From NCBI GenBank assembly GCA_946404295.1, contig CAMJDE010000001.1, forward strand, positions 1 through 26,081: a DNA stretch of 26,081 nucleotides, given 5' to 3'. Numbering within the stretch: the first letter of the stretch is position 1; each line of letters begins with the position of its first letter. Shown here in pieces: positions 1 to 26,081 of this stretch. The DNA comes from an uncultured Clostridia bacterium (GTDB taxonomy: Bacteria > Bacillota > Clostridia > Oscillospirales > CAG-272). The notes below the pieces were generated by a model that did not search any database, had not been told where the DNA came from, and was given only the letters and a program-made list of their open reading frames with translations. A program made the translations under genes and the position numbers.

Positions 1-64
1 GGCAATTAAAACAAAAAGGAATAATTAAGAATATCTTTAGATTTCCTTTGTCAAAAAAAGGGGG

Positions 65-93
65 TTGACATTTGAGAATTCATATGCTACAAT
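65..93 (+). promoter_or_regulatory. sigma-A promoter (TTGACA-N17-TACAAT, extended -10 TG)
   Basis: TTGACA at 65-70, 17-nt spacer, TGcTACAAT ending at 93. Confidence 0.8.
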
Positions 94-99
94 ATTAGT

Positions 100-211
100 G
101 TCAAATAGTAAGTCCTGTTGTTGTGCCATTATCAAGGTAAGCGCTATGTGTTGGCGTCACACGCAGGCAGTTGATGTTAAAGGGGCTCTCTTTTCGAGGG
201 GTCCCTTTTTG
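100..211 (+). ncRNA. candidate standalone small RNA (~110 nt), family unknown
   Basis: Bounded by a near-consensus promoter (65-93) and an intrinsic terminator (178-210). No convincing ORF is contained within it. Confidence 0.45.
178..210 (+). terminator. intrinsic terminator
   Basis: AAAAGGGGCTCTC-TTTTC-GAGGGGTCCC-TTTTT: GC stem with G:U pairs followed by a T5 tract. Confidence 0.75.
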
Positions 212-334
212 CTTAATACTATTCGGTATAAGCCGACCGTTTATACGAATACCGTTGCTTCATTGAAGGGTTTCAAATGATTTGATGGTGTTTTCTTTCA
301 ACTCTCGGTAGAACTTTTCTCTCCAAACGAGTTA

Positions 335-362
335 TTGCTTTTATCCGGGAACACGCTATAAT
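335..362 (+). promoter_or_regulatory. probable sigma-A promoter of XRE gene
   Basis: TTGCTT-N16-TATAAT. AAAGGAG RBS lies just before ATG 409. Confidence 0.55.
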
Positions 363-408
363 GGAAACAGGATGAGCGCGCGTCCAAATCAAGAAAAGGA
401 GAAAACCA

Positions 409-1221
409 ATGATTCAACTCGGAGAAAAAATTAAATCGTTGAGAAAGCGAAAGAACGTCTCGCAAGAGGTATTTGCCAACTATCTCGGCGTGTCTTTTCA
501 AGCCGTTTCAAAATGGGAGAACGGAATCACGATGCCGGACGTCGCCGCAATCCCGGCGATTGCGTCGTTCTTCGGCGTGTCGACCGACGAACTCTTCGAC
601 TTTAATCTGTATGAGATCGAGAAGAACGTGTCGGCGATCGTGGACGAGCATAGCAAATACTGGGATACCGACAAGAGAAAAGCGGAACGGATTATCCGCG
701 ACGGGCTGAAGAAGTATCCCGGGAACGACGTGCTGTTGAACTGTCTGATCGGCGTTCTTGATCTTCCCGAGCAGAGCGGCGAGGTCATTTCGACCGCAAA
801 AGCGCTGATTGAGAGTACCAAGTATGACGACGTGCGGCTCGACGCTTGGCGCATTCTGGCGGAGGCGTACGCAGCACAGGGCGAGATGCAAGCCGCAAAA
901 GACGCAATCGAGCATATTCCCGAATTGTACTTTTCCAAACTGGAGGTTGCCGCCCGACTTCTTTTGGGCGAGGAAAGGTATCTGTCCGCGCAGAAGCAGA
1001 AAAGGTTGTCCGCAGAGACGCTGGTCGATATGCTGCTGATCACGGGCAACTATCTGAAAGAGCAAGGCGACACCGAGAAAGCAAACAGTCAATTTGACAT
1101 CGCGCAAAAGGTGATCGACGCTTTGTCAGAGGATTTTACGGAAACCAGATGCTTTAAGACGTCGTTTTCCGAACGATTGCGCGATCAGCGAGATGAACTC
1201 ACTTGTCTTTTGAACAAATGA
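409..1221 (+). CDS. XRE-family HTH transcriptional regulator with C-terminal helical/TPR-like domain
   Basis: N-terminus LGEKIKSLRKRKNVSQEVFANYLGVSFQAVSKWENGITMPD is a classic HTH_3. C-terminus is helical with TPR-like repeats. Good RBS. Confidence 0.9.
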   Translation: MIQLGEKIKSLRKRKNVSQEVFANYLGVSFQAVSKWENGITMPDVAAIPAIASFFGVSTDELFDFNLYEIEKNVSAIVDEHSKYWDTDKRKAERIIRDGLKKYPGNDVLLNCLIGVLDLPEQSGEVISTAKALIESTKYDDVRLDAWRILAEAYAAQGEMQAAKDAIEHIPELYFSKLEVAARLLLGEERYLSAQKQKRLSAETLVDMLLITGNYLKEQGDTEKANSQFDIAQKVIDALSEDFTETRCFKTSFSERLRDQRDELTCLLNK

Positions 1222-1256
1222 AAAAACGCCCGCGCCGTGTCGCGCGGGCGTTTTTT
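1221..1256 (+). terminator. intrinsic terminator (bidirectional form)
   Basis: AAAAAACGCCCGCGC-CGTGTC-GCGCGGGCGTTTTTT directly after the XRE stop. Confidence 0.9.
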
Positions 1257-1284
1257 CGCTACGGGGTGCCGCAGGGCGCCCCGT

Positions 1285-1313
1285 TTGACACTTCGGTTCT
1301 CTCGTGCTATAAT
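1285..1313 (+). promoter_or_regulatory. sigma-A promoter of permease-GNAT operon
   Basis: TTGACA(1285-1290)-N17-TATAAT(1308-1313) with extended -10 TG. Confidence 0.85.
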
Positions 1314-1376
1314 AGTTTCGGTACTTCCGCGGACGGACTTCGCGCAGTCCGCAAAACCGCTTTTCGGGAGAACGAT

Positions 1377-2570
1377 ATGCAATCCAAGAAACTGACCTTT
1401 ATCGAATCGGTAATGCTGATTGCGGGGGCGGGGATCGGAACGGGGATCATCTCCATTCCGTACGCCATCGCCCGGATCGGGGTATTCGGGACGTTGACGG
1501 CGCTTGCCGTCGCGTACGTCGTCAGCGTGTTCACCTATCTGATGTTAGCCGATCTGGTGCGGAACTCGAAGGAGTCCGAGGACCTGATCGGGTCGCTGAA
1601 CGAGCACGTCTTTACGGGGAAGGGACGGAGAGTGCTGAACGTCGTCTTTCTCGTTCTGCTGGCGCTTCTCTTGCTCGAGTTCCTCGTCGTTTACACCCTC
1701 TGCGCCGGGAACGTGCTTGCCGATCTCCTCGGGATCAACGGCGCGCTTGCCAAGATCCTGTTCTACCTTGCCGCGTCGTCGATCGTGTTCGTCGGCGTGA
1801 AGGGAATGGGAGTCGGCGAGAAGATCTCGGTCACGCTGATCGGCGTGGTCGTGATCGGGCTGACGGTCCTTTCGCTCTTTCATCGGCACGGGACGATCCC
1901 CCTGTCCTTCGGGCGCGGGAGCGTCGTGTTCGCCGTCTACGGCTTGTTTATGTATTCCTTGTCGTCGACATTCGCCGTCATTCAGGTCTGCAATCACATC
2001 GAAAAACCCGAGCAGACCGACGCCCCCGCCGAAGGCGACGCGAAGAGGAAGCCCGACCGGACGGGGCAAGCCGTCGTGTGGGGCATCGCGCTGAACGGGA
2101 TCCTGACGACGGTGTTCTCGGTCGCGGTCATCCTCGGCTCCGAGAACGTGACCGAGATCGCGACGATCGGACTGTCCGAGGGGATCGGGATCCCGTTCGT
2201 CAAGGTTCTGTGTTCTCTGCTCGTGCTCGGCGCGATGTTCACGTCGTTCTGGTCGATCGGTTTTGCCTTTTCCGACGTGGTTTTCTGCCGTTTCAAACGG
2301 TCGACCCAACTGTCCTGGCTGATTACGACGCTGCCCGCGGCGTTGATTGCCGTTCTGGTTCCGCTCTCGGTTCTCGACTACGTGCAGATCGGCGCGGGGG
2401 CGCTCTCTCTGATCTTTCTGCTGGTCGTTTTTCCCGCCTATCTGCACGCGGTAAAGGATCCGATCCAACCGCTTCTGCTCGGGAAACTGTCCGGAAAACG
2501 GGGGCTGATCGCGTTCGTCGTGATCGGCACGGTTCTGATGGCTGCCGCGTCGCTGATCCCGATTTCGTAA
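1377..2570 (+). CDS. aromatic amino acid transport family permease (Trp/Tyr permease-like, APC superfamily)
   Basis: MQSKKLTFIESVMLIAGAGIGTGIISIPY matches the TM1 G-x-x-I-G-x-G-I-x-x-I-P-Y pattern, with about 11 hydrophobic segments. Start moved to ATG 1377 because the ORF-track start (1203) lies upstream of the terminator and promoter. Confidence 0.8.
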   Translation: MQSKKLTFIESVMLIAGAGIGTGIISIPYAIARIGVFGTLTALAVAYVVSVFTYLMLADLVRNSKESEDLIGSLNEHVFTGKGRRVLNVVFLVLLALLLLEFLVVYTLCAGNVLADLLGINGALAKILFYLAASSIVFVGVKGMGVGEKISVTLIGVVVIGLTVLSLFHRHGTIPLSFGRGSVVFAVYGLFMYSLSSTFAVIQVCNHIEKPEQTDAPAEGDAKRKPDRTGQAVVWGIALNGILTTVFSVAVILGSENVTEIATIGLSEGIGIPFVKVLCSLLVLGAMFTSFWSIGFAFSDVVFCRFKRSTQLSWLITTLPAALIAVLVPLSVLDYVQIGAGALSLIFLLVVFPAYLHAVKDPIQPLLLGKLSGKRGLIAFVVIGTVLMAAASLIPIS

Positions 2571-2591
2571 TCGACCTTCAAGGAGGGAACT

Positions 2592-3650
2592 ATGTCAGAG
2601 TACGAAGCCAAGCCCGAGGACGGGAGAGAAATATCGAGGATCCTTGACGCGTCGACGAGTAACGGGCTGATCGACCTTCTCTATACGAGGCGCCCGGACG
2701 CCTACGCGTCCTATCAGAAGGAACCGGGCGAAGCCCGCGTTTTCGCCCGGAAAAAGGACGGCGCAGTCGTTTCGACCTGCGCCGAACTGGTTCGCGACGT
2801 TTACGTCGGCGGGGAAGCGTGCAAAGCGGCGTATATCTGCGGGCTGAAAAAGGACCCCGACTATCCGGGCGGCGCCGGGATCAGCGCGAAGATCGTCCGG
2901 GAGTTTCAGCGCGACGATATCGACGCTTATTATTTCGGCGTTCTGACCGACAACCCCCGCGCCAAAGAGATGTTCGAGAAGACCTCGCGGCTCTTCTCCA
3001 CGCGGCACGTCACGTCCGTCAAAACCTATATCGTCAGCCCGCGGGCGAAGATCAAGGCGCCGAAGAACGCGTACGCCTTCCGGCAGGCGCGCGAGGACGA
3101 TCTGCCGGCGCTGCTCGCCTTTCTGCAGAGAGAGGGCGCGAAAAAGGATCTGTTTCCCGTCGTCCGGTCGCTCGACACGTTCTACAATCTCCATATCGGG
3201 GACTTTTACCTCTTGCTCGACGGCGGGGAGATCGTCGCCTGCGCCGCTCTCTGGAACTCGACCGGGTACAAGCAGTACGTCGTCCGGAAGTACAGCCCGC
3301 TTATGAAAATCGCACGGTTCTTAAACCCCTTGATCGCGGCGCTCGGGTTCATCCGGCTCCCGAAGGAAAACGCGCCGCTCGATTTTCCGATGCTGTCGTT
3401 TTTTCTCACCAAGGACGGGCGGGAAGACCTCTTCTATATCTACCTGAACCGGGTTCGGAAAGAGGTCGGAAAAAGGTACGGACTATACGTTTTTGCCCTG
3501 CCGGACGGGCACTTTGCGCGCAAAACCCTCGATCGGACGCACCACGTCGGTTTCCGGACGATGATCTACGAGATCCGCTTCCCGTGGAGCGGCCAATCGT
3601 ACAAAACGATCGATCCCGACCGCATGGCGACCGAAAGCGGATTGCTGTAA
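2592..3650 (+). CDS. GNAT-fold (probably tandem GNAT/NMT-like) acyltransferase-like protein
   Basis: AGGAGG RBS. Two GNAT-like halves (VYVGGEACKAAYICGLKKDPDY and YAFRQAREDDLPALLAFL...IVACAALWN). Substrate unknown. Confidence 0.55.
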   Translation: MSEYEAKPEDGREISRILDASTSNGLIDLLYTRRPDAYASYQKEPGEARVFARKKDGAVVSTCAELVRDVYVGGEACKAAYICGLKKDPDYPGGAGISAKIVREFQRDDIDAYYFGVLTDNPRAKEMFEKTSRLFSTRHVTSVKTYIVSPRAKIKAPKNAYAFRQAREDDLPALLAFLQREGAKKDLFPVVRSLDTFYNLHIGDFYLLLDGGEIVACAALWNSTGYKQYVVRKYSPLMKIARFLNPLIAALGFIRLPKENAPLDFPMLSFFLTKDGREDLFYIYLNRVRKEVGKRYGLYVFALPDGHFARKTLDRTHHVGFRTMIYEIRFPWSGQSYKTIDPDRMATESGLL

Positions 3651-3656
3651 AACACG

Positions 3657-3692
3657 AAAAAGACCGGGAGCAGCCGTTCGGCTGCTCCCGGT
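3657..3692. terminator. terminator between convergent GNAT and anti-sigma genes
   Basis: ACCGGGAGCAGCC..GGCTGCTCCCGGT 13-bp stem (3663-3692). The A-tract at 3657-3661 gives a U-tract on the minus strand. Confidence 0.85.
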
Positions 3693-3708
3693 TGCTTGAT
3701 CGGGATTC

Positions 3709-4446
3709 TCACGCCTCTTCTTCCGTCGGGGGGAGCGCGGCGAGCGTCTCTTCGGTCAGGCGGCGGGGAATGGGTTTGGCGTCGGAGATCACCTCGCAGA
3801 GGATGGGGAAGAGGAAGGCGACCTTGCCGCTCTTTTCGGCGGGCGCGACGAAGAGATAGGCGCCGTTGCCGGTATGCCAGCGGAAGAGCGAGGCGGTCCG
3901 TGTGATCAGAACAGAGGCGGGGGTGCGGAGGAATGCGCGATGAAGCGGAAGAGTTCCGACGCCGTAGCGGTCTTTCGACCGTTCGGGACTCTCCGGCACT
4001 CCGCCCGCGAGGTCGAAACGCACCGCCTCGCCGTAGCGAAGCGCGTCGGTTTCGCTCCCGCCGATTTGGTTGAATTGCGATTGGAAATACATATGCGCCG
4101 CGCTGTCCGTCAGGTGGGAGGAGCCGTCGAAGGCGGGATCGGTCTTTTCCCCGAGCAGCGTTTCGGAGACGCGAAAGAATTGTTCGGTCGAAGGGAGCGG
4201 GATCCCGGACGATCCGTGATTCACGGTCATCGAGTCGTGGGGGTTTTCCTCTATATAATCGGTCGAGGGAATAAGGCGATCGGGTCCGACGGTCCGGATC
4301 CCCGGGAAAAAGAACAACAGGCAGGTGAAGAGGAGCGCGAACGGGTAGGCGAGGGAGAGGGCGCTCCGGCGCTTTTCGCGGACGGTTTCACGCTTAGCGT
4401 CGATCCTTTTCAGCACTTCCGCTTTGTAGAAGTCAAGGTCTTTCAT
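3709..4446 (-). CDS. putative membrane-anchored anti-sigma factor
   Basis: Short charged N-terminus, a single TM (SALSLAYPFALLFTCLLFFFPGI) and a C-terminal domain of unknown family. The start overlaps the ECF stop as ATGA (4443-4446). Confidence 0.6.
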   Translation of the reverse strand: MKDLDFYKAEVLKRIDAKRETVREKRRSALSLAYPFALLFTCLLFFFPGIRTVGPDRLIPSTDYIEENPHDSMTVNHGSSGIPLPSTEQFFRVSETLLGEKTDPAFDGSSHLTDSAAHMYFQSQFNQIGGSETDALRYGEAVRFDLAGGVPESPERSKDRYGVGTLPLHRAFLRTPASVLITRTASLFRWHTGNGAYLFVAPAEKSGKVAFLFPILCEVISDAKPIPRRLTEETLAALPPTEEEA

Positions 4447-4994
4447 ATCAGTTCTTTTCCCTCCTCTCCGAGTAGTTCGCGCAGGGCTTTTTTGGCGCGG
4501 TAGAGCAGATTGTCGATCTGCTTTTTGTTTTTGCCCATGACCCGCGCCGCCTCTTCGTAGGACAGTCCGTCGAAATAGATCAGGTGGATCGCGACCGAGA
4601 GGTTCGCGGGCAGTTTTCCGAGCGCCTCCGACAGCACCCGGCTCCGTTCGTTTGACAAAACCGTCGCGGCGGGGTCAAAATCGTCTCCCGCGATCGCGTC
4701 GGGGTCGGGCAGATCGGCGTCCTGCCGTCACCTCTTCTTTTTCAGGTAGCGGAACGCCCCGTTCTTTCCGAGCATATAGAGGTAGGTTTTGAGCGAGGTG
4801 CGGAAATCGTAGCGGCGGGGATGAACGAAGAGGTCCGAGACGGCTTCCATCGCGATCTCTTCCGCCGCGCGGGCGTCGCGGACGTAGCGTTCGACAAAGA
4901 ACACGAGCCCGAAGAAAAAGGCGTCCATGATCGCGTCGAAGGCGCTTTCGTCGCCGCCGAGATAGCGGCGGTACAGTTCTCTGCCGTCGTCCAT
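4443..4994 (-). pseudogene. ECF sigma-70 factor (183 codons) with a single in-frame TGA at 4728-4730 (nonsense allele or readthrough)
   Basis: Sigma2 half (4731-4994): YRRYLGGDESAFDAIM...AEEIAMEA...FRTSLKTYLY. After the TGA the same frame continues RQDADLPDPDAIAGDDFDPAATVL into sigma4 (ALGKLP...LIYFDGLSYEEAARVMGKNKKQIDNLLYRAKKALRELL). GGAGG RBS before ATG 4994. Confidence 0.85.
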
Positions 4995-5036
4995 CGGATC
5001 CCCCCTCCCGCAAGTATTCTTCGCTCCGTTTCTCTT

Positions 5037-5065
5037 TTATAGATCGCGAGGGGCGAAAAGTCCTT
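5037..5065 (-). promoter_or_regulatory. 29-bp ECF-promoter-like repeat, copy 1 (upstream of ECF gene)
   Basis: Minus strand AAGGACTTTTCGCCCCTCGCGATCTATAA; 1 mismatch to copy 3. Confidence 0.65.
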
Positions 5066-5112
5066 GCGTTTTTTTGAAAAAAGTCGTAAAAAGCCGACTT
5101 TTTTCACCCTTT

Positions 5113-5141
5113 ATTGTAAAGGACGAGGGGGAAAAAGTCAA
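5113..5141 (-). promoter_or_regulatory. sigma-A promoter upstream of ECF gene
   Basis: Minus strand TTGACT-N17-TACAAT. Confidence 0.7.
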
Positions 5142-5155
5142 TCCCCGGGGCGGGG

Positions 5156-6397
5156 TCAGCCGTTCGGGTCGTTCAGCGTGCCGATGAAAAGAGGGAGATT
5201 GTTCTCGACGTCGTAGATCAGGTAGACGAAGGGGCGGTCGAGGGAGATTTCTTTCGGCGGTTCCAGATATATTCCGCCACAATAGTCGAGAAATACGCCG
5301 GTGACCGCCGCCGCTCGCGTTCCCGCCTCGCCGACCTCGATATAGGTCTTGTGCAGGACCCGGGAGATATAAAGACCGATCCCCGTGACGAGAGGATCGA
5401 CGATCCCCGAGAAGTCCGCCACGGAATCGTCGAACGCCTCGGTCATCCCGAGATTTTTGAGAGGGTCGTTCAATTTGAGCTCGGTTCTGCTCTTGAATTT
5501 CGGAAGACGGGTTATGACCGTACAGTTCCGTTTGTTTTGCAGGATGGTCGCGATCCGCTCTCCGTCGAGGGTGGCGATATAGTCCGCGACCGCGGTCCCT
5601 TCGCTCGGCAGGAGAGCCGCGAAAGCGTAGCGTCCGCCGGCGTAGGGCTTGACGAAGCCGAGCGCACGGTCGCCGTCTTCAAGGAACAGGCGTTCGGTGC
5701 CGCAGAGGAATTCCACCTCGACCTTGTCGCCGTTCTCTTTTGTGAAGTCGCCGGACCTGACCTCCGACTCCTGCCTGTACGGTTCCGCCCATTTCGCGTC
5801 GAAGGCGAGGGCGTTCAGGATCAGCATCATCGTTTCGCGCGGGATCTCGTCGACGAGCTTCTCGATCATTCCGTCGGTCTTCTCCCTGACCCAGCCGTTG
5901 ATCTCGTCGACCGCCTCCCGGTCAAAGGGAGTGCGGTACGCGGCGGCGCGGTAGACGTCGGCGCACGCCCCGAGAAACGCGTCCTTGACGGCCAGCCGAT
6001 CGTCGTTTCGGATCCAGAGCGCGTCGGCGAGCGCGAGTTTGCAGGTTTCGTCGTTCGGGAGATTTGCGAGATAGGCGTCAAAAAAGGCGTTCAGTTCCTC
6101 GACCGACGTGCCGAGAACGCTCTCCATCTGCGCCCGCGTTTCTCCCGCCGCGCCGGTTGCGGTCATGGCGAGGGCGGCGAGGACCGAGAGCGGGGAGAGC
6201 AGGGTATTGTTGCCGTCGTACGCCGCGCGGTAGAGCCGGATCGCGAAATCCAGCGTACCGGACGAGACGCCGGCTTCGGGCGTGATATCGACCGTCTGCG
6301 TCGGATCTTCTCTCCTCGCTGATCCGCACCCGGCGAGGGACAGGGCGAAGGCGACGAGCAGAAGCAGGGCGAGCAAGAGCGAGAGTGTTTTTTTCAT
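5156..6397 (-). CDS. serpin (serine protease inhibitor), lipoprotein; serpin A, 413 aa
   Basis: Lipobox LAGC after a signal peptide; SPLSV shutter motif; hinge EAGTRAAAVT; C-terminal DRPFVYLIYD...PLFIG. True start is ATG 6397 with AAAGGAG RBS; the ORF-track extension to 6994 is spurious. Confidence 0.95.
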   Translation of the reverse strand: MKKTLSLLLALLLLVAFALSLAGCGSARREDPTQTVDITPEAGVSSGTLDFAIRLYRAAYDGNNTLLSPLSVLAALAMTATGAAGETRAQMESVLGTSVEELNAFFDAYLANLPNDETCKLALADALWIRNDDRLAVKDAFLGACADVYRAAAYRTPFDREAVDEINGWVREKTDGMIEKLVDEIPRETMMLILNALAFDAKWAEPYRQESEVRSGDFTKENGDKVEVEFLCGTERLFLEDGDRALGFVKPYAGGRYAFAALLPSEGTAVADYIATLDGERIATILQNKRNCTVITRLPKFKSRTELKLNDPLKNLGMTEAFDDSVADFSGIVDPLVTGIGLYISRVLHKTYIEVGEAGTRAAAVTGVFLDYCGGIYLEPPKEISLDRPFVYLIYDVENNLPLFIGTLNDPNG

Positions 6398-6432
6398 ACG
6401 TTTCTCCTTTCGGGTGGTCCCCTTTTCACCCG

Positions 6433-6461
6433 TTATAGAACGCGAGGGGCGAATAGTCCTT
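6433..6461 (-). promoter_or_regulatory. 29-bp ECF-promoter-like repeat, copy 2 (upstream of serpin A)
   Basis: Minus strand AAGGACTATTCGCCCCTCGCGTTCTATAA; 1 mismatch to copy 3. Confidence 0.65.
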
Positions 6462-6464
6462 ATC

Positions 6465-6499
6465 AAAAAAGCGCCGCTCCCGAAAAAAGGGAGCGGTGC
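6465..6499 (-). terminator. intrinsic terminator after hypothetical gene
   Basis: Minus strand GCACCGCTCCC-TTTTTTC-GGGAGCGGCGC-TTTTTT. Confidence 0.75.
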
Positions 6500-6524
6500 G
6501 GGGAAAAAACAGCCGTTCGGGAGT

Positions 6525-7187
6525 TTAGCGCAGTTCGACGCGTCCGAAGACGTGCTCGTGGTCGAATCCGCAGCCGGCTTTCCCCGGCGTTTCGGGCGTG
6601 CGATCCGCGATGTATTCCGCGCTGACCATAAGGGTCCCGGAATCGTCGTACCAAAACAAGTAGATATCGTCACGGATGGGATCGCGCAGGCGGAGAGCGT
6701 CGTCTTCCTCAATCCTTTCCTCGATCTGCCGGACGAGCGCCGCGCGGATCCGATTGATTTGTTCCTGCGAGAAGCCGGTCGAGTAGAACCGCTTGAAGCC
6801 GTTTTCAAAACGCGACCACGTTCCCTCCGGGTTGCGTTGATTGGAGTAGAAACGACACATACAATCGGTTTCCATTCCTCCGAGGCAGAACGTAAACTCG
6901 ACCGAGAGATAATCGTTGTTGCCGACGACGCGCTCTCGCAGCATCTCGCGCGGGATCGCCCGCCAGGACGGATACTGTTCCAGCATTTTTTCATAATACT
7001 CGTCCAGGATCGCCTGTTTAGCGTCGGAATACTCCGCCTTAACGGGTTTGACCGCTTGGCGGGGGGAAACGGGGGTCAGGAACAGGACGGTTTCGGCGCC
7101 GGAGTTCTTCTCGTAGATCTCGGTCAGGGCGATCAGCCCGCCGAGCATCAGCAGGGAGACGACGAGCGAAACGATTTTGCGGATCAT
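6525..7187 (-). CDS. hypothetical exported/membrane-anchored protein (220 aa)
   Basis: AAAGGAGG RBS and an N-terminal hydrophobic segment (IVSLVVSLLMLGGLIAL). No family recognised. C-terminal GCGFDHEH motif. Confidence 0.75.
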   Translation of the reverse strand: MIRKIVSLVVSLLMLGGLIALTEIYEKNSGAETVLFLTPVSPRQAVKPVKAEYSDAKQAILDEYYEKMLEQYPSWRAIPREMLRERVVGNNDYLSVEFTFCLGGMETDCMCRFYSNQRNPEGTWSRFENGFKRFYSTGFSQEQINRIRAALVRQIEERIEEDDALRLRDPIRDDIYLFWYDDSGTLMVSAEYIADRTPETPGKAGCGFDHEHVFGRVELR

Positions 7188-7227
7188 ACGAATCCTCCTT
7201 TCGGGGGGATCATCCCCTATGCATCTG

Positions 7228-7256
7228 TTATAGAACGCGAGGGGCGAAAAGTCCTT
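7228..7256 (-). promoter_or_regulatory. 29-bp ECF-promoter-like repeat, copy 3 (upstream of hypothetical gene)
   Basis: Minus strand AAGGACTTTTCGCCCCTCGCGTTCTATAA. Confidence 0.65.
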
Positions 7257-7276
7257 ATCAAAAGGCGCGGGGGAAA

Positions 7277-8530
7277 TCAGCCGTTCGGGTCGTTCAGCGC
7301 GCCGATGAAGAGCGGGATATTCGTCGTCGTATCGAAGAGGATATAGACGAAGGGACGGTCGAGGATCACCGACGGGACCTCGTCGGATTGGGCGCTTGCG
7401 GTTTTGCCTCTTACGGCGGTCACGGCGCCGGCGCGCGTCCCCTTCTCTCCGACCTCGATAAAGGTTTTGTGCCTGACCTTGCCGATATAGAGGGGGGTGG
7501 TTTCGGAAATCCCCGAGAAATCGGCTTTCTCAAGCAGAAAGGCGTCGGTCATCCCCATCTTGGAGAGGGCGTCTTTGAGATCGGTTTCAAACCGGGTCTT
7601 GAACTTCGGCAGTTTGGTTTCGACCGCGACGCGTTCGACGCTCCCCAGGATCTTTGCGATCCGCTCTCCGTCAAGGGTCGCGATATAATCCGCGATCGCG
7701 ATCCCCTTCGCCGGGAGTAGCGCGGCGAAGGCGTAGCGCCCCCCCACGTAGGGCTTGATGAACCCGACCGCACGGTCGCCGTCGGACAGGTAACGATATT
7801 CACCGCCCGAAAGGAAGGTCACGGTCGCGTCGGTCCCGTCCTCTTTGTGAAAGAGCCCGGACGATTTCTGGGTATTGAGCGTGTAGGGCGACGCCCATTT
7901 TCCGTCGAAGAGCAGGGCGTTGACGAGCAGCGCGAGATCGTCGTCCCGCAGGTCGTCGAGGATCGAATCGATCAGCCCGTCGGTATGATCCTTCACCCAT
8001 TGATTGACGTCCTTGACCGTCGTTTTGTCAAACGGGGCGCGGAAGGCGCCCGCGCGATAGACGTCGGCGTTGATCTGCAGAAAGTCCTCTTTGACCGAGA
8101 AGCGCGGGTCGTCGCGGAGCCAGATCGAGTCGGCGACGGCGAGCGTGACGCCGTCGTCCTTTTTCAGCGAAGCGAGGTAAGCCGCAAAGAAGGCGTTGAG
8201 TTCCCCGACCGTCATCCCGAGGGCGCTTTCCATCTGTGCCCGCGTCTCTCCCGCCGCGCCGTTTGCGGTCATGGCGAGGGCGACGAGAGCCGAGAGCGGG
8301 GAGAGCAGGGTGTTTTTGCCGTCGTAGGTCGCCCGGAAGAGCCGCGCGGCAAAGTCCACGGCGAAAGCCGAGGCGTCGTCCGGGACGGTCGCGGGTTCGC
8401 TCTCGCGGGGCGTGATCCCCGCCATCAGGTCGGTCGCGACGATCTTGTGTCGGCAGCCCGAGAGGGTCGGAACGAGGACGAAGAGCAGCGAGAGGGCGAG
8501 CAGCAGGGATAAAACGCGGGTTTTGCGCAT
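7277..8530 (-). CDS. serpin, lipoprotein; serpin B, 417 aa
   Basis: Lipobox LSGC; SPLSA; hinge EKGTRAGAVT; DRPFVYILFD...PLFIG. Ends LNDPNG like serpin A. AAAGGAG RBS. Confidence 0.95.
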   Translation of the reverse strand: MRKTRVLSLLLALSLLFVLVPTLSGCRHKIVATDLMAGITPRESEPATVPDDASAFAVDFAARLFRATYDGKNTLLSPLSALVALAMTANGAAGETRAQMESALGMTVGELNAFFAAYLASLKKDDGVTLAVADSIWLRDDPRFSVKEDFLQINADVYRAGAFRAPFDKTTVKDVNQWVKDHTDGLIDSILDDLRDDDLALLVNALLFDGKWASPYTLNTQKSSGLFHKEDGTDATVTFLSGGEYRYLSDGDRAVGFIKPYVGGRYAFAALLPAKGIAIADYIATLDGERIAKILGSVERVAVETKLPKFKTRFETDLKDALSKMGMTDAFLLEKADFSGISETTPLYIGKVRHKTFIEVGEKGTRAGAVTAVRGKTASAQSDEVPSVILDRPFVYILFDTTTNIPLFIGALNDPNG

Positions 8531-8586
8531 AGCAATTCTCCTTTCGGGGGCGGGTAACGGGTGGGGCGGTTTTCGACCCCGAACCG

Positions 8587-10377
8587 TTACCCGATCGGCT
8601 CGAAGTCGGCGGCGCCGTGTTTGCAGAGCGGACAGACGAAATCTTCGGGGAGTTCGTCTCCCTCGTAGACGTAGCCGCAGATCTTGCAGACGTAGCCCTT
8701 TTTGCCTTCGGTCTTGGGTTTGGGCTTGACGTTCTGCTGATAGTAGGCGTAGGTCATACTCTCGCGATCCGAGAGCACCCGCGCCTCGGTGACCGAGCAG
8801 ACGAACATCCCGTGCGTGTCGAGGTCGACGTACTGCTCGACCTTCAGCGACAGAAACGCGTTGATGCTGTCGGGGAGAAATACCAGTCCGTTATCCGAAC
8901 GCAGGACGTCGGTCCCCTTGAACTTGTCTGCCGTCCGCCCGCTTTGGAACCCGAACCGCTCGAAGAGCGAGAAGGGCGCGTCGGTCGAGAGGCAGTTGAC
9001 GTTCATTTTCCCGGTCTGCTTGATGATATGGTGCGAATAGTTCTGCTTGCTGATGCAGACGGCGACGCGGTTCGGGGTGTTCGTCACCTGGCTGACGGTA
9101 TTGACGATCAGCCCGTTGTCGCGCGTCCCGTCGTTCGACGTGACGACGTAGAGCCCGTAGCCGATCTTGAAGAGGGCGGTCAGGTCGTTCTTGTTCGCCG
9201 TCTCGCCGTTCTTCTGGATATAGTCGCGGCAGAGTTCGTCGGCGAGGGCTGTGATTTCGCCCCGGCTGACGTCGTTCAGAGCCGACGCGATCCGGACGGT
9301 CTGCTCGGTAAAGGTGATCTCCTTGCACCCCTCGAGCATCGAACGCATCACCTTCGCCGCCTGCGGCGCCCAGCTTCCGTTCTCGATCAGCGCGACGGTG
9401 CGGTTTTTGTACCCGCGCTCGACGAGATGCTCGATGAAGGTGCGCATAAAGGGGAAGATATCGGCGTTGTAGGTCGTGGTCGCCAGTACCAGACGCCCGT
9501 AGCGGAAGGCGTCCTCGACCGCCTCCGCCAGATCGTCGCGGGCAAGGTCGGTCAGAACGACTTTCGGGCAGCCGCGTTCTTTCAACTTATCGGCGAGCAG
9601 AAGAACGGCGTTCTTGGTGTTGCCGTAGACCGAGGTATAGGCGATCACGATCCCGTCGCTCTCGACGCCGTAGGACGACCAGGTGTTGTAGAGGTCGAGG
9701 TAGTACCCGAGGTTCTCTTTGAGGATCGGACCGTGCAGCGGGCAGATGATCCGAATATCGAGCGCCGCCGCTTTTTTCAAGACCGCCTGCACCTGCGCGC
9801 CGTATTTGCCGACGATGCCGAAGTAGTAGCGCCGCGCCTCGCACGCCCAGTCCTCGTCGGCGTCGAGCGCGCCGAACTTGCCGAACCCGTCGGCGGAGAA
9901 GAGGATCTTGTCGCACGCGTCGTAGGTCATAATGACCTCGGGCCAATGCACCATCGGCGCGGCGATGAAGGAGAGGGTATGCCGCCCGAGCGGGAGGGTC
10001 GAGCCCTCGCCGACCACGATCCGGCGGTCGGCAAAATCGCGCCCGTAAAAGTTGTTCATCATCGCGAACGCCTTTGCCGACGAAACGACCGTCGCGTCGG
10101 GATAGGTCGAGAGGAAATTGACGATATTCGCCGAGTGGTCGGGCTCCATGTGCTGGACGATCAGGTAGTCGGGACGGCGCCCGCCGAGAGCGGCGGCGAC
10201 GTTGTCGAGCCATTCGTGGGTGAAGTTGCGGTCGACGGTATCGAGTACCGCGACCTTCTCGTCCAGAATGACGTAGGAATTGTACGCCATTCCTTCCGGG
10301 ACGACGTACTGCCCCTCGAAGAGGTCGATCTTGCGGTCGTTGACGCCGACGTAACGGACGTCGGTTGTGATGTTCAT
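8587..10377 (-). CDS. fprA: flavodiiron protein (FprA core) fused to flavin reductase and rubredoxin domains (class D-type architecture)
   Basis: Diiron motifs HMEPDH, VHWPE, ADGFG and PLHG; flavodoxin YTSVYGNT; flavin reductase-like segment (IGYGLYVVTS...DTHGMFVC); rubredoxin CKICGY...CPLC. Confidence 0.92.
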   Translation of the reverse strand: MNITTDVRYVGVNDRKIDLFEGQYVVPEGMAYNSYVILDEKVAVLDTVDRNFTHEWLDNVAAALGGRRPDYLIVQHMEPDHSANIVNFLSTYPDATVVSSAKAFAMMNNFYGRDFADRRIVVGEGSTLPLGRHTLSFIAAPMVHWPEVIMTYDACDKILFSADGFGKFGALDADEDWACEARRYYFGIVGKYGAQVQAVLKKAAALDIRIICPLHGPILKENLGYYLDLYNTWSSYGVESDGIVIAYTSVYGNTKNAVLLLADKLKERGCPKVVLTDLARDDLAEAVEDAFRYGRLVLATTTYNADIFPFMRTFIEHLVERGYKNRTVALIENGSWAPQAAKVMRSMLEGCKEITFTEQTVRIASALNDVSRGEITALADELCRDYIQKNGETANKNDLTALFKIGYGLYVVTSNDGTRDNGLIVNTVSQVTNTPNRVAVCISKQNYSHHIIKQTGKMNVNCLSTDAPFSLFERFGFQSGRTADKFKGTDVLRSDNGLVFLPDSINAFLSLKVEQYVDLDTHGMFVCSVTEARVLSDRESMTYAYYQQNVKPKPKTEGKKGYVCKICGYVYEGDELPEDFVCPLCKHGAADFEPIG

Positions 10378-10402
10378 AGCGGTTTACTCCTTCGCTGTTT
10401 TT

Positions 10403-10431
10403 ATTATACGGCGGATTTGGAAATCTGTAAA
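10403..10431 (-). promoter_or_regulatory. sigma-A promoter of fprA
   Basis: Minus strand TTTACA-N17-TATAAT. AAGGAG RBS before ATG 10377. Confidence 0.7.
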
Positions 10432-10471
10432 GGGACAAAACGCACCCGGGGGTGGCGGGCGCAAAGCGCCC

Positions 10472-10687
10472 GCGTGAAGTGCTTGCTTCGCAAGCGTGAA
10501 GTGCCGCGCGGGGCGCGGCGTGAAGTGTTTGCTTCGCAAACGTGAAGTGCGGCGGGGGACCCCCAACGCTCTCAAGTTCGCGTCGGGGAACCCCTACTTC
10601 GGGAACCCCCAACGCTCTCAAGTTTGCGTCGGGGAACCCCTACTTCGGCACTCCGCGTGAAATGTTTGCTTCGCAAACGTGACGTGT
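10472..10687. repeat. REP-like palindromic repeat cluster (3 x 33-bp unit A, 2 x 44-bp unit B)
   Basis: Unit A GCGTGAAGTG(T/C)TTGCTTCGCAA(A/G)CGTGAAGTGC at 10472-10504, 10518-10550 and 10655-10687. Unit B ACCCCCAACGCTCTCAAGTT(C/T)GCGTCGGGGAACCCCTACTTCGG at 10559-10602 and 10605-10648. Confidence 0.9.
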
Positions 10688-10860
10688 TTCCCTACGGTCG
10701 GCGTGCAAACAGACCAGATGAAAAAAGAATAAATACGGTTGCGGCTATAGAACCGCAAAACGGCGAGAGAGCGCCGTTTTGCTCTTCAATAATGACCCAT
10801 TATTGAAGTTCTTTGCCGCGCTTTCTTACAAGAAAGCGGGCGGTTTTCTCCCCGTTCCTC

Positions 10861-11316
10861 TTACAGTTTCCCCTGCTCGATATCGGCGATCATACCGACG
10901 CGGATCGCGTGGCGGCCGCCCTCGAAATCGGCGGAAAGGAAACTGTCGAGGATATCCTGCGCCAGGCACGAGCCGATGACGCGCGCGCCGAGGCAGATGA
11001 CGTTGGCGTCGTTGTGGTTGCGGGTCAGGCGTGCGCTGTAGGTATCCGAGCAGAGCGCGGCGCGGATCCCGTCGAACTTATTGGCGCACATACTCATCCC
11101 GATCCCCGTCCCGCAGATCAGGACGCCGAAGGTATGGTCGGGGTCCTTCTGCACCTCGCGGCAGACCGCCGCGGCAAAGAGCGGATAGTGGCAGGACGCC
11201 GTGCTGTCGGTGCCGAGGTCGGAGACGTCCCAACCCGAATCAAGCAGGTGCTTTTTCAGTTCCTCTTTCAGGGGGAATCCCGCGCTGTCCGCGCCGATAA
11301 AGATCTTCCGTTTCAT
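10861..11316 (-). CDS. rpiB: ribose-5-phosphate isomerase B (RpiB/LacAB family)
   Basis: GVLICGTGIGMSMCANKFDGIRAALC, RNHNDANVICLGARVIG and FEGGRH..RV. Start set at ATG 11316 (MKRKIFIGAD). Confidence 0.93.
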   Translation of the reverse strand: MKRKIFIGADSAGFPLKEELKKHLLDSGWDVSDLGTDSTASCHYPLFAAAVCREVQKDPDHTFGVLICGTGIGMSMCANKFDGIRAALCSDTYSARLTRNHNDANVICLGARVIGSCLAQDILDSFLSADFEGGRHAIRVGMIADIEQGKL

Positions 11317-11350
11317 TATATAGTACCGTCCTTTCGGGTTTTGATCGGAT

Positions 11351-12055
11351 TCATTTCCCGCCGAAGCGGCGGGTGGTCTCCGCCTGCGATTCGCGGAGAT
11401 ACGTCGGGGCGAGTTCCTCCCCGTCGACCGCCCCCGCCTCTTCGACCTCCCGGAGCGCCACACGCCCGCAGGAAACGGCGGAATGGGGCAGCAGCACGTC
11501 GGGCAGTTCGACAAGTTCGATCCCCGCGTCGCGAAACGCCGGCGCGGCGACCTCAACTCCGTCCCCGACGAGCATCACCGGGCGACCCGGATAGTCGCGC
11601 GCGACGAGAGCGGCGAGCTCCGAGGCGGGTAGGGCGGCGTCGGGAGAGAGGCGCGCCGTCTTGCCGTCGCGGGCTTCAAAGAGTGCGGCGTAGACCTCGC
11701 CGCGCCGCGCGTCCATTACGGGGCAGACCAAGCCGGAGAGCGGCAGGACGTTTTCGGCGAGCGATTCGAGCGTGCTGACTCCGCGGCAGACCTTGCCGCG
11801 TCCGAAGGCGAGCCCCTTCACCAGCGCGACGCCGATCCGCACCCCGGTAAACGAGCCGGGTCCCGCCGTCACGGCGAAGAGATCCACGTCGCGTGCCGTG
11901 ATCCCGGCGGACTTCATCGCCGCCTCCGCCATCGGGAGCAGCGTCTCGCTTCCCGTCATGGCGTCGCCCGCCGAAAAGGTCGCGAGGATCTCGCGGTCCC
12001 GGAGCACCGCGGCGGACGCCCCCTTCGCGGGGCAGGTAAGCGCAAGAACGATCAT
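11351..12055 (-). CDS. tsaB: tRNA t6A biosynthesis protein TsaB
   Basis: SETLLPM, DLFAVTAGPGSFTGVRIGVALVKGLA, PVMDARRGEVY and LAPTYLRESQAE. ATG 12055 follows an AAAGGAG RBS. Confidence 0.92.
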   Translation of the reverse strand: MIVLALTCPAKGASAAVLRDREILATFSAGDAMTGSETLLPMAEAAMKSAGITARDVDLFAVTAGPGSFTGVRIGVALVKGLAFGRGKVCRGVSTLESLAENVLPLSGLVCPVMDARRGEVYAALFEARDGKTARLSPDAALPASELAALVARDYPGRPVMLVGDGVEVAAPAFRDAGIELVELPDVLLPHSAVSCGRVALREVEEAGAVDGEELAPTYLRESQAETTRRFGGK

Positions 12056-12069
12056 AGGTCGGTCTCCTT

Positions 12070-12504
12070 TCACGGGTTTTCGGGGCGGTTTTCGACCGTG
12101 ATCCGGCGTCCGGTTTCACCGTCGGTCCGCTCGATCCTGACGCGGATCGCGTCGTCGGGGATCGCCCCGGGGATCTTCTCGCTCCATTCGCAGAGCAGGT
12201 ACCCTTTGCGGGCAAGATAATCGTCGTAGCCGACCGAGATCAGGTCGTCTTCGTCCCTCAGCCGATAGAGGTCCATGTGGATCACGGTTTTCGATCCGCT
12301 GTATTCGTTGACCACCGTGTAGGTCGGGCTCTTCACCCGGTCGACGCCGAAAAAGCGGCAAAACCCCCGGACGAACGCCGTCTTTCCGACTCCCATCTCG
12401 CCGTAGAGCGCGACGAAAGCGGAGGGACGGTCGGAGAGGGCGGCGGCGAGTTTCTCCCCGATCGCCTCGGTCTGTTCGGGGGAGAAAGTCAGATATTCGT
12501 TCAT
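12070..12504 (-). CDS. tsaE: tRNA t6A biosynthesis ATPase TsaE
   Basis: Walker A LYGEMGVGKT, VKSPTYTVVNEY, HMDLYRL and EW. Start at ATG 12504. Confidence 0.93.
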   Translation of the reverse strand: MNEYLTFSPEQTEAIGEKLAAALSDRPSAFVALYGEMGVGKTAFVRGFCRFFGVDRVKSPTYTVVNEYSGSKTVIHMDLYRLRDEDDLISVGYDDYLARKGYLLCEWSEKIPGAIPDDAIRVRIERTDGETGRRITVENRPENP

Positions 12505-12518
12505 CGTCAGCCCCCCTT

Positions 12519-13730
12519 TCAGAGATCGGTGAGATAGGCGTCGGCGCCGTCGCCAAGCAGGAACCTTTTGGCTTCTTCGTAGGCGACCTTCGCCGCCCGC
12601 ATCTTCTTTTCGTCGGGGCGCCGGATCGCGCGCAGGACGGTGTTTTTCGGGGTGTCGTCGGGATCGACCAGTTCCGCGGCGGTCACGTCGTAGCCCGCCG
12701 CCTCCAGCCTCAGACAGCGCAGTCCGTCGGTCAGCGCCTCGGCAAGTTTGCTCCGCAGTTTCGGGTGCCGGGTCACGAAGCCGAGTTCCGGGGCGACGAT
12801 CTTGCGATCCAGATAGCGGTGACAGCAGGGGGTCGAGAGGATCACCTTCGCCTGAAGGTCCGCCGCGGCGTCGAGCACGACGTCGGTCGCCGTATCGCAG
12901 GCGTGGAGCGAAACGACGAGGTCGGGGCGCCGGTCGCGGGGCAGTTTTCGGATATCTTCGGCGCGAAAGACCATGCCGCATCCGTCCCCGTCCGAGAGAA
13001 ATCCCGCGTCGCGGGCGATCCCGCGGCAGAAATCCAGCACGTCGGCTTTCAGATCCACGCAGAGCATTTCGACCCGGCGTCCCCGGATCGCGGTCAGATA
13101 GTGGTAGAGGGCGAAACTGAGATAACTCTTCCCGCAGCAGAGGTCGTAGACGAGCAGGGGACAGTCGCCACCGGGCAGTTCGTCGTAAATATCCGCGACC
13201 AACTCGAGAAAGCGGTTGATCTGCCGGAATTTCGGCTGCCGCTTATCGTGGACGCGCCCCCGCTCGTCCGACACGCCGAGCGCGAAAAGGAACGGCTCGT
13301 TCCCCGTCAGGATCCGGCGGGGTTCGCGATCCAGTTTGGTCAGGGTCGAGAGGAGCGGCGCGCCGTCCGATTCGTCGAGCGCGCGGCGGAGCCGGGCTTC
13401 GCCCCGGAGGGTCTCTGTCCCGCTCTTCGAGCGCAGGAGCACGACGTCGCCGACGGGGGTCGACAGGTCGGCTTGCAGATAGTTTTCACAGAGGGCGGGA
13501 AGGGTCGAAACGATCTCGTCCGGCGAGAGGGCGAACTGGCGCACCCGTCCGCCGGGGTACGTCTCCTCGAAAAAGAGGATCTTGCGCCCGCGCCGGACGG
13601 TCAGGCGGGCGGAGACCTTTTTCGCAAGGTCTGCGCTCTTCGGTTTGGAAAGCACAAAACGGCGGAGCAATTCATTCTCCGCCGTTATTCTGACGAGTTC
13701 CGCCATCGTTTCGCGCTTACCGTTTGTCAT
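12519..13730 (-). CDS. class I SAM-dependent methyltransferase (Methyltransf_32-like)
   Basis: KFRQINRFLE, VYDLCCGKSYLSF, VSLHACDTATD, STPCCH and TPKNTVLRA. Confidence 0.85.
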   Translation of the reverse strand: MTNGKRETMAELVRITAENELLRRFVLSKPKSADLAKKVSARLTVRRGRKILFFEETYPGGRVRQFALSPDEIVSTLPALCENYLQADLSTPVGDVVLLRSKSGTETLRGEARLRRALDESDGAPLLSTLTKLDREPRRILTGNEPFLFALGVSDERGRVHDKRQPKFRQINRFLELVADIYDELPGGDCPLLVYDLCCGKSYLSFALYHYLTAIRGRRVEMLCVDLKADVLDFCRGIARDAGFLSDGDGCGMVFRAEDIRKLPRDRRPDLVVSLHACDTATDVVLDAAADLQAKVILSTPCCHRYLDRKIVAPELGFVTRHPKLRSKLAEALTDGLRCLRLEAAGYDVTAAELVDPDDTPKNTVLRAIRRPDEKKMRAAKVAYEEAKRFLLGDGADAYLTDL

Positions 13731-14547
13731 CGGTCCCCTCGCTTTCCCCAGGCTCTTCGCACTTCGGCGCGCGGTGGAAAGAGAACTTCGATTCCTCGCC
13801 GTGTGTGATGCGCTTGATGTTCGGGATGTGTTTCAGGATGATGACGGCGGGGATAAAGAAACCGAACAGAACGATGTAGACCGGGGGATACGCCCCGCCG
13901 AAAAGCCCCTGAAAGAAGGGAACGAGAAAGACGGGGTAGAGCGCCGCCCCGACCGTCGAGCCGAGCGAGATGTAGCGGGTGAACGCCACCACGATCACGA
14001 AAATCCCGAAGAGGATCAGGGCGAGCCAACGGTTTAAGAAGAGGGCGACGATGAACGAGGAGAGCACGCCCTTTCCGCCCTTGAAGCGGTAGTAGATCGG
14101 GAAAACGTGCCCGAGGATGCAGAACGCGCCGGCAAGATAAGTGCCGACGACGATCGGGTTGTCCCCGACCGAGAGAATAAAGAGCGAGGGGTCGGACGGC
14201 TCAAACGCGAAGCCGCCGATCGAATAGAACCCGCAGCAGGCGGCGCCGAGCAGAACCGAGAGCACGCTTTTCAGGACGTCGCCGACGATCGTCGGGATCG
14301 CGCCCTTTACGCCGAACACGCGGAACATATTGGTCGCCCCGCCGTTCCCGCTCCCGTGCCGGCGGATATCGTCGCGGAAGAGGACCCGCGAGACGATGAA
14401 GGCGGTGTTCACGCTGCCGAGCAGGTAGGGGATCACGACGCAGCAGAGCAGAACGGCAAGCGGCTTGATCAAAAGAAAAAAGAGATCGTCGCCGACCGTC
14501 CCCGACGCGAGGATCCGCGCAAGGAATCCTTCCTGCAAAAAGTTCAT
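13717..14547 (-). CDS. plsY: glycerol-3-phosphate 1-O-acyltransferase PlsY
   Basis: YLLGSV, DIRRHGSGNGGATNMFR, DVLK, GHVFP...FKGGKGV and HIPNIKRI. ATG 14547 follows GGAGG. Confidence 0.93.
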   Translation of the reverse strand: MNFLQEGFLARILASGTVGDDLFFLLIKPLAVLLCCVVIPYLLGSVNTAFIVSRVLFRDDIRRHGSGNGGATNMFRVFGVKGAIPTIVGDVLKSVLSVLLGAACCGFYSIGGFAFEPSDPSLFILSVGDNPIVVGTYLAGAFCILGHVFPIYYRFKGGKGVLSSFIVALFLNRWLALILFGIFVIVVAFTRYISLGSTVGAALYPVFLVPFFQGLFGGAYPPVYIVLFGFFIPAVIILKHIPNIKRITHGEESKFSFHRAPKCEEPGESEGTDDKR

Positions 14548-14594
14548 AGTACCCCCCTCCGGCACTTCCGCCGGAACAACGTATTTCTATGCAA

Positions 14595-14623
14595 ATTATA
14601 TACCACTTTACGCGTAATGTCAA
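14595..14623 (-). promoter_or_regulatory. sigma-A promoter of plsY operon
   Basis: Minus strand TTGACA-N17-TATAAT. Confidence 0.85.
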
Positions 14624-14663
14624 GAGAGAAGAGAACGGAATCGGGTATGCAAAAGAAAATGAA

Positions 14664-14690
14664 AGCCGGGAAGTCGAAGACTTCCCGGCT
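14664..14690 (-). terminator. intrinsic terminator of nfn-PAP2-SGNH transcript
   Basis: AGCCGGGAAGTC-GAA-GACTTCCCGGCT 12-bp stem, followed by a U-rich run on the minus strand. Confidence 0.75.
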
Positions 14691-14694
14691 CAGA

Positions 14695-14905
14695 CCGTCG
14701 ACAAACTTGCATGACCGGCAGGTAAGAGTGCAAGAATCGGTTTCCCAAAGCAAACGCAGAAAAGAGGGACAGCGTTCAAAAGAAACGGGCGGGGCGGGCA
14801 AAAATGCCCGCCCCGCCATGCCTTTCGCCGTTTTCGCTCTCTGTCGTACGCCCGTACGCCGACGAGTACGAAAACGACGAATCCTGCCGCGTTTCTCTCG
14901 GTCTG
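14695..14905 (-). repeat. dispersed structured intergenic element, copy 1
   Basis: Aligns along its length with 22117-22321 (inverted) and in part with 24904-25038. Internal 13-bp hairpin GGCGGGGCGGGCA/TGCCCGCCCCGCC. Confidence 0.9.
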
Positions 14906-14949
14906 TCTTGAATTGCGGACTTTGTCTGCAATTCAAGCCGAAAACGGGA

Positions 14950-15621
14950 TCAGAGCGTCCCGAGAAACGCGATCACCCGGTCGGCGAGCCGACGGGCTCC
15001 GGCGTCGTTCGGATGCAGTCCGTCGGGGCAGAACGCCGCGCGCTGCTCTTCGATCATAGGTTGGATCCCCGCCGTCGCGAACAGGTCGAGGACGGGGAGA
15101 GAAAACTCCGCCGCAACCTCCTTGATCGCCCTCACGTAGTCGCGAAGAGGATGGCAGGGAAGCCCGATCTCGTTTGTCGTCGTGTTCTCGCTTCTTCTGT
15201 GGAGCGGGGTCATCAGGACGATCCGCTTGGTCGGGTAGCGGCGAATCAGGCGCAGGCAGAGCGAGCGGAGCGCGCCGTAGAAGGTGTATTCGCTCTCGGG
15301 TCCGTCCGACGGAGTACCGAGTTTTCCGTTCCCGTGTCCGAAATCGTTGGTGCCGCCGAACACGACGATCACGTCGGCGTCGGGGTCGATGCCGTCCACA
15401 CGATCGAGGAAGCATTGGTCGTACTTGGGTTTGGCGCCGGGATACTCGGAGCGGGCGATCCGGGTGCCGCCGATTCCGTAGTTCAGAACGCGGATGTCGC
15501 TCCATTCGCGCGCAATCACGCCGACGAAGCCGTTTTCGGGCTTGGACGCTCCGCAGCCCTCGGTGATGCTGTCGCCGAGGAACGCGACGGTCGCGATCGG
15601 TTTGTTCAGGTTGAGTTCCAT
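14950..15621 (-). CDS. SGNH/GDSL hydrolase family protein
   Basis: Block I FLGDSIT, block II GIGG, block III FGGTND and block V DGLHP. Confidence 0.93.
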   Translation of the reverse strand: MELNLNKPIATVAFLGDSITEGCGASKPENGFVGVIAREWSDIRVLNYGIGGTRIARSEYPGAKPKYDQCFLDRVDGIDPDADVIVVFGGTNDFGHGNGKLGTPSDGPESEYTFYGALRSLCLRLIRRYPTKRIVLMTPLHRRSENTTTNEIGLPCHPLRDYVRAIKEVAAEFSLPVLDLFATAGIQPMIEEQRAAFCPDGLHPNDAGARRLADRVIAFLGTL

Positions 15622-15635
15622 ATCTGTATCCTTTC

Positions 15636-16601
15636 TTATTCCGCGTCTTGCGGGTCGATTTCGGGTTGAGGCGGATCCTTCTTTTTGCCGATCCGCGAGA
15701 GAAGCGGGAAGGCGAGCGGCCAGAGCAGCCCAGCCGCGATCACGACGATAAAGTAGCGGATCGCGTGGGAGAAGAGCGCGCCGCCGAACAGCAGCGAAAA
15801 CAGCGGCTTCAGTCCCTCTTTCAGTCCGAGCGCGAGGGCAAGCCCGCCGACCAGTTTGACGATCTGCGCCGGGAGCGGAGCCTCGGTCTTATAGTTGATA
15901 TACCGCGGTTCGATCAGCGAGAACAGCAGCATCGCCGAAACCGAGCCGACAAGCGTCCAACCGTTCTTCTGCGCCTCGGCGAGGTTCACGGGGTCGGTGT
16001 CGGCGGGGAAGGGGAAGAGCAGGGTGAAGAGCAGAAAAGCGACCGAGGCGAACAGACAAAAGGACACCCACACGACGAGCGCCCTTTGTCCCCGGTCGCG
16101 CGAAAAGACGGGGTAAATCGCGAACACGAGCAGAAGCGCGCAGCCGGCGCCGCAGAGCACGTCGGCGGGCGTATGCACGCCGAGAAAGAGCCGCGAGAAG
16201 GGGACGAGCACAGAGAGAAGCGGGAACACGATCCGCGCCGCCTTGCTCTTGCGGTGCCAAAGCGCGAGCGAACCGTAGACGCCGACGGCGTTCTGCGCGT
16301 GCCCCGACGGGAAGGAATAGCCCGTCGCCTCCGCCCGCGCGCTCTCCCAGATCGTGAAATCCGGGTCGCGCACCCACGGACGGGGAACGCGGAAGAGGAT
16401 CTTTAAGGTCTGATTGACGACCGTGCCGAGAAATCCGACCGAGAGGACGTAAAAGCCCTCGCGCTTGTCGACGCACCAAAGGAGAAAGAGCGAAACCACG
16501 AGGAACGCCGCTTCGCCTCCGAAATTGGTTAAGAAGGAAAAGATCGTGGCGAGCCAAGGGGCGGCATGCCGGATCTTTTCAAGTACGTAGAGGAAAGACA
16601 C
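15636..16601 (-). CDS. PAP2 family membrane phosphatase
   Basis: KILFRVPRP, FPSGH and SRLFLGVH..DV motifs; multiple TMs; GTG start after GGAGG. Confidence 0.9.
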   Translation of the reverse strand: MSFLYVLEKIRHAAPWLATIFSFLTNFGGEAAFLVVSLFLLWCVDKREGFYVLSVGFLGTVVNQTLKILFRVPRPWVRDPDFTIWESARAEATGYSFPSGHAQNAVGVYGSLALWHRKSKAARIVFPLLSVLVPFSRLFLGVHTPADVLCGAGCALLLVFAIYPVFSRDRGQRALVVWVSFCLFASVAFLLFTLLFPFPADTDPVNLAEAQKNGWTLVGSVSAMLLFSLIEPRYINYKTEAPLPAQIVKLVGGLALALGLKEGLKPLFSLLFGGALFSHAIRYFIVVIAAGLLWPLAFPLLSRIGKKKDPPQPEIDPQDAE

Positions 16602-16634
16602 AGGTTCGCCTCCTCTCGGAAAGTCAAGAAAGAA

Positions 16635-18056
16635 TCAGTCGTTTTTGCCTGCCAGCGCTTCGTCGATCGCTTTTGCGGCGGTCTTGCCCGCGCCCATCGC
16701 GAGAATGACGGTCGCGGCGCCGGTCACGGCGTCGCCCCCGGCGTAGACGCCCGGTTTCGAGGTCAGCCCGGTCGCCTCCTCGACGACGATCCCGCCCCGG
16801 CGGTTCACGTCGAGCCCGGCGGTCGTCGACTTGATCAGCGGGTTGGGGCTGGTGCCGATCGACATCACCACGGCGTCGACGTCAAGCACGAACTCCGAGC
16901 CGGGGACCTCGACGGGCGAGCGTCTGCCCGACGCGTCGGGTTCGCCGAGTTCCATCTTGATACATTCGATCCCGGTGACGAACCCGTTTTTCGGGTCGCG
17001 CCGGTCGTTTTCGTTCTGATAACCGAGGATGCGGACGGGATTGGTGAGGAGCCGGAAATCGATCCCCTCCTCCATCGCGTGTTCGACCTCTTCGCGCCGG
17101 GCGGGCAGTTCTTCCAGCCCGCGGCGGTAGACGACGTAGACCTTCTCCGCGCCCAGACGGAGCGCGGTGCGCGCGGCGTCCATCGCCACGTTCCCGCCGC
17201 CGACGACGGCGACCCGCTTCGCTCGCAGGATCGGGGTCGCGCTGCCCTCGCGGTAGGCGCCCATCAGGTTGCTTCGCGTCAGATATTCGTTCGCCGAGTA
17301 GACGCCTTTCAGCGCCTCGCCCGGGATCCCCATAAAGCGGGGAAGTCCCGCGCCCGAACCGATAAAGACGGCTTCATAGCCCATATCAAAGAGTCGGTCG
17401 ACCGTCAGCGTCTTGCCGATGATGACGTTGGTCTCGAAGTCGACGCCGAGCGCGCGAAGCGTGTCGATCTCGCGGCGCACGATGGTTTTCGGAAGCCGGA
17501 ATTCGGGAATCCCGTACATCAGGACCCCGCCCGCGACGTGCAGCGCCTCGTAGACCGTGACGGCGTAGCCGCGCTTTGCGAGGTCGCCCGCGCAGGAAAG
17601 TCCCGAGGGGCCGGAACCGACGACGGCGACCTTGTGTCCGTTCGGCGCGGGACGCGCGGGTTTTGTCGAGACGTTTTCGTTATGCCAATCGGCGACGAAC
17701 CGTTCGAGCCGACCGATTCCGACGGGCTCGCCCTTGATCCCGCGGACGCACTTGGATTCGCATTGCGTTTCCTGCGGGCAGACGCGCCCGCAGACGGCGG
17801 GAAGCGACGACGAGGCGGTGATGACCTCGTACGCCCCCTCGAAATCGCCCTCCCGCACCTTTTCGATAAAGGCGGGGATGCGGATGTTCACGGGACAGCC
17901 CGAGACGCAGGGCATATTCTTGCAGTTGAGGCAGCGGGCGGCTTCGTCGAGGGCGGTCGCCTCGTCGTAGCCGAGGGCGACCTCCCCGAAATTACGGGCG
18001 CGGACCGCGGGGTCCTGCACCGGCATAGGGTTCTTTTTCAAAGACATATTCGGCAT
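16635..18056 (-). CDS. nfnB: NfnB/SudA-type large subunit of electron-bifurcating transhydrogenase (commonly annotated NADPH-dependent glutamate synthase, gltA)
   Basis: Fe-S motifs CLNC...CVSGCP and CGRVCPQETQCESKC; GSGPSG, GGGNVAMDAAR and GGDAVTGAATV. Adjacent to an NfnA-type gene. Confidence 0.85.
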   Translation of the reverse strand: MPNMSLKKNPMPVQDPAVRARNFGEVALGYDEATALDEAARCLNCKNMPCVSGCPVNIRIPAFIEKVREGDFEGAYEVITASSSLPAVCGRVCPQETQCESKCVRGIKGEPVGIGRLERFVADWHNENVSTKPARPAPNGHKVAVVGSGPSGLSCAGDLAKRGYAVTVYEALHVAGGVLMYGIPEFRLPKTIVRREIDTLRALGVDFETNVIIGKTLTVDRLFDMGYEAVFIGSGAGLPRFMGIPGEALKGVYSANEYLTRSNLMGAYREGSATPILRAKRVAVVGGGNVAMDAARTALRLGAEKVYVVYRRGLEELPARREEVEHAMEEGIDFRLLTNPVRILGYQNENDRRDPKNGFVTGIECIKMELGEPDASGRRSPVEVPGSEFVLDVDAVVMSIGTSPNPLIKSTTAGLDVNRRGGIVVEEATGLTSKPGVYAGGDAVTGAATVILAMGAGKTAAKAIDEALAGKND

Positions 18057-18074
18057 TTTTTCAATCCGCCCCCC

Positions 18075-18917
18075 TTACTTGTTCTCGCTTTTGAAGAGGT
18101 TGCAGTCCTCTTCGCGCTTTGCCGCCTCGAAATCGCGATACATCGCCGAGCGGCTCATCGCTTCGTCGAAATCGATCTTGTAGCCGTCGAAATCGGGTCC
18201 GTCGACGCAGGCGAACTTGGTCTCGCCCCCGACGGTCAGGCGGCAGCCGCCGCACATCCCGGTCCCGTCGATCATGATCGGGTTCATCGAGACGACGGTC
18301 GGAGTGCCGAAGGGACGCGCCGTGGCGACGACGAACTTCATCATGATCAGGGGACCGATCGTGATGATCTCGTCGTAGTTCTCGCCCGCCGAGAGCCACT
18401 CGCCGAGCGGGAGGGTGACGACGCCCTGCCGCCCCGCGCTCCCGTCGTCGGTCATGACGGCGAGCCGGTCGGAGACGGCGGCGAATTCGTTTTCGAGGAT
18501 CAGGAGATCCTTCGAGCGGAAGCCGATCACGGTATGCACCTCGCAGCCGAGGCGGTGGAGTTCCTCGGCGATCGGAAGCGCGATGGCGCAGCCGACGCCG
18601 CCCCCGACGACGCAGACCTTTTTCAGCCCCTCGACCTCGGTCGGTTTGCCGAGAGGACCCGCGAAATCGGGAATGGTATCGCCGACGTTCTTGCGGTTCA
18701 GGGCGGCGGTCGTCGCGCCGACGATCTGGAAGATGATGCGGACGGTCCCTCTCTCGCGGTCGTATCCCGCGACGGTCAGGGGGATGCGCTCGCCGTCCTC
18801 GTCCACGCGCAGGATGACGAACTGCCCGGGGCGGGCGGCGGCGGCGACGAGCGGCGCCTCGATCTCCATCAGCGTAACGGTGGGATTCAGACTCCGTTTT
18901 TCTTTGATACGATACAT
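18075..18917 (-). CDS. nfnA: NfnA/SudB-type small subunit (dihydroorotate dehydrogenase electron-transfer-like FAD/NAD protein)
   Basis: PGQFVILR, ERIPLT, GPLG, GGGVG and MNPIMIDGTGMCGGCR...ACVDGPDF ([2Fe-2S] with Asp ligand). Confidence 0.85.
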   Translation of the reverse strand: MYRIKEKRSLNPTVTLMEIEAPLVAAAARPGQFVILRVDEDGERIPLTVAGYDRERGTVRIIFQIVGATTAALNRKNVGDTIPDFAGPLGKPTEVEGLKKVCVVGGGVGCAIALPIAEELHRLGCEVHTVIGFRSKDLLILENEFAAVSDRLAVMTDDGSAGRQGVVTLPLGEWLSAGENYDEIITIGPLIMMKFVVATARPFGTPTVVSMNPIMIDGTGMCGGCRLTVGGETKFACVDGPDFDGYKIDFDEAMSRSAMYRDFEAAKREEDCNLFKSENK

Positions 18918-18966
18918 GGGTTTCCTTTCTGCCGATCGGCTCGAACGAGCGAAAATATTAAAAATA

Positions 18967-18996
18967 ATTATACCAAACCGCGCCCCGTCTTGTCAA
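18967..18996 (-). promoter_or_regulatory. sigma-A promoter of nfnAB
   Basis: Minus strand TTGACA-N18-TATAAT with extended -10 TG. Confidence 0.75.
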
Positions 18997-19086
18997 GAGC
19001 GGAGGCGCGTTTTTCGGCGGTTTTTCGGGGCGGGAAGGGGGAAAAACGAAAAAAGCGGTCGGATGTAATCAGTTTCGTTTCACCCG

Positions 19087-19115
19087 TTGACATCCGCGCG
19101 GGAATGTGATAAAAT
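19087..19115 (+). promoter_or_regulatory. sigma-A promoter of CYTH operon
   Basis: TTGACA-N17-TAAAAT with extended -10 TG. Confidence 0.75.
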
Positions 19116-19147
19116 ATGAAAAAGAGATATCGTGGGGGAGAAGGTCT

Positions 19148-19672
19148 ATGCGGACGCCGGGGATCCCGTTGGAAATCGAGCGGAAATATCTGATCCGGAT
19201 GCCCGATCCCGGCTTTCTTTCGTCGCTTCCCGGCTGCGTCGTGTCCCGAATCGAGCAGACCTATCTGCCTGATCCCGCCCCCGGCGTGACCGAGCGCATC
19301 CGGCTTCGCCGCTTTCCCGATCGGGTCGAGTACACCCACACGGTGAAACTCCGGCTCTCGGACACGACGGCGCGGGAGGAGGAAGAAACGCTCTCCGAGG
19401 ACGCCTACCGCGCGCTCCTTTCCCGCCGCGATCCCTCCCTTCAAACCCTCTCGAAAACGCGCTACGCCTTTCCGATCGGGGGGCAGGTCTACGAGGTCGA
19501 CGTCTATCCGTTCTGGGAGAAAACGGCGGTGCTCGAGACCGAACTTTCCGACGCCGCGCTCCGCGCGCCGATCCCGCCCTTCCTCTCGGTGATCCGCGAG
19601 CTGACGGGGGAGAGGGCGTATTCCAACCGCAATCTTGCCCGGCGGATCCCGCCGGAACCCGACCTCAAGTAA
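19148..19672 (+). CDS. CYTH domain (triphosphate tunnel metalloenzyme) protein
   Basis: EIERKYL (ExExK), RIRLR, KTRY, YEVDVYPFW and LETEL. Start set at ATG 19148, downstream of the promoter. Confidence 0.88.
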   Translation: MRTPGIPLEIERKYLIRMPDPGFLSSLPGCVVSRIEQTYLPDPAPGVTERIRLRRFPDRVEYTHTVKLRLSDTTAREEEETLSEDAYRALLSRRDPSLQTLSKTRYAFPIGGQVYEVDVYPFWEKTAVLETELSDAALRAPIPPFLSVIRELTGERAYSNRNLARRIPPEPDLK

Positions 19673-19708
19673 CGGTCGAATCAATATTTACAGAAAGGAG
19701 ATCCGGAC

Positions 19709-21118
19709 GTGTTTCCAGGTGAAACCCCGGTGTCCGGGACGCGGTCCCGCGGATATAAGTTCAACGGAATATTCGGCTCGGTCACGGTGACGGCTCTGCT
19801 CTTTCTTTTGGCGCTCGCGTTCGCCTGGTTCAAGTGGTACGTCGCCGGAGCCGTCGCCTTTGCCCTGATCGCGGCGGCGGAACTCGTGTTCTGCTCCGAT
19901 CTGTCGGTCCCGGCGTTCCCGCTCCTGCTCCTCTCGGTCATCGTTCTCCCCTGCTACGACAGTTTCGATATCTTCGTCCGGTTCGCCTGGGTGATCCCGG
20001 TCTTTCTCGTCGCGTTCTTCTACAATCTGATCGTCTTCCGGGAAAAGATGAAGATCGGGCGTACCTTCTTCGGTCTCGTCGCCGTCATGGTCGCTCTGAT
20101 GGTCGGCGGGACGGGATTTATCGCGCGGGAGGATCTGCTCTCCCCCATGTCGCTTTTCTACGTTCTTTCGCTCGGGCTGGGGATGGTCCTCTTCTATCTG
20201 TTTATCAAATCGCGCTTCTCGCGCTTCAATATCTACGGGATCTTCGGCAGGATCGCTCCGGCGATGTACCTCGTCGGGATCCTTTGCTGCGTCATTATCC
20301 TGCTCTACACGGTCCGGGACAACCCTATCGACCCCGTGTTCCCCGACCGCATTTTCTACAATCTGCATCACGCAGAGTTCCGCGCGTCGAATAACCTTTC
20401 GACCGTACTGATGCTGGCGATGCCCTTCCCGGTCTGGTACGCCCTGAAACAGCATCCCGTGCATATTCTGACCTGCTTTATTTTCTATTTTGCCATCATC
20501 ACCGCCGGCTCGCGCGCCGGAGTTATGCTCGGGGCGATCGAACTCTTCCTCTGCTTCCTCTCCTGGCTGCGCTACTGCGGTCCGATCTCGAAGAAGATCG
20601 GGACGTTCTTCGGCCCCATCCTGATCCTGCTCGGGCTGATCACGACGCACTGGTTCTTGACGAGTTATCCCGATTTCGGCGTGGTCAACGACGGCGAGTT
20701 CCGGGTCAGCGCGATCGAGATCGCCATCCGCGAGTTCCGCGAGCATCCGATCTTCGGGATCGGGCTCCGCAATCACGCCCTCGACGAGATCTATCAGCCG
20801 AAGAAGGGCGCGCTCTGCTGGTTCCATATGTATTTCCCGCAGATCTTCGCCTCGATGGGGCTCTTCGGCTTCTTCTCCTATCTCTTGCAGTTGTTCCTGC
20901 GCGGGACGCTGATCTTCAAAAGAAAACGCGGACCCGTCCGCTCGACTCTCGGGCTCTCGTATATCGGGCTGTTTCTGATGTCGCAGCTCAACCCCGGCGA
21001 GTTCTGCCCGTTTCCTTACGCCCTGATGGCGGTCGCGATCTTCGTGATGCTCGAACAACTTGAAGAGACCGAACGCCTCGCGCGCCTGCTCGCCCCCGAA
21101 TGGGGAGAGAACGCTTGA
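19709..21118 (+). CDS. O-antigen ligase (Wzy_C)-like polytopic membrane protein
   Basis: About 12 TMs; TAGSRAG, FREHPIFGIG and H...QIFASMGLFG patterns. Confidence 0.7.
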   Translation: MFPGETPVSGTRSRGYKFNGIFGSVTVTALLFLLALAFAWFKWYVAGAVAFALIAAAELVFCSDLSVPAFPLLLLSVIVLPCYDSFDIFVRFAWVIPVFLVAFFYNLIVFREKMKIGRTFFGLVAVMVALMVGGTGFIAREDLLSPMSLFYVLSLGLGMVLFYLFIKSRFSRFNIYGIFGRIAPAMYLVGILCCVIILLYTVRDNPIDPVFPDRIFYNLHHAEFRASNNLSTVLMLAMPFPVWYALKQHPVHILTCFIFYFAIITAGSRAGVMLGAIELFLCFLSWLRYCGPISKKIGTFFGPILILLGLITTHWFLTSYPDFGVVNDGEFRVSAIEIAIREFREHPIFGIGLRNHALDEIYQPKKGALCWFHMYFPQIFASMGLFGFFSYLLQLFLRGTLIFKRKRGPVRSTLGLSYIGLFLMSQLNPGEFCPFPYALMAVAIFVMLEQLEETERLARLLAPEWGENA

Positions 21119-21148
21119 TTTGACGATTACTTCAAAGGAGATACAACC

Positions 21149-22111
21149 ATGACCGAACTCGAACAAAAAATCTATGACCTCGGCGTGATCCCGGTGATCA
21201 AGATCGGGAACCCCGACGACGCGATCCCGCTTGCGAAGGCGCTGATCGACGGCGGACTTCCCGCCGCGGAGATCACTTTCCGCACCTCCTGCGCCGCCGA
21301 GGCGATCAAGAAGATCACAAAGGCGTACCCCGAGATGCTGGTGCTTGCCGGCACCGTCCTCAATCCCGCGCAGGTCGACGCCGCCGTCGAGGCGGGCGCG
21401 AAGATGATCGTCAGCCCGGGTCTCAACCCCAAGACCGTCGCCTACTGCAAGTCGAAGAACATTCCGATCATTCCCGGCACCGCCAACCCCTCGGATATCG
21501 AGCAGGCGATCGAACTCGGGCTCGACACCGTCAAGTTCTTCCCGGCGGAGGCGGTCGGCGGGCTCAAAATGCTGAAAGCCATGTCCGCCCCCTACGGCGC
21601 GATGCGCTTTATGCCGACCGGCGGCATCAACGCCGACAATCTGCTCTCCTATCTCCAGTTCGACAAGATCATCTGCTGCGGCGGGAGCTTTATGGTGAAG
21701 GACGACCTGATCCGCGAGGGGAAGTGGGACGAGATCACCGCCCTGACCCGCGGCGCCGTCCGCGCGATGCTCGGCTTTGAGTTCGCGCACGTCGGCATCA
21801 ACTCCGAGAACAAGGACGAGGCGCTCCGGGCGGCGAAACTGCTCGAAACCATGTTCGGGCTCCCGATCCGCGAGACGAGCAAGAGTTATTTCACCGGCGC
21901 GCCGTTTGAGGTGATGATGGCGAAGGGACCCGGCAAGAACGGGCATATCGGCATCAAGACCAACTTCGTCGACCGCGCGATGGCGTACTTCAAACGGAAC
22001 GGCTACGCGATCGACGAGACCTCGATCACCTACGCCGACAACGGCAAGCCGAAGTTCTTCTATCTGAAGGACGAGATCCTCGGCTTTGCGTTCCATATCG
22101 TGCAGAAATAA
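21149..22111 (+). CDS. eda: KDPG/KHG aldolase with ~110-aa C-terminal extension
   Basis: GVIPVI, AEITFRT (catalytic E/R), GAGTV-like LAGTV, IVSPG, VKFFPA (Schiff-base K) and PTGGI. Confidence 0.92.
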   Translation: MTELEQKIYDLGVIPVIKIGNPDDAIPLAKALIDGGLPAAEITFRTSCAAEAIKKITKAYPEMLVLAGTVLNPAQVDAAVEAGAKMIVSPGLNPKTVAYCKSKNIPIIPGTANPSDIEQAIELGLDTVKFFPAEAVGGLKMLKAMSAPYGAMRFMPTGGINADNLLSYLQFDKIICCGGSFMVKDDLIREGKWDEITALTRGAVRAMLGFEFAHVGINSENKDEALRAAKLLETMFGLPIRETSKSYFTGAPFEVMMAKGPGKNGHIGIKTNFVDRAMAYFKRNGYAIDETSITYADNGKPKFFYLKDEILGFAFHIVQK

Positions 22112-22116
22112 GAAAG

Positions 22117-22321
22117 CAGACCGAGAGAAACGCGGCAGGATTCGTCGTTTTCGGACTCGTCGGCGTACAGGCGTACGACAGAGGGCGAAAGCGGCGAAAG
22201 GCAAGGCGGGACGGGCAAAATTGCCCGTCCCGCCCGTATTTTTGTACGCCGTCTTTTTCTTTTCGCGTTTGCTCGTCGATTCTTGCGCTTTTGTATGCCG
22301 GTCGTGCAGGTTTGTCGACGG
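22117..22321 (+). repeat. dispersed structured intergenic element, copy 2
   Basis: Starts CAGACCGAGAGAAACGCGGCAGG 5 nt after the eda stop; reverse complement of copy 1 as written on the + strand. Confidence 0.9.
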
Positions 22322-22325
22322 AGTG

Positions 22326-22360
22326 AGAAGCGCCAACCCGTGCGGGTCGGCGCTTCTTTT
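22326..22360. terminator. terminator between convergent eda and deoR-like gene
   Basis: AGAAGCGCC-AACCCG-TG-CGGGTC-GGCGCTTCT-TTT. Confidence 0.8.
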
Positions 22361-22372
22361 GTTTGGTTTCTT

Positions 22373-23173
22373 TCAGTCGTTCGCTCCGGGCAGCCGGGCG
22401 ATCGAAAGTTCGGTTCCCGCCTCTTTGATCGCGCGGACGATCGCCTCGGGGATCGGGATCGACGCGTCGGTCACGAGACGGTCGACGCTGCTGAATTCGG
22501 AATAAAGGAAGAAACTGTTCTTGCCGAACTTGTCGCTCTCGGCAAGGACGATGCGGGTCTCGGAGTGCGAGAAGAGACGCGAGGTGAACTCCGCCTCAAG
22601 GTTGTTCCAGAGGAACACGCCCTTCTCCGAAACGGCGGTCGCGCCCGAAAACGCTTTGTTGAAATAGAGCCGGTCGAGCATCGGCGTACAGTCGCCCTGG
22701 ATCACGCATCCGTTCCGCGCGTTGAGCGTCCCGCCGAGCATAATGATCGTGCCGGTGAAGTCGCCGCGTTTGATCTTGCGATGCAGAACCATCGCGATCT
22801 CGGGGGAGCAGGTCGTGATCACCAGATCTTTTTTCCCGAAGATCGCCTCGGCGAACGCCTCGGTCGTCGAGCCCTCGTCGATCACGATCGCGTCGCCGTC
22901 CGAGAGCAGACTTGCCGCAAGCGCGCCGATCGCCCGCTTCTCGTTCGGAAAGCAGAGTTTGCGTTCCTCGAGATCGAATTCGTGCCGTACGGGCGGGAGC
23001 AGGACGACGCCGCCGTGGACGCGGCGGATCGGTTCCTTCTGCGAGAGAAGCGAGAGATCGCGGCGGACCGTTTCGGTCGTCACGTCGAAGGTTTGCGCAA
23101 GATCGGCGATCGTCGCCCGTCCGTCGCGGCGGACGATCTCGAGCATCGCGTTTTGTCTTTCCTTTGCCAGCAT
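22373..23173 (-). CDS. DeoR/GlpR family transcriptional regulator
   Basis: ERQNAML...FDVTTETVRRDL...RRVHGG HTH; EKRAIG; DEGSTT; LAESDKFG. Confidence 0.93.
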   Translation of the reverse strand: MLAKERQNAMLEIVRRDGRATIADLAQTFDVTTETVRRDLSLLSQKEPIRRVHGGVVLLPPVRHEFDLEERKLCFPNEKRAIGALAASLLSDGDAIVIDEGSTTEAFAEAIFGKKDLVITTCSPEIAMVLHRKIKRGDFTGTIIMLGGTLNARNGCVIQGDCTPMLDRLYFNKAFSGATAVSEKGVFLWNNLEAEFTSRLFSHSETRIVLAESDKFGKNSFFLYSEFSSVDRLVTDASIPIPEAIVRAIKEAGTELSIARLPGAND

Positions 23174-23202
23174 TGGCTTTCTCCTGTCTTTTTATTGTTT
23201 TC

Positions 23203-23231
23203 ATTATAGCAATTTTATGTTGATTTGTCAA
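23203..23231 (-). promoter_or_regulatory. sigma-A promoter of DeoR gene
   Basis: Minus strand TTGACA-N17-TATAAT with extended -10 TG. Confidence 0.85.
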
Positions 23232-23468
23232 TATCGCTTTTGGTTTTTCGGACTGTTTCCGAGAGGATCGAAAAAAAAGCCAACCGGAACCCCAAAACCC
23301 GAAAAGAGCCGCGACGAGGCGGCGAAACGGCGCCCTCGGACGGGAAAGCCACAAGAAACCAAATCGCGGGGGGCGATTCTCTTTCCGCCCGACCGTTTTC
23401 CGCCCCGCACGTCGCGGGGGCGGTTTGCAAACGTCTTTCAAAAAAATCGAAAAAGGTCTTCAAACCTG

Positions 23469-23497
23469 TTGCAAAACGTGCGCGGAAATGGTATAAT
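23469..23497 (+). promoter_or_regulatory. sigma-A promoter of MFS gene
   Basis: TTGCAA-N17-TATAAT with extended -10 TG. Confidence 0.8.
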
Positions 23498-23555
23498 GAT
23501 AATCTAATATTTTCGGGACGTTAGGATAAACCGATTAGAATGTGAGGAAACGTGC

Positions 23556-24854
23556 GTGAACGGCACGCAAACGACCGGAAACGACTCGAAGCCGAAGATG
23601 GCGCGCACCGACTTGCGGATGACGGTCCTCTGCTCGGTGATTTATCTTGTTGAATATTTCGGACGCTACGATCTCGCCGCCGCGAAGATCGAGATGCTCG
23701 GCGCTTTCGGCGCGGACGCGAAGGCAATGCTGGGGCTGGCGCTTACCCTGATGGCGATCTCCTACGGAGTGGGACAGATCGTGATGGGGGTCGTCGGCGA
23801 CCGCGTGCCGCCGCGCTTCGTCGTCTTCGCCGGGCTTCTCGGCGCGGGGGCGTGCAACCTTGTCGTCGGGTTCGCGACGTCTTTGCCGCTCGTCTGCGTC
23901 GCGTGGTTTCTGAACGGCATCTGCAAAGCGATGATATGGCCGTCGCTCGTCCGGCAGATGACCTGCGATATGACCGAAAACGGGTTCCAGACCGGGATCC
24001 TCTGGGTCTCGATCGCGAGCAACTTCGGGGTCGTGCTGGTCTATCTCGCCATCGTCCCGGTCAGCATCCTGCTCTTCTCCTGGCGGCTCGCTTTCTGGTT
24101 CTCCGGCGCGGCGGAAATCGTCGCGGGCGCTTTTTGGGTCCTCTCGGTGCGGACGATCCCCTCGGTGGGGCTTCTGACCCGGGCGCTCCGCAGCGACGAA
24201 AAGTCCGATCCCGCGGACGGGATCGAAGAACCGACCGCAAAGAAAAAGAAAAATCGGGTCCTGCCGATCCTCTTTGCGGCGGGGATCCCCGTCCTCTATT
24301 TCGTCGTGATCTGTCACGGGCTGCTCCGCGACGGCGTGACGAGTTGGATGCCCGAACTGCTGCAGGATACGTACAGGCTCGACAGCGTCGCCGCGATCAT
24401 GAGTTCGGCGATCCTCCCGGTCTTCTCGACCGTCTGCGTCGTGATCGCCGGAATGGTCTTTATGAAACTGAAAAACGAATTGACCTCGGCGGCGATCTTC
24501 TTCGGGATCGTGGTCGTGTCGCTCGGCTGCCTGACTTTCACGATCGGGCACTCCGCCATTCTGACGATCGTTCTGCTTGCCCTTGCGACCAGCGGGATCC
24601 AGGGGGTCAACCACATTTTGACGACCCGCGTGCCGCACCGCTTCGCCTACGCCGGGATCGTCTCGACCGTCGCGGGACTGCTCAACTCGGCGACCTACGT
24701 CGGCGCCGCGATCTCGGGCTACGGGATCGCGCTCTACAGCGAGGCGAACGGCTGGCACGGAACGGTGATCGCCTGGCTGATCGTCGCCGCCGTCGGAACC
24801 GTTGCGCTCGTCCTCTGCTTCGCGCGCTGGAAACGCTTTATCAAGGAACACTGA
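23556..24854 (+). CDS. MFS transporter (GlpT/UhpT-like organophosphate or sugar-acid subfamily likely)
   Basis: 12 TMs; YFGRYDL; MFS motif A-like GVVGDRVPPR; WFLNG; GLLRDGVTSWMP; GLLNSATYVG. GTG start. Confidence 0.88.
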   Translation: MNGTQTTGNDSKPKMARTDLRMTVLCSVIYLVEYFGRYDLAAAKIEMLGAFGADAKAMLGLALTLMAISYGVGQIVMGVVGDRVPPRFVVFAGLLGAGACNLVVGFATSLPLVCVAWFLNGICKAMIWPSLVRQMTCDMTENGFQTGILWVSIASNFGVVLVYLAIVPVSILLFSWRLAFWFSGAAEIVAGAFWVLSVRTIPSVGLLTRALRSDEKSDPADGIEEPTAKKKKNRVLPILFAAGIPVLYFVVICHGLLRDGVTSWMPELLQDTYRLDSVAAIMSSAILPVFSTVCVVIAGMVFMKLKNELTSAAIFFGIVVVSLGCLTFTIGHSAILTIVLLALATSGIQGVNHILTTRVPHRFAYAGIVSTVAGLLNSATYVGAAISGYGIALYSEANGWHGTVIAWLIVAAVGTVALVLCFARWKRFIKEH

Positions 24855-24861
24855 AAAAATC

Positions 24862-24884
24862 AAGCGCCCCCGGCGGGGGCGCTT
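24862..24884. terminator. terminator hairpin after MFS
   Basis: AAGCGCCCCC-GGC-GGGGGCGCTT. Confidence 0.7.
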
Positions 24885-24903
24885 CAGATCGACGACATAC
24901 TCG

Positions 24904-25038
24904 CAGTTCAAAAAGAAATGGGCGGGACGGGCATGATTGCCCGTCCCGCCTTACCTTTCGCCGCTTTCGCCCTCTGTCGTACGCACGTACGCCGACGAGT
25001 ACGAAAACGACGAATCCGGCGGCGTTTCTCTCGGTCTG
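24904..25038 (-). repeat. dispersed structured intergenic element, copy 3 (partial)
   Basis: GGCGGGACGGGCA..TGCCCGTCCCGCC...CTCTGTCGTACG...GTTTCTCTCGGTCTG; matches about 14770-14905. Confidence 0.9.
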
Positions 25039-25052
25039 TTTCGTTTGCGGGA

Positions 25053-25778
25053 TTATTCCGCGGCGGGGACGTCGGTCTCTTCCTTCTCGTCGTCGGTTCC
25101 GACCGGGACGAGGTCGGAGAAGAAGGAGAAGAGATAGAGGAGCGCGACCGAGAGCAGGGCGCCGCCGACGATATCGGTCAGCCAATGCACCCCCGAAACG
25201 AAGCGCGCGACGGCGGTGAAGACCGCGAGGGCGTAGAAGGGGAGCGAGAAGAGAACGCGGTTGACGCCGGGGGCGAAGCGGCGATGGAGCATCCGCGCGG
25301 CGGAGACGAAGACGACGATCGAGAGGACGGTGTGCGTCGAGGGAAAACTCGCCTCGGGCGTCGTGCCGTCCAGCAGGATGGGGCGGTAGTTCACGACCAC
25401 GATCTCAAAGAAAACGTAGAACAGGATCACGGCAAGGTACAGCCCGCCGAGGACGAGAAAGTCGATCCCGGTTTTGCGAAGATCGAAGCGAGAAAGGAAG
25501 AACCGCACGACCGCCCACACGGCGAACGCCGCCGCGGCGAGGATCGCGAAATAGCCGATATACTGGGTCAGGTCGTAGAATCGCAGATGCACGCCCACGG
25601 CGTCGCGGGCGGCGAAATTGAGCGACGAGAGCCCGATCTCCTTGCCCGCGTTCTCGTCGACGGCGACGTCGACGGTTTTGAGTAGCACGATCAGGAGAAG
25701 GAACGCGAGAAAAAACGCCCCTCCGACGATCGGTTTCCAATACTTTTTGAAGAACGATTGTTCGTTTTTTTCAGTCAT
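25053..25778 (-). CDS. PAP2 family membrane phosphatase
   Basis: VNYRP, SFPSTH and RFVSGVHWLTDIVGG; multiple TMs. ATG 25778 follows GGAGG. Confidence 0.85.
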   Translation of the reverse strand: MTEKNEQSFFKKYWKPIVGGAFFLAFLLLIVLLKTVDVAVDENAGKEIGLSSLNFAARDAVGVHLRFYDLTQYIGYFAILAAAAFAVWAVVRFFLSRFDLRKTGIDFLVLGGLYLAVILFYVFFEIVVVNYRPILLDGTTPEASFPSTHTVLSIVVFVSAARMLHRRFAPGVNRVLFSLPFYALAVFTAVARFVSGVHWLTDIVGGALLSVALLYLFSFFSDLVPVGTDDEKEETDVPAAE

Positions 25779-25815
25779 CGTTTTTTCCTCCGCCGACGGT
25801 TCTGCCGGCACCCAT

Positions 25816-25844
25816 ATTATACTCCCGAACGCGAAAAAAGTCAA
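25816..25844 (-). promoter_or_regulatory. sigma-A promoter of PAP2 gene
   Basis: Minus strand TTGACT-N17-TATAAT. Confidence 0.8.
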
Positions 25845-25861
25845 TCCCGGCGGACGATCGC

Positions 25862-25889
25862 TTTACAAACGCGGGATTTGTGCTATAAT
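25862..25889 (+). promoter_or_regulatory. sigma-A promoter of last gene
   Basis: TTTACA-N16-TATAAT with extended -10 TG. Confidence 0.7.
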
Positions 25890-25927
25890 AGAGCAGAAAC
25901 CGACTTTATTTGAGAGGGGGGCGCGCT

Positions 25928-26081
25928 TTGCATTTCGGCTTTTCCTATATCGGTCTGATCTGGCTGCTTCTGCTTTTCGTCCCGAATTTTCTCTGGACGA
26001 AGAGGAAGCCCGCGGAGTATGACCGCTTCGCGGGGAACGAAAACCGCGTTCTGCTCGTCTTGGAGCGGGCGGGTGAGGTGA
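25928..26081 (+). CDS. membrane protein, N-terminal fragment (runs off window)
   Basis: TTG start after GAGGGG. Manual translation MHFGFSYIGLIWLLLLFVPNFLWTKRKPAEYDRFAGNENRVLLVLERAGEV is open to the window end. Not in the ORF track. Confidence 0.7.
   Translation, partial: MHFGFSYIGLIWLLLLFVPNFLWTKRKPAEYDRFAGNENRVLLVLERAGEV

Follow-up and report, generated by a model that had tools for sequence, protein, structure and literature searches.

The 29-nt sequence that recurs in the window, the whole 26,081-nt stretch of DNA analyzed here, is most probably the promoter of the adjacent ECF sigma factor, serving both the sigma operon and genes for surface proteins, with the membrane protein coupled to the sigma factor as its anti-sigma factor. 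Computational support covers the anatomy and conservation of the motif, the linkage of the genes, and the predicted binding between sigma factor and partner. A window scan with the degenerate pattern gave exactly three matches, all on the minus strand and with 0 mismatches, against an expectation of 0 from 100 shuffles. Putative ECF-type promoter copy 1 (5037-5065), the candidate for autoregulation, lies 42 nt 5' of the sigma ATG (4994). Copy 2 (6433-6461) lies 35 nt 5' of the ATG of serpin A (6397), and copy 3 (7228-7256), which reads AAGGACTTTT...TCTATAA, 40 nt 5' of the ATG (7187) of a gene encoding a 220-aa exported protein. The first-pass annotation had described this near-identical 29-bp sequence 5' of the ECF sigma, serpin A, and an exported hypothetical protein, and the scan bears it out. 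The genome-wide search that it proposed as a check confined the 24-nt core (≤3 mismatches) to the three window sites, and a gapped scan of the genome added a fourth copy on contig C28, 5' of a lipoprotein gene. A loose GGAC-N-TCTA pattern matched the genome as often as expected from shuffled sequence.

The sigma gene (4443-4994, minus strand, 183 codons) encodes regions 2 and 4 only, within the about 170-200 aa typical of ECF (group 4) factors. It matches Sigma70_r2 (29.7 bits, cut-off 24) and Sigma70_r4_2 (47.8 bits, cut-off 25.7) in Pfam as well as TIGR02937 (73.4 bits, cut-off 42.9). Eight metagenome contigs, whose sigma genes share 94-99% nucleotide identity with this one, served as close relatives. 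All of them keep the motif 5' of the sigma gene and 5' of serpin or 219-aa genes, with changes limited to positions 11 and 14-16 in the spacer, to position 22, immediately 5' of the -10 element, and, once, to position 27 within it. Among 29 sigma orthologs from many families of the order (45-56% identity), 24 carry a bipartite AAGGA(A/T)T-N14-15-YGTATAA just 5' of the sigma gene, with spacers that are neither conserved nor related to one another. In these 24 loci the expression AAGGAN-N15-18-YGTATAA matches once per locus, between -57 and -124 relative to the sigma start, and only 3 further matches occur in 235 kb on both strands. The motif therefore behaves like the cognate, autoregulatory promoter of the adjacent sigma factor, and the earlier proposal of ECF autoregulation gains support from sequence conservation at both distances. 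When 60 relatives were searched separately for the motif, allowing ≤3 mismatches, the single match fell inside a coding sequence and was rejected as chance.

A different factor might read the motif, either the housekeeping sigma, with AAGGAAT as the site of an activator, or a DNA-binding regulator, in which case the ECF linkage would reflect co-regulation. Roughly half of the orthologs do have a -10 part similar to TATAAT. However, the final T expected of a sigma-70 -10 element is not conserved (~14/24 orthologs have T, this lineage C or A), and the motif contains no TTGACA-like -35. The motif also tracks the sigma gene across the ortholog loci (24/29), where no other regulator gene is conserved. 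Moreover, the -10 element reads CTATAA, a derived form, in all four promoter copies of the genome as opposed to GTATAA in the family, and this lineage alone has GKNGAFRYLKK in sigma region 2.4, where the family has GRSRALDYIRR. This co-change of region 2.4 and -10 element is a single evolutionary event. We hold recognition by another factor to be very improbable.

The three window copies are 27-28/29 identical. The intergenic regions holding the two serpin-side copies, 5' of serpin A and of the 220-aa gene, are homologous from end to end and share a remnant of a serpin 3' end, a terminator, the motif, and a leader. These two copies thus stem from duplication of entire intergenic units, and their likeness is partly due to descent. 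A DNA contig from another sample, in which the 220-aa cassette is absent between the same repeats, also fits the notion that the 29-mers are a mere by-product of tandem serpin-cassette duplication and have no regulatory role. That notion is largely refuted by sequence comparison, and we hold it to be highly improbable: the flanks of the sigma-side copy are unrelated to those of the others, the fourth copy precedes an unrelated lipoprotein gene on C28, and the motif is far better kept than its 35-nt flanks (49-71%) or the serpin paralogs (66%). Motif and serpin/ECF linkage recur in sigma ortholog loci of distant families with unrelated spacers, which speaks against the local duplication that the first-pass annotation had named as the outcome that would undo its proposal.

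Further signals surround the promoter copies, all on the minus strand. A sigma-70-like promoter (TTGACT-17-TACAAT, 5113-5141, 10/12 consensus match) lies 5' of copy 1, as annotated earlier for sigma-A, and is kept in five related contigs (L027, L029, L031, L035, and L037); it is probably a basal promoter. Its sequence looks like the ECF promoter and leader in diverged form. Between it and copy 1 lies an A/T-rich hairpin with a T run (5075-5106; 12 pairs, 4 GC), a terminator or attenuator. An intrinsic terminator with an 8-bp GC-rich stem and T run (6474-6496), conserved in relatives, separates the 220-aa gene from copy 2, and a strong one (3663-3692; 13 pairs, 10 GC) ends the sigma/anti-sigma operon. 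Terminators thus precede two of the three promoter copies (sigma and serpin A), and there is none between serpin B and the 220-aa gene. That gap, together with contigs from RNA libraries that span the motif region 5' of sigma, would suit an RNA leader element controlling processing or translation within a long read-through transcript. We find this hardly credible, since terminators stand before 2/3 copies, spacer changes in relatives are uncompensated downstream, the spacer is wholly unconserved at the level of the family, and an Rfam search of the window gave no match. DNA may also be present in these RNA libraries, whose contigs stop at 5036/5065 owing to a break of the assembly graph at the repeat.

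The sigma frame is interrupted by an in-frame TGA (4725-4727) in the linker between regions 2 and 4. The codon is CGA (Arg) in 8/8 close relatives, so that the stop is private to this genome (CGA>TGA), and the frame is intact in all eight relatives and all 29 orthologs. TGA is an ordinary stop in this genome, ending for instance the sigma gene itself. The change would truncate the factor after region 2, leaving the motif-bearing genes silent or at basal expression. The circuit would then be real but dead in this genome, at the start of decay of the locus, or else the base may stem from strain variation or faulty assembly. Death of the circuit here is possible, if somewhat doubtful: the TGA is the sole defect, and promoters, partner, and target genes are undamaged and almost identical to those of the relatives. 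The source is a metagenome-assembled genome of a rumen/gut Clostridia bacterium (284 contigs, 81% complete), which makes a minority variant or consensus error plausible at this position.

Downstream of the sigma gene lies its anti-sigma-like partner (3709-4446, minus strand), a 245-aa protein with a single transmembrane segment. The end of sigma (4443) and the start of the partner (4446) share a 4-nt ATGA overlap, exactly as the first-pass annotation had it. The partner consists of a cytoplasmic helix (res. ~2-28), the transmembrane segment (res. ~29-49), a variable ectodomain (res. ~50-176), and a conserved C-terminal module (res. ~177-236). The N-terminal helix motif is kept across the sigma clade, and the same gene arrangement is found in the 29 ortholog loci. 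We modeled the sigma factor with partner residues 1-60 and obtained a complex score of 0.63, compared with 0.01 for the best control; the mark used for this score is passed by 51/78 solved complexes and by 2/108 mismatched pairs. In the model, partner residues 4-22 pack against sigma region 2, which supports a predicted mode of binding through the N-terminal helix. An AF2 model of the partner shows a single helix before the transmembrane segment and leaves the ectodomain unmodeled; with a pLDDT of 38, it was too poor for use.

By these features the partner fits the general class of membrane anti-sigma factors, being sigma-coupled, with one transmembrane segment and a cytoplasmic N-terminus predicted to bind sigma. 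Searches of Pfam and NCBIfam assign it to no anti-sigma family. Neither the four-helix domain nor the HxxxCxxC motif of class I anti-sigma factors (ASDI, zf-HC2, RskA) is found by profile, and the DUF4163/PdaC and DUF3298 receptor domains of the RsiV type have no Pfam match. Atlas features point weakly (0.79) to DUF4367. Used as a query, the partner found no counterpart in 36 same-genus genomes, 24 same-order genomes, or the GTDB species collection; homologs comprise 13 from metagenomes and one JGI locus, and we accordingly consider the ectodomain lineage-specific. It has no homology even to the partners of other serpin-linked sigma loci. Pfam detects no serpin domain in the partner, which is not a serpin-tipped anti-sigma factor; a true module of that kind is encoded elsewhere in the genome, on contig C223. 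A gene for a site-2 protease (M50) is also present in the genome.

Serpins A (5156-6397, Pfam Serpin 9.4e-82) and B (7277-8530, 8.8e-84) are encoded on the minus strand as lipoproteins, with lipoboxes LAGC and LSGC. Both are full-length serpins with small-residue hinges (GTRAAAVT and GTRAGAVT, respectively) that fit the pattern of inhibitory serpins, P15 Gly, P14 Thr, and Ala-rich P12-P9, and their sequences predict inhibitory activity. Serpin B, a neighbor and paralog of serpin A, is located 3' of a flavodiiron gene behind a conserved hairpin leader, a layout shared with related contig L027, and no motif precedes it at ≤3 mismatches. The regulon is therefore not simply that of the surface serpins. 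The earlier claim of such a regulon is supported for serpin A, does not extend to serpin B, and has to be widened to the 220-aa protein and the C28 lipoprotein. Because copies of sigma's own promoter precede one serpin and two further exported proteins, these proteins and the sigma factor probably form a single inducible surface regulon.

The serpin linkage recurs elsewhere. A lipoprotein serpin follows sigma and anti-sigma as one operon in 10/29 ortholog loci, with overlapping starts in L038, so the ECF/anti-sigma/serpin synteny suggested as a check is indeed found in other genomes. This arrangement supports, at the level of sequence, membership of at least one serpin in the predicted sigma regulon. 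Most sigma orthologs are predicted from their loci to drive other uncharacterized surface proteins, and one to drive a subtilase. The present lineage has a split version, in which the serpin cassettes are found 5' of sigma and every cassette has a terminator and a promoter copy in front of it. In one upstream cassette the serpin body is replaced by a non-serpin protein. The sigma tree was too poorly resolved to place serpin linkage as ancestral.

The 220-aa protein (6525-7187, minus strand) has an N-terminal transmembrane anchor and belongs to an unnamed family with 53 representative relatives. Its orthologs in close relatives are lipoproteins bearing the signal peptide of serpin A, and in locus L097 a 47% homolog adjoins a serpin. 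It has no match in Pfam or NCBIfam. Its fold, modeled by AF2 with a pLDDT of 91, found no match in the PDB or AFDB with Foldseek, and its VIA Z scores (≤5.4) fall below the usual noise level. Atlas shape comparison gave weak matches (TM 0.45-0.54) to FTP/PepSY/M4-propeptide clusters, and Atlas features gave DUF3298 at 0.91; neither lead found support in profile or PDB sequence searches.

From this organization we infer where transcription starts, that it depends on sigma, that proteolysis brings about the release, and what kind of signal acts. The conserved sigma-70-like promoter 5' of the ECF promoter would supply basal expression of the sigma/anti-sigma operon, and one motif copy would drive this operon in positive autoregulation. 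Further copies would drive serpin A, the 220-aa protein, and probably the lipoprotein operon on C28. Sigma would be kept at the membrane by the short N-terminal helix of the partner. A signal from outside the cytoplasm would then eliminate the partner, most likely through regulated proteolysis, and freed sigma would boost its own production along with that of the surface proteins. A more specific version, which we regard as speculative and rather unlikely, casts the long, fast-evolving, apparently unstructured ectodomain as bait: clipping by foreign proteases would lead to intramembrane proteolysis, free sigma, and induce the serpin and perhaps a metalloprotease inhibitor resembling FTP/PepSY propeptides. 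If so, the locus would encode an ECF pathway that senses proteases directly and acts by negative feedback, and it would belong to a broader ECF-serpin theme of gut/rumen Clostridia, with the serpin-tipped anti-sigma factors as another arm.

Gut and rumen bacteria face host, dietary, and microbial proteases, and bacterial serpins are under study as modulators of gut inflammation. We found no published description of this sigma/anti-sigma/serpin circuit. The literature searched contains no account of serpin control in Clostridia and no paper linking ECF sigma factors with serpins, and the main text of the ECF reclassification paper does not mention serpins. The locus and its relatives provide a testable regulatory unit that combines a clear promoter consensus with the cognate sigma factor and a minimal anti-sigma factor of a new type. 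With it, the question whether commensals sense attack by proteases can be addressed directly. The unit may further be of use as an orthogonal sigma/promoter/anti-sigma part, and its split layout, with promoter copies before exchangeable cassettes, suggests how an ECF regulon may grow by duplicating its own promoter.

SigW/RsiW of B. subtilis and RpoE/RseA of E. coli are autoregulated ECF sigma factors held by single-pass anti-sigma factors that are released by regulated intramembrane proteolysis. The locus is close to these in layout: the sigma factor has two domains and is coupled in translation to a membrane partner with a single pass, its own operon and the targets are preceded by a bipartite promoter, the targets belong to the envelope or surface, and a site-2 protease gene is present. 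Reviews of such systems include PMC8999054. Unlike those anti-sigma factors, the partner described here lacks a class I domain or zinc motif and has a ~25-residue helix before the transmembrane segment, and the AAGGAAT-N14-15-YGTATAA promoter with its outputs (serpins and lipoproteins) matches no described regulon that we found. The SigV/RsiV pair of Bacillus, Enterococcus, and Clostridioides follows the same concept as proposed here: the output neutralizes an attacking host enzyme and the anti-sigma ectodomain senses the hydrolase directly, which makes it the best precedent for hydrolase sensing of this kind. Our partner differs from RsiV in lacking receptor domains (Pfam), and the output here consists of protease inhibitors rather than the cell-wall modification of SigV. 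Literature on SigV/RsiV includes PMC9044953.

Among gut serpins, that of Bifidobacterium is protease-inducible and controlled by an autoregulated two-component system (PMC8201313, citing Alvarez-Martin 2012). It shares with our locus a serpin beside a dedicated signal-transduction system, predicted here to be autoregulated. Bifidobacterium employs a histidine kinase and response regulator, whereas the present system employs an ECF sigma and anti-sigma factor; the called genes of the locus and its relatives include no histidine kinase or response regulator. Biochemistry has been described for the siropins of Eubacterium siraeum (PMC5127057) and the B. longum serpin (via PMC8201313), and the siropin paper contains no regulation or sigma-factor data. 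Serpins A and B resemble these inhibitors in protein family, in gut or rumen habitat, and in their inhibitory-type hinge.

The window is the complete contig C1 of a metagenome-assembled genome (1.9 Mb in 284 contigs, 81% complete, G+C 59.6%), and the sequencing runs containing the locus come from bovine, sheep, and other gut metagenomes; the closest protein with a name is one of an uncultured 'Clostridia bacterium'. The window genes discussed here are all encoded on the minus strand. Read in the direction of transcription, a four-domain flavodiiron protein (8587–10377) is followed by serpin B (7277–8530), a 220-aa exported protein (6525–7187), serpin A (5156–6397), an ECF sigma factor (4443–4994), and a 245-aa single-pass membrane protein, the partner (3709–4446), joined to sigma by an ATGA overlap. 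Both serpins have an inhibitory-type hinge and a lipobox, LSGC in serpin B and LAGC in serpin A. We consider it quite likely that this locus is an autoregulated ECF sigma/anti-sigma switch.

The first-pass annotation had described three copies of a 29-mer ahead of sigma, serpin A, and the 220-aa gene. Exactly these three sites occur in the window (5037–5065, 6433–6461, and 7228–7256, minus strand) and none in shuffled sequence, with motif-to-start-codon gaps of 42, 35, and 40 nt, respectively. The copies are pairwise identical at 27–28 of 29 positions, above the identity of their 35-nt flanks (49–71%) and of the two serpin genes (66%). A sigma-A promoter proposed ahead of sigma also stands, as a sigma-70-like site (5141–5113, minus) matching the consensus at 10 of 12 positions. 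This promoter and the leader after it (within 5075–5141, minus) are kept in relatives and look like an ECF promoter and leader that were duplicated and then diverged; next comes a hairpin that is A/T-rich and carries a T run.

The sigma frame of the window contains a single in-frame TGA (4725–4727, minus), located in the linker. Eight related contigs, which share 94–99% nucleotide identity overall, all read CGA (Arg) at this codon and encode an intact sigma of 183 aa. The TGA must then be a C>T change private to this genome, an allele present in a minority, or an error of the assembly.

A search with the window partner as query found no homolog among 60 related reference genomes and 13 in metagenomes (38–95% identity). 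The homolog contigs share the same neighborhood in several versions: a flavodiiron gene, three serpins, sigma, and partner (L027); a serpin, sigma, and partner (L037); or a serpin, a 219-aa lipoprotein, sigma, and partner (L029 and L031). Both the ECF–anti-sigma–serpin synteny and the motif are conserved in close relatives, where every contig carries the motif ahead of sigma and of every serpin of the downstream type or 219-aa gene. Copies differ at spacer positions 11 and 14–16, at position 22, which immediately precedes the −10 element, and in one case at position 27, inside that element. The first serpin behind the flavodiiron gene lacks an upstream motif throughout, in the window as in close relatives, so the serpin regulon proposed at first pass would take in serpin A and leave out this first serpin.

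More distant relatives extend the pattern. A search with serpin A found two serpin loci that have, just upstream, a sigma of 40–52% identity; L038 and L039 run from sigma through partner to serpin, their genes overlapping or nearly abutting. The sigma clade is present in 73 of 401 genomes of the order, and we analyzed the best 29 ortholog loci, which span many families at 45–56% sigma identity. An overlapping single-pass protein follows sigma in all 29, and its N-terminal helix keeps to the pattern M-R/K-x-x-E-E-x-K-A-E-I-F-R-R. Upstream of the ortholog sigmas lies a bipartite sequence consisting of TAAGGA(A/T)TT, ~14–15 unrelated bases, and YGTATAA, of which AAGGACTTTT...TCTATAA is the window's local form. 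A regular expression for this motif gave one match at −57 to −124 of sigma in 24 of 29 loci and, over both strands of the 235 kb, just three matches at other places; in the remaining five loci, either the sequence is a near-variant or the contig is truncated. Judged from sequence, this pattern is the signature of a putative autoregulated ECF promoter.

The output of the switch varies. In 10 of the 29 loci, the gene after sigma and partner encodes a serpin; in one locus (L092, G117:C138), an S8 subtilase with a dockerin takes the place of the serpin. Other loci encode two recurrent exported-protein families of no assigned function, found in many operons (L070, L074, L075, L078–L080, L082, L086, L091, and L096). 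One of these families shares the conserved motif DGGTREY..ALTYKIV, and its matches to DUF3221 all stay below threshold.

Sigma and its promoter appear to have changed in concert. Family members with a GTATAA −10 element all carry G(R/K)S(R/K)AL(D/N)... in sigma region 2.4; the window lineage alone has GKNGAFRYLKK at this position and CTATAA as −10. The derived −10 recurs in the copy ahead of sigma, in the two cassette copies, and in one further, gapped promoter copy (AGGACTTTTTCGCCCCCGTGTACTATAA) on contig C28 of the same genome, 48 nt ahead of a 281-aa lipoprotein gene (locus L100, minus strand: 736–1581 with the motif just upstream, and 3641–4093). As a single evolutionary event, the co-change gives no statistical proof; it is as would be expected if the sigma of this lineage reads all four sites. 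In this lineage, the regulon of the switch quite likely comprises its own operon, serpin A, and the 220-aa protein, with the C28 lipoproteins as probable further members. On C28, a 127-aa lipoprotein gene follows the 281-aa gene; immediately upstream, a 150-aa protein that combines HTH_3 with a sigma-70 region 4 domain precedes paralogs of these two genes.

The partner has no anti-sigma profile match in Pfam or NCBIfam. In the homolog alignment, residues 1–49 form a nearly invariant cytoplasmic helix and TM segment, residues ~50–176 are variable and rich in indels, and the C-terminal module is strongly conserved, retained even in the 38%-identical homolog. AF2 predicts a helix at residues 2–46 and nothing confident further on (pLDDT 38). 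A complex model of an intact orthologous sigma with partner residues 1–60 scored 0.63 (best control, 0.01). Of 78 solved complexes, 51 attained this mark, as did 2 of 108 mismatched pairs. Partner residues 4–22 contact sigma region 2 in the modeled interface, which supports a predicted sigma/partner binding. Across the clade, the ectodomains have no detectable similarity, even among serpin-linked partners. A site-2 protease gene is present in the genome.

Contig C223 (L026) of the same genome encodes a 185-aa ECF-type sigma unrelated to that of the window (2701–3258, minus), ATGA-coupled to a 448-aa membrane protein (1358–2704, minus) whose ectodomain (res. 95–446) is a complete serpin. A 'serpin-tipped anti-sigma' module thus also exists in this genome.

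The intergenic units ahead of serpin-type genes are homologous end to end, in the order serpin 3′ end or remnant, terminator, promoter, and leader with hairpin and RBS, which indicates that the cassettes arose by duplication. The signal peptide of serpin A is found on the 219-aa protein of L029 and L031, and in a DNA contig of a different sample the 220-aa gene is missing, so that a serpin-B-like gene runs straight into the unit at 6521. Cassette bodies are thus swapped while promoter and leader stay the same, and the 220-aa gene (within 6522–7273) is a presence/absence cassette flanked by direct repeats that consist of a serpin 3′ end. The serpin B leader (8531–8586, minus) has a conserved hairpin, GGGTAAC...GTTACCC, with no T run and no Rfam match. 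L097/L098, from another lineage, have a leader of this type with a compensatory stem change (GGGTAAA...TTTACCC) that precedes both a 220-aa protein homolog and a serpin.

The 220-aa protein belongs to a family of 53 representative clusters, and a 47% homolog adjoins a serpin in another lineage. Its high-confidence model (pLDDT 91) has no clear structural match; weak matches converge on FTP/PepSY-type propeptide folds of M4/M36 metalloproteases, a reading to which profile and PDB sequence searches added no support. Going by these structural matches, the regulon may include, in this protein, a protease inhibitor of a second kind.

The proposal that the partner ectodomain acts as a protease bait strikes us as improbable. 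It fits outputs among which are a serpin and, it may be, a propeptide-like inhibitor, the ortholog that drives a subtilase, and the apparently unstructured variable linker of the partner. Most sigma orthologs drive other proteins. To the family, the window adds a split layout in which cassettes stand under three to four promoter copies, the joint change of sigma and −10, and a sigma gene with a nonsense allele. The literature searched yielded no published link between ECF sigma factors and serpins; the bait idea also fits a precedent in Bifidobacterium, whose serpins are reported to be induced by proteases (PMC8201313).

Follow-up and report, generated by a model that had tools for sequence, protein, structure and literature searches.

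We examined a 26,081-nt stretch of DNA from an uncultured Clostridia bacterium, referred to here as the window, and identified three copies (A, B and C) of an element of about 215 bp at full length, which belongs to a new MITE family of a familiar kind. The element is inserted between the stop codon of a gene and the stem of that gene's terminator; it probably depends on an IS1182-type transposase acting in trans and brings a terminator of its own. Its conserved core is a 65-nt hairpin, denoted by P1, which is shared by a superfamily spread through the host genus, a large and uncultured genus of ruminant-gut Clostridia.

The homology of the three copies, proposed in the initial annotation of the window, was borne out by repeat arms of 127–130 nt at 90–91% identity and by within-genome BLAST of the element copies (E values of 2e-58 and 2e-45). 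As also described there, each copy starts with CAGACCGAGAGAAACG, located 44, 5 and 14 nt after the stop codons of the SGNH, Eda and PAP2 genes, respectively, and each has a separate terminator hairpin downstream, recovered by terminator prediction for A and C and by sequence and orthology for B. The features of the three copies, with the contigs of relatives to which they were compared, are as follows.

14691–14905, reverse strand: main element of copy A, 215 bp, from 5′ CAGACCG to 3′ CGGTCTG; present in the same-species contig L147 and absent from the orthologous site of L150.
14907–14937, reverse strand: 5′ hairpin module of copy A, 31 nt; absent from the empty site in L150.
14816–14888, reverse strand: P1 hairpin (conserved core) of copy A; covariance model R1, 83.2 bits.
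14788–14817, reverse strand: internal terminator-like hairpin of copy A, with a 13-bp stem and a T-run; top-ranked terminator-like site.
14663–14691, reverse strand: native terminator of the SGNH gene, 1 nt past the 3′ end of copy A; orthologous hairpin at the empty site of L150.
22117–22325, forward strand: copy B, 209 bp; absent downstream of eda in L150 and L159.
22134–22206, forward strand: P1 hairpin of copy B; R1 83.7 bits, fold z = -6.4.
22205–22234, forward strand: internal terminator-like hairpin of copy B, from the scan for terminator-like sites.
22326–22357, forward strand: native terminator of eda, abutting the 3′ end of copy B, identified by sequence; orthologous hairpin directly after eda in L150.
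24885–25038, reverse strand: copy C, 154 bp, an internal-deletion derivative with both ends kept; site empty in L148, L150, L158 and L159.
24949–25021, reverse strand: P1 hairpin of copy C; R1 79.3 bits.
24921–24950, reverse strand: internal terminator-like hairpin of copy C, from the same scan.
24862–24884, reverse strand: native terminator between the PAP2 and MFS genes, 2 nt past the 3′ end of copy C; orthologous hairpins at the empty sites.

Terminal inverted repeats, which the initial annotation had reported as lacking, are present as CAGACCG/CGGTCTG (7 nt perfect, about 13/16 when extended), and they are clearer in relatives, where they read CAGACTGTC...GACAGTCTG and GGGGCT...AGCCCC. The 3′ end of copy B has degenerated to CGGAGTG. 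Copy C had been taken as partial; instead, it retains a degenerate 3′ end (24885–24900) after an internal deletion of ~62 bp. The extra 5′ hairpin of copy A is part of the insert, as shown by comparison with the empty site in L150, and its core (GCAGAC-AAA-GTCCGC) consists of two end-repeat tips head to head, flanked by copy-specific outer arms. Element copies measure 154–215 bp, and up to 290 bp in relatives, with indels of any length between them; no conserved ORF common to the copies was found and the element is non-coding. The G-C/A-T compensatory change reported in the 13-bp hairpin was confirmed. In the region 14400–25300, the three highest-ranked terminator-like sites are the internal hairpins of A, B and C, all on the sense strand of the element. 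Since the element has a terminator-like hairpin of its own, the upstream transcript at A, B and C would be expected to end inside it, presumably at this internal hairpin, with a 3′ UTR of about 125 nt that includes P1, and the native terminator would remain as a back-up behind the element.

At all three places the insert lies 0–2 nt 5′ of the native terminator stem. Empty sites, which the initial annotation had suggested looking for, were identified at each of these places in metagenome contigs of close relatives. Contig L150 (about 84% nucleotide identity) has none of the copies A, B and C, while copy C is also missing from L148, L158 and L159, and copy B from L159. In the empty-site contigs the orthologous native terminator hairpins are found directly after the stop codon. 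Among the species representatives of the genus no empty sites were found, these being too distant (75% nucleotide identity at best), with alignments that end at the stop codon of eda.

The expectation of many copies per genome proved right, as this genome (G000) carries 11 copies of the window subfamily and about 30 of a second subfamily, with the ~65-nt P1 common to both; model R1 has about 41 sites in it. Apart from this genome, only one same-species contig was found to have the 215-bp form. P1, on the other hand, was matched by the covariance model in 135 of 151 genomes of the genus (one per species), with more than 1400 matches across the 151 species, and its distribution elsewhere in the order is patchy (19/150 other genomes and 10/30 families). 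Recent activity is indicated by near-identical element copies that break the assemblies of two genomes, G118 and G263, and head-to-tail tandem copies also exist. No Rfam family matched the window at gathering score, the best sub-threshold hit scoring 21.6 bits against the 45 required. Thus, the proposal of a non-autonomous mobile element, possibly undescribed, was upheld by the empty sites, the multiple copies and the lack of an Rfam match; the IS200/IS605 or REP-like mechanism suggested along with it was not.

That no target duplication accompanies the element holds for A, B and C, at which none is visible, but not for the relative G263, where duplications of 30–36 bp were detected at eight of ten copies. 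The longest string common to the left and right flanks in G263 was 6–34 nt in self pairs and at least 12 nt in 8 of the 10, compared to a mean of 5.6 and a maximum of 11 in cross pairs taken as control. The duplicated unit is A3-hairpin-T3, that is, the whole terminator. The same pattern at G000:C178 and G000:C8 is suggestive, and an exact-string search among the old copies of this genome scored only tandem arrays.

A candidate for the autonomous partner is a 1857-bp IS on G085:C87, with the ends GGGGCTGTCTCA/TGAGACAGCCCC, which encodes a 513-aa IS1182-family transposase that scores 376 bits with NF033551, above the cut-off of 270 bits. In G085, G017 and G118, the hairpin next to P1 elements corresponds to the left end of this IS, and these P1 elements end in GACAGCCCC; altogether, the sister subfamilies share with the IS 12–24 nt of its left end and the terminal GACAGCCCC. 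Homologous ISs were detected in 22 of 200 genomes of the genus, all flanked in the order A-run, GGGGCT...AGCCCC, T-run. The ends of the window subfamily (CAGACCG) resemble the IS ends weakly, and the link runs via intermediate subfamilies: in contigs close to the window species a P1 element has the terminal repeat GGGGCTGT, with CAGACCG as the next block inward.

Searches with PF05598, PF13751 or the G085 protein revealed no IS1182-family transposase in G000, the genome of the window, which is 81% complete, nor was one recovered from G263, where the terminator duplications were seen. An IS with CAGACYGTC ends did not turn up in any sequence searched. ISs are often unassembled in draft genomes. 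P1 was absent from all nine IS1182-family copies examined; thus, the element did not arise from such an IS simply by deletion. In G056, two P1 elements are located just outside an IS1182-family IS. Beside about 90 P1 loci the recurrent ORFs were AMP-binding and ABC genes only, with no transposase. Two other ISs, a DUF772 IS (G118:C77) and an IS3 (G263:C43), have unrelated ends.

From the shared ends, we infer that mobilisation occurs in trans. The mover would be an IS1182-family DDE transposase, or an enzyme of similar behaviour, acting on an element without coding capacity. Transposases of this type recognise hairpin-forming DNA. The element is placed in the short A-rich spacer that separates the stop codon from the intrinsic terminator stem, 0–2 nt from the foot of the stem, and some insertions have the whole terminator duplicated on both sides. 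Its cargo comprises the end repeats, sometimes a 5′ hairpin composed of a pair of end-repeat tips, the 65-nt P1 and a strong terminator-like hairpin.

P1 itself is one long hairpin. The CGTAC-N4-GTACG and GCGAAA motifs noted at the outset are real and represent its tip and its 3′ arm, respectively. In the P1 alignment 91% of cells were paired, compared to at most 48% in slid controls. Covariation within P1 was strong, with double changes at 17 of 23 pairs and observed values that were reached by 0 of 500 shuffles. P1 also has a conserved GA-rich internal loop; by-eye comparison of this loop with K-turn and sarcin-ricin motifs showed that neither consensus fits. Across subfamilies P1 is better conserved than the element ends. 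Judging by the covariation, the P1 core hairpin is under structural selection. For its role, which we infer, our best guess is a single-strand fold that master copies need for their spread. A bolder reading, possible though rather doubtful, is that P1 serves as a functional single-strand motif (RNA or DNA) whose GA-rich loop binds a specific partner, and that the transposase cuts both feet of an extruded terminator hairpin, with the whole terminator (30–36 bp) copied to each side. If true, the family would constitute a natural means of multiplying terminators and of spreading a conserved structured motif to hundreds of gene ends throughout the genus.

In an alternative reading, the element is a structured RNA selected by the host, P1 and the terminator hairpin forming a functional 3′-UTR or small-RNA unit (protein-binding or stabilising) for which the copies are kept, with mobility merely the means of spread. 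The strong covariation, the conserved GA-rich loop and the better conservation of P1 than of the ends agree with it, and so do the excess of G.U-type over A.C-type pairs (86 versus 34), which points to folding on one strand, and the second hairpin that always follows P1 and is strong and terminator-like in the window subfamily. However, orientation argues against it. The initial annotation had described the element as lying in the orientation of the upstream gene, which is the case in the window, but 7 of the 11 copies of this subfamily in the genome are located between convergent genes, and since either orientation fits at such sites, little can be learned from orientation relative to the upstream gene. 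In the second, larger subfamily of this genome, the element abuts the stop codon of a gene to which P1 is antisense, with both neighbours on the other strand in about 10 of 24 classifiable copies, and at the 3′ end of eda in other species and strains P1 elements occur in the opposite orientation. The patchy distribution, the bursts of near-identical copies, the empty sites with intact terminators in close relatives and the lack of promoter-like sites inside the window copies also speak against this explanation, which we consider unlikely. Thus, of the 3′-UTR RNA proposed in the initial annotation, structural selection on the core hairpin stood, whereas a pure 3′-UTR RNA is unlikely because other subfamilies are antisense to the gene that they follow.

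A single-strand element, either a PATE of IS200/IS605 type or one of REP/RAYT type, inserted as ssDNA by a hairpin-recognising Y1 HUH transposase, would be in line with the imperfect hairpins, covariation and strand asymmetry, with the head-to-tail tandem copies and with the three window copies showing no target duplication. Against it stand the terminal inverted repeats, the long target duplications in relatives and the ends that match a DDE insertion sequence in the sister subfamilies. Moreover, no conserved 4–5-nt word was found 5′ of the element, and Y1 (PF01797) was detected in one of five element-rich genomes and TnpB (PF07282) in none of the five. The IS200/IS605-type reading is therefore largely refuted, and we regard any such mechanism as highly improbable. 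Equally remote is an insertion resembling that of retro-elements, by target-primed reverse transcription, or that of Cas1/casposases. Copies truncated on their 5′ side but with the 3′ end and downstream hairpin retained (L200 and L201 in G263, and G000:C8:5281-5432) could be explained in this way; A-rich targets and long variable duplications fit target-primed reverse transcription, and the duplicated 30–36-bp palindrome recalls Cas1/casposase integration. However, a reverse transcriptase was present in only one of the five element-rich genomes, the inverted ends are common to a DDE insertion sequence in the sister subfamilies, and hairpin targeting is already known for the IS1182 family. Integron attC sites and type I toxin-antitoxin loci were rejected, given housekeeping neighbours in both orientations, no fit to R′/R″ boxes and no conserved small ORF.

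An IS1182-mobilised MITE would explain a repeat that fills gene ends in this genus and would tie it to a little-studied behaviour of the IS1182 family, the targeting of terminator hairpins. For annotation, it means that ordinary genes gain terminators and, as predicted, structured 3′ UTRs of about 125 nt, and that short-read assemblies are broken. It also raises, for mobile-DNA biology, the questions of how the enzyme reads a hairpin target and why a non-coding passenger keeps a 65-nt fold for so long.

The closest parallel is IS1272/TnSha1 of staphylococci, in the IS1182 family, whose insertions fall within terminator hairpins or at their base, show little preference for primary sequence, hit the same terminator independently in both orientations, and have absent or atypical target duplication, with variants carrying extra left-end copies (PMC4923244, PMC5678879). 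Terminator hairpin targeting, recurrent sites in both orientations and absent or atypical duplication are also seen here, and the IS1182-family IS of the same genus shares end repeats with the sister subfamilies. In contrast to IS1272/TnSha1, our element has 154–290 bp and no transposase gene, and the terminators in G263 are wholly duplicated rather than partly deleted; compared to the IS1182-family ISs, it has a conserved P1, absent from the IS copies examined, and its CAGACCG ends in the window subfamily match theirs weakly. IS200/IS605-derived PATEs and REP/BIME are likewise hairpin-rich, extragenic at gene ends and sometimes in tandem arrays, but they have neither terminal inverted repeats nor target duplications and require a Y1 transposase, three traits that do not fit our element. 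Correia elements of Neisseria and bcr1 of the Bacillus cereus group are also small repeats at gene ends, and bcr1 has a conserved RNA structure with compensatory changes. The pneumococcal BOX, RUP and SPRITE repeats resemble our element in being small, non-coding, multi-copy and intergenic with stable hairpins, in clustering and inserting beside each other, and, for SPRITE, in having terminator-like hairpins (PMC3049150; reviewed in PMC10969869). To none of these five is there a sequence relationship; their target is TA or TTTAT, whereas here it is the foot of an intrinsic terminator, and, unlike in them, the ends vary around a core hairpin that is conserved in more than 130 species.

The homology of the three window copies, claimed in the initial annotation, was confirmed by sequence reading and a repeat finder (within-genome matches at E 2e-58 and 2e-45). 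Their refined limits, and the neighbouring genes as confirmed by Pfam, are the following.

14691-14905, minus strand: copy A
14907-14937, minus strand: extra 31-nt hairpin of copy A
14950-15621, minus strand: SGNH hydrolase gene
21149-22111, plus strand: KDPG aldolase (Eda) gene
22117-22325, plus strand: copy B
24885-25038, minus strand: copy C
25053-25844, minus strand: PAP2 phosphatase gene

The element starts 44 nt (SGNH), 5 nt (Eda) and 14 nt (PAP2) after the stop codons, precisely as first proposed, and the separate terminators noted after each copy are the genes' own, lying immediately 3′ of the element. No terminal inverted repeats had been seen in the initial annotation; however, alignment of full copies from the genome revealed an imperfect one, formed by the 5′ end CAGACCGAGAGAAAC and the reverse complement of the 3′ end CAGACCGTCGACAAAC. 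Likewise, copy C is not partial but retains both ends, having lost ~62 bp internally, and its degenerate 3′ end directly adjoins the terminator. The plsY promoter, a perfect TTGACA-17-TATAAT (14595-14623, minus), directly follows copy A with its terminator; equally perfect sites occur at 23203-23231 (minus, upstream of a deoR gene) and 18967-18996 (minus).

Folding of the 5′ half of the element gave two hairpins (-69.7 kcal/mol, z = -6.4). The first, long and imperfect, is P1, the ~65-nt conserved hairpin, to which both previously noticed motifs belong: the CGTAC-N4-GTACG stem is its tip, and the tandem GCGAAA motifs make up the 3′ arm, which pairs with TTCGTCGTTTTCG. The second has a 13-bp G+C stem and a T-run. 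A scan of 14400-25300 returned the internal hairpins of copies A, B and C as the three best terminator-like sites, in each case on the element's sense strand. Rfam, proposed initially as a check on novelty, gave no match to the element.

As anticipated, the element is present in many copies: BLAST detected 11 of the 215-bp form in the genome holding the window (a 1.9-Mb MAG, 284 contigs, 81% complete), while in 40 relatives the P1 region alone was matched. The covariance model recommended at the outset was built for P1 (model R1) and detected ~41 sites in the genome. About 30 of these represent a second subfamily of 250-280 bp, frequently in head-to-tail pairs, with a bidirectional terminator at the centre and ends (GGTAAC...GTTACC) unlike those of the 215-bp form; examples, all outside the window, are C4:2261-2820, C159:538-1030 and C89:2021-2260. 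Within the genus, R1 matched 135 of 151 genomes (up to at least 32 sites per genome); elsewhere in the order it matched 19 of 150, from 10 of 30 families, the hosts being uncultured Clostridia, Eubacteriales and Ruminococcaceae MAGs from sheep colon and rumen. A direct-repeat cluster unrelated to the element occupies 10470-10705 of the window: a 53-nt unit that includes GTGAAGTG...CGCAAGCGTGAAGTG occurs three times, and a 46-nt unit is present twice in tandem at 10555-10646; words such as "cacttcacg" recur near a P1-like site on contig C7 of the same genome.

We retrieved close relatives by a metagenome scan with Eda and compared them with the window.

Occupancy of the three insertion sites in related contigs
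L147, same species (97% nt identity over 10.4 kb): A occupied; contig ends before B and C
L150 (~84% nt identity to the window): A empty; B empty, deoR also absent; C empty
L148 (Eda 93% aa): A not covered; B, a different P1 element, antisense; C empty
L158 (Eda 92% aa): A not covered; B, a different P1 element, antisense; C empty
L159 (Eda 89% aa): A not covered; B empty; C empty

The suggested search for empty sites thus succeeded for all three copies in L150. Where the site is empty, a short A-rich spacer separates the stop codon from a terminator hairpin, as in AGAAGCGCCGACCC-gcaa-CGGGTCGGCGC after eda in L150. This hairpin is recognisably the one found 3′ of the element in the window, which places the insert 0-2 nt 5′ of the stem. 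Judging from these comparisons, the window copies are insertions absent from the orthologous sites of relatives, and the insert at A includes the extra 5′ hairpin. All five related contigs that cover the gap between eda and the MFS gene (L148, L149, L150, L158 and L159) lack the DeoR-family regulator gene found there in the window (22373-23173), a lineage-specific gain or loss adjoining copy B. A PAP2-family gene after the SGNH gene (15636-16601) also has no counterpart in L150, where ~60 bp replaces ~1 kb.

Near-identical copies, with assemblies breaking inside the element, indicate recent activity in two relatives, G118 and G263. The ten full copies of G263 (285-289 bp) have sharp limits, and in 8 of them the left-flank sequence recurs just right of the element; the longest string common to both flanks measures 12-34 nt in these eight, versus a mean of 5.6 (maximum 11) in cross pairs. 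The repeated unit is the whole bidirectional terminator (A3, stem-loop, T3; 30-36 bp), direct at all sites except L204 (G263:C59), where the right copy is the exact reverse complement (34/34) of the left. The same pattern recurs at two old copies (C178 and C8) of the genome that holds the window; no duplication was seen at window copies A, B and C.

P1 is under structural selection. The alignment of 74 matches (70 distinct) was fitted to the model, and its pair counts are hence biased towards structure. In it, 91% of cells are paired versus 34-48% with partners slid, both sides have changed in 17 of 23 pairs, and 171 doubly changed cells were observed against 49 expected, values reached by 0 of 500 shuffles. 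Given the variety of pair types and the result with slid partners, a chance origin is unlikely. At one pair, 34 of 70 sequences have U.G, and G.U-type pairs exceed A.C-type ones (86 vs 34), so the fold is a property of one strand. Also conserved are an internal loop rich in purines (G...AGAG) and two flanking stretches, GCAGAAAU and AUAGAAAA. That P1 has been conserved for so long, through compensatory changes, suggests a need for the fold in the master copies, where it may act as DNA or as RNA.

This selection agrees with the earlier idea of a structured 3′-UTR RNA, but the sense of P1 relative to the gene does not. Using genes called from ORF length and third-position G+C, 7 of 11 copies of the 215-bp subfamily lie between convergent genes, so the "same sense as the upstream gene" that holds for the window copies is automatically true there. 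What stays constant in the second subfamily is a gene on the opposite strand that stops ~160 nt after P1, right at the 3′ end of the element (GTCGTC|TTA), in ~20 of 27 copies. Placement is always between stop and terminator whereas P1 sense depends on the subfamily, which argues against a general co-transcribed role. The P1 element between eda and the MFS gene in L148 and L158 differs from copy B and is oppositely oriented, an antisense P1 fragment directly follows eda in another species of the genus (G081), and P1 elements lie past the stop of an AMP-binding gene in three species, in both orientations; these gene ends have thus been hit repeatedly.

An IS200/IS605 or REP-like mechanism, the other initial proposal, is not supported, given the terminal inverted repeats and the absence or sporadic presence of Y1 transposase and TnpB in the element-rich genomes searched. 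Reverse transcriptase is likewise absent or sporadic there. Members of the IS1182 family are given direct repeats of 0-60 bp in ISfinder. Our search for genes of this family yielded a 1857-bp IS on contig C87 of relative G085, with ends GGGGCTGTCTCA and TGAGACAGCCCC, an A-run on one side and a T-run on the other, 40 nt past a stop codon; its 513-aa protein scores 376 bits on the NCBI IS1182-family model (cut-off 270). The left 22-24 nt of this IS match the hairpin preceding P1 elements in G085 and G017 (14 nt in G118). That hairpin is the two ends of the IS joined head to head, and the P1 elements behind it terminate in GACAGCCCC. Homologues of this IS, along with versions that carry internal deletions, were found in 22 of 200 genomes of the genus, and the four full copies with readable ends start with GGGGCT and end with AGCCCC, three lying between an A-run and a T-run. 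Two copies of a deleted form (G070:C104:34657-35142 and G070:C64:55262-55729) join transposase residues 1-67 to 418-513; this form, a non-autonomous intermediate, has itself transposed.

In contigs close to the window's species, a P1 element carries the terminal repeat GGGGCTGT, followed inward by a CAGACCG block, which links the window subfamily indirectly to that IS lineage. Against this, none of the ISs found has CAGACYGTC ends, no IS1182-type transposase was seen in the window's genome (81% complete) or G263, and P1 was absent from all nine IS copies examined. In G056 (L223, G056:C18), two P1 elements adjoin the right end of the IS on its outer side, bracketed by a 29-nt direct repeat, TTCTGATTATGCCGAAATTATCCGGTCAG (2026-2054 and 2303-2331).

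The element represents a genuine MITE family that had not been catalogued before. The original notion of a possibly undescribed mobile family stands, and the family's behaviour and relatives point to hairpin-directed transposition of the IS1182 type rather than to IS200/IS605. Most likely, the SGNH, eda and PAP2 genes gain from it a new predicted terminator, borne by the element, and a structured 3′ UTR. Two members of the IS1182 family, IS1272 and TnSha1, target the base of terminator hairpins and make no ordinary duplication there (PMC4923244, PMC5678879), and this hairpin-targeted insertion resembles the element's placement at the terminator stem.
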